Shown one piece after another: positions 1 to 43,711 of a stretch of 43,711 nt of DNA. Position numbers and translations under genes: made by a program. Origin of the DNA: a virus. Position 1 is the stretch's first letter, and each line of letters starts with the position of its first letter. The notes beneath the pieces are model-generated. The model was not told the origin of the DNA. It worked only from the letters and a program-made list of their open reading frames with translations, and ran no database searches. Location of the stretch: IMG/VR virus record IMGVR_UViG_3300045988_142367; one strand, given 5' to 3'.

Positions 1-2
1 AC

Positions 3-107
3 GAACGCATCAAGGAGAAGGACGCCCAGATCAAGGAGAAGGACGCCCAGATCAAGGAGAAGGACGCCCAGATCAACCGTCTCCTCTCCATCCTCGAAAA
101 ACAATAA
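3..107 (+). CDS. C-terminal coiled-coil part of the CI-like repressor (continuation of 43338..43711)
   Basis: The frame starting at base 3 reads ERIKEKDAQIKEKDAQIKEKDAQINRLLSILEKQ, followed by TAA at 105..107. Confidence 0.75.
   Translation, partial: ERIKEKDAQIKEKDAQIKEKDAQINRLLSILEKQ
9..71 (+). repeat. Perfect 21-bp tandem repeat x3 (ATCAAGGAGAAGGACGCCCAG) encoding heptad IKEKDAQ
   Basis: Units lie at 9..29, 30..50 and 51..71, with a partial fourth unit ATCAA at 72..76. Two of the units are also visible at 43665..43706. Confidence 0.95.
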
Positions 108-325
108 GAAAGGCCCCACCTCCCGGCGTGACCTTTCCCTGATGTTACAACAATTAACGTAGATATAAAACTTGTCTATAGCCCAAGTTTAGGATTAACA
201 CACAATAACGACTATGAGTAAAGAAAATTATCAATCAGGCAAAATCCCGGCATCCTCACCGAAGAACCAGCCGGTTCCGACACTGCCTCCACCTGCGCCG
301 CCATCGGAGTTGAATGATGTTCCGG

Positions 326-901
326 TTAAAAGATGAATATGCACAGGCCGATGAGAAGAACCAGTCCTAACGCTATTCCGGCTAAGGTCATAGTCAACCC
401 GACCCGATAGGCGGAACACATCCTTCTCCTCAGCTCGGTATTCTTCTTATGCCTCTCATCAAGGTCCACGAGATATGCAAGTTTCCGGAAGTGTGCCTGT
501 TCGCCTTTGGGATATCCGTTCAGCCAGTCCAAGGCTTCCTCGGATAGCAACACACTCGGTTCGCCTCCTTCAGGATAAACCGTGACATTGTACAGGACGC
601 CAAACCACATCTGTGCGGCGGGAACAGATAATGCCACTATGCCGTAAGCGGTCATCAGCATCACGAGCAATGATCCTTCTTGACTGGCCAATGTTCCGAC
701 AAGGATGCCGATGAGGGAAACGATGGCAGCCAGATACCATCCCAAAAAAGTCTGAACCTGCTGCTGGGTCTTGGCTATGGCATCGAAGTCGTTCCTGAGT
801 GCGGCCCTCGCCTCTTCATAAGCCAGATCCACAAGTTTGGGAGGAAACTCTTTTGAGTCTATTTCGAAATACTTTCTCATATAGATCTTTTCTGCAAACA
901 T
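326..901 (-). CDS. Hypothetical multi-pass membrane protein in the immunity region (candidate lysogenic-conversion or exclusion gene)
   Basis: 191-aa ORF with three hydrophobic segments: FLGWYLAAIVSLIGILVGTLA, LLVMLMTAYGIVALSVPAAQMWFGVL and VGLTMTLAGIALGLVLLIGLCIFIF. It lies between the repressor and the integrase. No family recognised. Confidence 0.6.
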   Translation of the reverse strand: MFAEKIYMRKYFEIDSKEFPPKLVDLAYEEARAALRNDFDAIAKTQQQVQTFLGWYLAAIVSLIGILVGTLASQEGSLLVMLMTAYGIVALSVPAAQMWFGVLYNVTVYPEGGEPSVLLSEEALDWLNGYPKGEQAHFRKLAYLVDLDERHKKNTELRRRMCSAYRVGLTMTLAGIALGLVLLIGLCIFIF

Positions 902-986
902 AACAAAATTTTGGAAACATTAAAAGATTAATGCAAAACGATAAGCATATTGGTGGGAGGAAAACGTCCGGAAGGAGCCGTGGCGT

Positions 987-1165
987 GCGCCAAATTTGCG
1001 CCAAACGCCCCGGTTCGCCTGCCCTGGACGGCTTTCAGTTGGGGGTAAGAATCCCCGAAAATGCCCGTGAAATGTCCTTCCCCCGCTACGAATTTGCCGC
1101 AACTTCTTGCAAGTCAAGGAATTGCGGCAAAATTGTCAAAAATGCTGCGCCAGATTTGCGCCAAA
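987..1165. promoter_or_regulatory. Candidate attP / integrase-arm region: duplicated 19-bp motif flanking an inverted repeat
   Basis: GCGCCA(A/G)ATTTGCGCCAAA occurs at 987..1005 and 1147..1165 (18/19 identical, direct). Between the copies are AATTTGCCGCAA (1091..1102) and TTGCGGCAAAATT (1122..1134), around the palindrome CTTGCAAG (1106..1113). The region is immediately upstream of int. Confidence 0.4.
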
Positions 1166-1236
1166 AAAATTCGCTGTCTGAGCCGGTTCCTGTCAAACCT
1201 TTGTTGGGGAGTTCAAAAATTTCCCCAACAAAAAAA

Positions 1237-2400
1237 ATGTCTTCAAGTCTCCGCACGACGAATGGCTTTATTCCGGCAAAGGTCGCCGAAGGAAAGCGTT
1301 GGTATGTTGAATTCTATTGCCTCGATCCGGAAACCGGTCGCATGAGAAGAAAGAGGGTGTCTGTGCCTAAGATAAAAGGCGTGACCGCCCGCAGAAGGTA
1401 CGCCAACGACATGGTCATCAACATCAACGACCAGCTCTCGCAAGGATGGAATCCCTACCTGTCCCTGAACAATCCGGAGGAATACACTCTTTTTGATGAT
1501 GTCTGTGAGAAATACTACCGCTATCTGTACAAGTTGACGGAATCGGACATCATGCGCGTCAAGACCTACAATGGCTACACTTCGTTCCTGAACGTGTTCC
1601 GTGGCTGGAACAGCGAACAACACAAACCGGTGTGCTATGTCTATCAATTAAAGTCATCAGTTGTCTCGAAGTTTCTCGACTGGCTATGGCTTGATTGCGG
1701 GAAGGCTGCCAGAACCAGAGACAATTACCTCTCTTGGCTTCGCAGCTTTGCCGGATGGCTTATGGAGAAGAACTACATCAGCGAGGACTTCACAGCGAAT
1801 CTTACTGCCGTTCAGGGTAAGCGCAAATGTGCAAAGAACCGCACCGTCATCCCGAAGGAGACGATGCTTGCCATCCGTGAATATTGCAGCGACCGCAACC
1901 GCCACTATCTTTTGGCTTGCTATGTTCTCTATTATTGCTTCATACGCCCTAAGGAGATGAGCCACATCAGGATCGGTGACATTTCGGTAAAGGGAGGCAC
2001 CATTTCCGTCAGGGCCGAATATTCAAAGAACCGGAAGGATGCCGTGGTAACCCTTCCTGATTGTGTTCTCAAACTGATGCTCGACCTTGATGTGCTGTCA
2101 AACCCCGCTGACTGGTATCTTTTCAGTTCCGGCTTTCGTCCTGGACCTGCACACCATCCAGCTAAGCATTTCGGAGACTTCTGGACCTACCATCTGAAGA
2201 AGGATCTGAGGCTCCCTTCCGAGTACAAGTTCTACAGCCTCAAGGACACCGGCATAACGGATCTGATCAAGGCCCGCACCGATCTCCTTTCTGTTCGTGA
2301 CCAAGCCCGCCATCACTCACTCCAGATGACCGACCTCTACACCCCTCTGGAGACCCGTACCGCCAACGAGTCCATCCGCCACCACGAGTCCTACTTCTAA
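1237..2400 (+). CDS. int: Tyrosine integrase (Bacteroidetes phage/CTn type)
   Basis: ATG at 1237 gives 387 aa starting MSSSLRTTNGFIPAKVAEGKRWYVEFY. The C-terminal catalytic region has CFIRPKE (Arg), SKNRKD (Lys), YSLKDTG, ARHHS and MTDLYT (Tyr). The 931 start in the ORF track adds 102 aa of low-quality sequence over the repeat-rich attP-like DNA. Confidence 0.9.
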   Translation: MSSSLRTTNGFIPAKVAEGKRWYVEFYCLDPETGRMRRKRVSVPKIKGVTARRRYANDMVININDQLSQGWNPYLSLNNPEEYTLFDDVCEKYYRYLYKLTESDIMRVKTYNGYTSFLNVFRGWNSEQHKPVCYVYQLKSSVVSKFLDWLWLDCGKAARTRDNYLSWLRSFAGWLMEKNYISEDFTANLTAVQGKRKCAKNRTVIPKETMLAIREYCSDRNRHYLLACYVLYYCFIRPKEMSHIRIGDISVKGGTISVRAEYSKNRKDAVVTLPDCVLKLMLDLDVLSNPADWYLFSSGFRPGPAHHPAKHFGDFWTYHLKKDLRLPSEYKFYSLKDTGITDLIKARTDLLSVRDQARHHSLQMTDLYTPLETRTANESIRHHESYF

Positions 2401-2416
2401 CCATTTGTTCACGTTA

Positions 2417-2914
2417 CTACCACTCGACAAGGCTGTAGGAGAGACCGGCGCCGATGTAGGGTAGCGGGGTGATGCGGTTGTCCTGGATGGTTATGCCGTA
2501 ACCGGCCTGAAGGGATAGGGCAAAATGAGATCTTTTTCGTGACGGGACGGAAATGGTCCGGGTCACGACCTTCGTTTCCGGAAAGACCTGAATCAGGTCG
2601 AGGCTTGGCTGGTAGCCGGACACTATCGCACGATAGTCCTTGCCGGAATATTCCTTCCGCTCTTTGGGGAGCTGGACGAAGGTGGTGTCGTGTATGATCA
2701 CGATGTCGGGATAGGCGACAAGGAGTGTGTCAGTGATGGTGGTTAGGATGGGGACGGGGGTCTCGACGGTGACGGTGTCCCTTATGATCAGGGTATCAGC
2801 CTTGGGTGTCTCGATGGCTTCGGCGACCGCCGCGCGGTAGCCCAGCCTCCAGCTCAGGACGGAGACAGCCGCCACCAGCGCGGCGACAAGCAGAAGGATC
2901 CACCCCGGCTTCAT
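2417..2914 (-). CDS. Membrane-anchored protein with OMP-like C-terminus (possible spanin-like lysis accessory)
   Basis: The internal start MKPGWILLLVAALVAAVSVLSW (ATG 2912..2914) gives an N-terminal TM anchor. The C-terminus GAGLSYSLVEW ends in an aromatic residue. It starts 5 nt after the stop of 2919..3269 and is the last gene of the lysis cluster. Confidence 0.45.
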   Translation of the reverse strand: MKPGWILLLVAALVAAVSVLSWRLGYRAAVAEAIETPKADTLIIRDTVTVETPVPILTTITDTLLVAYPDIVIIHDTTFVQLPKERKEYSGKDYRAIVSGYQPSLDLIQVFPETKVVTRTISVPSRKRSHFALSLQAGYGITIQDNRITPLPYIGAGLSYSLVEW

Positions 2915-2918
2915 CGCC

Positions 2919-3269
2919 TCACGCCTCCGAGCCTGTCGGCCCAACGCTTCGATTAAAGCCTGGGCGTGGCCATGATCCGTCGTCAAGGATCTCCCAGTCC
3001 TCCAGAAGGATATCCGATTGCGACGCAAGCCATCCTGTCAGCACAGCCTTCCTTCCCGTCGAATCATGCGTGAACATGCAGATGGTGCCAAGCGCGGGAA
3101 TCTCGCCTCCGTTGCCTTCGGCAAGGCTTTTAAGGAGAGGATCCTTGCACCACTCAGCCTTGACGACAGCCTCTGGTTTAAGCCATAAAAACATTCCTTT
3201 TCCGTTCCAGCCCTTTCGGGCAACTCTCTTGCCCTGCTTCAGGGCCTCGATAGCTTTTCCAAAATCCAT
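2919..3269 (-). CDS. DUF2829-family protein (Tad2-like candidate anti-defence sponge)
   Basis: MDFGKAIEALKQGKRVARKGWNGKGMFLWL ... TGWLASQSDILLEDWEIL carries both hallmark blocks of DUF2829: ALKxGKxVxRxGW and (W)xxSQxDxLxxDWEI. Confidence 0.7.
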   Translation of the reverse strand: MDFGKAIEALKQGKRVARKGWNGKGMFLWLKPEAVVKAEWCKDPLLKSLAEGNGGEIPALGTICMFTHDSTGRKAVLTGWLASQSDILLEDWEILDDGSWPRPGFNRSVGPTGSEA

Positions 3270-3308
3270 AATAAAATAAATAAAAATGTGTTGATTAAAC
3301 GTCTTCGC

Positions 3309-3348
3309 TTTTTGATCATTTTCGTGGTGTCGAGAAAATGATCAAAAA
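3309..3348. promoter_or_regulatory. 15-bp perfect inverted repeat (TTTTTGATCATTTTC / GAAAATGATCAAAAA) with 10-nt spacer
   Basis: Arms at 3309..3323 and 3334..3348. It lies in the 100-nt gap between 3370..3780 and the DUF2829 gene. No flanking U-tract on either strand, so it looks more like an operator than a terminator. Confidence 0.4.
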
Positions 3349-3369
3349 CCGGCTATAATCCGGCTATCC

Positions 3370-3780
3370 TCACCGCCTCACGCCTCCGAGCCTGTCAGCC
3401 CACCGCTCCGTGAAAAACGAGTAATAGCTGATGGTGCCAAAGCTCTTGAATGAAGAATGCAGCCAAGCCCAAGTAATTGACGGAATACCAATGATAGGCA
3501 AATACAACCATCCGAGATAAAGCGACTGCCTCGTATGCCCCCATTCGTGGTCGAGTGTCAGACGCACATAGGAGTTTGACAGCCCGGCATACTTCAGAGG
3601 CAGGATTATCCTCTTTCCGAGACTGATCCCGCCTCTCATCTTTTGGGAATATAGCACCTTTGCTCTGCGGTGTTCGCCCCTGATTGCATCGTCGTGTCCG
3701 TACCACCGGAACAGCAGCAATCCCAGCAAGTTCTGCGGCAACTGCCAGATGTAAAGTAATACTTTAATAAAATCTTTCAT
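3370..3780 (-). CDS. Small membrane protein with HExxH motif (zincin-like), lysis-cluster associated
   Basis: 136 aa with hydrophobic segments LLGLLLFRWY and LGWLYLPIIGIPSITWAWL. Contains the motif DHEWGHTRQS. Confidence 0.5.
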   Translation of the reverse strand: MKDFIKVLLYIWQLPQNLLGLLLFRWYGHDDAIRGEHRRAKVLYSQKMRGGISLGKRIILPLKYAGLSNSYVRLTLDHEWGHTRQSLYLGWLYLPIIGIPSITWAWLHSSFKSFGTISYYSFFTERWADRLGGVRR

Positions 3781-3792
3781 ATTCTTTGAATA

Positions 3793-4230
3793 TTAGAACC
3801 TTTCTCCCTTGTATCGTCTATTATAGAGCAGCTGTCCCCGTTGCGGCCCTCCCTTGCGGTGACTGATGTGTACGAATGACGGATAGAGGATCATCTGATC
3901 CACCTCCCTCCAGATCTCCGGCGTATCCCTGACAACCTTAGCCAGCGCGTGGGGGTCTTCCGCCGCGATGTCGGCGGCCTCACCCTTGACGTGCTGCGAG
4001 GTCGGGACTCCTCCCACCGCCCTGTTGAGCTCCGGGCATCGGTAGCCGCTGTTTATCCGCAGCGGCCTCCTGACAATGTCACGCAGAGGCTGGAGAACCC
4101 TTTCCGTCAGCTCCTTCACCGCGTCACGCACATCGAACGATGTGATCACGTTGCAGATGCCCTTGCGCTCCGCCGTCGGCGAGGTCTCGAACTCTCTGTA
4201 ACTGAAATCCTTACTGATTGTTCCCATCAT
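3793..4230 (-). CDS. Endolysin, peptidase M15 (VanY/D-Ala-D-Ala carboxypeptidase-like)
   Basis: INSGYRCPELNRAVGGVPTSQHVKGEAADI ... FVHISH matches the M15 Zn-binding pattern (SxHxxGxAxD ... H). Confidence 0.8.
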   Translation of the reverse strand: MMGTISKDFSYREFETSPTAERKGICNVITSFDVRDAVKELTERVLQPLRDIVRRPLRINSGYRCPELNRAVGGVPTSQHVKGEAADIAAEDPHALAKVVRDTPEIWREVDQMILYPSFVHISHRKGGPQRGQLLYNRRYKGERF

Positions 4231-4774
4231 CCTTTACCCCCTTTACGGCTCCGCCTCCTTTCTCAATGCTGACAGCCCCCTCGATGTTCGCCCCGGTCTT
4301 TGCTTGCACCACGGCCTCGATGACCTTGGCGGCGTCCACCTTTACCTTTGCCTGACGTCCGAACCGACAGAAGTACCAGTTCTGGGCGATGGAGATCAGC
4401 TCCACGCCTATGACGACAAGCATCAGCCCAGTCTCTATAACCGTGTAGCCCGTCGCCACGGCGAGGCTGGAGGCCAGCACCGACCAGCAGAAGTACTCCA
4501 CTGCCTTGCCGACCGTGCGGCGTATCGCCCGGCTTATCCTGATCCGGTCGCCCTTGCTCCGGGCGGCTCGGATGCCGAACACGAGGTCGATCAGGATGAC
4601 CACGGCGGCTATGACGAGATATGGCAGCATCCGCACGAAAGATTGTTGGAAGAACAGCAATAGTGTGGCCGATAAGCCCGTGCCGACCACGACACTCCCC
4701 GCGGAAGCCTCGTCCGAGAGGATGTGGGCGTAGTAACTGTCCATCATGGTTAAACTATTTATGTCGATGATCAT
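4211..4774 (-). CDS. Putative holin
   Basis: 187 aa with several TM helices (VVVGTGLSATLLLFF, LPYLVIAAVVILIDLVFGI, YFCWSVLASSLAVATGY, GLMLVVIGVELISIA) and a charged C-terminal tail. It overlaps the endolysin start by 20 nt. Confidence 0.55.
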   Translation of the reverse strand: MIIDINSLTMMDSYYAHILSDEASAGSVVVGTGLSATLLLFFQQSFVRMLPYLVIAAVVILIDLVFGIRAARSKGDRIRISRAIRRTVGKAVEYFCWSVLASSLAVATGYTVIETGLMLVVIGVELISIAQNWYFCRFGRQAKVKVDAAKVIEAVVQAKTGANIEGAVSIEKGGGAVKGVKDDGNNQ

Positions 4775-4855
4775 GTCTTTGTTTTGGTGTAATTACAATC
4801 ATATCAGATTATAAGGTACATATAAATTCTGGCAATCTTCTTTTATTTTCATAAA

Positions 4856-7621
4856 CTATGATATATCAAGGAACGAATCATCACAATTTAAGGTGATACT
4901 TATATCGCCCTTGAAAGCAGTAGATACATGATTACTTAAATCTAACACAGATTGATTTTGCATCTCAAGCACGACAGACGAATCAAATCCAGGAACTTCT
5001 GTTCCAAAATAAGTTTCTGACAAATCAAAGGTAGGCAAATTTGATAAACTTAAATTACCTGTTTTGATCTCTGAAATTGACACAATACCAATAAGGGTAG
5101 CTTCCATGGCGACAAAATCAGTAACAAAGGCTAGATTATTTAGTTTGAAAACTGATAACGGCATTGGAATGCACCTGTATACATCCATCCTAAGTTTTGG
5201 TACAGATCCACCTGCATCTACACCCGTTACATAAGGAAATATAGGCAACCAACTTGTATTGTTATCCCTGTTCATTAACCAAACAAGACCAAACTTCTCA
5301 CTAGAGAATTGTGATGATACATAAGAGCTCAAAGGTTCATCTGTTTTAATGACTGCATGATATCTAGTTTGATATTCTTCAACAATACAATCAGATTCAA
5401 GTATAATTGAACCATGAGAAGTAACGACATTCTCAACTTTGGTAAAGAGATCTGCTTGAACTTTTGCAATTTCACATAACAAGAAGTTCTCATTGTTATA
5501 AAAGTCTGTATGTTCAGACGTTTCATTATTATAAACAGTACCAGGATTAGTGGACCCGTTTAATATATGAACATATAAGAACTGATTATATTTCCAGTCA
5601 ACCTGCAACTTGTTGTATAATTCAGCAATATTAGACTCTGGAATATCAATGTATATGTACTGTGAATCCATTGATACAATTGTTCCCAAAGACAAACCAT
5701 CCGTTACAGTCAAGCCATTGGTATTAATACATACTTCTGGATTATGATCCGCTACATCTAACACTTGATCAGCATTTGATATTGCAATCTTCATTGCAAC
5801 GGTATTCTGAGCCTCTGAAGCATCTTGTGTACAATTGCAAGTGGCAATTACATCTCCAGTAGAAGCTTTAAGAACGAGATCAAAGGTTCTCTCTGAAGAA
5901 GTGTTAACATCAGGTGCCAGAGACAAGCTCTTATTTCCGGTACCACTTATTGGTAGCGGGTCGCCACTTACTAAACTGTTGCCAACGTAAGAAGGACCAT
6001 CGATAGTCCAACCTACATTATCTGGGTCAGTGATATTCAAATCCAAGCCTGATGGGGATAGATCACTCTGACCATTGCTGTCAAAGCGGAATGTAGTAGG
6101 AACATCCCAAGAAGGCATAACTAAAGACTCCTGATGGTAGGATATGGATGCGGTAGTTGACTTGCTCCCCTCACCCGTTATCTTCATTTCAATAGTATCA
6201 TCTCTGCTTAGGCCAGTGATGTTCTTACCAACGGTGGCCTTAAGATTAAGCTCATCAATGGTTACCAAACTTGGTACTGATGTGAACTCATAGGTAAAAT
6301 CAGTTATAGTTCTGGTAGCACCCGAAGTATAGGTGGCTGTCTGGTTCGGGGATACCTTAGCGGCTATATCTACATCCCCACCTGTCTTTGGAATGATTAC
6401 AGTGGCAGATGCGGCATTAACTGATGAATAGGTTACCTGATTGGCCTGTTGGTACACATCAATACTTTGGGTTACTTTAGAGCCATTCCAGGTTATAGTG
6501 GCTGTAACTGTGTCAAGTTTTGTTCTGGCCTTAACAGTTGAACCAAGATTTGAGCCGTTTACCGTTTTAGACAACGTAATGATAACATCTGAGGATGTTA
6601 TAGAAGGAGTATCTGATTCTCCAGAAGAATAATCAATCTTGCCTGAAGCTGAGATAAAGTTTGGTGAATCAGCTGAGCCACCCGATGCTGGGATATCGTC
6701 TAATGAAACAGAAGCAGAGCTCAAAGTGTAGGTGGCCTTATTAGGATCCTGTCTTACAAAGTCGGTGTAAGTCAATGTCTGACCATTAACGACAATGGTT
6801 ATCTTAATACGGGCTGCCTTATAAGAATCAGTGATGACCTTTCCCAGAGAACTCATAACTATCTCTCCTGTATGCTCGTTTAAGGTCCAGTTATAAGGAG
6901 AACCAGGAGGATCAGTATAATAGGTATATTTTACAGAATGAGAAGAATTAGATTGAGTAAGAATCCCACCACCAGATGCTTTGCCATTCCATCCCCAAGG
7001 GATTGAAAATCTGTAAGAAGGGGTGGCAATACCTCCTTCTGCGCTGATATCCCAATTAGAATATCCCATATTGACACTTGCAGTGCCGTAGGTCTTCTCA
7101 CCTGCTGCTTGGATAATGGTGATGGCTTCAGAAGATACCCCAGGATCACCCGAATCGCGAAGCCTGAAAGTGATGTCCTTGGAGCTCTCTGTCTGATTCT
7201 CCGACACGTCAAAGGAGATCTCAAAAGTGTAAGAGCTAGATGCCCCAGGATCACCCGATATCTGATGAGAGGAGTTTCCGTCCCAGGAATAGGCCGTCCC
7301 GTTTACTTTAAGGGTGAAATTTGAAAGTAAAGATGAATTAGTGAGATTAGTCAGCTTCAGAGATGGCGAGTTGCTAGTGCCAGTGATTTTCACGGTGCCA
7401 CCCAGAGCTGCAACAGAATAGGAAGTCTTGTCTACCATGATAAACTCACCAGCTCCAACCTGTAAGAGAACTACAGAATCAGAGGCTCCACCAGAGGTAA
7501 CTCCTTTGATAGAGCCTGATCTGCTTGATCTTCCAGTATGGGAGCTTGCTTTTAGTGATCTTGTCCCTGAGCCACTTCCTGTAGACCCGGATACTACAGT
7601 GATCCAACTTGGTTTTGCCAT
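4856..7621 (-). CDS. Tail fibre / receptor-binding protein with N-terminal BACON-like module (921 aa)
   Basis: The N-terminus MAKPSWITVVSGSTGSGSG...SSHTGRSSRSGSIKG is BACON-like. An internal BACON-like module SWDVPTTFRFDS...DPDNVGWTIDGPSY...SSERTFDLVL is shared with 11068..14172. The DNA is visibly AT-richer than its neighbours. Confidence 0.65.
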   Translation of the reverse strand: MAKPSWITVVSGSTGSGSGTRSLKASSHTGRSSRSGSIKGVTSGGASDSVVLLQVGAGEFIMVDKTSYSVAALGGTVKITGTSNSPSLKLTNLTNSSLLSNFTLKVNGTAYSWDGNSSHQISGDPGASSSYTFEISFDVSENQTESSKDITFRLRDSGDPGVSSEAITIIQAAGEKTYGTASVNMGYSNWDISAEGGIATPSYRFSIPWGWNGKASGGGILTQSNSSHSVKYTYYTDPPGSPYNWTLNEHTGEIVMSSLGKVITDSYKAARIKITIVVNGQTLTYTDFVRQDPNKATYTLSSASVSLDDIPASGGSADSPNFISASGKIDYSSGESDTPSITSSDVIITLSKTVNGSNLGSTVKARTKLDTVTATITWNGSKVTQSIDVYQQANQVTYSSVNAASATVIIPKTGGDVDIAAKVSPNQTATYTSGATRTITDFTYEFTSVPSLVTIDELNLKATVGKNITGLSRDDTIEMKITGEGSKSTTASISYHQESLVMPSWDVPTTFRFDSNGQSDLSPSGLDLNITDPDNVGWTIDGPSYVGNSLVSGDPLPISGTGNKSLSLAPDVNTSSERTFDLVLKASTGDVIATCNCTQDASEAQNTVAMKIAISNADQVLDVADHNPEVCINTNGLTVTDGLSLGTIVSMDSQYIYIDIPESNIAELYNKLQVDWKYNQFLYVHILNGSTNPGTVYNNETSEHTDFYNNENFLLCEIAKVQADLFTKVENVVTSHGSIILESDCIVEEYQTRYHAVIKTDEPLSSYVSSQFSSEKFGLVWLMNRDNNTSWLPIFPYVTGVDAGGSVPKLRMDVYRCIPMPLSVFKLNNLAFVTDFVAMEATLIGIVSISEIKTGNLSLSNLPTFDLSETYFGTEVPGFDSSVVLEMQNQSVLDLSNHVSTAFKGDISITLNCDDSFLDIS

Positions 7622-7656
7622 TGTTATTCTGTTTTTTAGAATAAATTAGAAGATGA

Positions 7657-7674
7657 GAGGGGTTTCACCCCCTC
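7657..7674 (-). terminator. Weak hairpin after 7691..9343 (GAGGGG-N6-CCCCTC)
   Basis: A 6-bp GC stem, followed on the minus strand by TCATCTTCTAATTTATT, which is only moderately U-rich. Confidence 0.3.
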
Positions 7675-7690
7675 CCACCTTATGACAGTC

Positions 7691-9343
7691 TTATTCAAGA
7701 GTCCAGCTGTCGTTTGACTCTATAGTGAGCGTCTTGGATTCTCCGGCAGCCACAAAGGTGAGGCTCTCTGGAGTGAGGTTGATGTAGGAAGAAGACCCCT
7801 GCTGGCTAAACGTGAAGTCTCGGGTGGCAGTCTTGTCGCCCTCACCGGTGACAGTTACTGTCACTACAAAGCCTCCACGAGGCTCCGTAGTAGGATTGGC
7901 TCCAACGGAGACAATGCCGTCAGAAGAGAGAGCAAATCCAGTTGCAGCGGTCTTGACCTTTGGACTGAGATCAAAGACAACCGCAGCAGTAGTGCTGGCC
8001 TCTGTTCTGGTGGCGCCAGAAGTATAGGTGACAGTCTGCTTGGCGCCAACATTGGAGTTGTCGGTCATGTTTCGGCTTTGGGTACCGTCAGCCTTGAGTG
8101 AAACCTCTGTGGCAACGGCAGAGTCAAAGGTGATGTCACCGTAAGTAGCGGTGTTGGCTGCCTGATATACATCTACAGAAGCGGACTTGGTAGCTGTAGT
8201 CTTCCAAGTAACCGTAGCAGTGAGAGTGCCCTTCTTAGTTCTGTTGGTAACAGTTGTACCAAGTGAAGCAGCTGAAACTCCCTCACTAAAGGTGATGGTA
8301 CAATCATCAGAGCCGTTGGTGAGGGCAACATCACTGGTGACTGAACCCGAGGTGTAAGTCTGTGAACCCTTGGCTGTAACCGTAGTAGAAGATACTGAAC
8401 CTCCGGAAGCTGGGATGTCAGCTGGAGCAGCCAGTGTCACATCCGTAACTGCATAAGTAACGGAATTGGCTTGCTGACTAACTGAAACCTCTTTGGAAGC
8501 AGACTTGCCATTAGCATTGAGAGTGATAGTTACAGTGCCTGAAATCACGTCTCCAACCACGGTTGTACGAGATTCCGCAGATACCTGACCCGTAGCTGTG
8601 GCAAGGGTAAGAGATGAAGGCCATCCGGTCTTAGTTGCATAAGCAACAGTGCCACCGGTAGTAATGGTGCCACCCCCCGAGGTAACACCGTTCCATCCCC
8701 AAGGCTGGGAGAAGGAAACAGAAGGGGCATCAACGGTACCACCGGCAGCAGGGATTTGCTGATAAGTACCCACGGTGAGGGTAACAGCACCATAAGACTT
8801 GACACCCTTGGCCTGAATGATGGCGATAGCATCAGTGACAACATCGCCGTTACCATTCTGAAGCTTGATCTCCAATGTTCTGGCAGCTTCAGTCTTGTTC
8901 TCTGGGATCTTGACGTCGATAGTGAAAGTGAACTGAGCATCCTTACCCGGATCGTCATCAATGCCCGTGTCAGTCTTTCCATCCCAAGAATCATCGTTGA
9001 CTGCGTTGACTTGGATCTTGTAGGCTGCCCCAGAGATAATCTTGCCCGTAGTCTCGGCCACCTTGATGTTTGCCGTATTTGCGGTACCAGTGATCTGAAT
9101 GGTGTCAGAACCGTCAGAGTTGCTACCCTTTGCAGCGGCATTGTAAGTCTTGGTCGGCACATTAATAAACTCAGCCTTACCGGCCTGAGAAACTGAAGTA
9201 GTGTCTGTTGCACCTCCAGTTGTTTTAGCAGTGATTGTTCCACCTCTCTGCTGACGCCCCGTGTACTCACTGGCGGTAACCGTTGTGGAATCGTTCTTGG
9301 AACCTGAGCTCTTGCCCAGTTTAATCCAACTCGGTTTTGCCAT
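7691..9343 (-). CDS. Tail fibre-like protein with BACON-like N- and C-terminal modules (550 aa)
   Basis: Starts MAKPSWIKLGKSSGSKNDSTTVTASEYTGRQQRGGTITA and ends SKTLTIESNDSWTLE. Thr/Ser/Gly-rich, beta-rich repeats throughout. Confidence 0.6.
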   Translation of the reverse strand: MAKPSWIKLGKSSGSKNDSTTVTASEYTGRQQRGGTITAKTTGGATDTTSVSQAGKAEFINVPTKTYNAAAKGSNSDGSDTIQITGTANTANIKVAETTGKIISGAAYKIQVNAVNDDSWDGKTDTGIDDDPGKDAQFTFTIDVKIPENKTEAARTLEIKLQNGNGDVVTDAIAIIQAKGVKSYGAVTLTVGTYQQIPAAGGTVDAPSVSFSQPWGWNGVTSGGGTITTGGTVAYATKTGWPSSLTLATATGQVSAESRTTVVGDVISGTVTITLNANGKSASKEVSVSQQANSVTYAVTDVTLAAPADIPASGGSVSSTTVTAKGSQTYTSGSVTSDVALTNGSDDCTITFSEGVSAASLGTTVTNRTKKGTLTATVTWKTTATKSASVDVYQAANTATYGDITFDSAVATEVSLKADGTQSRNMTDNSNVGAKQTVTYTSGATRTEASTTAAVVFDLSPKVKTAATGFALSSDGIVSVGANPTTEPRGGFVVTVTVTGEGDKTATRDFTFSQQGSSSYINLTPESLTFVAAGESKTLTIESNDSWTLE

Positions 9344-9391
9344 ACTTTTTAATGGTTTTAGAATGTTAATAAATTAGCCTTTATTAGGTGT

Positions 9392-9553
9392 TTAGTCGTT
9401 GTATTTGACTCCAAGAGTCCAGGAAGCATTAGATTCTACGGTTAGATCTTTAGTGCTCTCTGGGTCCGGGAATTCTAAGTTCTCTGGAACAAGTTTGATG
9501 AACTCATTCAGAGATTGATGCTTATGCATCATCAGAGCTCTAAATACACTCAT
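9392..9553 (-). CDS. Small ORF (53 aa) ending in a BACON-type ESNxSWTL motif; possible remnant or adaptor
   Basis: Below the ORF-track size cut-off. Its ATG lies 3 nt after the stop of 9557..9913. Sequence: MSVFRALMMHKHQSLNEFIKLVPENLEFPDPESTKDLTVESNASWTLGVKYND. Confidence 0.4.
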   Translation of the reverse strand: MSVFRALMMHKHQSLNEFIKLVPENLEFPDPESTKDLTVESNASWTLGVKYND

Positions 9554-9556
9554 AGC

Positions 9557-9913
9557 TTAGACTTTTGGAAATTCTCCCCAGACAGCCAGAGACCCTATCA
9601 CTGAGACCACATATATGCGATCAGCTTGAGTGACAGGAGCCTCTCCGTTCATCCATTTGATGGTGGAGTCACCCACGATAGCATGAATGGTTGCTCCCAC
9701 TTCGATAGTATAGACAGTCTCTTTGTGAGATGCGCTTGCCTGAACAATGTAATCGTCCTCGAGCTCTGGGACATCTACGTAGGTGATACCATCTAGTCTA
9801 TCCAGTACTTGTTTTACGGTCTCATTTTTGTGCTTTATCTGATCTGAGTCTGTGACATATTGGCCCTCTAATGGGCGTCTTATTTCGCCATAGATCTTGA
9901 TATAATCTGCCAT
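9557..9913 (-). CDS. Hypothetical tail-associated protein (118 aa)
   Basis: Tightly packed ORF within the tail-fibre block. No motif recognised. Confidence 0.5.
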   Translation of the reverse strand: MADYIKIYGEIRRPLEGQYVTDSDQIKHKNETVKQVLDRLDGITYVDVPELEDDYIVQASASHKETVYTIEVGATIHAIVGDSTIKWMNGEAPVTQADRIYVVSVIGSLAVWGEFPKV

Positions 9914-9926
9914 GATATTCTAAGTT

Positions 9927-11042
9927 TTAAGAGATAACAATGGTCATAGGGTCAGTACCAGGAAGATCCTTAGTTCGATAGCACTTGTAGGTTCCCAGTG
10001 GAGTAGAAGCCTCTACTGGAGCCAAGAACGGAACATCGAAACCACTAGATGTAACCTTGTTGATTGACATGGTGTTAGGGACGCAGAGCCACATGTACTT
10101 AGTAGCATCATCATTGGTGAGAGTCTTGGTACCATTGAGAGAAGAGCCTCCCTTAGTCAGTGAAGTGATAGTCAACTCATTTCCTGTGGTGGCCTTAGAG
10201 AATCCATAGTATACTGGGAGATAGAGATTAGCACTGATAGACCTTGGTGAGTTCTTTATAGTAGTAGAACCCTTCTTAGCAGTGACTGAGCCAGATTTGT
10301 AGCCCTGAGTAGAGAGAGTGAATTTCTCTGAGCCCTCCGCTACATTCTCCAGGGTCTTAGTCTCGCCGTTGAACTGGATCTGGACAGTGTCAGCTACTAC
10401 TGGCTTAGAGTTTCTGAGAACCCTGAAAGATACACTGACCTCTACTGAGTTACCTGTCCATTCTGCCGAAGACGGCGAGATGGAAGCCTCAAGTGAAGTC
10501 GGGAAGCAGTAGTCCTGCAGCTCCCTTATGGCTCCTGTCACGACTCTGTTCTGCACGCAATTCTCACTGGTCTCAGAAAGTTCGGAGTCAGGCTTGCAGG
10601 ATTCACCTGGTGTGGGATCAGGGACATCTCCACCGCCCGATGTCTCTTTATCCACATAGAGATTGACAATACAACTGTCTTCCTGAACCCCGGAAGCATC
10701 GTTGCATGAGGCAACCCTTATGACTCCGTGCTGAAGTATCCTCTTCTTGATGCCGGAGCCATTGACGAAAACGACTTCCACCCCATAGTCGCCTATCGGG
10801 AGAGAGCCGGTTTCAACGAGTCCTCTGATCTCGTTGGTCGTGACAAACCGTGCTTTGACGGCGACTTTCCTGTCGGAACCTACCACCTTCGCCATTATTT
10901 CTGAGCAGTCCTCCAATTCGTAGGCTCTGTCTTGGCCGAACGTCAGTCCTTTCGACCAAAGACAGATCCTGATAGGGAAATCATTCCCCCTGACGACATG
11001 GAAAATGTCGTTTTTTTCGTTGTATGCGCAATTCATATTCAT
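9927..11042 (-). CDS. Hypothetical tail protein (371 aa)
   Basis: Long ORF in the tail block, beta-rich. No motif recognised. Confidence 0.55.
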   Translation of the reverse strand: MNMNCAYNEKNDIFHVVRGNDFPIRICLWSKGLTFGQDRAYELEDCSEIMAKVVGSDRKVAVKARFVTTNEIRGLVETGSLPIGDYGVEVVFVNGSGIKKRILQHGVIRVASCNDASGVQEDSCIVNLYVDKETSGGGDVPDPTPGESCKPDSELSETSENCVQNRVVTGAIRELQDYCFPTSLEASISPSSAEWTGNSVEVSVSFRVLRNSKPVVADTVQIQFNGETKTLENVAEGSEKFTLSTQGYKSGSVTAKKGSTTIKNSPRSISANLYLPVYYGFSKATTGNELTITSLTKGGSSLNGTKTLTNDDATKYMWLCVPNTMSINKVTSSGFDVPFLAPVEASTPLGTYKCYRTKDLPGTDPMTIVIS

Positions 11043-11067
11043 TAATATCTAATGCTTGAGTTCTTGG

Positions 11068-14000
11068 TTATCGTTCCTCCGAGGGGTCGAGCGTCAGCGC
11101 GGTGGCGAAATTCATGGAATTATCTGCCTCCTGTGTACATTCACAAGTTGCAATAACAGCCCCTGAACTTGTCAACAAACTCAAATCAAAGGTTCTCTCA
11201 GCAGTGCCATTAACATCTGGCTGTATGTACATAGGAGTTATGTTACGATCACCTCTACTGAATGGTAAATTTGCAGTTTTAGATGTTCCGTCTTCAGAAT
11301 AGGTAAAGGTGACATAGGATGGCCCATCAATCGTCCAACCTAAGTTGTCCGGGTTGTTAAGGGTGAGCTCCAACCCATCGGGACTCGATTCTGATTGCCC
11401 CAGACTGTCAAAGCGGAATGTAGAAGGAACATCCCAAGAAAGCAGGATCTTGGATTCCTGAGTTACGGTACAAGTAGCATAGACAGTATTCCCATCAGTG
11501 CTTACCAATTGTACAGTGCCGGTTCTTGAAGAGCCGGTGTCATTTGCCCTTGCCACCAGGTCGGTGTCGCGGTCTCCGGATCCCTCGGTAATCCCGTCGC
11601 TGACAAGGCACCAGTCCGGAAGCGTCAGTCTCCAGCCGGCGCTGTCTTTGTCCGTTATCGTGAAAATCGCTCCGTCGCCACCCGCCTCAAATGCTTGCGT
11701 CGCCGGGAGGGACCATGTGGCGGCCCTTGCCGCCGACTGCACAATCGTGAACGACTTCGAATATGTTCCCTTGCCGTCCGTTCTGGTTCCTGTTACCGTG
11801 ACTGTCCCGACGCGCTCGGAGGCCGTGGTGTTCTGCGCGAAGGTAACCTTAACCGAGGAGGATTCGATGGAGGCCGCAGCCGCTGAGAGTCCTCCGGACA
11901 CCGTCGCGTTCAAACCCGTAAGGTTTTGGTAGGACATCGGATTCGTCAATACAGTTAGCGTGGCCTTAACCGTGGCACTGTTCATGGAGAATGTGATGGA
12001 GGGTTCCAGCGATGCCGCCGCTTTCTGTTCCACGCTGCTTACGGCGAAGGTTGTGTTGCCGTCAGCGCTCTTCAGCGTTATGTTTCCAGACCGTTCCGCA
12101 CCGGTGTTGGCATCGACTTGGAACGAGACCTCTCCGCTGCCTGTTCCAGAATCGATTCCGCCTTCGGCTCCCATCCAGTCAGGGTACTCCACTTTCCAGC
12201 CAACATTGTAGTTGTCGGTGACCTGGATAGATGGAGCATTGCTTCCGTCGGCTTTGATGATCCAGGTTGAAGGCAAATTCCAGGACGGGTCGACTTTCGG
12301 AGTCTCAGCCTTGGCGGCTTGTTTGGCGACACATATTGTTAAATTACTCGCGCCGCTTTTGAGTATGAGTTCGAAACTGCGCGAAGAACCGGTGTCGTTC
12401 GCAGGGTATCTGACCGATAGTTTCCCTTGGCCTGTTCCGGTCGCAGAGCCTGACTCTAACGTCAGAGGACTATCGAACACTACTCTCCAGCCTGCTCTCG
12501 CAGGATCGCTTATGTTTATGTCAAAGGTGCCGCCGGCAGGATTCAAGGTCAGATATTCTCCGAGGTACGAAGAAGGAAGATCCCACGATGGGTCTTCGGC
12601 TGATGCCGCCGCTGCTTTCTGCGTCACCGTATACGACTTCGAGAAGGTTCCCTTGCCGTCCGTTCTGTCTCCTGTCAGGGTAACCGTGGCCATTTTCGCC
12701 GAATTGCCCGTGTTCTCCGCATAGGCGAACCCGATGAGGTAACCGGTGATCGACGGCCCCGTGGTTATGGTCATCCCTCCAGAGGCGGACACCCGAAGGT
12801 TGGTGAGTCCTGTCGTGGTGAACGTGTTTGTCACGGTGCCGGCCTTTGCCTCGACCTCTATGCTGTCTTTCTGGAAGCTGATGCTGACTTCAGCCGAAAA
12901 ATAGGTGACGTTCACTGACTTCTCGGCGTAGATGTTTGGTTTGTCTGTACTTGTCGCCCGGATCTTGACCGTAGAACCGTTCGCTCCTCCCTTGACAGTA
13001 AGCAGCCCCTTCTCATCGATGGACGCATAGTCCGAACCGCTCACCACACTCCAGGTTATGCTCCGCTGTGTCGTGTTCGACGGTGAATATGTCACCTGGA
13101 ACTGCGCCGTGTTGCTTACATCGTTCACGGTGGACGGCCCGAGGATGCCAAGTCCTGTGATGTCGATGTCCACTTTGTCAATGACAGTGTTGTTAGGGTT
13201 TGCGTAATGCCATTTGAACGTCATGCTGCTGACAGTCCTATCCGTCAGCGATGTCTTGAACTCGTCCACGACAATAGCCCGTTCCGAACCATCCTTCTCG
13301 ATGATGTACCTCTCCTTGGCCGCAAGAAACTCCAGCCAGTACCCGTTCATCCCGATGCTGTCGATGTGCCCGGAGTTCTGCTCGAATATCATCGAATAGT
13401 CATTCTCCAGCTCCTGCTCTATCCCGGAATTCACGAACACCTGCGTCTCCGACTCTATCGAGCGGCTGAACTTCCCGGTTGCGTGAATATATTCATACGT
13501 CCTTCGCCGCCCCAGGAACTTGTACGTCTTCAGTGGCAACCGCATCCTCTTGATGACGAAAGAATATACCGTTGACTTGCTTCCGGAACACTCTATCCAA
13601 ACATCATAGGACACTATGTTTGACACGTCCAGCCCCTTTGCGGAAGCGGTCGCCAGCATCGTGTCAGCGGAAATGTCAAGGTCATAATATTTCAGATTAA
13701 TGCTATACGTGGGACTGAGCTCGTAGTTGCTGGATGAGCCTCCGGCAAGATAGTTAAATCTGACATAGGTGGAGACATCACCCGCCATCCTGTAGAACCA
13801 GAGTCTGTCTTCGGCTCCGACATGGACAGGAGATTTTTCCGGCCTTGTCGTGAATATGGTCGCGGCAAGCGACTTGTAGGCGAACTTCCGGCAAGGCAGC
13901 ACACTGAAACTGTACGAGCAAGACGACGTGCCTTGCGTGGCTGCGAATACTCCTGTAATCATCCCGACACCGTTGCCTTTCAGAACCCTGAGTATTTCCC

Positions 14001-14172
14001 CCGCCGGCAACCGTACTATGCCAGAGTTTGGAGTCACCTCAAAACTCATGACCTCCTGATTGGGGACAAAGGTGTTGAGCCTGACGGAGATCGTCACCGT
14101 GTCATCCGATTCCGTGGTCAGCGTCAGCCAAGAGCTTTCGTCAGCGAATTGTATGCTACCTGTAAATTCCAT
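11068..14172 (-). CDS. Large tail protein with a Big_2-like domain and about five tandem BACON-like repeats (1034 aa)
   Basis: ITWSVVSGSDYASIDEKGLLTVKGGANGSTVKIRATS is Big_2-like. The repeated pattern PSW(D/N)LP...GW(R/K)V...GSG...AN(D/T)(T)G(S/A)(S/E)R(S/T)G...Q occurs several times. The C-terminal module is paralogous to part of 4856..7621. Confidence 0.7.
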   Translation of the reverse strand: MEFTGSIQFADESSWLTLTTESDDTVTISVRLNTFVPNQEVMSFEVTPNSGIVRLPAGEILRVLKGNGVGMITGVFAATQGTSSCSYSFSVLPCRKFAYKSLAATIFTTRPEKSPVHVGAEDRLWFYRMAGDVSTYVRFNYLAGGSSSNYELSPTYSINLKYYDLDISADTMLATASAKGLDVSNIVSYDVWIECSGSKSTVYSFVIKRMRLPLKTYKFLGRRRTYEYIHATGKFSRSIESETQVFVNSGIEQELENDYSMIFEQNSGHIDSIGMNGYWLEFLAAKERYIIEKDGSERAIVVDEFKTSLTDRTVSSMTFKWHYANPNNTVIDKVDIDITGLGILGPSTVNDVSNTAQFQVTYSPSNTTQRSITWSVVSGSDYASIDEKGLLTVKGGANGSTVKIRATSTDKPNIYAEKSVNVTYFSAEVSISFQKDSIEVEAKAGTVTNTFTTTGLTNLRVSASGGMTITTGPSITGYLIGFAYAENTGNSAKMATVTLTGDRTDGKGTFSKSYTVTQKAAAASAEDPSWDLPSSYLGEYLTLNPAGGTFDINISDPARAGWRVVFDSPLTLESGSATGTGQGKLSVRYPANDTGSSRSFELILKSGASNLTICVAKQAAKAETPKVDPSWNLPSTWIIKADGSNAPSIQVTDNYNVGWKVEYPDWMGAEGGIDSGTGSGEVSFQVDANTGAERSGNITLKSADGNTTFAVSSVEQKAAASLEPSITFSMNSATVKATLTVLTNPMSYQNLTGLNATVSGGLSAAAASIESSSVKVTFAQNTTASERVGTVTVTGTRTDGKGTYSKSFTIVQSAARAATWSLPATQAFEAGGDGAIFTITDKDSAGWRLTLPDWCLVSDGITEGSGDRDTDLVARANDTGSSRTGTVQLVSTDGNTVYATCTVTQESKILLSWDVPSTFRFDSLGQSESSPDGLELTLNNPDNLGWTIDGPSYVTFTYSEDGTSKTANLPFSRGDRNITPMYIQPDVNGTAERTFDLSLLTSSGAVIATCECTQEADNSMNFATALTLDPSEER

Positions 14173-14250
14173 ATCCGTGTTTCAATGGCAGGGTATATCA
14201 TCCCCAACCCAGGACAAATGTACACCTGGAGACCCCATTCAGAAAGGACA

Positions 14251-16056
14251 TCAGATTTCGATGAACTCGCCTCTGGTGGAGACCCTGTCCGAACCCGCCG
14301 CCACCGTCACCGAGAGCTTCGCCACGATCCATTTCCTCCCCCTGAAGTACACCGGCCTGTACAGCCTGAAGTTGTGCAGTTCGACAGGCGTGAGGTTCAC
14401 GTCCACGGCCACCCTCTGCCTCGTCTTTCCCAGCCACTGGGCGAATGCCTTGTGATATTCTTCCCAGAGACCGCCGGGAGTAAGGTCTTCGGTTCCAACA
14501 AACTGAAAGTCCGCCTTTGAGATAGGGGCGAATATGCCATTGCTGAAAAACTGATCCTCAAATGACACCCCTATGTAGACCTTGTTGTCACGCTCTTTTC
14601 CAACATCGTTCGGTTCAATTATAGCCGCCATGCTCCGTGGAAAAGTTGTGTCGGAAATGAATAATTTTTCCGGCACGCAGCCCGCTGTCATAAATTCGGT
14701 GCTATTGTCAAATGTGTCTGCGCCTTCCACATGGTTTTCCACAGGCTTTGCCCCTTTGTAAAGCAAGTCGCATTCATACGCTATTTCCGTTACAGGAACG
14801 ATCACGCCATTGTTTGGGTTATATTGTCTCCTTACGACTCCGTCATATTTGCGGCCAGAATAGACATCACCAGTAGCCTCGTCGAAGACCACCGAATAAT
14901 CCTCACTTGACGAAAAGTGCGCCAGTATGCCGCCCACATTGCCCTCTTGGATTCTTTCTACTCGACCGTCTTCCATATTTTGGGTTAGCTTTGTAGTGTC
15001 ATAGGAGATTCCATCGTCGCCATAGCCGAACTTATAAGATACGGCTTTCTCTTCCGAAGAAGAATAATCGTCCTCTATTTTTTCTTCCCAATCCTCGACA
15101 GGATAGCCAAGAACATCTTTATTCTCTATCATTCTAACTTTTCCGCCGTCGTTGAATATGGTCGAACAGAACATCGAACAAAGACCTTTAATCAACTCAG
15201 CGAAAGAGAGGTCTGGAAGGAACGAGGCCAAATCAGTGATCTTATTGTTTCCTGGAGTAGAAGATCCTCGCCTTGTGGGCTTTCCGGTTGACGGTGGCCT
15301 TGTTCCCGATGTTGCCACGTCACGCCACCTGTTCGGCTTCACCACGTCATCAAACAAGAATTCGTGGTATCTACCAAGAATGGATAGTTCAGCCCATCCG
15401 TTCCGGAGTAGCATGTCGTTAGGAACATTTACCGAGCATCCTGCCAGGATGACCCTCAATGGAATAGCCGGAATGAAGGTATTATAGGTAAAACTCTCTG
15501 ACGCATTGTAATAATTGTAATACTTCTTCCTGTAGAGGTAATCGTCTTCAGTTAGTTGCCCTGTGGTAGCGCCTGCTGAACCTGGCTCACCTGACACGGG
15601 AATTCTACTGATCACCGAATATGGCTGTATTGCAACATTTGTCTTGTTAATAAGCAGCGGCGTAGAAAACTTCGAGAGGGTGCTTGGGATGGAACCCGTG
15701 TCGAACTCCAGGATGCTCTTCTCCCAGATCTTCCCCTCCAGTTCCACCATCTTCTCCGTGAACGTGTACATCAGACATCCGTCCTCGATGCCGTCGTACA
15801 CCAGCGTGCCGGTCACGAAAGGCACGCCGCCGATCCACACCGAGGCCTCCAGCCTCTTCACGTTCGGAGCCAGGAACATCGCCGGAGTGTAGCCGAACAC
15901 CTTCCTGTTCACCGGCGACGGCGGGAACGAGATCTGCGTGCTGAAAGCTGAAGGGATATGCTCCTCGTCCAGCATCGGGTTCTCCATCTCGATCTGGAAC
16001 TCGAACCCCTTCGTAAGATCCAGCTCCGTGTAGTCCTTTGTCAGTATCCTAACCAT
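14251..16056 (-). CDS. Hypothetical tail/baseplate protein (601 aa)
   Basis: Long ORF. It is the first late gene after the moron island. ATG at 16054..16056. Confidence 0.55.
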   Translation of the reverse strand: MVRILTKDYTELDLTKGFEFQIEMENPMLDEEHIPSAFSTQISFPPSPVNRKVFGYTPAMFLAPNVKRLEASVWIGGVPFVTGTLVYDGIEDGCLMYTFTEKMVELEGKIWEKSILEFDTGSIPSTLSKFSTPLLINKTNVAIQPYSVISRIPVSGEPGSAGATTGQLTEDDYLYRKKYYNYYNASESFTYNTFIPAIPLRVILAGCSVNVPNDMLLRNGWAELSILGRYHEFLFDDVVKPNRWRDVATSGTRPPSTGKPTRRGSSTPGNNKITDLASFLPDLSFAELIKGLCSMFCSTIFNDGGKVRMIENKDVLGYPVEDWEEKIEDDYSSSEEKAVSYKFGYGDDGISYDTTKLTQNMEDGRVERIQEGNVGGILAHFSSSEDYSVVFDEATGDVYSGRKYDGVVRRQYNPNNGVIVPVTEIAYECDLLYKGAKPVENHVEGADTFDNSTEFMTAGCVPEKLFISDTTFPRSMAAIIEPNDVGKERDNKVYIGVSFEDQFFSNGIFAPISKADFQFVGTEDLTPGGLWEEYHKAFAQWLGKTRQRVAVDVNLTPVELHNFRLYRPVYFRGRKWIVAKLSVTVAAGSDRVSTRGEFIEI

Positions 16057-16076
16057 AAATTCCCCATTTTATGGCA

Positions 16077-16100
16077 CAAAAATAGCCGCCCTCAGGCGGC
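16077..16100 (-). terminator. Intrinsic terminator after the toxin gene, overlapping a TATTTTTG -7 box for the next late gene
   Basis: Minus strand reads GCCGCC-TGAG-GGCGGC followed by TATTTTTG. That U-tract also fits the Bacteroides -7 consensus TAnnTTTG (16077..16084), 20 nt before the ATG at 16056. Confidence 0.6.
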
Positions 16101-16117
16101 CACAAAGGACAACAAGA

Positions 16118-16564
16118 TTACTCTTCTAATTTGAATTTTTTCAGCACATAAGGCTTGATGGCCGGGGATTGTCGGACGTGGTCAAGACACTCTTTCAGGT
16201 CTTCTTCCTTTATATGTCCAAGATATTCAGCGCTTTCCAGAACCCTTTCGCTACTGAACTCCCTCACTGTGTAGCAATCCACATAGCTATCGTGATCAAG
16301 GAAATCATTGTCAGCAACTTTGACCAAATGCTGATATGGTGCGATCTGGGCAAACATGCTTTCATTGATCCGCGTGTTCACCAAAAGGGCGGCCAGCACA
16401 CCACCATCATCAGTCTGTCCTATGATAACAAATCTTTTCGGTTTGGAGTCCTTCCCTTGCTTGGGCTTAACCCTGTCCTCCGGAAACATCTCCATTTTCA
16501 GAACCTGACCGATCCCAATCGCCTGCTTCCTGAGTTTGTCAGGAAATGCTCCCAGTTCCATCAT
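16118..16564 (-). CDS. Candidate toxin with a PemK/MazF-like pattern, partner of the Panacea antitoxin
   Basis: Two adjacent ATGs (16562..16564 and 16559..16561); the second shares its A with the PanA stop (ATGA-type overlap). GQVLKMEMFPED...KPKRFVIIGQTDDGGVLAALLVNTRI...FLDHDSYVDCYTVREFSSERV...YLGHIKEEDL follows the MazF/PemK layout: G-x-hydrophobics, basic R/K-hVI, T-S/T, DS-hV-c, ER, G-h. Confidence 0.5.
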   Translation of the reverse strand: MMELGAFPDKLRKQAIGIGQVLKMEMFPEDRVKPKQGKDSKPKRFVIIGQTDDGGVLAALLVNTRINESMFAQIAPYQHLVKVADNDFLDHDSYVDCYTVREFSSERVLESAEYLGHIKEEDLKECLDHVRQSPAIKPYVLKKFKLEE

Positions 16565-17166
16565 GATCTGGCAAACCATTCAGTATCAAGAAAGTCCTTC
16601 AGGTACTGCAACGCATCATCAGAGGCGTTTCCTTCCTTGGATATATTCATGATGTCCATCTCCTTGAGGGAAGTGCCACTGTTGAAAGCGCGGCTCCACT
16701 CCTGCCCGTGCGTGTCATCCATGATCTGACTGAAGGACATCCCGGCAACTTTGCTGATTCCGTAGTTCAGACATTCTATGTCAGACAGGGAAAGAAAATC
16801 CATGTCGGGTCTCTCTTTCGCTGAAAATCTCTCATTCTCGAAAGCTATGGCATCCGAAGCCAAATGCATGTCATCTGCCTTATGGTAGTCGAGCACACGA
16901 GAATCGCCACGTGCCATTTTCAGAATATTGTAGATGTTGGACGGTACCGGCCCGAACGGCAAAGCGCAGATGCAGTCCTTGAAGAGGGGAGTGCCATACC
17001 GCGCAAGGTGGTTCTGCTGCGCATAGTAAGCCGCCTTGACAAGGCTGTAGATGTCCCTCTTACCATCCTTACTATGCGTCAGGATGTAGAGCAGAACCGC
17101 CTTGATCACCAATATGTCATCTTTCCCAAGCCTCATGGATTTCCGTGTATTTCGTTTGCATATCAT
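16561..17166 (-). CDS. panA: Panacea-domain (DUF4065, SocA/GepA-like) antitoxin
   Basis: IKAVLLYIL...LVKAAYYAQQNHLARYGTPLFKDCICALPFGPVPSNIYNILK matches the DUF4065 core (KLLYyAq..hL...G.PLf.d.feAw.yGPV...vY). The gene sits upstream of a small ORF and overlaps it. Confidence 0.7.
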   Translation of the reverse strand: MICKRNTRKSMRLGKDDILVIKAVLLYILTHSKDGKRDIYSLVKAAYYAQQNHLARYGTPLFKDCICALPFGPVPSNIYNILKMARGDSRVLDYHKADDMHLASDAIAFENERFSAKERPDMDFLSLSDIECLNYGISKVAGMSFSQIMDDTHGQEWSRAFNSGTSLKEMDIMNISKEGNASDDALQYLKDFLDTEWFARS

Positions 17167-17249
17167 TTGTGTTTACAAAGGAACAAACTTTAGACCAAAA
17201 TTCCAACACTTTCCGCTGATTTTCACATCGTTCTGTGTCCTTCTTGGCA

Positions 17250-17275
17250 CAAAGACAGCCGCCCTGAGGCGGCTG
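17250..17275 (-). terminator. Intrinsic terminator after the lipoprotein gene
   Basis: Minus strand reads CAGCCGCC-TCAG-GGCGGCTG followed by TCTTTGTG. It is 26/29 identical to the terminator element at 16072..16100. Confidence 0.5.
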
Positions 17276-17293
17276 TATGGGACGGCGGGATTG

Positions 17294-17833
17294 TCAGAGT
17301 TTCTTCAGCTCCACCGGCGGGCCGACCTCAAGGTAATGATCCATCGAGGCGGTGATCATCTCGAAGATCTCCTTGGAACGCTTCCGTATCTCGTCGATGA
17401 GTTTGGCGTTGTGTGTCGCTCTCCAGTACCAGGTGCGGTTGAAGCGGTCATCGTGGGTCGATAGGCGATGCACAAAGTTATATTTCCAATGGGCGTTAAT
17501 ATTAGTGAACACCAAATCGAACCCTCCGTCTCGGTAAACGATGTAAATGTCTCCGAATATGTCCCCGACCCTGTTCCCGAACGCCACATTCCAGAACCGT
17601 CCGCGAAACTCTTTCCTATTGCGGTCGTGACAGAACCGAGAATACTCAAGACCCATGTCTGTTGATGGCCAGCCACTCAGAAAGCCATATAGATCCTTTT
17701 TATCCCTTCCGTCCATACTGTAAGTCTTCTTGAACGTAAGCGTATCCGGCTCCACGAGTTTCCTTCCGAAGCAAGTTCCGCAGCATCCGACCAGGAGCAA
17801 GACGATCGCCAAAATAACCTTTCTCATACTCAT
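17294..17833 (-). CDS. Phage-encoded lipoprotein (179 aa), moron
   Basis: Signal peptide MSMRKVILAIVLLLVGCCG with lipobox LVGC. The gene has its own terminator. No family recognised. Confidence 0.6.
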   Translation of the reverse strand: MSMRKVILAIVLLLVGCCGTCFGRKLVEPDTLTFKKTYSMDGRDKKDLYGFLSGWPSTDMGLEYSRFCHDRNRKEFRGRFWNVAFGNRVGDIFGDIYIVYRDGGFDLVFTNINAHWKYNFVHRLSTHDDRFNRTWYWRATHNAKLIDEIRKRSKEIFEMITASMDHYLEVGPPVELKKL

Positions 17834-17867
17834 TCAGAATTAATTGTCAGACAAGTCCTTGCAAAAA

Positions 17868-18251
17868 TCACTCCGTAACGGTGTCGTGGCGGAGGATGTC
17901 GAACTCCAGCTCCTCGTTCATGATCCTCCTCAGAGCCTCGTCCAACTGGTAGAAGGCGGTGTTCATCGTCCGAATCTCATTGTCGAACCTCCCGTCCATC
18001 AGCAACTCCTTCTTCTCGTACATCTGCTTTTCCCACTCCGAGAATCGATCTGCAATCTGGAAAAGTTCAATTCTGGTCTCGATGATGAAAGAGTCAGCCC
18101 CGATCTTGTGGCTTTCAGCGGCAGCAGCCGCGTTGTTTGAATTAGTGTATCGCATAACTAATTGTAAATAAATGTCCTCTGCTATAGGTCTGCGATACAT
18201 ACTGGAAGCCTTGCGGCTAGTACAGTCACGGCTTTCGCCAATGACGACCAT
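17868..18251 (-). CDS. Hypothetical protein (127 aa), first gene of the moron island
   Basis: ATG at 18249..18251. Helical and charged C-terminal half. No motif recognised. Confidence 0.45.
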   Translation of the reverse strand: MVVIGESRDCTSRKASSMYRRPIAEDIYLQLVMRYTNSNNAAAAAESHKIGADSFIIETRIELFQIADRFSEWEKQMYEKKELLMDGRFDNEIRTMNTAFYQLDEALRRIMNEELEFDILRHDTVTE

Positions 18252-18407
18252 ACAGAGGACAAAAACTCTCTAAAAAATATGTCAGCAATCAATAACGGGA
18301 CAAAATCAGCCGCTAAAGAGTGCCATCCAATATGTATCGCACCACAAATATGCAACTTCGTTTTTCAATTTCCAAGAGTTTTGCGAATTTTTTGCGAAAA
18401 AAACGCA

Positions 18408-21400
18408 TTATCCGCCGTAAGTACCCCGACGTTTCGCCCTGTTGTACTTCTCCGTCTGCTCGATGATCCCGTTCTTCCCCAGCATCGACACATCCGCCTT
18501 GATAGGAACGGAGAGCCTTTTGTTCAGCAGCTCGATAGCCTCCAGCAACCTTTCATCTGTCGCTGACCTTGCCGAAGCGACATTCCCTCCGGACACCGAG
18601 CCGCTTCCGGTCACTGAGCCTGTCGAAGTGTTCGTAAACCCACCGCTTTCCCGACCGATAGCGGCTCCCACCGGATAAACCGCCTCGAAGTTCAGGCTCT
18701 TTAACGTCCCCGCTTTCCGCGCCTCCTCCATCGTTGCCACGAACGGCAACAAAGTCGGATTGCTCAACCCATCAGCCGGAATCACATATTCCCCGCCATT
18801 CTCACCCACAAGCACGGTAGGGGAGGAGACGAAGCCTCTCTTGTCAGGTGACAGCCGCGCCTTGAAGGCCTTTCCGTCCTGAGCCCGGCGAGTGTTCACG
18901 AAGCCGCCCTCCTCCGCACCGATCGGTTGCGCCGCGATCAATGCAGTCTGCGCCGCCCCGAAAGCGGCCACGATCGCGGCAGGGGCCGCACCGGCTGGCC
19001 AGCCCCATTGCGCCAAGGTCTTGGTGACCGACAAAGCCGTGTTGATGATGGACTGCACCAGATTGAGCGCTTTCGTCCTCTTTGCTTGTTTGATCTCCAT
19101 CTCCTCGCGCTTTGCCTCTTCCTCTGCTTCCATCTCCTCGACCCTCGCGTTGTACTGCTCCTGTGACACCAATCCGGCATCATATCTGGATTTCAGATCC
19201 TTCTTTTTCTTCTCGTTGTTCTTCTTGTACTCGTTGAATGCCTTGTTTTCCTTGGCGTTGGTAAGCTCGATCGCCTTGCTTGCCAGCTGGAAGCCCTCCT
19301 GAGCAAAACCACCAACGGCATTCAGGGCGATAGACAGGCTTTCCGCCTTGTCCTTGCCTGTCTTGAGGTTTGCGAAGAACTCGTTCCACTGATCCTGCGA
19401 GACACCAAAAAGGCTACCCTTGCCAGTGCCTGAAAACATACCGCCGTCGCTCTTTGCTTTTTTGATTGTCAATTCATCGATTTTCGCTTTTGTCTCTTCA
19501 AGTTTAAGGTTGTATTTTGTGAGATCCTCGGGTGACAATTCGATGCCGAGCGGGTTTTTCTCATCAACAAGTTTCTCCAACTCTATTTTAAGGTCTTGAA
19601 GATGCTTCAAATCCAAGTCCATAAGAGCAATGTCCCGTTCTTTCGTTAGGGTGGCCGCCTCTGCGGAATATGGCTTTTCCTTGACAAATTGTCCTGAATA
19701 TTCAGCCGTGACGGCTGCCCTCTTCTTCTTATACTCGCTTTCCGCTAAAGAAATACTCCTATCGAACGCCTCCTGCTTTATCTTCATCAAATTGTTCTGG
19801 TGCTTCTTCTCGATCGCCTCCAGCACCGCCGCCTGATTCTCGTACAGAACCTTGGTGTCCTTGAACTTCTTCAACTCGGCGGCGTACCTGGTCCCCTCCG
19901 CCGCAAGCGCCGCCTTGGTCTTGTCCGTCTCAGCCGCCGCAATGACAGCCGCACCCTCCTTGGCCAGCTCGCCAGCCTTCTTCTCGTTCTCCTGCTGCCT
20001 TTTCAGAGCGTCATCCGAATGCTTCTTGATCTTCTCCTGAAGGTCGCCCTCAATCTTCGACCGCGCCGCCCCGGAGTCCTTCCGCGTCGCCAGCCTCGCC
20101 GTCAGCGTCGCCACCTCCAGCTGATAGATCCTTTCGTCATATTCCTCCTGTGAGGAGATCTCCTTCTCGTTGTACCGCCTTGTCAGTTCCGCCTTGGCCG
20201 TCAGGAACGCCTCGTCATTGCTCAATGACCAGAGGGATTTGTTTTTTTGCGGATTTTGGAGGCTTGGTGGGTTTGATGGCGGTGTTGATCCCGACGGGGA
20301 GGAAGAGGAGGCGGCTCCGCCACCGGACGCATTCAGGTACTGGGCGGCGGCGAGGTCGAATCCTTCGAGGGCGTTCCTCGCTATGTTCAGTTTGTCGCCG
20401 CTGTAGTGCCACCAACGACTGAAGCCGCTTTGATTGTCGTAAGTCGCCTGAGCTTGGGACAATCCATTCTCGTATATTTTGCGGGCTTCTTTGATGTAGG
20501 ACTTCAAAACCTCCTCATTGCCGTGAAAATCTTCAAGTTTTCTGGCAAGATCCTCGGAAAAATCCTTATAGAAACTCTGTTTTGACCCAGATGACACCAG
20601 ATCAGAGGTTACCTCGATCAGTTTCGTCAGCCAGTCAATCACCTCTTTGATCGGACCTGTCGAATCCTTGAACGAGAGGATCAGCCCCTCCCATGCGGAC
20701 TGGAGCAGCTTGACGGAACCCTCGACCGTGTTGACCCTTTCCTCGGCTGTATTCTTCAGCACGCCGTTGACATCCTCAAGCGAATCCCTCAGAGCCAAGG
20801 CAGCGTCCGCTCCGTCAAGGAACGTGTTGAAGGCGGAGACAGACCTTTTGTCGGTCAGTTCCAACGTGGTGTTAAGGTCAACTCCCTGCGCCTTCAGCTG
20901 TCTCAGCCCGGACATCAGTTCAGGGAATGTGCTTACAGGCTTGCCTAAGGCCACCGCCAGCTTGCCGCTTGAGTCCGCGAGGTTAAGCAGGATGTTCCTT
21001 GTGGCAGTGGCCGCGGAAGAAGCGTCAAACCCGGCGTTGGCCAGTGTGCCGAGCAGGGCGACCGTGTCCCTGAGCGAGAAACCGAATGTCTTCGCCACCG
21101 GTCCGACCGTGGCCATCGCTGTCTGGTAGTAGGAGAAGCTCAGCGCGCTGTTGTTGGCTCCCTGCACCAGCACCCCGAGGGTGTCGGCGGTGTCTTTGGC
21201 GTCAAGCCCGAACATCCTCAGTGTCGCTCCCGCCATCGCCGCCGCTTCCGGGAGGGTGGTCCCGATGGCCGTGGCGAAGTGCAGGACGGACTCCTGCATC
21301 TGCATGATCTCACCCTCCTTGAAACCCAGCTTCGCGAGTTCTGTCTGGAGCAGCGTGACCTGCGAGGCGGTGTATTCAGTGGTCCGTCCAAGCTCCATCG

Positions 21401-22016
21401 CCGAATATGTCAGCGCCTCGATGTCCTTGACGTTCTTGCCGATGATGGTGGAGAGGTTGACGTTGGCCTGCTCGAAGTCCACTATCTTCTGGAACGCCCT
21501 CGCCACGCCTCTGACTGCCCCGGCGATAGCTGCGAATGCCGCCAAAGCTCCGGCCTTGACGCTTGACAATTTCTCAAGCGCACCCTTGGTCTGCCCGGAC
21601 TGTGAGGTAAGCTCTTTAAGCCTTGCCTTGGTCTGCTGGACCTCGGCATTAAGCTTCTTCCAGTTCTCCGTCCCGGGAACGGCCTTGCTAAGAGCCGTCT
21701 GCGTCAGTTTCAGATGGTTGCGGAGTTCGGCCAGCGTCTTGTTCTCAAGGGAAATGGCATCCCTGAGTTTATTGTATTTTTCCCGGCATTCCGTCAGGGT
21801 CTTCTCCTGGTCTTTCAGGGTCTTCGTCAGGTTCTGGTGTTCCTGTGAGCCGGTCTTGCCGGCTTTCTCAAGATTCTTGAGTTCAGTCCTGGTCCTTTTG
21901 GTCGAACTCTGCAAATCCTTCATCTGCCTGTCCAGCGCAAGCATCTCCTTCCTGCCGCCATCCCCGTTGACAATCAGGTTCAGCCGAAGATCCTCATCCG
22001 TAATTCTTTTAGCCAT
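18408..22016 (-). CDS. Tail tape measure protein (1202 aa)
   Basis: Size is typical and the ends are coiled-coil rich. The core ATAIGTTLPEAAAMAGATLRMFGLDAKDTADTLGVLVQGANNSALSFSYYQTAMATVGPVAKTFGFSLRDTVALLGTLANAGFDASSAATATRNILLNLA is typical of TP901-type TMP cores. Confidence 0.9.
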   Translation of the reverse strand: MAKRITDEDLRLNLIVNGDGGRKEMLALDRQMKDLQSSTKRTRTELKNLEKAGKTGSQEHQNLTKTLKDQEKTLTECREKYNKLRDAISLENKTLAELRNHLKLTQTALSKAVPGTENWKKLNAEVQQTKARLKELTSQSGQTKGALEKLSSVKAGALAAFAAIAGAVRGVARAFQKIVDFEQANVNLSTIIGKNVKDIEALTYSAMELGRTTEYTASQVTLLQTELAKLGFKEGEIMQMQESVLHFATAIGTTLPEAAAMAGATLRMFGLDAKDTADTLGVLVQGANNSALSFSYYQTAMATVGPVAKTFGFSLRDTVALLGTLANAGFDASSAATATRNILLNLADSSGKLAVALGKPVSTFPELMSGLRQLKAQGVDLNTTLELTDKRSVSAFNTFLDGADAALALRDSLEDVNGVLKNTAEERVNTVEGSVKLLQSAWEGLILSFKDSTGPIKEVIDWLTKLIEVTSDLVSSGSKQSFYKDFSEDLARKLEDFHGNEEVLKSYIKEARKIYENGLSQAQATYDNQSGFSRWWHYSGDKLNIARNALEGFDLAAAQYLNASGGGAASSSSPSGSTPPSNPPSLQNPQKNKSLWSLSNDEAFLTAKAELTRRYNEKEISSQEEYDERIYQLEVATLTARLATRKDSGAARSKIEGDLQEKIKKHSDDALKRQQENEKKAGELAKEGAAVIAAAETDKTKAALAAEGTRYAAELKKFKDTKVLYENQAAVLEAIEKKHQNNLMKIKQEAFDRSISLAESEYKKKRAAVTAEYSGQFVKEKPYSAEAATLTKERDIALMDLDLKHLQDLKIELEKLVDEKNPLGIELSPEDLTKYNLKLEETKAKIDELTIKKAKSDGGMFSGTGKGSLFGVSQDQWNEFFANLKTGKDKAESLSIALNAVGGFAQEGFQLASKAIELTNAKENKAFNEYKKNNEKKKKDLKSRYDAGLVSQEQYNARVEEMEAEEEAKREEMEIKQAKRTKALNLVQSIINTALSVTKTLAQWGWPAGAAPAAIVAAFGAAQTALIAAQPIGAEEGGFVNTRRAQDGKAFKARLSPDKRGFVSSPTVLVGENGGEYVIPADGLSNPTLLPFVATMEEARKAGTLKSLNFEAVYPVGAAIGRESGGFTNTSTGSVTGSGSVSGGNVASARSATDERLLEAIELLNKRLSVPIKADVSMLGKNGIIEQTEKYNRAKRRGTYGG

Positions 22017-22028
22017 ATAGATAATTGT

Positions 22029-22397
22029 TTATTGTTTGCCCTGATCCGCCGCCTTTATCCGGGCGACGGCATCCTCCGTGAACTCGTACATCAGCCGTTC
22101 GGCGATGGAGGCGAAAGCACCGAAGACATAGCGATTGTGGATCTTGCGGTTGCTCTTTACGGACTTGCCGCCACGCTGGAGACGCTTCATATCCAGAAAA
22201 CGCTCGTAGGCCACGTGCACGAACGTCAAAGTCCCAGAAGCACCGCTCCCACCGGTCACCGAAACACTCCTGGACGACTCCAACCGCCCGGAACGCTTCT
22301 TGACCTTGGCCTCGATGGCCTTCCCCTGATTTCTCAGAAGCCGCTGCCCCTCATCCAGAAGGACCTCACTGACAAAACGCGCCCTGACATCCATCAC
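22029..22397 (-). CDS. Hypothetical protein upstream of TMP (possible tail assembly chaperone)
   Basis: 122-aa ORF (GTG/ATG start) immediately 5' of the TMP gene. The call is based on position only. Confidence 0.4.
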   Translation of the reverse strand: MMDVRARFVSEVLLDEGQRLLRNQGKAIEAKVKKRSGRLESSRSVSVTGGSGASGTLTFVHVAYERFLDMKRLQRGGKSVKSNRKIHNRYVFGAFASIAERLMYEFTEDAVARIKAADQGKQ

Positions 22398-22849
22398 TCA
22401 AACGCAAGCTCGATGCTGTACCCGCTCCAACCACCGAACACACTCGACTCCGGAACCACATCCACCGAAGCCAGCGACAACCCCGTCACCAGACGACAGT
22501 TCTGACTCGAAGTCTCCTCCGTGATGTAAGCCAGAATCAAATCCGCAACCTCCAGAAGCCGTGAATACTGCTCATTCTCCGATTCCTCCGTCTTATCCAG
22601 CCCAAGCCCCTTCTCCAACACGAAGATCACCGTCCCCAACTCTTCCCGGAACGTGTCCGAATCCCCGCGCTGATGCACCTCCGGACGCGCCACGAGAACC
22701 TGCACACCCGAAAGATGCGCCAGCTTGGAAGTGGCGTCCGACTGCGCGGTCGTGCAAATCGGATCGATGTGCCCACAGCACCTGCAGGAGTGGATCTTCA
22801 ACCCCGAAAGGTACTCAGTGAGCCTTTGAAGCCTTGATAATCTGCTCAT
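22394..22849 (-). CDS. Hypothetical tail-module protein (151 aa)
   Basis: ATG at 22847..22849 (MSRLSRLQRL...). The longer ORF-track version, starting at 22969, lies inside 22815..23702. Confidence 0.45.
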   Translation of the reverse strand: MSRLSRLQRLTEYLSGLKIHSCRCCGHIDPICTTAQSDATSKLAHLSGVQVLVARPEVHQRGDSDTFREELGTVIFVLEKGLGLDKTEESENEQYSRLLEVADLILAYITEETSSQNCRLVTGLSLASVDVVPESSVFGGWSGYSIELAFE

Positions 22850-23702
22850 TTCTCTTCCTTTCCTTATAGTTATGCCACATAATCGACAACACCGAGAACA
22901 ACGGCTCCTCATCCACCCGGTCGATGTTTCCAAGCGTGTTCTCCTTGGCCACCTCGACCAACAAATCATTCCACCCGAAGCTTATTCCCGAACTTTTCTC
23001 ATCCCCGGCGAACAGCTTCGACAAATCAACCTCCTCCCCGTTAATCTCCAGAACACCCGACTGAAGGTACTTCAAGCAAGCCGCGAACCACATCATCACG
23101 AGATTCTTCTGCCACCCCTTCAACCTCGACGCTCTATGAATATGCCCACGTGCATTCCGTTGGTCCACATCCGGCACCATCCGACCTGCCCTGTTGGCCT
23201 TCCGGCAACGTCTTCTGTACAGGAAAGCGATGCATTCATCCAGATCCTCCGGCTCGTGGCTCCTAAAAAACCTGTTGATTGCGGCGGATGCGTGCCTGAA
23301 CTCCCCGAAAGTCAGATCCTGAAGCAGTTCCCCTGGACCGTACAGCCTCACAAGCCCCGACCGGACCACCGGCATCGGATTCGCGACCGAATCAAACGTC
23401 AACGCCGCCGACTCCTCCGAGAACAGAAACCCCAGAAACTTCTCACACATCCGATAGACATTCTCATCCCTGACAGAAGAAGAGCCATTGAATATGTCCG
23501 TGAACCATCCCTTGACAGTCCTCCGCACCCCGAGCAGCATCCAAAGCACCCTCACATTGAATTCCAACGGAGACTTTCCGTGCTTAAGGCACCACTCGAA
23601 GATCCGGAACACCCCACGCACCTGTTTCGGAGTCATCTCACTCCACGAACCAGGCACCTGTACGACCTTGCCGGTCTCGAAAACCTCAATCGTGTTCATC
23701 AC
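22815..23702 (-). CDS. Hypothetical morphogenesis protein (295 aa)
   Basis: Packed ORF (4-nt overlap with its upstream gene). No motif recognised. Confidence 0.5.
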   Translation of the reverse strand: MMNTIEVFETGKVVQVPGSWSEMTPKQVRGVFRIFEWCLKHGKSPLEFNVRVLWMLLGVRRTVKGWFTDIFNGSSSVRDENVYRMCEKFLGFLFSEESAALTFDSVANPMPVVRSGLVRLYGPGELLQDLTFGEFRHASAAINRFFRSHEPEDLDECIAFLYRRRCRKANRAGRMVPDVDQRNARGHIHRASRLKGWQKNLVMMWFAACLKYLQSGVLEINGEEVDLSKLFAGDEKSSGISFGWNDLLVEVAKENTLGNIDRVDEEPLFSVLSIMWHNYKERKRNEQIIKASKAH

Positions 23703-24622
23703 TCGGTGGTAAAGAATTTGTTCCGCCTGTCATTCACAGGCAAAAGCTTAGGATCCGCCTTATCTTCGCTGATCAGAGGCGACAAATCCGTCAAAGCGTC
23801 CTTGACCTCACTTTTCAGATTGCCGACATACCAGTCAATCTCATCCATCGTGGCCACACGGTTGGACTTGTTGCCCTGATAGGTAGGGGAGAACCGCCTT
23901 GCGATCTCGATAGGAAACACCTCAAGGCTCCACCTCGTTCCGGCCACGATCACCGCGCTGAGAATGGCCGCCCTTCTGGCCAGCGAGAGCACCCTTTCGT
24001 CAGCCGAGCCGTCGGCTATGGAAGCCCACTTATCCCCCGCGAACGGTCCTATCACCGCCCTTTGCCGCTCGATCACAAGCGCCTGGAGCAGATAATAGAC
24101 GTAGTAGCTTCCGTCGACGGGATAGACAGCCTCGAACTCCTGAATATTCCTGACAATGGATTCGCCCGTCATCGTCCTCTTGGCCGAAGTCTTCCAGTTC
24201 TCGTTGCCGGAAGTCTCCAAGTAGGTGTACAAAGCGTCCAGAGCCCTGAAATACCGCTCCCTCATCGCCCTGTCATCCCTATCTATCTGCCATTCGTAAG
24301 GACTTCTCTCATTGTCATCGATCTTGACCTTCCGTCCGGTCGATTCGTGTGACACGGATGAAAGCTTGGCGTAACGCATCAACGCAAGACACGCCACCGG
24401 AAGCCTCACAGCGGCCACGAGTTCCGGCTTCTCATCCTCATCGTAAGCCTCCGCGGCCTCCTTGACCACCTCCTGACTCACAAGCCGCGCCACCTCATCG
24501 GTGGCGAACCGGATTTCCGTCTCGATCAGCCTGAAAGGAGAGGAAGCGTACCATTGGCCGGTCAGATCCTCAAGTTCCTTGGAACCGTCCCGATTTCTGT
24601 TGAACAAATCCATCATATTCAC
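23699..24622 (-). CDS. Hypothetical morphogenesis protein (307 aa)
   Basis: Packed ORF that overlaps the portal-candidate stop by 4 nt. No motif recognised. Confidence 0.5.
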   Translation of the reverse strand: MNMMDLFNRNRDGSKELEDLTGQWYASSPFRLIETEIRFATDEVARLVSQEVVKEAAEAYDEDEKPELVAAVRLPVACLALMRYAKLSSVSHESTGRKVKIDDNERSPYEWQIDRDDRAMRERYFRALDALYTYLETSGNENWKTSAKRTMTGESIVRNIQEFEAVYPVDGSYYVYYLLQALVIERQRAVIGPFAGDKWASIADGSADERVLSLARRAAILSAVIVAGTRWSLEVFPIEIARRFSPTYQGNKSNRVATMDEIDWYVGNLKSEVKDALTDLSPLISEDKADPKLLPVNDRRNKFFTTE

Positions 24623-25977
24623 TGATTTTTAACCCTTGCCGATGAAGTCAAAGCGTCCTCCGCCTCCAACTGCTTGTGGAAGAATCCAAGTTTCAGCCCC
24701 TTTCCAGGGAAATTGAACGCTATCGCCTGGTTGACCGGCTCCAGAATCGTCTGAGAGGCGATCTCCGTGTCCGAAAGCAGGAACAGCTTGAAGGCATACA
24801 ACAATTCAGATCCAGATGCCAGCTTTCCGTTCACCATCACGTTCGACAGCGACGGATGCAGCCCCATTCCGGATGTGATCGCAGATGCCGAAGCCTCCGA
24901 GATCTTCAACTGAGCCTCCACAAAGTCCTTCATCTTCTGGTCTATCGCCTCCACGGACCAAGACACACGCCCTGCGCCGCTTTCAGACGGCATATCGAGC
25001 GAATAGAAGAACTTTCCAGCGTTCTCCTTGCCGCTGAGCACATCCTGCATCTGCAACAGCAGATCCTCCGTCAACCGGCTGATCTCGTTCTCCACCTTGG
25101 TGTCACCCCAAGTCGGATGAACCATCCTAAGACGGTCACGCTTTTCCTCCCAGTACTCCTTGGGAGCCTTCACCAGATAAGCAAGGTTGATTCCGTTGTC
25201 CGTCACGTACTTGAATATGGTCGGAATCTCCGAACCCTTGACAATCCAGCGCAACGCTCCCCAATACTGAGGCACAGCATAGAAATCCCTTGCGAATGAA
25301 TATGTGTGGTTGTACGATGCCGACGCTCCGAACCGTCCTGGATTCTTCCTGTCATAGACCGGATAGACCCTTACGCCCGTCCCCACGCAGGAATGCTCGA
25401 AATCCCCGACAACAATGTGTTTCACGTCCTTGATCTCCCTGCTGTCCGTCCACTCCAGCCTTGCGTTCTTTGAAGGAATATGCTCAAGATAGGCTATCTT
25501 TGGCTTCCTGCCTATTCTCCGGCCTTTCTCCAGATACTTGGCATCGAAGAACCCTTTCAGATGCAGGTAATCGGTCATACACCCCTTGATGTAGCTAATA
25601 TAGTCCCAGCTGTCCAGCCACGCCTGGATCTCCCTGTCCTCCTCCCAGTTATGCACGATGTTTCCTTCCTGGTAAGCCAACCGGTTCAGGAACACGCCCT
25701 GCCCGTAGAGAAGCCCCATCTGCCTTTCAAGGATTCCCGGACCAAGATTGTTTTCGTCCAGGATGTCCCTTAGGTGCACCGGCAGATTGTTGTCGTGGCC
25801 GAACGGCACGATCTTCTGTCCGCAAATCGTCTGGGGCAACTGTTCCCAGTTCCTCTGTTGCGCCATCCAAAACACGGAGTCCAGACTGCTGTCCCTCCTG
25901 TTGGAAAGCGCGAAAGCCCGGCCATCGTTCAGCCGCAGAACGGATGTGTGGTCGGATATTTTTTCGATTCTGCTCAT
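24619..25977 (-). CDS. Candidate portal protein (452 aa)
   Basis: The call rests on its size and its position just downstream of terL. No diagnostic motif could be read. Confidence 0.45.
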   Translation of the reverse strand: MSRIEKISDHTSVLRLNDGRAFALSNRRDSSLDSVFWMAQQRNWEQLPQTICGQKIVPFGHDNNLPVHLRDILDENNLGPGILERQMGLLYGQGVFLNRLAYQEGNIVHNWEEDREIQAWLDSWDYISYIKGCMTDYLHLKGFFDAKYLEKGRRIGRKPKIAYLEHIPSKNARLEWTDSREIKDVKHIVVGDFEHSCVGTGVRVYPVYDRKNPGRFGASASYNHTYSFARDFYAVPQYWGALRWIVKGSEIPTIFKYVTDNGINLAYLVKAPKEYWEEKRDRLRMVHPTWGDTKVENEISRLTEDLLLQMQDVLSGKENAGKFFYSLDMPSESGAGRVSWSVEAIDQKMKDFVEAQLKISEASASAITSGMGLHPSLSNVMVNGKLASGSELLYAFKLFLLSDTEIASQTILEPVNQAIAFNFPGKGLKLGFFHKQLEAEDALTSSARVKNQ

Positions 25978-26246
25978 ACGAGTATCAGTTTTTGTCCGTT
26001 GAATGTCATCAGAAGCGGTTGGTAGAAACGCCTCGGCTCTCCGGTCTCCAGATCCGTGTAGCCCTCGATGATGTCAGCGTTCTTGTTGTGCTCCTTGGTT
26101 TCCCTATGTCTCAGCACCCCGCGCCGGACATAGACGATCCCGTCGCTTGTGCCTTTTGTGGGGTTATAGCTCATAAACGAGAAGCTGAAGCTCCTGTCTT
26201 CCTCTGACAGTCGCCTCATCTCCGTCAATGCTTCATATACGTTCAT
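25974..26246 (-). CDS. Hypothetical protein (90 aa)
   Basis: ATG at 26244..26246 lies 4 nt after a perfect TAACTTTG box (26251..26258, minus strand). The ORF overlaps the next ORF by 4 nt. Confidence 0.5.
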   Translation of the reverse strand: MNVYEALTEMRRLSEEDRSFSFSFMSYNPTKGTSDGIVYVRRGVLRHRETKEHNKNADIIEGYTDLETGEPRRFYQPLLMTFNGQKLILV

Positions 26247-26447
26247 ATCACAAAGTTAGCCACCTCCCAAGACGATAAAAAGGACACCACACCCAACCCG
26301 GAAACTACAGCCCAAGGCTCGGCTATTTCAGCCAAACGGGCTTGTTTTGTGAATATATTCCCGTCAAAATCAAGTGGTTCAAAGCCTTGCACCCCGCCGC
26401 GGCAAAAACGCACTTTTTAGGACGCAAAAGAGCCCGGGCCGCGCAAC

Positions 26448-26474
26448 GGAAGAATCGCAATTGCGATTCCTTCC
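26448..26474. promoter_or_regulatory. Extended palindrome (18-bp perfect core GAATCGCAATTGCGATTC) in the terL-downstream gap
   Basis: Core at 26452..26469, with flanks GGAA/(C)TTCC. It lies 29 nt after the terL stop. Confidence 0.4.
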
Positions 26475-26502
26475 CGAGGGTGATATATGGCGCACGCCCC
26501 GC

Positions 26503-28299
26503 TCAGTCCTTGTTTTTCCCGACCGCACGAGGATCCGTCGCCGAGGACGGCAGCATCGTCTTGCCGCTGGCCACGCCTCTGAGTTGCTTGGTCATCACAA
26601 GATACTTGAATGAGTCTGATGGGTTGGTGGACTCCGTAGGCAGCTGCTCCACCGGTAACTTCTCGCTTTTCTTATCCTTGAACACAACCCCGTTCCTGAC
26701 CACAGTCCTTGCCTTTTCCAATGACAGCTTCAGATGCTTGGCCGCATACGCGTCGATGCGAATCACCGGCAACCGTGGATTACGCTCACTCATTATCTCC
26801 TGCATAAATGAATATTCCTCCGGCTGCCCGATGTTGCCCTGGTTGATGGACATAAGCTGCACCGTCCACCCTGTACGGCGGCCGGATTCATCATATTCAA
26901 TAGCCTTCTTTAACTTGCCGACCTGATCCTCACCCACGGACTTGTAGGAGTTGCCTGCACGGTCATAGTACAGCATCAGGGTCTTGCGCCTCACAGGTGC
27001 GAAGAAGGCGCGGAACTTCTCTCCAAGGTCAGGGACATATTCAGGCGCAAGAGTGTAGAGGAACTTCACAACACGTAGGCACGAGCGTCCCTTCTCGGTG
27101 TCATTCTGGGCAATGGACATCGAGCACATATTCCCGAAATCCACTCCTGCGATGAGCGGTTTGTCCAGATCGAGATATTTCAGCACCCTGCAATCCTCCT
27201 GATCAAGCAGTCCGAATCCATCGTAGGCTTCCTCATCCGTGCCATCATAATAGAAGTGGCGTTCACTCAAGGAGGTGTAGAAGCGGTCGCCTGATTCCAG
27301 GGACGGGCGCATAGAGAGGATGGCCGTGTTCAGATCAGGAAGCTTACCCGAGATGGCATCCCCGAACCACTGCTCTGTGAGGATGTCCACATTGATGTAG
27401 GATGATGCCAGCATGAAGAAAGTCCTGGCTTCCTTACGCATCCTAAGTTCAGTCCATCGGGCTTTCCACTGTTCGGCCACACGGCATTTGCTGCGATAGA
27501 CGTTCAGGTCATCGGCACTGTGGGTTTTCAACCACTTGTCCTTGGCGGCGGCAGCCTCGTGCAGGCATTCGTTATAGACCAGGCCGGCTTTCAGCACAAG
27601 CACGATGGCCGGGATGTCCATATTGTGGGCATATTTCAGGATCCAGTCATATTCCCCGATGTGCGTGGTGTCCGGCATATCGGTGGTGAAACTGAATCCT
27701 CGGTAGAAGACACTGTGACCATATTCCTGCCTGTAGCCACGGACTGCCTTCAGCAGGTTGGAGATCTTGTCTTCCCGGAAATATTTCACCTCATCCCCGA
27801 AGCAGAACACGTAGGAGGCTCCGGCAAGGGTGGCCGGGCGGTCAAGGGAACCGAACCGGATGTTGGTGCCGGTGTAGAAGATGATCGTGCGTTTGTAGGA
27901 GACCAGTTTGTTGAAAGGTTTCCAGAAATGTGGTTTGAGCCAGTCCGGGAGACCAGCCTTTTCCGCATCTGTAAAGGTGGGCGGCTCCTTCTCGATGACA
28001 TAGTGGACTCCTTCACGCAGGCCTTTGCGCTCCAGTCCCTCCAGAACGGAAGGGAGGATGTTGGCGTTCAGGTTCGTGAACGTGTCGGCCACCCAGACCA
28101 CGGGCGCGCCAGGCATGTCATAGATGACATCCAGCAGTCTTTCGGCCTGGATGTCGGTTGTCTTGGCTCCGCCACGCCCCACGACATTGAGGTTCTGACA
28201 GGCGCCGGCCAGCGACACGATCTGGGCGAAAGGGTTCTGGTACTGGACGGAGGCGGCTTGTGTGGATTCAGGTTTAACTCTCTTCCTTTGCATCCTCAA
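26503..28299 (-). CDS. terL: Terminase large subunit
   Basis: Walker A-like VVGRGGAKTT, Walker B FCFGDEVKYF and the nuclease-domain acidic motif IAGVDFG. 598 aa. Confidence 0.85.
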   Translation of the reverse strand: MRMQRKRVKPESTQAASVQYQNPFAQIVSLAGACQNLNVVGRGGAKTTDIQAERLLDVIYDMPGAPVVWVADTFTNLNANILPSVLEGLERKGLREGVHYVIEKEPPTFTDAEKAGLPDWLKPHFWKPFNKLVSYKRTIIFYTGTNIRFGSLDRPATLAGASYVFCFGDEVKYFREDKISNLLKAVRGYRQEYGHSVFYRGFSFTTDMPDTTHIGEYDWILKYAHNMDIPAIVLVLKAGLVYNECLHEAAAAKDKWLKTHSADDLNVYRSKCRVAEQWKARWTELRMRKEARTFFMLASSYINVDILTEQWFGDAISGKLPDLNTAILSMRPSLESGDRFYTSLSERHFYYDGTDEEAYDGFGLLDQEDCRVLKYLDLDKPLIAGVDFGNMCSMSIAQNDTEKGRSCLRVVKFLYTLAPEYVPDLGEKFRAFFAPVRRKTLMLYYDRAGNSYKSVGEDQVGKLKKAIEYDESGRRTGWTVQLMSINQGNIGQPEEYSFMQEIMSERNPRLPVIRIDAYAAKHLKLSLEKARTVVRNGVVFKDKKSEKLPVEQLPTESTNPSDSFKYLVMTKQLRGVASGKTMLPSSATDPRAVGKNKD

Positions 28300-29197
28300 G
28301 GTATTTTACGATGTCGAGATCAACGATGCCTGCATCGGTCCTGAGCCGTCTCTTGACGGACTCCGGAGCGACCACGGTGTCAATCTGCCTTTCCAGCTCA
28401 TCACGGTTGGCTGCCGGAAGTCCGATGGATTCTGGCGTTGCGGAAAGCAGACGGAACATCGGCTGGTAGATTTCAGCCGGAAGCTTGGCCGGATCATCTT
28501 TGTCCAGCTGGAGGGCACGAGCCTTGTTGGCAAGGATGTCAGCGGCCACGGCATAGTCCTTCGATGTCTTGGCGGCGTCCCTCGCGGCGACATAGAGTGT
28601 GTCGAACTGATCCGCCATCTTGTTGCGCATCGCCTCTTTGGAGACCTTACGGTTGCAGAAGAAGAGCTCCACGGCTTCTGAATATATGTCCGCGGCACGC
28701 TGGTAGGGGATGCAGAAAGGGGCGCTGGTCAGGAACTTGATCGTCCTCCTTTTGCCATACTGGCCGTCCAATGAATATATCAGCGTCAGCAGGTCTATGT
28801 AGATCTGTTCCTTGTCGGAAAGGTTGCCCTTTGATCCGGAAGCAATATATTCCTGAATCTTCTCGAACGCGCCTTCTTTCTCGGCACCGCCGAACAGATC
28901 CAGCTTTGAGATGGTGAAACTTTTGTCCCGGACGATGTCGCGGAACTGCTCGACGGAGTCGGCGTCGCCACCCATAGCTCCACGCACAACGGCAAGTTCG
29001 ATCTTGGCCCTCTTCTCCAGCTGGCCGCGTTTGATGGCGTTGCTGATCCGCTGATCATCTATCGTGACGGGATCAGCCAAGATGACATCCAATTGCCTTT
29101 CTGTGATGTCAAGGAATCCGGCCAGTTCGGCATCAGTCCAGCCGATGGCCGCAAGGGATGAAAGATCATCGAGAAGTTCGGTAGTCAGTTCCTTCAT
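28274..29197 (-). CDS. Putative terminase small subunit / DNA-recognition protein
   Basis: It lies immediately 5' of terL and overlaps it. The N-terminal HTH-like segment is AAIGWTDAELAGFLDITERQLDVIL. Confidence 0.45.
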   Translation of the reverse strand: MKELTTELLDDLSSLAAIGWTDAELAGFLDITERQLDVILADPVTIDDQRISNAIKRGQLEKRAKIELAVVRGAMGGDADSVEQFRDIVRDKSFTISKLDLFGGAEKEGAFEKIQEYIASGSKGNLSDKEQIYIDLLTLIYSLDGQYGKRRTIKFLTSAPFCIPYQRAADIYSEAVELFFCNRKVSKEAMRNKMADQFDTLYVAARDAAKTSKDYAVAADILANKARALQLDKDDPAKLPAEIYQPMFRLLSATPESIGLPAANRDELERQIDTVVAPESVKRRLRTDAGIVDLDIVKYLEDAKEES

Positions 29198-29855
29198 ATT
29201 CTTTAATCATTCGGTTTATCTCATCGAGCGTCATCTTCAGGCGGGAAAGCCTTTCCTCTCTTGACACTTTCAGGTCAGGGCGGTCGCCTTTCTTGATTTC
29301 CCGCTCCGCGCGCCAGATGGAATCCTGGACATTGCGCCTTTTCCGGATTAGCTCGGTGATCGGCATTCGTCTCAGATTATCCAGTTTCTTTGTCAAGGCG
29401 AAAATCGGATGTTTGCCAAGAATCCGGTGATGCTCCTTGTAGTATTGAAATTCAGTGCGGGAAACTGAATTTTGATAAAAATTTCTTACCGTTTTTTCCG
29501 CGGCCTCGAAGCACTCTTCCGGAGTGGTGCATTTGAACAGATCCTCGTGGGCGTTGACATAGTTGTGCCACGATGTGATCATATCCGCGGCAAGGGCCTT
29601 CAGTTCGGTCGGGCAATCAGGTTCGGAGAGGAACGGCCAGTCTTCCCGGAACCGCCCGCCTTTCGTCAATGTCTGCGAGAACGGAACCTCTGTGGCGAAC
29701 GGAAGCAAAGCTTTCTTCAGGAGGTGTGAATATTCCTTCGGCGCTTTCCTGACAAGAGCGTCGAGCCACTTGTTGGGCGCGTATATGCTCAAGAGCCGAA
29801 GTCCTTCAGTGACCTCGGCTCCCGAACATATCCATCTGTCAATCTCGTTACTCAT
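29166..29855 (-). CDS. Hypothetical protein (229 aa)
   Basis: Packed ORF. No motif recognised. Confidence 0.45.
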   Translation of the reverse strand: MSNEIDRWICSGAEVTEGLRLLSIYAPNKWLDALVRKAPKEYSHLLKKALLPFATEVPFSQTLTKGGRFREDWPFLSEPDCPTELKALAADMITSWHNYVNAHEDLFKCTTPEECFEAAEKTVRNFYQNSVSRTEFQYYKEHHRILGKHPIFALTKKLDNLRRMPITELIRKRRNVQDSIWRAEREIKKGDRPDLKVSREERLSRLKMTLDEINRMIKEYEGTDYRTSR

Positions 29856-30459
29856 TCAGCAGGTACTGGTCAATCAGATGTGTGATGGCCGCATAGCCTT
29901 GAGGAGTGGCGAACACGAACTTCTTGCGGACGAACGCCTCGATGACAAGATGTTCGCAAGGATTCGCGCGATAGACCGGAGTCACGATGTTGCCGAACCG
30001 GAATCCGGCCTCGATTGGTCTATGGAGATTCTTCTTGAAGTAGTCCTTCAGGAACTCCTCCGCTGTCTGGTTTTCCGCTGGAAGCGCGTCCACGAGTTTC
30101 TCCTTGGAGAACGGTTTCGGCAGCCTTTCGCTGAAAACCTTGTTGCCTTGAACGTCAAGGAACACAAGCGGTGTGGCCAGTTCTCCGATGGAAATCTTGG
30201 CGCAAGGAACGCAGTTGGCCGGCACGAGGATGAAATCATCGGAGATATTGTTGTCGGCGATGATTCCGGCAAGAATGTCACGGATGTCAGCGTCCGGTTC
30301 AACCGTGATGACAACAGGCTTGACACCTGTCATCTTCTCCCAGGCTTTGGACAACTGGCCGTCCGTGCCCTCGTAGGCACAGACAACCAGATTCGTTCCG
30401 CCGCTTACAGGGTTGCCCGCAACCTTGCCTTCGACGGCTTTTGTGTCGATCTTAGACAT
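29848..30459 (-). CDS. Hypothetical protein (203 aa)
   Basis: Packed ORF downstream of the capsid module. No motif recognised. Confidence 0.45.
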   Translation of the reverse strand: MSKIDTKAVEGKVAGNPVSGGTNLVVCAYEGTDGQLSKAWEKMTGVKPVVITVEPDADIRDILAGIIADNNISDDFILVPANCVPCAKISIGELATPLVFLDVQGNKVFSERLPKPFSKEKLVDALPAENQTAEEFLKDYFKKNLHRPIEAGFRFGNIVTPVYRANPCEHLVIEAFVRKKFVFATPQGYAAITHLIDQYLLNE

Positions 30460-30462
30460 CCG

Positions 30463-31020
30463 CTAAGCTCCTCCGGTCGCGCTTGTGGCGTCCTCGGCGA
30501 TCTCCGGCATCTCTCCGGCATATTCACCGGCCAGGAACTTGTCAGGCAACGCCTGCTTCCAGGTAAGAGTCCTCTTGGTCGCCTCACCGTCCATCTTGGT
30601 CTCAAGAGACAACCTGAGCGGGTTGCAGACACGTCCCATAATCTGAGGACGGCCAGCAGTTGTTCCGTCGCACTCCTGCACGATGGCGATCACGCCACGG
30701 TTCTTGAAGATCTCGATGAAATTCTTGATGGCCACTGAGTTGCCCGGGTGGTCGAACACGATACCGGTCTTGATTCCCTCGGCGTCCGGATCTCCGGAAA
30801 GTTCCTCGGTGACCTGAATCGTGGAAGCCGTGGCATAGATGGAGATTGCCTTTGCGCCGGTCTTCAATGTGAGGTCTCCAGTTACAACGCAGTTACCAAC
30901 CTCTCTTGTCGGTTCGCTGGCGACATCCTCCACATCTACGAGGATGATCTGTGATTTTCTGGTGGCGGCGCAACCAGCGCCGTCACCAGGTCTTGGAATT
31001 GATGATTTAACGTAAGCCAT
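30463..31020 (-). CDS. Hypothetical virion protein (185 aa; capsid-decoration or tail-tube candidate)
   Basis: It directly follows the capsid gene. The call is based on position only. Confidence 0.4.
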   Translation of the reverse strand: MAYVKSSIPRPGDGAGCAATRKSQIILVDVEDVASEPTREVGNCVVTGDLTLKTGAKAISIYATASTIQVTEELSGDPDAEGIKTGIVFDHPGNSVAIKNFIEIFKNRGVIAIVQECDGTTAGRPQIMGRVCNPLRLSLETKMDGEATKRTLTWKQALPDKFLAGEYAGEMPEIAEDATSATGGA

Positions 31021-31040
31021 AATTCACGCTTGTTATTTGG

Positions 31041-32606
31041 TTATGCACCGCCTTGACCCTGATCCGGGTTGGTATCTGAACCCTGATCCGGGTTGGTATC
31101 TGAACCCTGATCCTTGGTGTTGTCAGCAGCCTTCTTTCCGTTCTCCCACTTGTCGGTGTCCGGAACATCGGAGACGATGCTCTCGACAGGAGTGTAGCCA
31201 TCAGGCACGGCGGCATACACGGCCTCGGCGATCTTGAAGCCCGTAGAGAGGGAGTACTCGCCGAACACCTTCACATCGTAGTTCTGCTCCTCGATCTTGA
31301 CGATGCAGTTCTCCGCCTTGGAGAGGTCAACCAGCTCCACGAAGTTCTCCTTTGGAGTCGCGAAGATGATAGGGGAGTTGTACATCGATTTCAGAGGTAC
31401 GAGGTGGAAGTTGGTGAAGCGGATGCTTCCGTCATTCTCCACGCCGGTGTACTTGCCGTTGACGGCGAAGTCCGCCCTCTTGTAGCGGGTGAGCAGCTGC
31501 TCGGAGCAGTGGATGGTCACGATGTGTGCGAACAGTCCGGAGATGCTGTCCACGAAGCCGTTGATGTAGGCGAGGAGCTCGGAGTCCGACATCGCCATCG
31601 GGTCGGCTGCTGCCTTGTAGTAGTTGATCTTGCAGTTCTCATCGGACTTGCCCTCCACAAGGATGGTCTCGAAACCGTCCATCGAGTTCTTGGCGGCCTT
31701 GCCCGCGTCACCGTCAGCGACAACGCCAGCATCGATGAACTTACCCTTTGCGATCATCGAGATGGTGATGTCATCCAGCACCTTAGGCAGGATGTGGTTC
31801 TCGATGATGTAGCGGGTGATAGGCATATCCGCCATGGTCTTGCCCTGCTCGTAGAGATAGAGCAGCCAGCTCTTGAGCACATCGGCCGGCTGGATCAGCA
31901 CGTTCAGCTTGTGACGGCGATAAGGAATCCTGATCGGAGTGAAATGGGGCGATCCCTTAGGAGTCCATTTCGGTGTGAACTGCTGGGAGACCTCTGACAT
32001 GATGGCCGCGCTTGCGATGTAGTCCGTGTTGGACTGGATGCGGGTCATATGCTTGGCGTCATCGAATCCGTTGTAGATCCTCTTGTTAAGGAGCTCTAAC
32101 TTCATCTTAGGAGGCATCGTCATCTTGAACTCGGCGTTGAGATCCGTGATGTCGATAGATGCGTCTTCCATCGCCGTGAAAGCGTAAGGATTGACGGAAT
32201 CAAGGGCTTCCTTCACGATCTTGTTGTGTGCCGCCGCCATATTGATGGCAAAGACCTTGGCCTCCTTGGACGCAGGAACTGCCGTGGCAGCCGGCTTAGG
32301 CTCCGGCTCGGAAGCCAATGAGACAACGTCATTCTGTAGTTTCTCGATCTGTGCTGTCAGCGCGGCTGTTGCTTCCGCCGTCTTGGCGGCTACAGCCGCG
32401 TCGAAAAGGGTCACGGCATCACCCTCCACATCGAGGTTGATGCTTTCCAGTTTGTCGAGAAAGTCCTGGCCGTAGTTCTCCAGAACCTTCTGCCGCTCCT
32501 GATCGGAAAGGGAAACCTTGCCGTCCTTGACGTCAAGCTCGCTCTTGCCGAAGAGACGGGCCACAAGTCGGCCCATCTTGGAATTGTTGAGAGTTTTCTT
32601 ATCCAT
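31041..32606 (-). CDS. Major capsid protein candidate with N-terminal scaffold-like coiled coil and a repeat tail
   Basis: 521 aa, directly after the S49 prohead protease. The first ~120 aa are Ala/Glu/Lys-rich and helical, like a delta domain. The C-terminus is DQGSDTNPDQGSDTNPDQGQGGA. Confidence 0.6.
   Translation of the reverse strand: MDKKTLNNSKMGRLVARLFGKSELDVKDGKVSLSDQERQKVLENYGQDFLDKLESINLDVEGDAVTLFDAAVAAKTAEATAALTAQIEKLQNDVVSLASEPEPKPAATAVPASKEAKVFAINMAAAHNKIVKEALDSVNPYAFTAMEDASIDITDLNAEFKMTMPPKMKLELLNKRIYNGFDDAKHMTRIQSNTDYIASAAIMSEVSQQFTPKWTPKGSPHFTPIRIPYRRHKLNVLIQPADVLKSWLLYLYEQGKTMADMPITRYIIENHILPKVLDDITISMIAKGKFIDAGVVADGDAGKAAKNSMDGFETILVEGKSDENCKINYYKAAADPMAMSDSELLAYINGFVDSISGLFAHIVTIHCSEQLLTRYKRADFAVNGKYTGVENDGSIRFTNFHLVPLKSMYNSPIIFATPKENFVELVDLSKAENCIVKIEEQNYDVKVFGEYSLSTGFKIAEAVYAAVPDGYTPVESIVSDVPDTDKWENGKKAADNTKDQGSDTNPDQGSDTNPDQGQGGA
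31057..31113 (-). repeat. 24-bp perfect tandem repeat x2.4 at the 3' end of the capsid gene
   Basis: CCCTGATCCGGGTTGGTATCTGAA occurs at 31057..31080 and 31081..31104, with a partial copy at 31105..31113. It encodes (DQGSDTNP)x2. Confidence 0.9.
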
Positions 32607-32621
32607 TATGAAAAAGATTGG

Positions 32622-33467
32622 TTAAATGCTTGCAAGTGCGAAGACCGCATCTATTGTCTCGTGGAGGGTCTTCCTGGCATCCGCCATGTTCAGGCGCAGC
32701 GCGTCGGCGGTGAGGAACATCTTTCCCGAGAGAACCCCGTCCTGATCCTTGTGGATGGTAGGCCTTCCGGCCACGACGGCATCCCTGAACTGATCCACCA
32801 GCGGCTTCAGCTCGGCCTTCGCCGCCTCGAACCTTCCGGAAAGAGCCTCCCTGTAGGCGAAGTTCTTGTCCGGAGACTCCTCGGCATAGATGACAATTGT
32901 CTTCTCTCCGGTGGTAGGATTGGCAGCCGTGCTGTCGATGAACACGGCCATGGCTCCGATGGAGCCGACCTCGGAAAGGTCGTTGTCCATGTAGATGGCG
33001 TCACATTGGGAGGCCACCCAGTAGGCGGCGGAGGCACAGCAGTCCACATGTGCGTAGACCGGCTTTCCGGCGGCCTTCGCGTGGCTGATCGCCTCGATCA
33101 TCGGAGGGATGGCAGACGAACTGCCGCCGGGAGAGTCTATGTCCAGGATTATGCCGATGACATTTTCGTCATCGGCCATCTCCCGGAGCCTTTTAGCTAT
33201 GAACGTTGTCCCGTAACTTTCGCAGGTGTCGTACTTGGTCATCGTGCCGTGAAGAGGGATGATGGCCACACGCTTGGCCTTTTCCGGCAGAGCACCGGAG
33301 TCGGAGACCGTGGTGACGCTTGCCGACTTCACCTCCATCTCAACCGGAGTCTTGCTGAGGAAAGCACGAGCGATAGGAAGCAGCTGCTCCGGATTGGAGA
33401 CCAGCCACTTTCCCTGAACGATGTCCCTTGCCAGTTGGAATGTGTCTGCTTTCATCTTGTTAATCAA
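32622..33467 (-). CDS. Prohead protease, S49 (SppA/ClpP-like) family
   Basis: VAIIPLHGTM...IGIILDIDSPGGSSSAIPPMIEAI...KPVYAHVDCCASAAYWVASQCD...GSIG matches the S49 pattern (I-S-PGG ... A-S-a-Y). Confidence 0.85.
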   Translation of the reverse strand: MINKMKADTFQLARDIVQGKWLVSNPEQLLPIARAFLSKTPVEMEVKSASVTTVSDSGALPEKAKRVAIIPLHGTMTKYDTCESYGTTFIAKRLREMADDENVIGIILDIDSPGGSSSAIPPMIEAISHAKAAGKPVYAHVDCCASAAYWVASQCDAIYMDNDLSEVGSIGAMAVFIDSTAANPTTGEKTIVIYAEESPDKNFAYREALSGRFEAAKAELKPLVDQFRDAVVAGRPTIHKDQDGVLSGKMFLTADALRLNMADARKTLHETIDAVFALASI

Positions 33468-33513
33468 TGTTTACGCAAAGATACCAGCGAGACACCCGTA
33501 AGGAAAGGACACG

Positions 33514-33834
33514 CTAAAAGACAGGGAATTGATACGAGCTGGACAGCTTCATGGTGTTGGTTTCGTTGACCTCGAAGGCAAGAGGCAAGTCCTCGGTGCC
33601 GTAAGTCTCATCGTCCCCGTGGCAGAATCCTACCTTTAATATAAGGTTGTCCCTCATAATCTCCGAGGACTCCGAAAGCGTGGCGTTGATCTTGACGGTG
33701 GCCAGCCTCCCGGCATCCTCCGTCTTCTCCGACCGCTCGATGGTGGCGGTCCCTGGAACGAGCGCAAGTTTATGCCAGACTCCATCCTGTCTGTCAAGGC
33801 TCTGGGCCTGCAATGAGTCAATGATTCTGATCAT
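33514..33834 (-). CDS. Hypothetical protein (106 aa)
   Basis: Packed ORF. No motif recognised. Confidence 0.45.
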   Translation of the reverse strand: MIRIIDSLQAQSLDRQDGVWHKLALVPGTATIERSEKTEDAGRLATVKINATLSESSEIMRDNLILKVGFCHGDDETYGTEDLPLAFEVNETNTMKLSSSYQFPVF

Positions 33835-34366
33835 CTTTCAATCCGTTTATGTTTATACTGCTGTTGATGTAATCCACCTTGTTGATAAGTTTCTTCACCA
33901 GTTTGTCCAGCGTCTGTTGCGATTGCCTGTAGATCCTCTTGTGCAGCGCGTCGAAATAGTCGGTGCTGAACAATCCCCTCGACACGATGAACGCAGTGAC
34001 TATGTCCTTCTTCTGGACTCCGAGCTCGTAGCCGGCAAGGTAGTACTGCTTGAGCTCGATGTAAAAGAAGGCGTTGATCGCCATATTCAACGCCACCGTG
34101 CTGTACTTGTCATAATAAAGGAACTTATCCCTCATAGGAGCCGTGGCGATGTCGCTTGGCAACTCCAGATCCACGACCTTGTCGCCTTCCAGAGCCACCG
34201 GACCCTCCGCCACCTTGCAATGAGCCACGAGAAGCCTGCCTATGCTGTTTCGGGCATAGACTTTCAGAGGCCCGCCCGGACTGTCAGGCGGGAACAGGTA
34301 AGCCAGATAATCCGCCATCATCGGCGAATCCACTTTCAATTTGACATCGAGCATTTCACAGTTCAT
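33818..34366 (-). CDS. Hypothetical protein, first gene of the late operon, adjacent to the iteron field
   Basis: ATG at 34364..34366 (MNCEMLDVKLKV...). The TTG one codon upstream is less likely as a start. No motif recognised. Confidence 0.5.
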   Translation of the reverse strand: MNCEMLDVKLKVDSPMMADYLAYLFPPDSPGGPLKVYARNSIGRLLVAHCKVAEGPVALEGDKVVDLELPSDIATAPMRDKFLYYDKYSTVALNMAINAFFYIELKQYYLAGYELGVQKKDIVTAFIVSRGLFSTDYFDALHKRIYRQSQQTLDKLVKKLINKVDYINSSININGLKDDQNH

Positions 34367-34399
34367 CAAATATTATAGCCACATTTTTCGCAAAAACAG

Positions 34400-34622
34400 C
34401 AACTACACCAACTACACTTGAAGCTATGTTTGATTTTCAATGAGTTAACCAAAAACGAGGTGTAGTTGACCCTCGAAAATGTGTAGTTAGTGTAGTTGGA
34501 GTCACCGCAAGTGTAGTTGAATGTAGTTGGAGTGTAGTTCTTCAACTACACCGCAACTACACCTTATTTCGTTAATATTCATTCATTTACTTCAAGTGTA
34601 GTTAGTGTAGTTAGTGTAGTTG
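34400..34622. repeat. Iteron field: 13 copies of GTGTAGTT(G/A/C), in both orientations
   Basis: Plus-strand GTGTAGTT-type copies start at 34460, 34481, 34490, 34511, 34521 (ATGTAGTTG), 34532, 34596, 34605 and 34614. Reverse copies (CAACTACAC) start at 34400, 34409, 34543 and 34554. The pair at 34532..34551 forms the palindrome GTGTAGTTCTTCAACTACAC. Confidence 0.9.
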
Positions 34623-34954
34623 GGGTTTTTCGTTTCCTCAGCAAAATAATTTTTCACTAATTTACGTAATTTATTGAAGAACTACAATAGATAACTCAAT
34701 ATAAACATTTGTTCTATTTAAAAGTATGTAAAAATAGTTATTTTACTTGTGCCAAATTTTGGCACAACCACTCCGATTTTCCTCATTTTCCCCATTTCCC
34801 CCGAAAATCATCCTCTTGGTGAAAATCGTAAGCAAATGCCGCTATTTCGCTTCCGCTTTTTGATTGGTTATTATAAAATCGCCGTTTCACACACTTGTTT
34901 CCAATAAAAATCGTAAGTAATTAATGAAATATCAGCGACTCTTCCTGTATGACA

Positions 34955-34986
34955 CAAAAAAAAGGCGGCGTCCATACGGATGCCGC
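34955..34986 (-). terminator. Strong intrinsic terminator closing the early/replication operon
   Basis: Minus strand reads GGCGGCATCC-GTAT-GGACGCCGCC (10-bp stem) followed by TTTTTTTT. It lies 50 nt after the hicB stop. Confidence 0.8.
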
Positions 34987-35036
34987 CGCGCCTGTCGGTG
35001 AATGAGATACTCGCCTTATCCTGAGTCAGGTTGCAA

Positions 35037-35441
35037 TCAGGCGAATTTGACAGACGATAGTTCTTGGCTGAAGTTCTTTATGCCCTCCTCGATTTTCTTC
35101 ACGGTCTTCGGGGAAGGATGCCTGTAGCCGCTGATGTAGTGGCTAAGAATGGTCTGGCTCACTCCGGTTACTTTCTCCAGTCCGGCAAGCGTTAGGATAA
35201 ACGCATATTGTTGGAGGAAAGAGGGAACGTCGTTGTAGAACTCAAAATCGACATCCGGACACTCTTTGCCCTCTTCCGCAAGCATCTGCTTTGCCTCCTC
35301 ATAAGAGTTGTAAAAGTCCTCTATGGCTTCTTTGGCTGTCTTGCCTTGACCGAGAAGTCCGAATGGAATCGCTTTGTTATACTCCATTGTTGCGTCGAAG
35401 GTTCCGTCCGAACCTCTCGCGATATAAACCTTTGCCTTCAT
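35037..35441 (-). CDS. hicB: HicB-family antitoxin with C-terminal HTH
   Basis: KVYIARGSDGTFDATMEYNKAIPFGLLGQGKTAKEAIEDFYNSYEEAKQMLAEEGKECP has the HicB/UPF0150 fold pattern. LTLAGLEKVTGVSQTILSHYISGYRHPSPKTVKKIEEGI is an XRE-type HTH. Confidence 0.7.
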   Translation of the reverse strand: MKAKVYIARGSDGTFDATMEYNKAIPFGLLGQGKTAKEAIEDFYNSYEEAKQMLAEEGKECPDVDFEFYNDVPSFLQQYAFILTLAGLEKVTGVSQTILSHYISGYRHPSPKTVKKIEEGIKNFSQELSSVKFA

Positions 35442-35467
35442 ATCTGATTTTATTAATTAAATATTTG

Positions 35468-35683
35468 TTAAGCATTGGGGTGGGTTATAGTTCCACCCCC
35501 GATTGCTTGCTTATGTTCTCCAATGTCCGGTTCTTTCGCTTCTTGGCTGCTGTGTCGCGGTATCTGGAACTTTATTCCTGTTATCGGACTGAACCACCAG
35601 TCGTGGTTTTTACCGTGCGAGAGGAAAGAGCATCCGCCTTTCTTCAGCTTCCTTATGACTTCCGAGTATCTCTTTACCGTTAT
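35468..35683 (-). pseudogene. hicA: hicA-like toxin reading frame without any ATG/GTG/TTG start (ATA where the start is expected)
   Basis: Minus-strand frame: (I)TVKRYSEVIRKLKKGGCSFLSHGKNHDWWFSPITGIKFQIPRHSSQEAKEPDIGEHKQAIGGGTITHPNA, stop at 35468..35470. It follows the HicA/YcfA layout (K-YSE--R-LKK-G ... G-NH ... P-TG ... PRH). An in-frame TAA lies 11 codons upstream of the ATA, and no canonical start occurs anywhere in the frame, which explains its absence from the ORF track. Confidence 0.55.
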
Positions 35684-35747
35684 TGTTTTGATTGCACTAC
35701 AAAGATAAGGAATTTCTTAACATTTACCAAATTTTTGGCGATTATTT

Positions 35748-36059
35748 TTACTTTTTCTTTTTTCCGAAAACGGCCTCGACCTCCTCGTCGGTGTCCGGAT
35801 CGCGTCTGATCCGGCGGTAGTCGGGACTGAAAGTGATACTGACAAGGCGTTCCTGATGACAGACGCAGATCAGGCCGATGACAGCCTCGTAGTCACGTGG
35901 GGAGACCTGAACGAGATAATCCACCCATTCCAGAAGAGGGAGGCTCCGCAGCCACTTCACATACGCCCGCCGCCTGGCCGCAATCACATTGGCGTACCTG
36001 TTCCGGAACGCCTCCTCCTGCTTCCTTGAATACAGAACATATCTCCTCAGGTCCTCCAT
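35748..36059 (-). CDS. Hypothetical protein (103 aa)
   Basis: ATG at 36057..36059 shares one base with the primase TGA (TGATG), suggesting translational coupling. Confidence 0.5.
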   Translation of the reverse strand: MEDLRRYVLYSRKQEEAFRNRYANVIAARRRAYVKWLRSLPLLEWVDYLVQVSPRDYEAVIGLICVCHQERLVSITFSPDYRRIRRDPDTDEEVEAVFGKKKK

Positions 36060-39000
36060 CACTCCTCCCAAAGTTCGGCATCAACCGCTTCGGCTGGCTC
36101 GGTGACCGGTGGGGGAGTGCTGGCCGCCGCGCGGTTGTCCCCGATCTCCAACGTGTCGGTGGAGATGTCAAGGTCAATGCCGTAGTTGACCTTGAGCGCG
36201 TCATAGTCAAAGACCATCGCCGTGGTGACGCGGCTCTTGCCGGTCTCCGGATTGCTCGACACGTAGGTCTTGTTCTCCAGCAGCTTGAACCGCATCGACT
36301 TGGCCGTACCTATGAACTCCGGTGAATGCTCAAGATAGTACTTCAGCGAATCCCTCGGGATCACCTTGCCGTTCACGTCCTTGCCCTCCTTCATATAGAG
36401 AGCCGAAAGCCGCTGGAAAGCCAGATAGATGTACCGCACTCCGTGCTTCGGCTCGAACGGAACATCCGACTCCTTGATGGCGAACGGACGGTCCCCGGCG
36501 CAAAGCTTATAGTCGATGTTGATGTACGCCTGTCCGGATGCCACCAGATTCTCCACAATCTCCCAGAAGCCTGAAAGCTCGTTGTTCTGCTTAGTCTTCT
36601 GGTTCTGATCCACACAACCCTTGCAGCAAAGCCTGAATATCTCCTCGCTGTCAAACGGCACATCGATGTCCGTCCTCAAAGCCCGGTAGGCCGCCAGCAG
36701 GATAGCCCAGTTCCTCAGTGTCCTGTCCTCGACATTGTACGAACGCACCCTGTCATTCATGTCCGACAAAGTCTCATCCCAAACCCTTCTGAAATCCGTC
36801 TGGAACTTGGAGCGCAACTGCAACAACTGGTTCGTCAGATGCGTAAGCCCTCGCTTCTCGATAAGCTTCAGATTCTCGTAGTTCCTCTTCTCCTGGTCGC
36901 TGAACGTTGTCTTGCTGAATGTCAGGAACACAAGCCGGTTGAACAGAGCGATGTCGGCGGTCGGCATCTCCTGACCGCTCATCACAACCCCGCAGTCCAC
37001 AGCCGTGGTCTCGCGCCTCTTGTCGTTGTCCATATTCATCCTCGAACGCCCCGCGCCGTCCCATATTCCTTTAAGGAACTCCCGCTTCTCCAGATCAAGG
37101 TTGTTCTTATATTCATCGAGATGCACCACCGCGTTGCTCACCTCCGCCACCGCCTCGGCAAGAGCCGCCTTGGTCGTGTTGTTGATGTTCGGCGCGATGT
37201 TGCCCGTCACGAAGAAGGAAGTCAGCGAATGACCCAGCTCCGACTTTCCCGTGCCCTTCGGGCCGAACAGATCCAGAATGGGGAACGATGTTGTCACCGA
37301 TGTCACAACGTCCTTGAACAACGACGCGAACAGGAAGCAAAGCGCCACCTTGGCGTTGTCCCCGAACACGGTGATGAGTTTCTCTGAATATTCCCGCAGC
37401 GTGATGGTGTTAGCCTCCGTATAGACAAATTTCCTTGCCAGCTGGTAGCCTTGGGTGTTGTCCCTTGTGTCCAGCGCGCAACCAGGAAGATAGAACTTCT
37501 GACCCTTGATGTCGATGATTCCGTACTTGTCCACCGGCTTGAACGTGCCGTTGTCAAGGCCGCCGTTGCCCCAGGCATAGAAGCCCCACTTCTTCTGCCA
37601 ACCCAGCTGCTTGATCTCATCAGCCGAAGGCGTGCCGTCATAGAGGAACTTCTTCAGTGAGGTAAGCTCGTTGGCCGTTGCCTCCCAGACATAGTTCCCG
37701 GCCGTCTCGACCCTCGTTTTGAAATCCGTGAACGACACGAGCTCGCTCTGGTTCAGCTTCACCACCGCCTCCTGCATCTTGACGTTCCGCAGCGTGAAGA
37801 TTCTCCTTGCGTTCTTCTCGTCCCGGATGTGCAGGATCGGAGTCATCGTGAAGTTGCTCCACCTCACATCGTTCCCGGATCTTGAAGCCCCATAGTAGCA
37901 GTTGTTCTTGACGTAGAAGCCATAGTTCTGGAGCATCTCCTTGGTTCCGTCCTCTTTCGCCTCCGCCCGCTCCTGATCATTCTTGGCCTTGAAATATTCC
38001 TGGTTCCAGATCTTGCCGAACTTGTAGGTCTTCGTGAAGGTCTCCCTGTACATATCCGCCGAACTCTGGTCCGGCACCTTGGCCAGCAGCTTGCAGACCT
38101 CGGTGATCACGGCGGCCTTCTCCGTCTGCGAAGCGGCTGCTTCCATCCATCTCTTGCAGATCCAAGGAATATAATCGTTCGTCCTCTGGAGGTTGCATTC
38201 GTCAAATTCGTGCTGATGTGTCCGGAAGAACTCATCAGCATCCTTGCCAAGCTCCGGCGGCAACTCCATCACACTGACCGAAAGCCCCGCCTCCGTCATC
38301 AGCTTGGCGTTCTTCTGGACCGCCTCGATACCGGCCTCGTCTGTGTCCCCGATGATCGTGACCCTTTCGGCCCTGGATTTCAGCAGGTCGATCTGGTCCT
38401 GAGTCAAAGCCGTTCCGCACGGAGCCACGGCATTCTTCACCCCGATTTCGTGCAACCGGCATACGTCCAGATTGCCCTCGACAAGGTAAGCCTGCTTCGT
38501 GGCGTAGATCTGCATATTCGCCTGGAGCCACCCGAAAAGGATTCCCTTCTTCTTGTACAGTTCAGTCTCCCCGGTGTTCAGGTACTTGGGAACGCCCGGC
38601 TTGTCACCGATGTACCGTCCGGAAAAACCCGCTATGTAGCCGCTTGTCCAGAACACCGGAAACATTATCCTGTGCCTGAACGAGTCATAGACCTGCCCGG
38701 TGTTCTCGTTCCTCTTGACCAGTCCTGCCGCAAGCAGCACGTCCTCCTTCCATCCAAGTCCCGTCAGGTACTGTTTCAGGCCTCCTTTCTCTGGAGCGTA
38801 GCCGATGCAGAACAGCTCGGCGGTCTCGGCTTTGATCCCGCGCTTCTTCAGGACATATTCCTTGGCTCCAGGTGATTCCTTATACCGTTGGATGAACCAC
38901 TCGGAGGCCAGCTTGTTCACCGTCATCAGTTGCGACCGTCGGAACTCCGCCGCCTTCTCCTCCGGTGTAGGCTCCTTCTTCTCGTAGTCGATTCCCAACC

Positions 39001-39265
39001 GTCCGGCAAGATGCTCCACCGCCTCGTAGAACGTCATCCCGCGCCTCTCCATTACAAAGCTGATGGCGTCGCCGGTACGTCCGCACCCGAAGCAGTGGTA
39101 CATATTCCTCGATGGTGTCACCACGAACGAAGGAGTCTTCTCCCCGTGGAAAGGGCAACAGCATTTGTAGTGGCTGCCTTCTCGCTTGAGCTCCACGCCC
39201 TCGTCCTGGATGATCGAGACGATGTCCCGCTCCTTGATCTGGTTTTTTACATAGTCGGGGATCAT
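36059..39265 (-). CDS. Primase/helicase: CHC2 zinc finger + Toprim + C-terminal P-loop NTPase (1068 aa)
   Basis: CCCPFHGEKTPSFVVTPSRNMYHCFGCGRTGD is the DnaG CHC2 finger. EGNLDVCRLHE...IIGDTDEAG is Toprim. FGPKGTGKSE is Walker A and VVHLDEY is Walker B. Confidence 0.85.
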   Translation of the reverse strand: MIPDYVKNQIKERDIVSIIQDEGVELKREGSHYKCCCPFHGEKTPSFVVTPSRNMYHCFGCGRTGDAISFVMERRGMTFYEAVEHLAGRLGIDYEKKEPTPEEKAAEFRRSQLMTVNKLASEWFIQRYKESPGAKEYVLKKRGIKAETAELFCIGYAPEKGGLKQYLTGLGWKEDVLLAAGLVKRNENTGQVYDSFRHRIMFPVFWTSGYIAGFSGRYIGDKPGVPKYLNTGETELYKKKGILFGWLQANMQIYATKQAYLVEGNLDVCRLHEIGVKNAVAPCGTALTQDQIDLLKSRAERVTIIGDTDEAGIEAVQKNAKLMTEAGLSVSVMELPPELGKDADEFFRTHQHEFDECNLQRTNDYIPWICKRWMEAAASQTEKAAVITEVCKLLAKVPDQSSADMYRETFTKTYKFGKIWNQEYFKAKNDQERAEAKEDGTKEMLQNYGFYVKNNCYYGASRSGNDVRWSNFTMTPILHIRDEKNARRIFTLRNVKMQEAVVKLNQSELVSFTDFKTRVETAGNYVWEATANELTSLKKFLYDGTPSADEIKQLGWQKKWGFYAWGNGGLDNGTFKPVDKYGIIDIKGQKFYLPGCALDTRDNTQGYQLARKFVYTEANTITLREYSEKLITVFGDNAKVALCFLFASLFKDVVTSVTTSFPILDLFGPKGTGKSELGHSLTSFFVTGNIAPNINNTTKAALAEAVAEVSNAVVHLDEYKNNLDLEKREFLKGIWDGAGRSRMNMDNDKRRETTAVDCGVVMSGQEMPTADIALFNRLVFLTFSKTTFSDQEKRNYENLKLIEKRGLTHLTNQLLQLRSKFQTDFRRVWDETLSDMNDRVRSYNVEDRTLRNWAILLAAYRALRTDIDVPFDSEEIFRLCCKGCVDQNQKTKQNNELSGFWEIVENLVASGQAYINIDYKLCAGDRPFAIKESDVPFEPKHGVRYIYLAFQRLSALYMKEGKDVNGKVIPRDSLKYYLEHSPEFIGTAKSMRFKLLENKTYVSSNPETGKSRVTTAMVFDYDALKVNYGIDLDISTDTLEIGDNRAAASTPPPVTEPAEAVDAELWEE

Positions 39266-39579
39266 AAGTCAAATAAATCTATGGCCTGGCCATTGTCCGC
39301 ACTCTCGAATATCCTTTTGCAGGAATCATCGTTCACTCTCTCGTTAGCCTGGTCTATCTCGAAAATCAGCTTCCTTGCGATGCCGATGTTCTGCTCAAGA
39401 TGGCATTTGCGCTGGATCTCCCAAGTCTGCATCCGTGCCGGTTCAAGCCCTGCGAACTCCATCAACTGGACTTCCCAAAGCTGCACGGCCATCTGGCACG
39501 CCCCGCGCAGTGCCGACCATTCCGGCCTGTCCATCTCGAACACCGAGATCAGGCCTCTTGAATCCTTGTCGGCGTACAT
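39262..39579 (-). CDS. Hypothetical early protein (105 aa)
   Basis: Packed ORF that overlaps the primase start by 4 nt. Confidence 0.5.
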   Translation of the reverse strand: MYADKDSRGLISVFEMDRPEWSALRGACQMAVQLWEVQLMEFAGLEPARMQTWEIQRKCHLEQNIGIARKLIFEIDQANERVNDDSCKRIFESADNGQAIDLFDL

Positions 39580-39582
39580 AGC

Positions 39583-39801
39583 CTACCGCTTTTCAGGAAA
39601 CAACTCCTCCACGGACTCCTCGACCCCGAAGACATCCTTGACGTACTTCCTGATGTTCTCCTGATAGAGCGGCTTAGGCCGCCTCGTCCCGTTGCACCAG
39701 GAATATGCCGTTGGGTACGACACCCCGTCCATCACGATCAACGTCAATAAATCATTCCGCTGTTTAAGGCCCGCGGTCTCCCAAATCTTTTTGATTGCCA
39801 T
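39583..39801 (-). CDS. Small putative DNA-binding protein (72 aa)
   Basis: GLKQRNDLLTLIVMDGVSYPTAYSWCNG is an HTH-like segment. The call is weak. Confidence 0.4.
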   Translation of the reverse strand: MAIKKIWETAGLKQRNDLLTLIVMDGVSYPTAYSWCNGTRRPKPLYQENIRKYVKDVFGVEESVEELFPEKR

Positions 39802-39822
39802 ATTTAATGAATATTATTGATT

Positions 39823-40773
39823 TCAGTCTAATAGTTTCAGCCCTTTGCTTATGATTTTTATTGCCTCCCTCTTAGAGTCCATACTGGCGTGGGTATAGAT
39901 ATCCAGAGTTGTGGATATATCCGAGTGCCCCAATATTCTCGACACGCTGGCGATGTCCGCTCCACCTCGGATCATATTTGTCGCGAACGAGTGTCTTAGG
40001 CCGTGGAATTTGATTATTCTTACCCCAGCTTTTTTGCAAAGGTTATTAAAGTGATGCCGAAAGGTTCTTGGCTCTGTGCACTTTTCTGTTCCGCTTGCGA
40101 TGTAAAAATTGTCAGGCATTATTCCCCTTACTTTCGCGAGACACTTTGCGAGCTGTGCCGTAATGGGGATGCATCGGTTGCTGGATCTGGTCTTTGGTAT
40201 CCCTTCCCGAACGTATGACTTTTTTTCGCCCGTGCTGCCGAATGTCTTTGGAATATACACTCTTGCAATTGTGCAATCTACAGTGATCGTTTTTTCTTTA
40301 GGGTCAACGTTCCTCCATTTCAGCCCGCAGACCTCCCCGATCCGTAGTCCGGTCATCATTGTGATCAGGATGGCGATTCCCTCGTAGGACGGATGCTCCA
40401 TGATGTATCCAGCAAGGCGTCTCAATTCTTCCGGAGAGTATGTCTCTAGTTCTTTCATTGCGCCTTCTTCGCGAGGATATTGTAAATTGAATTTTGGCAG
40501 GTAGAGATCTAAGCCGTCCAAAAACCATCCCATTATCATTTTGACAAGGACTATAATGTCCTTTATGGATTTTGTGCTAAGTCCGGTTTGATGGAGCCGA
40601 CCTATCATATCCTGAAGATGTCTGGAGCGTATGTTTTTGATTTCCATATTCGCAATCTCATCATTTTTGATATGATTCCTGTACATCAAGTCATACGCTG
40701 CCAGCGTCGAGTCTCTGACCATATACTCCTTGTTTTTGAACCAATGCTCGTATTCTTCGTTAATTGTGCTCAT
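39823..40773 (-). CDS. Second tyrosine recombinase (XerC/D-like site-specific recombinase)
   Basis: Catalytic residues can be read: GLRIGEVCGLKW (Arg), HGLRHSFAT (His-x-x-Arg) and LGHSDISTTLDIYTH (His, Tyr). The gene is visibly AT-richer than its flanks. Confidence 0.85.
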   Translation of the reverse strand: MSTINEEYEHWFKNKEYMVRDSTLAAYDLMYRNHIKNDEIANMEIKNIRSRHLQDMIGRLHQTGLSTKSIKDIIVLVKMIMGWFLDGLDLYLPKFNLQYPREEGAMKELETYSPEELRRLAGYIMEHPSYEGIAILITMMTGLRIGEVCGLKWRNVDPKEKTITVDCTIARVYIPKTFGSTGEKKSYVREGIPKTRSSNRCIPITAQLAKCLAKVRGIMPDNFYIASGTEKCTEPRTFRHHFNNLCKKAGVRIIKFHGLRHSFATNMIRGGADIASVSRILGHSDISTTLDIYTHASMDSKREAIKIISKGLKLLD

Positions 40774-40775
40774 AA

Positions 40776-41336
40776 CTATGATAATTTGAATATTTCCGAA
40801 AATCCAAGCGCGTCATTCCGCTTGTTGATCAGCCGGTAATGCGCTATAACCCGCTGCTCCAGAACATCCCCGTGATAGACATCCCCAACCATTCCCCTGA
40901 CCGACAAGTTGAAAAGGAGTATCGGTATCGATCTGTCCGAAAGTTCCCAACACTCGACCGGATTGTCGTTCGGGTAATAGTCGAACGGAATCCGCTTTCG
41001 GCATAGTTCCCACCATTTGGCTATGATCATCGAGCCGTTTCCGGCGGTCGGCTCCAGAATCCCTTGTCTGCGTGCACCGTTGTCGGTGATCATCGCAGCC
41101 AGCTGCGAAGCGGCCGCCGGAGTAAAGTCCTGCTTTTTCTGACCGCGCTCGCTTAGCTCCGCTTCGTAGATGGGTTGGAACCATTCCCTGTCCATCGCGA
41201 AGTCATTCGCCTCAAGCATTGCCCTGTAGAACTTCTGTCTGTTGACTGGATCCCCGAACAGAACCGTCATCAAAGCCTCCGGAATCAGCCTCGTGTCATT
41301 TATTCCAAGTGTTGTCAAAAGAAACTCTTTAGTCAT
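40776..41336 (-). CDS. N6-adenine methyltransferase-like protein lacking the catalytic motif IV (186 aa)
   Basis: QDFTP is motif X and ILEPTAGNGSMI is the SAM-binding motif I. ECWELSDRSIPILLFNL...GDVYHGDVL is the motif II/III region. No (N/D/S)PP(Y/F/W) motif occurs anywhere in the ORF. Confidence 0.6.
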   Translation of the reverse strand: MTKEFLLTTLGINDTRLIPEALMTVLFGDPVNRQKFYRAMLEANDFAMDREWFQPIYEAELSERGQKKQDFTPAAASQLAAMITDNGARRQGILEPTAGNGSMIIAKWWELCRKRIPFDYYPNDNPVECWELSDRSIPILLFNLSVRGMVGDVYHGDVLEQRVIAHYRLINKRNDALGFSEIFKLS

Positions 41337-41400
41337 TGAAAATCAACAAAATAAATTGAAAATATCTTGAAAAATAATTGTGTAATTCAAAATAAATGCG

Positions 41401-41408
41401 TACCTTTG
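41401..41408 (+). promoter_or_regulatory. Candidate Bacteroides-type -7 box TACCTTTG (rightward)
   Basis: Matches TAnnTTTG. An ATTGTG segment lies ~20 nt upstream as a weak -33. It points toward the RHH gene. Confidence 0.4.
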
Positions 41409-41412
41409 TATT

Positions 41413-41604
41413 GCGGTTCAGGGAGAACCGCGAAAGAGGAATCTGAAACGCTTGAAAGGGAGTAAGAAAAACAGCCAAACTTCTGAAAATATGAGAGTCG
41501 AAGTTCTTAAAATCAGAATTTGGAAAATAGTGATAACACTTGTAGAGGTTACACTTTAGTTTTCCGAGGGAGGGGATCCGAAACATCCCCTCTCGTTTGG
41601 CTGT
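41413..41604. promoter_or_regulatory. Structured leader / overlap region between face-to-face promoters
   Basis: Hairpins: GCGGTTC-AGGGA-GAACCGC (41413..41431), GTG(A)TAAC-N10-GTTACAC (41530..41554) and CGAG(GG)AGGGGAT-CCGAAAC-ATCCCCTCTCG (41565..41595). There is also a 10-bp long-range pairing ACAGCCAAAC (41471..41480) / GTTTGGCTGT (41595..41604). Confidence 0.5.
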
Positions 41605-41610
41605 CTTCCG

Positions 41611-41618
41611 CAAATTTA
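41611..41618 (-). promoter_or_regulatory. Candidate -7 box TAAATTTG (leftward, early operon), with TTTG about 19 nt upstream
   Basis: Plus strand CAAATTTA is minus strand TAAATTTG. Minus-strand TTTG occurs at 41641..41638. The predicted start near 41604 coincides with the first base of the long-range helix. Confidence 0.45.
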
Positions 41619-41629
41619 ACACATTTTGT

Positions 41630-41848
41630 ATGCAAAACAAAAATCTGTCATCTTCACAAACTCCTTCCGAGTCCGCGTCCTGGGGCGGTGCCCGTTCCGG
41701 TGCCGGCCGCAAGTCCAAGCCCCACGGAAAGTCCTACACCTTCCAGTCCACCCCCGAGGTTGACGCGTTCCTCTCTTCCTATCAGGGCAACAAGACTGAG
41801 TTCATCAACCGAGCTATCCTGACCCTTGCGGGCAAATCCTCCGACTGA
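41630..41848 (+). CDS. Small ribbon-helix-helix DNA-binding protein (72 aa)
   Basis: MQNKNLSSSQTPSESASWGGARSGAGRKSKPHGKSYTFQSTPEVDAFLSSYQGNKTEFINRAILTLAG has a basic GGxRxGxGRK arm followed by a beta-strand and two helices (RHH layout). Confidence 0.6.
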   Translation: MQNKNLSSSQTPSESASWGGARSGAGRKSKPHGKSYTFQSTPEVDAFLSSYQGNKTEFINRAILTLAGKSSD

Positions 41849-41887
41849 TCATCAGTTCCAGTTGTGTGTCTTATCTGCTTTTCAAGC

Positions 41888-41923
41888 AATTCACCGCAGT
41901 GTCTGGCCGCGGTGAATTTTTGT
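41888..41923 (+). terminator. Intrinsic terminator of the RHH gene
   Basis: AATTCACCGC-N11-GCGGTGAATT (10-bp stem) followed by TTTTGT, 40 nt after the stop at 41848. Confidence 0.7.
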
Positions 41924-42066
41924 ATCCGCTGCACTCTGTACCTCTTGCCTTCTCCTGTCTTCGTCACCGCTGGTGATTTGATTATCCGGTTGACCGTCTT
42001 CCGCGCCAACCTGTTCTGAATCTTTCGTGCTATTGAACTCATAATATTACTGATTAACCAATTTCG

Positions 42067-42196
42067 CCCCCGGGAACGGAATCGAACCGCTCACATCGCG
42101 CGACGCTTTCGGAGCAGACCCCGCCCTCCTGGGCTTTACATCCTACGCAAGTCTGCCTACGTGCCGGCAGGGACCCATATCCTGCCCTTTCCGGGG
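42067..42196 (-). ncRNA. tRNA-shaped RNA module 2 (~130 nt) with a 62-nt branched insert in place of the anticodon loop
   Basis: Minus strand: acceptor CCCCGG/CCGGGG; D-like stem GGCAGG/CCTGCC with loop ATATGGGTC; anticodon-type stem CACGT/ATGTG; T-arm AGCGG-TTCGATT-CCGTT (T-loop at 42080..42086). No CCA and no canonical anticodon loop. Confidence 0.55.
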
Positions 42197-42306
42197 AATT
42201 GCCGGTCTTTCCCGGCTGTCAAACTTACTTAACTCAACACTATCTAAACATACGGTCTCTCACCGCCCGACGCTCCTTAACGCCGTAATTGAATTGATAA
42301 AACTGA

Positions 42307-42416
42307 GATCCCGCGCCGGACTCGAACCGGTAATGACTAAAACTTATGATTTTCGACAAAAAAGGTTATTTGTGCCTACTCGCTTTTAAGTCGCTCCCCA
42401 CGGAGCATCGCGGAAT
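42307..42416 (-). ncRNA. tRNA-shaped RNA module 1 (~110 nt) with a ~44-nt insert in place of the anticodon loop
   Basis: Minus strand: 7-bp acceptor ATTCCGC/GCGGGAT; D-arm TGCT-CCGTGGGG-AGCG; extended anticodon-type helix CT(T)AAAA/TTTTAG; 5-nt variable region; T-arm ACCGG-TTCGAGT-CCGGC (T-loop at 42320..42326). No CCA is encoded. Confidence 0.55.
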
Positions 42417-42486
42417 TGTTCACGCCTCACGGCGCTACGTGATGGCGGCTTCCTAGGGCCGTTGAATATAGATTTGCCAAGACCTA

Positions 42487-42576
42487 TTACTTATCGTCAT
42501 CCTCCTTGAACGCCCACCAGTACAGCGCAACCACACCGACCAGCATCACTCCTTCCACTATGTAATGAACCAACAT
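42487..42576 (-). CDS. Tiny hydrophobic peptide (29 aa)
   Basis: MLVHYIVEGVMLVGVVALYWWAFKEDDDK. Its ATG lies 1 nt after the stop of 42578..42874. It is below the ORF-track cut-off. Confidence 0.3.
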   Translation of the reverse strand: MLVHYIVEGVMLVGVVALYWWAFKEDDDK

Positions 42577-42577
42577 A

Positions 42578-42874
42578 TCAGACCACGTCCTCCTCAAGCG
42601 TCACCATAATGAATTTCACAAGCTCATCCCAGTTCCACTTCCCGGGATCACGCTCCGGCATCCCGCCCTTGTCAAGTCTCCACACACCGGCGGCGCACTC
42701 CCAAGCCGCAAGGCACTGCCCAAGCCTGTCAGCGATGAACTCCCTCGCAAGCGGTCTGATGTCCTCGCCCTCCTGCGCCTTGTTCCAGAGCCTCACCACG
42801 TTCACCCCAGCATCCAGATGGTGCTTTGCCATCAAATCAAGGAACTTGTCCCTGTTGACATCATATTTTTCCAT
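42578..42874 (-). CDS. Hypothetical early protein (98 aa)
   Basis: ATG at 42872..42874 (MEKYDVNRDKF...). The ORF-track start at 42892 is a TTG. Confidence 0.5.
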   Translation of the reverse strand: MEKYDVNRDKFLDLMAKHHLDAGVNVVRLWNKAQEGEDIRPLAREFIADRLGQCLAAWECAAGVWRLDKGGMPERDPGKWNWDELVKFIMVTLEEDVV

Positions 42875-42888
42875 ACCCAATGAATATC

Positions 42889-43317
42889 TCAATTGATACC
42901 ACGCTTTGCGCTATGCGTCACCACCATATCTTTCAGCATCCACGCGTCCGGATTGCTTTTCGGACTGAACAGCCACGCCATCGCAGCCTCAAAAGCCTTG
43001 CGCCGGCCGCTAATCTTCGGATCCAATCTCGGCATTCCCCCAAGATGTACGCTATCCCCAGCGTCCCCAGGTGCCACCACGCGAACTCCGCCTTCCCCGC
43101 AACCGCCTGCACAGCGTTCACCATCAACGCCACCGCGACCACCACCGCAAGCACCCTCCAGATGCCCACCGTTGTCCTTTCCATTCGATCTTCTACGCTC
43201 ATAACTCATTTGTTTTCTGAATATTTTATTGTTATCTTCGCTCATTTGATGCTGTATTGCATTTGTATTGCGTTTGTGTTTACACTGCAAAGGTAAGATA
43301 ATTATCTTAATTAACAA
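42889..43317 (-). CDS. Leftward early ORF, frame B (C-terminal part looks genuine: ...KAFEAAMAWLFSPKSNPDAWMLKDMVVTHSAKRGIN)
   Basis: The N-terminal two thirds are Gly/Arg-rich, low-complexity sequence, while the C-terminal ~50 aa look protein-like. See also the frame A ORF 42933..43202. Confidence 0.35.
   Translation of the reverse strand: MLIKIIILPLQCKHKRNTNAIQHQMSEDNNKIFRKQMSYERRRSNGKDNGGHLEGACGGGRGGVDGERCAGGCGEGGVRVVAPGDAGDSVHLGGMPRLDPKISGRRKAFEAAMAWLFSPKSNPDAWMLKDMVVTHSAKRGIN
42933..43202 (-). CDS. Leftward early ORF, frame A (two-TM N-terminal part looks genuine)
   Basis: MSVEDRMERTTVGIWRVLAVVVAVALMVNAVQAVAGKAEFAWWHLGTLGIAYILG has two clean TM helices. The remaining 34 aa are Arg-rich nonsense-like sequence. 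The two frames cross at a G5 run (43037..43041). Confidence 0.35.
   Translation of the reverse strand: MSVEDRMERTTVGIWRVLAVVVAVALMVNAVQAVAGKAEFAWWHLGTLGIAYILGECRDWIRRLAAGARLLRLRWRGCSVRKAIRTRGC
43288..43308. promoter_or_regulatory. Leftward -7 box TACCTTTG (43288..43295, minus) abutting the 14-bp perfect palindrome AAGATAATTATCTT (43295..43308): candidate switch operator
   Basis: Plus strand CAAAGGTA is minus strand TACCTTTG. The palindrome was verified base by base. It lies in the 135-bp divergent region between the CI-like gene and the leftward operon. Confidence 0.45.
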
Positions 43318-43337
43318 GATAAAAATAGAGAAAATTT

Positions 43338-43711
43338 ATGACGGAAAAAGAGAAGATTAAGCAATATCTTGAACGCAAGGGTATTAGCAAAAATAGTTTT
43401 TATCAGAAGACTGGGTTGTCGATGGGGTTTCTTGACAGCGGCAAAAGCTTGGGTGTCGATAAACTCAAGACAATTATCGAGAATTATCCAGATCTTTCCC
43501 TTGATTGGCTAGTCTTCGATAAGGAGAACGTGATGTCGAACAACACGATTAACAATCCTGGTGTCGTGTTGAATGGCCAAAATAATGGTCATATCGACCA
43601 GCGCCAATATTATTCCGACAGCCCCGATGTCCTCAGAGCCCAGATCGAGCTCCTCGACGAACGCATCAAGGAGAAGGACGCCCAGATCAAGGAGAAGGAC
43701 GCCCAGATCAA
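43338..43711 (+). CDS. CI-like/XRE-type HTH repressor, N-terminal part (ORF runs off the window end and continues at 3..107)
   Basis: ATG at 43338. MTEKEKIKQYLERKGISKNSFYQKTGLSMGFLDSGKSLGVDKLKTIIENYPDLSLDWLVF matches the phage CI-repressor type HTH common in Bacteroidales. There is no stop before 43711, and the frame is continuous through the 55-nt overlap. Confidence 0.75.
   Translation, partial: MTEKEKIKQYLERKGISKNSFYQKTGLSMGFLDSGKSLGVDKLKTIIENYPDLSLDWLVFDKENVMSNNTINNPGVVLNGQNNGHIDQRQYYSDSPDVLRAQIELLDERIKEKDAQIKEKDAQI
43657..43711. repeat. 55-nt terminal direct repeat (identical to 1..55); circularisation overlap of the assembly
   Basis: Exact match by eye: ACGAACGCATCAAGGAGAAGGACGCCCAGATCAAGGAGAAGGACGCCCAGATCAA occurs at both ends. 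Confidence 0.9.

Follow-up and report, generated by a model that had tools for sequence, protein, structure and literature searches.

What does a temperate phage encode in a 444-nt stretch of its early operon that holds no protein gene and whose minus strand appears to fold twice into the shape of a tRNA? The stretch lies in a closed-circle viral sequence of 43,711 nt from a temperate gut (Bacteroidales) phage, referred to here in its full length as the window. The locus had been predicted to be free of open reading frames (ORFs), and our analysis agreed: no ORF longer than 39 amino acids was found between 42042 and 42487, where it is bordered by the start of an 86-aa ORF at 42042 and by the stop of a 36-aa ORF at 42487. 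Both RNA genes sit in the early operon, which runs from the repressor and early-promoter region to the replication genes; they are located between coding blocks of this operon and upstream of its primase gene. A 104-aa protein encoded upstream of the locus gave a confident AlphaFold model (pLDDT 88) with no PDB fold match and no assignment to a Pfam or PHROG family. Among GenBank phages, none had DNA similarity to the window. The closest cultured relatives are Porphyromonas gingivalis phages, whose primase is 30% identical and whose genomes show no equivalent gap at the corresponding place.

The two tRNA-shaped RNAs were found on the minus strand at the predicted sites, module 1 at 42308–42416 (109 nt, 8/4 frame) and module 2 at 42067–42197 (131 nt, 7/6 frame); all features of the locus described below are on this strand. 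Using a crude frame detector that combined the T loop T[TC]CGANT with a fully paired acceptor and a D stem with a GG loop, we counted two tRNA-like frames in the window versus 0.025 per shuffled window. Both modules share an acceptor/T-arm stack, a D arm with G18G19 and a T loop of the type UUCRAnY, all backed by covariation. As predicted, they are not ordinary tRNAs or tmRNAs. ARAGORN called 0 tRNAs and 0 tmRNAs in the window, nothing in Rfam matched at the gathering score and nothing relevant at E ≤ 10, and the canonical tRNA model RF00005 (≥29 bits) likewise gave no match in the window even at E ≤ 10. Both modules lack a U33-type anticodon loop, G1 and an encoded CCA, and neither contains a conserved 5-bp anticodon stem with a 7-nt loop (U33, purine 37). 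The further claim that the RNAs belong to no recognizable family stood as far as Rfam is concerned and was overstated at the level of architecture, as the module 1 frame is the known 8/4 architecture of allo-tRNAs and tRNA-Sec-like RNAs.

Could these nonetheless be genuine decoding tRNAs, with an anticodon arm that is interrupted by an intron or unconventional, as in suppressor tRNAs or allo-tRNAs? Translation-active 8/4 tRNAs exist, phages included (PMC5389517). Furthermore, in one relative (L041) ARAGORN calls the module 1 variant a 94-nt ‘tRNA-Gly(acc)’. This call, however, rests on a mismatched anticodon stem. The intron mode of ARAGORN made no call at normal thresholds and, at relaxed ones, called only module 1, placing an intron at position 29. 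Excising any single contiguous segment fails to produce a 5-bp stem with a U33-type 7-nt loop, and to our knowledge bacteria have no splicing endonuclease for such tRNA introns. In addition, module 1 inserts are wholly different even between close relatives, and the long ORFs of the window are intact under the standard code, so that no recoding is needed. We give a decoding function only a very slim chance.

Comparative analysis established a conserved tRNA-like structure, purifying selection and modularity. Relatives of the locus were collected from at least 40 contigs of viral, metagenomic or Bacteroidales/Rikenellaceae prophage origin. The RNA parts are 87–100% identical where the flanking genes are 56–63% identical, and the module 2 frame remains 87–94% identical across diverged lineages; the D loop AUAUGGGUC, the T loops and the module 2 acceptor are near-invariant. 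When loci were retrieved through the upstream protein, modules were present in every one that covered the spot. Their content varied from module 2 only (L013 and L016) or the module 1 type only (L300) to both or to four modules, and some relatives carry protein-gene insertions precisely at the module 1 3′ end. The modules are separable because genes are inserted between them in relatives. They are independent cassettes and not one 444-nt RNA. Arrays in relatives mix the 8/4 Sec-like frame, the 7/6 frame and a tmRNA-TLD-like module. In L045, the module 1 type aligned end to end with the Rfam tRNA-Sec model at 29.7 bits (gathering score 47), and a module 3 type (3072–3130), absent from the window, matched both tmRNA ends at 23.8 bits (gathering score 47).

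The predicted stems covaried in general (99% of alignment cells paired), with boundaries that the comparative data redrew in several places. In module 1, the acceptor (42409–42416 with 42308–42315) comprises 8 bp, AUUCCGCG/CGCGGGAU, in place of the proposed 7-bp ATTCCGC/GCGGGAT; the D arm (42393–42406) is GCUCC-GUGG-GGAGC rather than TGCT/AGCG, and the T arm (42316–42330) has a 4-bp stem CCGG/CCGG rather than ACCGG/CCGGC. This fold was the same in 11 of 11 variants, with 99.3% of cells paired and 8 of 17 pairs changed on both sides. Within the acceptor, pairs 5–37 and 7–35 were double-changed, and the eighth pair was invariant. The anticodon arm is replaced by a 62-nt, A/U-rich, fast-evolving insert (42331–42392) that spans the distance from D to T arm; an insert of ~44 nt closed by CU(U)AAAA/UUUUAG had been suggested, and this closing stem is not conserved. 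At least seven different inserts occur within the one conserved frame, and no fold common to them was found. The heptamer AUCAUAA in the insert, considered as a CAU anticodon loop, was ruled out, its flanking stem not being conserved.

In module 2, the acceptor (42191–42197 with 42067–42073) was lengthened from the 6-bp CCCCGG/CCGGGG to 7 bp, UCCCCGG/CCGGGG(G/A), and the T stem (T arm, 42074–42092) from AGCGG/CCGTT to the 6-bp GAGCGG/CCGUUC; the 6-bp D stem (D arm, 42166–42186) was retained as first drawn. Here, 99.4% of cells were paired and 7 of 24 pairs showed double changes, which fell in the D stem, the T stem and helix P-a. The latter (GGCAGAC/GUCUGCU), also correctly anticipated, encloses UUGCGUAGGAUGUAAA and a hairpin GCCC-AGGA-GGGC (42123–42134) and with them forms the insert (42113–42157). 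Relatives swap it to GCGGCC/GGCCGC, GGCGG/CCGCC or GGCGC/GCGCC, and it covaries at all five inner pairs, with the 3′ strand picked by complementarity. By contrast with these helices, the proposed ‘anticodon-type’ stem CACGU/AUGUG is absent or mismatched in relatives, and the self-complementary palindrome UCGCGCGA is not kept. The 3′ segment CCGAAAGCGUCGCGCGAUGU (42093–42112), at the position of a variable region, contains the conserved pieces GAAAGC and CGAUGU; no supported pairing was found for it. RNAalifold proposed an H-type pseudoknot UUGCGU/GCGCGA in module 2, which we rejected as broken in 3 of 17 sequences. The distance from D to T arm is 73 nt in the window. L045 and L301 contain a minimal module 2 of 84 nt, from which the entire insert is missing and in which the frame is kept.

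Two readings that deny the locus a function as RNA are to be weighed against this pattern. If the modules were the decaying remains of an earlier phage tRNA gene cluster, the lack of an anticodon loop and of CCA would be expected, and a leader hairpin of module 2 (H5, below) is the same as that preceding real phage tRNAs. However, compensatory changes preserve every stem, the RNA parts evolve far more slowly than the neighboring genes and every relative retrieved through the neighboring protein retains the locus, making decay highly improbable. The alternative of a DNA-level site, an attP or recombination target that copies parts of a host tRNA or tmRNA gene, draws on the tyrosine recombinase gene (39823–40773) located 1.3 kb downstream and on the fact that tRNA, tmRNA and selC genes are classic integration sites. 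Yet the 5′ and 3′ halves of each frame are both present; in prophages on contigs of 234–335 kb, phage genes colinear with the window adjoin the locus on either side, which places it inside the prophage; the window itself is a closed circle, with its larger integrase gene (931–2400) far from the locus; and the covariation indicates selection on base pairing. The original prediction that the modules are not att copies of host tRNA 3′ ends was therefore upheld, and an attachment site is the reading to which we assign the least probability of all. A standard tRNA or tmRNA call, host tRNA 3′ ends at prophage junctions or missing covariation had been named as results that would count against the original tRNA-mimic proposal, and none of them was encountered.

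The regions around the modules are structured as well. A leader motif GUCUUGGCAAA (42473–42483), directly 3′ of the stop codon of a small membrane-peptide ORF, is kept in all module 1-bearing relatives and found again ahead of a different tRNA-like module in L045. It is followed by hairpin H0 (42447–42460, GGC-CCUAGGAA-GCC), whose stem covaries (GGUC/GACC, AGGU/ACCU) and whose CCYAGGA-type loop is seen again within the module 2 insert and in the leader hairpins that relatives carry. Leader hairpin H1 (42417–42438, GUAG-CGCC-GUGA-GGCG-UGAACA) ends 1 nt before module 1 and is a motif specific to this phage family; its loop is always GNRA (GUGA, GCGA or GGGA), and its stem covaries (GCGCC/GGCGU, ACGCU/GGCGU, GCGGC/GCCGC). 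Between the modules lie H3 (42268–42285, CGGCGUU-AAGG-AGCGUCG), which covaries, and H4 (42253–42265, CGGU-GAGAG-ACCG). Together these two are 89–97% identical across lineages whose flanking genes are ~60% identical, and they remain upstream of module 2 even where genes are inserted after module 1. A variable spacer (42222–42252), measuring 9 to ~70 nt and unrelated in sequence among relatives, separates H4 from leader hairpin H5 (42200–42221, UGACA-GCCGG-GAAAGA-CCGGC-A), which ends 3 nt before module 2. The two spacer hairpins in the original prediction, GCGCC-GTGA-GGCGT with its GNRA loop and GCCGG-GAAAGA-CCGGC, were thus real and covary.

Such richness in purine-rich and GNRA loops throughout the locus (GUGA, GAAAGA, GAGAG, AAGG and AGGA), together with conserved spacers, could suggest one large multi-domain RNA in the manner of ROOL or GOLLD, with the tRNA-like parts as domains of a 440-nt fold. 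This conflicts with the protein-coding genes between modules in several relatives, the occurrence of single modules and the elastic H4–H5 spacer. Moreover, the minimum free energy fold of the whole locus recovered the module 1 cloverleaf at an unexceptional energy (z = −1.4), and no Rfam match to ROOL or GOLLD was found in the window. We consider a single large RNA very unlikely.

H5 extends well beyond this phage family, within which it is 100% conserved. Its exact 19-mer was detected in at least 120 other IMG/VR contigs, representing 102 distinct contexts, and its range stretches from Bacteroidales to enterobacterial, Pseudomonas, Stenotrophomonas and cyanobacterial phages. A canonical tRNA begins 4–9 nt downstream in 27 of 118 copies; the distance to the following gene is 3–9 nt for module 2 and for genuine tRNAs of unrelated phages alike. 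The stem covaries, with 90 of 120 variants fully paired versus 20 expected. H5 also occurs ahead of mRNAs and short terminated RNAs in other phages, and cultured phages of E. coli, Klebsiella, Acinetobacter and Stenotrophomonas carry it, annotated in none of them; in phage mEp390 it lies at 27450–27471; the sequence was not found in the literature searched. As for a partner protein, no family was common to more than 11 of 117 loci, the largest being that of a cI-like repressor gene just upstream. Several identities were rejected. A hammerhead was ruled out by swapped G8/A9, an HDV-like ribozyme by the lack of an Rfam HDV-type match, which holds for H3 and H4 as well, and of anything conserved upstream of H5, and a three-way junction by the absence of flanking helices. 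A sigma-70 −35 box was dismissed because position −2 is mostly C and, in tRNA contexts, the start site would fall inside the tRNA.

The placement of these hairpins bears on a reading in which the locus acts in cis. Frames and leader hairpins would only direct RNase P and RNase Z to the early polycistronic transcript, whose cleavage would split the upstream small genes from the replication genes and leave hairpin-protected ends, with the excised RNAs as by-products. The modules do lie between coding blocks of one operon, and H1 and H5 end 1–3 nt before the predicted RNase P sites, where they would become 3′-terminal hairpins of the upstream fragment. A single module seems enough in relatives with only the module 1 type or only module 2, and the presence of H5 before mRNAs and short terminated RNAs fits as well. 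RNase P, however, needs only a minimal acceptor/T-arm helix, yet D arms, elbows and inserts are conserved and covary; arrays with up to four different modules are hard to justify in this way, and the near-invariant module 2 sequence exceeds the need. Transcript punctuation as the sole function therefore seems rather improbable to us.

What, then, might the RNAs do? The best explanation, advanced tentatively and rated somewhat short of probable, is that they are tRNA-scaffolded RNAs, processed by RNase P and RNase Z, with a module 1 insert that is antisense to phage start codons. The locus would comprise two separate genes for non-decoding tRNA-shaped RNAs, each with its own leader hairpin upstream, and the tRNA frame, that is, the acceptor/T-arm stack and the D/T-loop elbow, would be the scaffold on which their processing and stability depend. 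Cleavage by RNase P at the 5′ end and trimming of the 3′ end by RNase Z or exonucleases, followed by CCA addition, would give stable RNAs of ~109 and ~131 nt that display the replacement of the anticodon loop. The ‘CAU’ boxes of module 1 might then pair with the start-codon regions of the primase gene, a methyltransferase-like gene and a divergent HTH gene and damp their translation, with a logic as in the RNase P-processed immunity RNAs CI (P4) and C4 (P1/P7). Of these steps, we infer transcription and processing by tRNA enzymes; antisense control of phage start codons, read from complementarity in the sequence, is only a lead. For a tRNA substrate, A1 and U1 as 5′ nucleotides and a C following the acceptor are atypical, which counts against processing.

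The lead comes from a set of candidate anti-start-codon boxes in the module 1 insert (42332–42350). Box AUCAUAAGUU (42341–42350) can form 10 bp with the primase start region (39261–39270), UCAUAAGUUUU (42339–42349) 11 bp with the start region of the HTH gene on the plus strand (43331–43341) and UUUUAGUCAUU (42332–42342) 11 bp with that of the methyltransferase-like gene (41327–41337). Sliding-window RNAduplex energies for the insert gave no usable signal, and the statistics come instead from contiguous-helix counts compared with shuffles. The 11-bp maximum of the window insert was reached in 8 of 200 shuffles, and pairing with at least two start regions at ≥10 bp had P ~0.03, a modest value in A/U-rich sequence. 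In L027 and L020, the best insert complement in the whole locus is the primase start region, with 15 bp including one G–U pair, a length that 0 of 20,000 insert shuffles attained on that start region. In all these comparisons, the target was chosen after the fact. The primase start region is also complementary over 13 bp in L009 and L010 and 11 bp in L031; the relatives with primase pairing are related by descent, and their pairings are not independent events. Other insert types pair with other start regions belonging to this regulatory/replication module: the L315 insert pairs over 11 bp with that of a repressor-like gene, and the type-4 box AUACGUAGCC of L313 over 10 bp with a gene overlapping the primase start. 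Several inserts of the module 1 type, those of L040, L049, L300 and module 1′ of L313, showed no such start-region pairing, with some of these loci too short to include the targets. Half of the locus is left without a mechanism in this scheme, because complementarity of the module 2 insert to start regions never exceeds 7 bp. With its conserved G+C-rich helix–hairpin and no detectable mRNA target, this insert is probably a protein- or RNA-binding surface.

Mimicry offers another account, in which the RNAs are decoys or sponges for host factors that recognize the tRNA body or 3′ end. Having kept the acceptor/T/D body and lacking an anticodon loop that could be cleaved, the processed RNAs would titrate or inhibit such factors. 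Proposed targets are tRNA-cutting or tRNA-modifying defense toxins, nucleotidyltransferase or pyrophosphokinase toxins and, for the tmRNA-like module, SmpB. Conservation is indeed strongest in elements of the tRNA body, the mix of 8/4 Sec-like, 7/6 and tmRNA-TLD-like frames in relatives resembles a panel of mimics, module 2 of L045 lost its insert and kept the frame, and the early-operon position suits an anti-defense role. The conservation of the D loop and elbow, which exceeds the need of a mere scaffold, fits mimicry at least as well. On the other hand, the window has no tRNA-targeting defense or tRNA-repair gene linked to the locus; phages are known to counter anticodon nucleases with real tRNAs whose loops are altered, as opposed to loop-less mimics (PMC10264068, PMC11464382); and the lineage-specific conserved inserts and the start-codon complementarity are left unexplained. 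On balance, we see decoys as an unlikely option, albeit one to be taken seriously.

Scaffolded RNAs and H5 may also be viewed jointly. In this wider and speculative picture, about which we are doubtful, phages would use natural tRNA scaffolds, and H5 would be a pan-phage RNA signal. Cloverleaf frames would hijack RNase P, RNase Z and CCA addition to produce stable small RNAs, the swapped-in ‘anticodon arm’ serving as an antisense regulator of replication or lysogeny genes or as a ligand-binding element, and arrays would consist of interchangeable cassettes including tRNA-Sec-like and tmRNA-like frames. H5 (CUGACA-stem-GAAAGA-stem-CA) would be a 5′ marker for tRNAs, tRNA-like RNAs and certain mRNAs, and a conserved putative host factor would recognize it.

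Phage tRNA genes are now being re-read as weapons against tRNA-targeting defenses. Here, conserved phage RNAs keep the tRNA body and have given up decoding, so that the tRNA shape is used otherwise; the RNAs are most likely cut out by tRNA-processing enzymes and act as regulators or decoys. If mimicry holds, the arrays would be a panel of inhibitors for host factors that bind tRNA, tRNA-Sec or tmRNA. Neither the family of tRNA look-alikes, with at least four module types, nor the H5 hairpin, present in hundreds of phage contigs, is represented in Rfam, and both are directly testable in culturable systems.

Among known RNAs, the allo-tRNAs share features with module 1, namely an acceptor branch of 12 bp divided 8/4, a long D stem capped by a 4-nt loop and a location in tandem with further irregular tRNA-like genes. 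Irregular tRNAs are known to occur in polycistrons, and some irregular 8/4 RNAs were suggested to be regulatory rather than translational (PMC5389517). Module 2, however, is 7/6. Allo-tRNAs moreover retain an ordinary anticodon stem-loop together with a long variable arm, and several decode in E. coli, whereas the anticodon arm is replaced here by 33–62 nt of unrelated sequence; their hosts are Acidobacteria or Clostridia rather than those of Bacteroidales phages. Module 2 resembles bacterial tRNA-Sec in its 13-bp acceptor/T stack and 6-bp D stem, but the modules of the window do not match RF01852 at 47 bits and lack a UCA anticodon. Likewise, the window contains no match to tmRNA (RF00023), no tag reading frame and no G3–U70 pair.

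Bacterial Y RNAs such as YrlA, which also occur in phages, mimic tRNA and have both a T arm and a D arm. In YrlA, the tRNA-like domain is circularly permuted, the ends lie in a Ro-binding stem and rsr adjoins the gene; here, the order of arms is canonical, Rfam gave no YrlA match, and no Ro/TROVE or Rtc domain was found among the window proteins scanned. For H5, a parallel exists in theta ribozymes, minimal HDV-like elements that adjoin tRNAs, mostly in gut Bacteroidota phages whose tRNAs have no encoded CCA (PMC10879173): both are short conserved RNA elements flanking phage tRNA genes. Theta ribozymes lie 3′ of the tRNA and adopt the nested double-pseudoknot HDV fold with a conserved L3 and a catalytic C, while H5 is a 22-nt hairpin standing alone on the 5′ side of the tRNA, lacking conserved upstream L3/P1 elements and flanking helices.

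The logic of the favored explanation is that of CI of P4 and C4 of P1/P7, antisense immunity RNAs excised by RNase P. These are sense-encoded in the leader of the operon that they control, and their loops pair with sites in the same operon; the P4 operon controlled by CI carries a primase gene, and Rfam contains a C4 family. The leader position fits here, with RNAs upstream of the primase gene in one operon and an insert complementary to the primase start over 10–15 bp, strongly so in L027 and L020 and modestly in the window. The differences are that the frame is a full cloverleaf, that no similarity to these RNAs was found in sequence or Rfam, including the C4 model, and that the pairing, proposed from sequence alone, involves start codons and not seqA/seqC-type sites. 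If the scaffold and antisense reading is true, Bacteroidales phages would have independently built an RNase P-dependent RNA immunity of the P4/P1 type.

Lastly, both modules have the same architecture as an artificial design, the engineered ‘tRNA scaffold’ for recombinant RNA, in which Ponchon and Dardel reportedly replaced the anticodon stem-loop with the RNA of interest. There, the tRNA body secures maturation through RNase P and RNase Z and shields the RNA from nucleases. We know of no described natural counterpart of the tRNA scaffold in such use, and, if the scaffold reading is true, nature would have anticipated the laboratory tool.

The 444-nt locus at 42043–42486 (minus strand) contained no ORF longer than 39 aa, as the original prediction had claimed, and its two tRNA-shaped units lay where they had been placed, with module 1 at 42416–42308 and module 2 at 42197–42067. 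A crude cloverleaf detector returned exactly these two frames in the window, compared to 0.025 per shuffled window. ARAGORN made zero calls, in agreement with the claim that neither is an ordinary tRNA; module 1 was called solely at 80% stringency with introns allowed, and the intron then fell at a non-canonical place. Rfam 15 gave no match at gathering thresholds, and a search of the 901-nt surroundings of the locus gave no relevant one at E ≤ 10.

Relatives (L-numbered loci on viral, metagenomic and prophage contigs) were collected by exact-pattern scans of IMG/VR using T-arm/acceptor segments, which identified module 1 in eight loci and module 2 in 19, while a genome scan revealed prophage copies in Bacteroidales MAGs. 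A second retrieval, designed against retrieval bias, started from the upstream 104-aa protein, which forms only ~30 clusters in the database of proteins; here, tRNA-like modules followed the same three small genes in every contig covering the spot. The 104-aa protein gave a confident structure model, yet no fold match. When the window was compared to lineages with flanking genes at 56–63% DNA identity, the RNA elements were far better kept than these genes: 100% for H5 (the leader hairpin of module 2), 89–97% for the spacer hairpins H3–H4, 87–94% for the module 2 frame and 91% for the 3′ half of module 1. An attachment site, considered as an alternative, was rejected because the locus is internal to prophages on 234-kb and 335-kb contigs, with window-colinear phage DNA on both sides. 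In other lysogens, the host junction lies ~2 kb upstream of the early operon.

Comparison with relatives upheld the tRNA-like frames and corrected several of the originally assigned arms. Module 1 comprises an 8-bp acceptor, a 2-nt link, a 5-bp D stem with a GUGG loop, a 62-nt insert replacing the anticodon arm and a 4-bp T stem with a UUCGAGU loop. Its frame is the 8/4 one known from allo-tRNAs, with a resemblance to tRNA-Sec; L045, a relative whose insert is short, aligned end to end with the Rfam tRNA-Sec model, scoring 29.7 bits where the gathering threshold is 47. In module 2, the acceptor has 7 bp (U1 faces G or A at 72) and is followed by AAA, a D stem of 6 bp with loop AUAUGGGUC, an insert, a conserved segment of 20 nt and a T stem of 6 bp; the result is a 13-bp stack. 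Its 84-nt versions in L045 and L301 lack helix P-a of the insert. The CACGU/AUGUG stem initially drawn in module 2 is missing from L040 and mismatched in L012, L031 and L049, and the palindrome UCGCGCGA is lost in relatives.

Base-pair covariation, proposed earlier as a check, was found in both module types, as assessed by pair counts on concatenated stems in a structure-aware alignment that is biased towards that structure. For the module 1 type, 99.3% of cells were paired and both sides changed in eight of 17 pairs (two acceptor pairs, for instance, went from C-G to U-A, and D stem GCUCC/GGAGC became UCCCC/GGGGA), while sliding the registers by 1–3 columns reduced pairing to 37–52%. The module 2 type had 99.4% of cells paired; double changes affected the D stem (A-U to G-C or U-A), the T stem (A-U to G-C; the next pair G-U, G-C or A-U) and all five inner pairs of P-a, for which the 3′ strand was chosen by complementarity.

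The distribution of modules 1 and 2 indicates that they are separate cassettes. Module 2 occurs alone in L012, L013, L016, L017, L019 and L036, and the module 1 type alone in L300 and L307, where it leads into the downstream junction seen after module 2 in other relatives. Because the modules occur as separate cassettes, a single 444-nt RNA seems unlikely. In L022, L033, L038–L040, L045–L051 and L315–L320, a small AP2-like gene is inserted precisely at the 3′ end of module 1, and L040 and L049 have a second gene at that point too; this arrangement resembles a free-standing, homing-type insertion beside a tRNA-like gene. The AP2-like gene (~60–80 aa, MRKGCIYSEWQNNLG...WVAEI.IRGKRYRFRSTNYANA..WLEKMSETTV; an AP2-type DNA-binding domain by eye) is absent from the window. 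Where it is present, the module 1 insert carries UUACUCAUU, complementary to the start of that gene, AUGAGUAA.

Arrays with two further module types were detected in L045/L046, L301 and L304, and relatives contain up to four different tRNA-like modules (L045 2565–3307; L301; L304/L309). One short type matches both ends of the tmRNA model (23.8 bits), with acceptor GGGAGCGG/CCGCUCC in one lineage and GGGGAUGG/CCAUCCCC in another; it looks like a ~60-nt mini tmRNA-TLD with a 10-nt hairpin in place of the mRNA-like domain. The other, a second 8/4 type, has a 6-bp D stem, an ACGG loop and an acceptor of GCCCCGGG, GCCCGGAG or AUGCUGAG, paired in every case, and keeps the box GAAUACGUAGC in its insert.

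Each module is preceded by a leader hairpin, 1–3 nt from the acceptor. H1, before module 1, is restricted to this phage family; its loop stays GNRA and the hairpin covaries. The exact 19-mer GACAGCCGGGAAAGACCGG of H5 (window 42200–42221, minus strand) was present in at least 120 further IMG/VR contigs, representing 102 different contexts among the matches listed; the loci listed comprise L058, L060, L062 and ~115 more. Among the matches listed, conservation is limited to ~23 nt (cUGACA-GCCGG-GAAAGA-CCGGC-A) with nothing kept outside, a canonical tRNA (Leu, Pro, Ser, Gly, Gln, Trp, Asn or Thr) lies 4–9 nt downstream in 27 of 118 copies, and the remaining copies precede mRNA leaders, with a ribosome-binding site and ATG, or short terminated RNAs, with a short terminator hairpin. 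At 11 of 117 loci among these matches, H5 sits just downstream of a cI-like repressor gene; no neighboring protein family was common across phages at the 117 loci. Variants with a different stem were fully paired in 90 of 120 cases versus 20 expected, which argues that the stem is under selection as a helix, with loop and 5′ flank fixed. Of these variants, a tRNA followed 7 of the 90 that were paired and 0 of the 30 that were not. Unannotated copies also occur in the cultured phages Acinetobacter Alexa, Stenotrophomonas Pokken, Cronobacter ESP2949-1, Klebsiella P7641, Pseudomonas Medea1 and lambdoid coliphage mEp390 (NC_019721, 27450–27471, downstream of a cI-like gene), the last at the position expected for nutL from lambda. 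H5 had no Rfam match and its sequence was not found in the literature searched; hammerhead, HDV-like and junction ribozymes were rejected. H5 is a pan-phage, unannotated 22-nt motif, a separate one and possibly new, and its position shows that module 2 is laid out like the cassettes of genuine phage tRNA genes.

The window is a closed circular 43.7-kb genome (55-nt terminal overlap; relatives read across the junction), the terminal direct repeat (1–55 = 43657–43711) marking the circular assembly. We assign it to a temperate siphovirus-like phage on the basis of its tape-measure protein, endolysin, holin, integrase (931–2400, 489 aa), BACON-domain tail proteins and DnaG-type primase; prophage copies reside in genomes of Bacteroidales and Rikenellaceae. 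The scanned window proteins include no reverse transcriptase, Ro/TROVE protein, RtcB, RNA ligase or CCA-adding enzyme. The early operon runs on the minus strand, divergent from an HTH gene (+ strand, 141 aa) that starts at 43338, crosses the junction into the window start and carries a tandem KEKDAQI repeat coded by a 21-nt DNA repeat. In order of transcription, it starts with two ~100-aa genes and a membrane peptide of 36 aa whose stop is at 42487. The 444-nt locus comes next, then an ORF of 86 aa that starts at 42042, a methyltransferase-like gene, a tyrosine recombinase of 316 aa, a 105-aa gene and, finally, the primase. Two long overlapping minus-strand frames (42889–43317 and 42933–43202) occupy the first early gene, both conserved at the protein level, and gene callers vary in their choice (L038 MSYERRR..., L045 MSVEERMERTT...). 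On the opposite (+) strand, an 83-aa ORF (41597–41848) overlaps the end of the 86-aa ORF; its C-terminal half is ribbon-helix-helix-like by eye, and L041, L042 and L045 also have this ORF in conserved form. A hairpin with a T-run lies at 41888–41923. The methyltransferase-like fragment (186 aa, SAM motif EPTAGNG) and adjoining recombinase (39823–41336) form a variable cassette, absent from L027 and L031 and replaced by a 370-aa recombinase and an Eco57I-like gene in L045; L051 and L316–L318 instead have an N6_Mtase gene upstream of module 1. The cassette is possibly a methylase module that is mobile or phase-variable. An iteron-like array at 34401–34621 (octamer AACTACAC, eight copies on the minus and four on the plus strand), located in a 260-nt A+T-rich, ORF-poor stretch between an HTH gene (35037–35441) and the next gene, may serve as a replication origin or regulator-binding array.

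The module 1 insert is A/U-rich, lacks a common fold and differs wholly between lineages. Within it, the stretch conserved best, GAAAAUCAUAAGUU, shows complementarity to the start-codon region of the primase gene, which lies farther along this operon. This pairing spans 15 bp with one G-U in L027 and L020, where neither strand of the entire locus offers a better complement and 0 of 20,000 insert shuffles reached 15 bp on the primase start region; it spans 13 bp in L009 and L010, 11 bp in L031 and 10 bp in the window (42341–42350 with 39261–39270). The window insert additionally pairs over 11 bp with the start regions of the methyltransferase-like gene (42332–42342 with 41327–41337) and the divergent HTH gene (42339–42349 with 43331–43341). 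Window statistics are modest: the 11-bp maximum was reached in eight of 200 shuffles (47 start regions), and P is ~0.03 for at least two start regions with at least 10 bp. Other insert types find complements at other start regions within this regulatory/replication block: the L315 insert pairs over 11 bp with that of the repressor-like gene, and the AUACGUAGCC box conserved in type-4 modules pairs over 10 bp with that of the 105-aa gene overlapping the primase start. Some lineages showed no insert/start-region pairing, and none was found for the module 2 insert. The reverse complement of 42346–42366 within the window's module 1 insert (AUGAUUUUCGACAAAAAAGG) is closely similar to the sense type-4 insert of L301/L304 (AUGAUUUUGACAAA(A)GG), which could reflect an inverted segment or a sense/antisense pair.

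P4 CI and P1/P7 C4 RNAs are antisense RNAs that repress the operon from whose leader RNase P excises them, in P4 the primase operon. The locus resembles this layout, with RNAs upstream of the primase in its operon and a possible pairing of the module 1 insert with the primase start region. On this basis, we rank first, albeit tentatively, a tRNA-scaffolded RNA in which module 1 would act as an antisense regulator by pairing of its insert with start regions. The original reading as tRNA mimics held for shape; a decoy function of the tRNA body ranks second and is rather doubtful, and we consider an antisense or scaffold role at least as likely. Excision from the transcript by tRNA enzymes would be common to the scaffold/antisense and decoy readings and to pure transcript punctuation, which ranks third and seems improbable.

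The nearest described RNAs are 8/4 allo-tRNAs and metagenomic ‘polycistrons of irregular tRNA sequences’, which include phage-borne 8/4 tRNAs and for some of which a regulatory role was suggested (PMC5389517); these keep their anticodon arms, whereas the modules of the window lack them. Theta ribozymes, short elements attached to tRNAs of Bacteroidota gut phages (PMC10879173), lie 3′ of the tRNA and adopt an HDV-like fold, whereas H5 is a hairpin located 5′. The family fails tested defining features of tRNA, tmRNA, tRNA-Sec, YrlA, GOLLD/ROOL and C4, and we rate it as a family of non-decoding, tRNA-derived phage RNAs.
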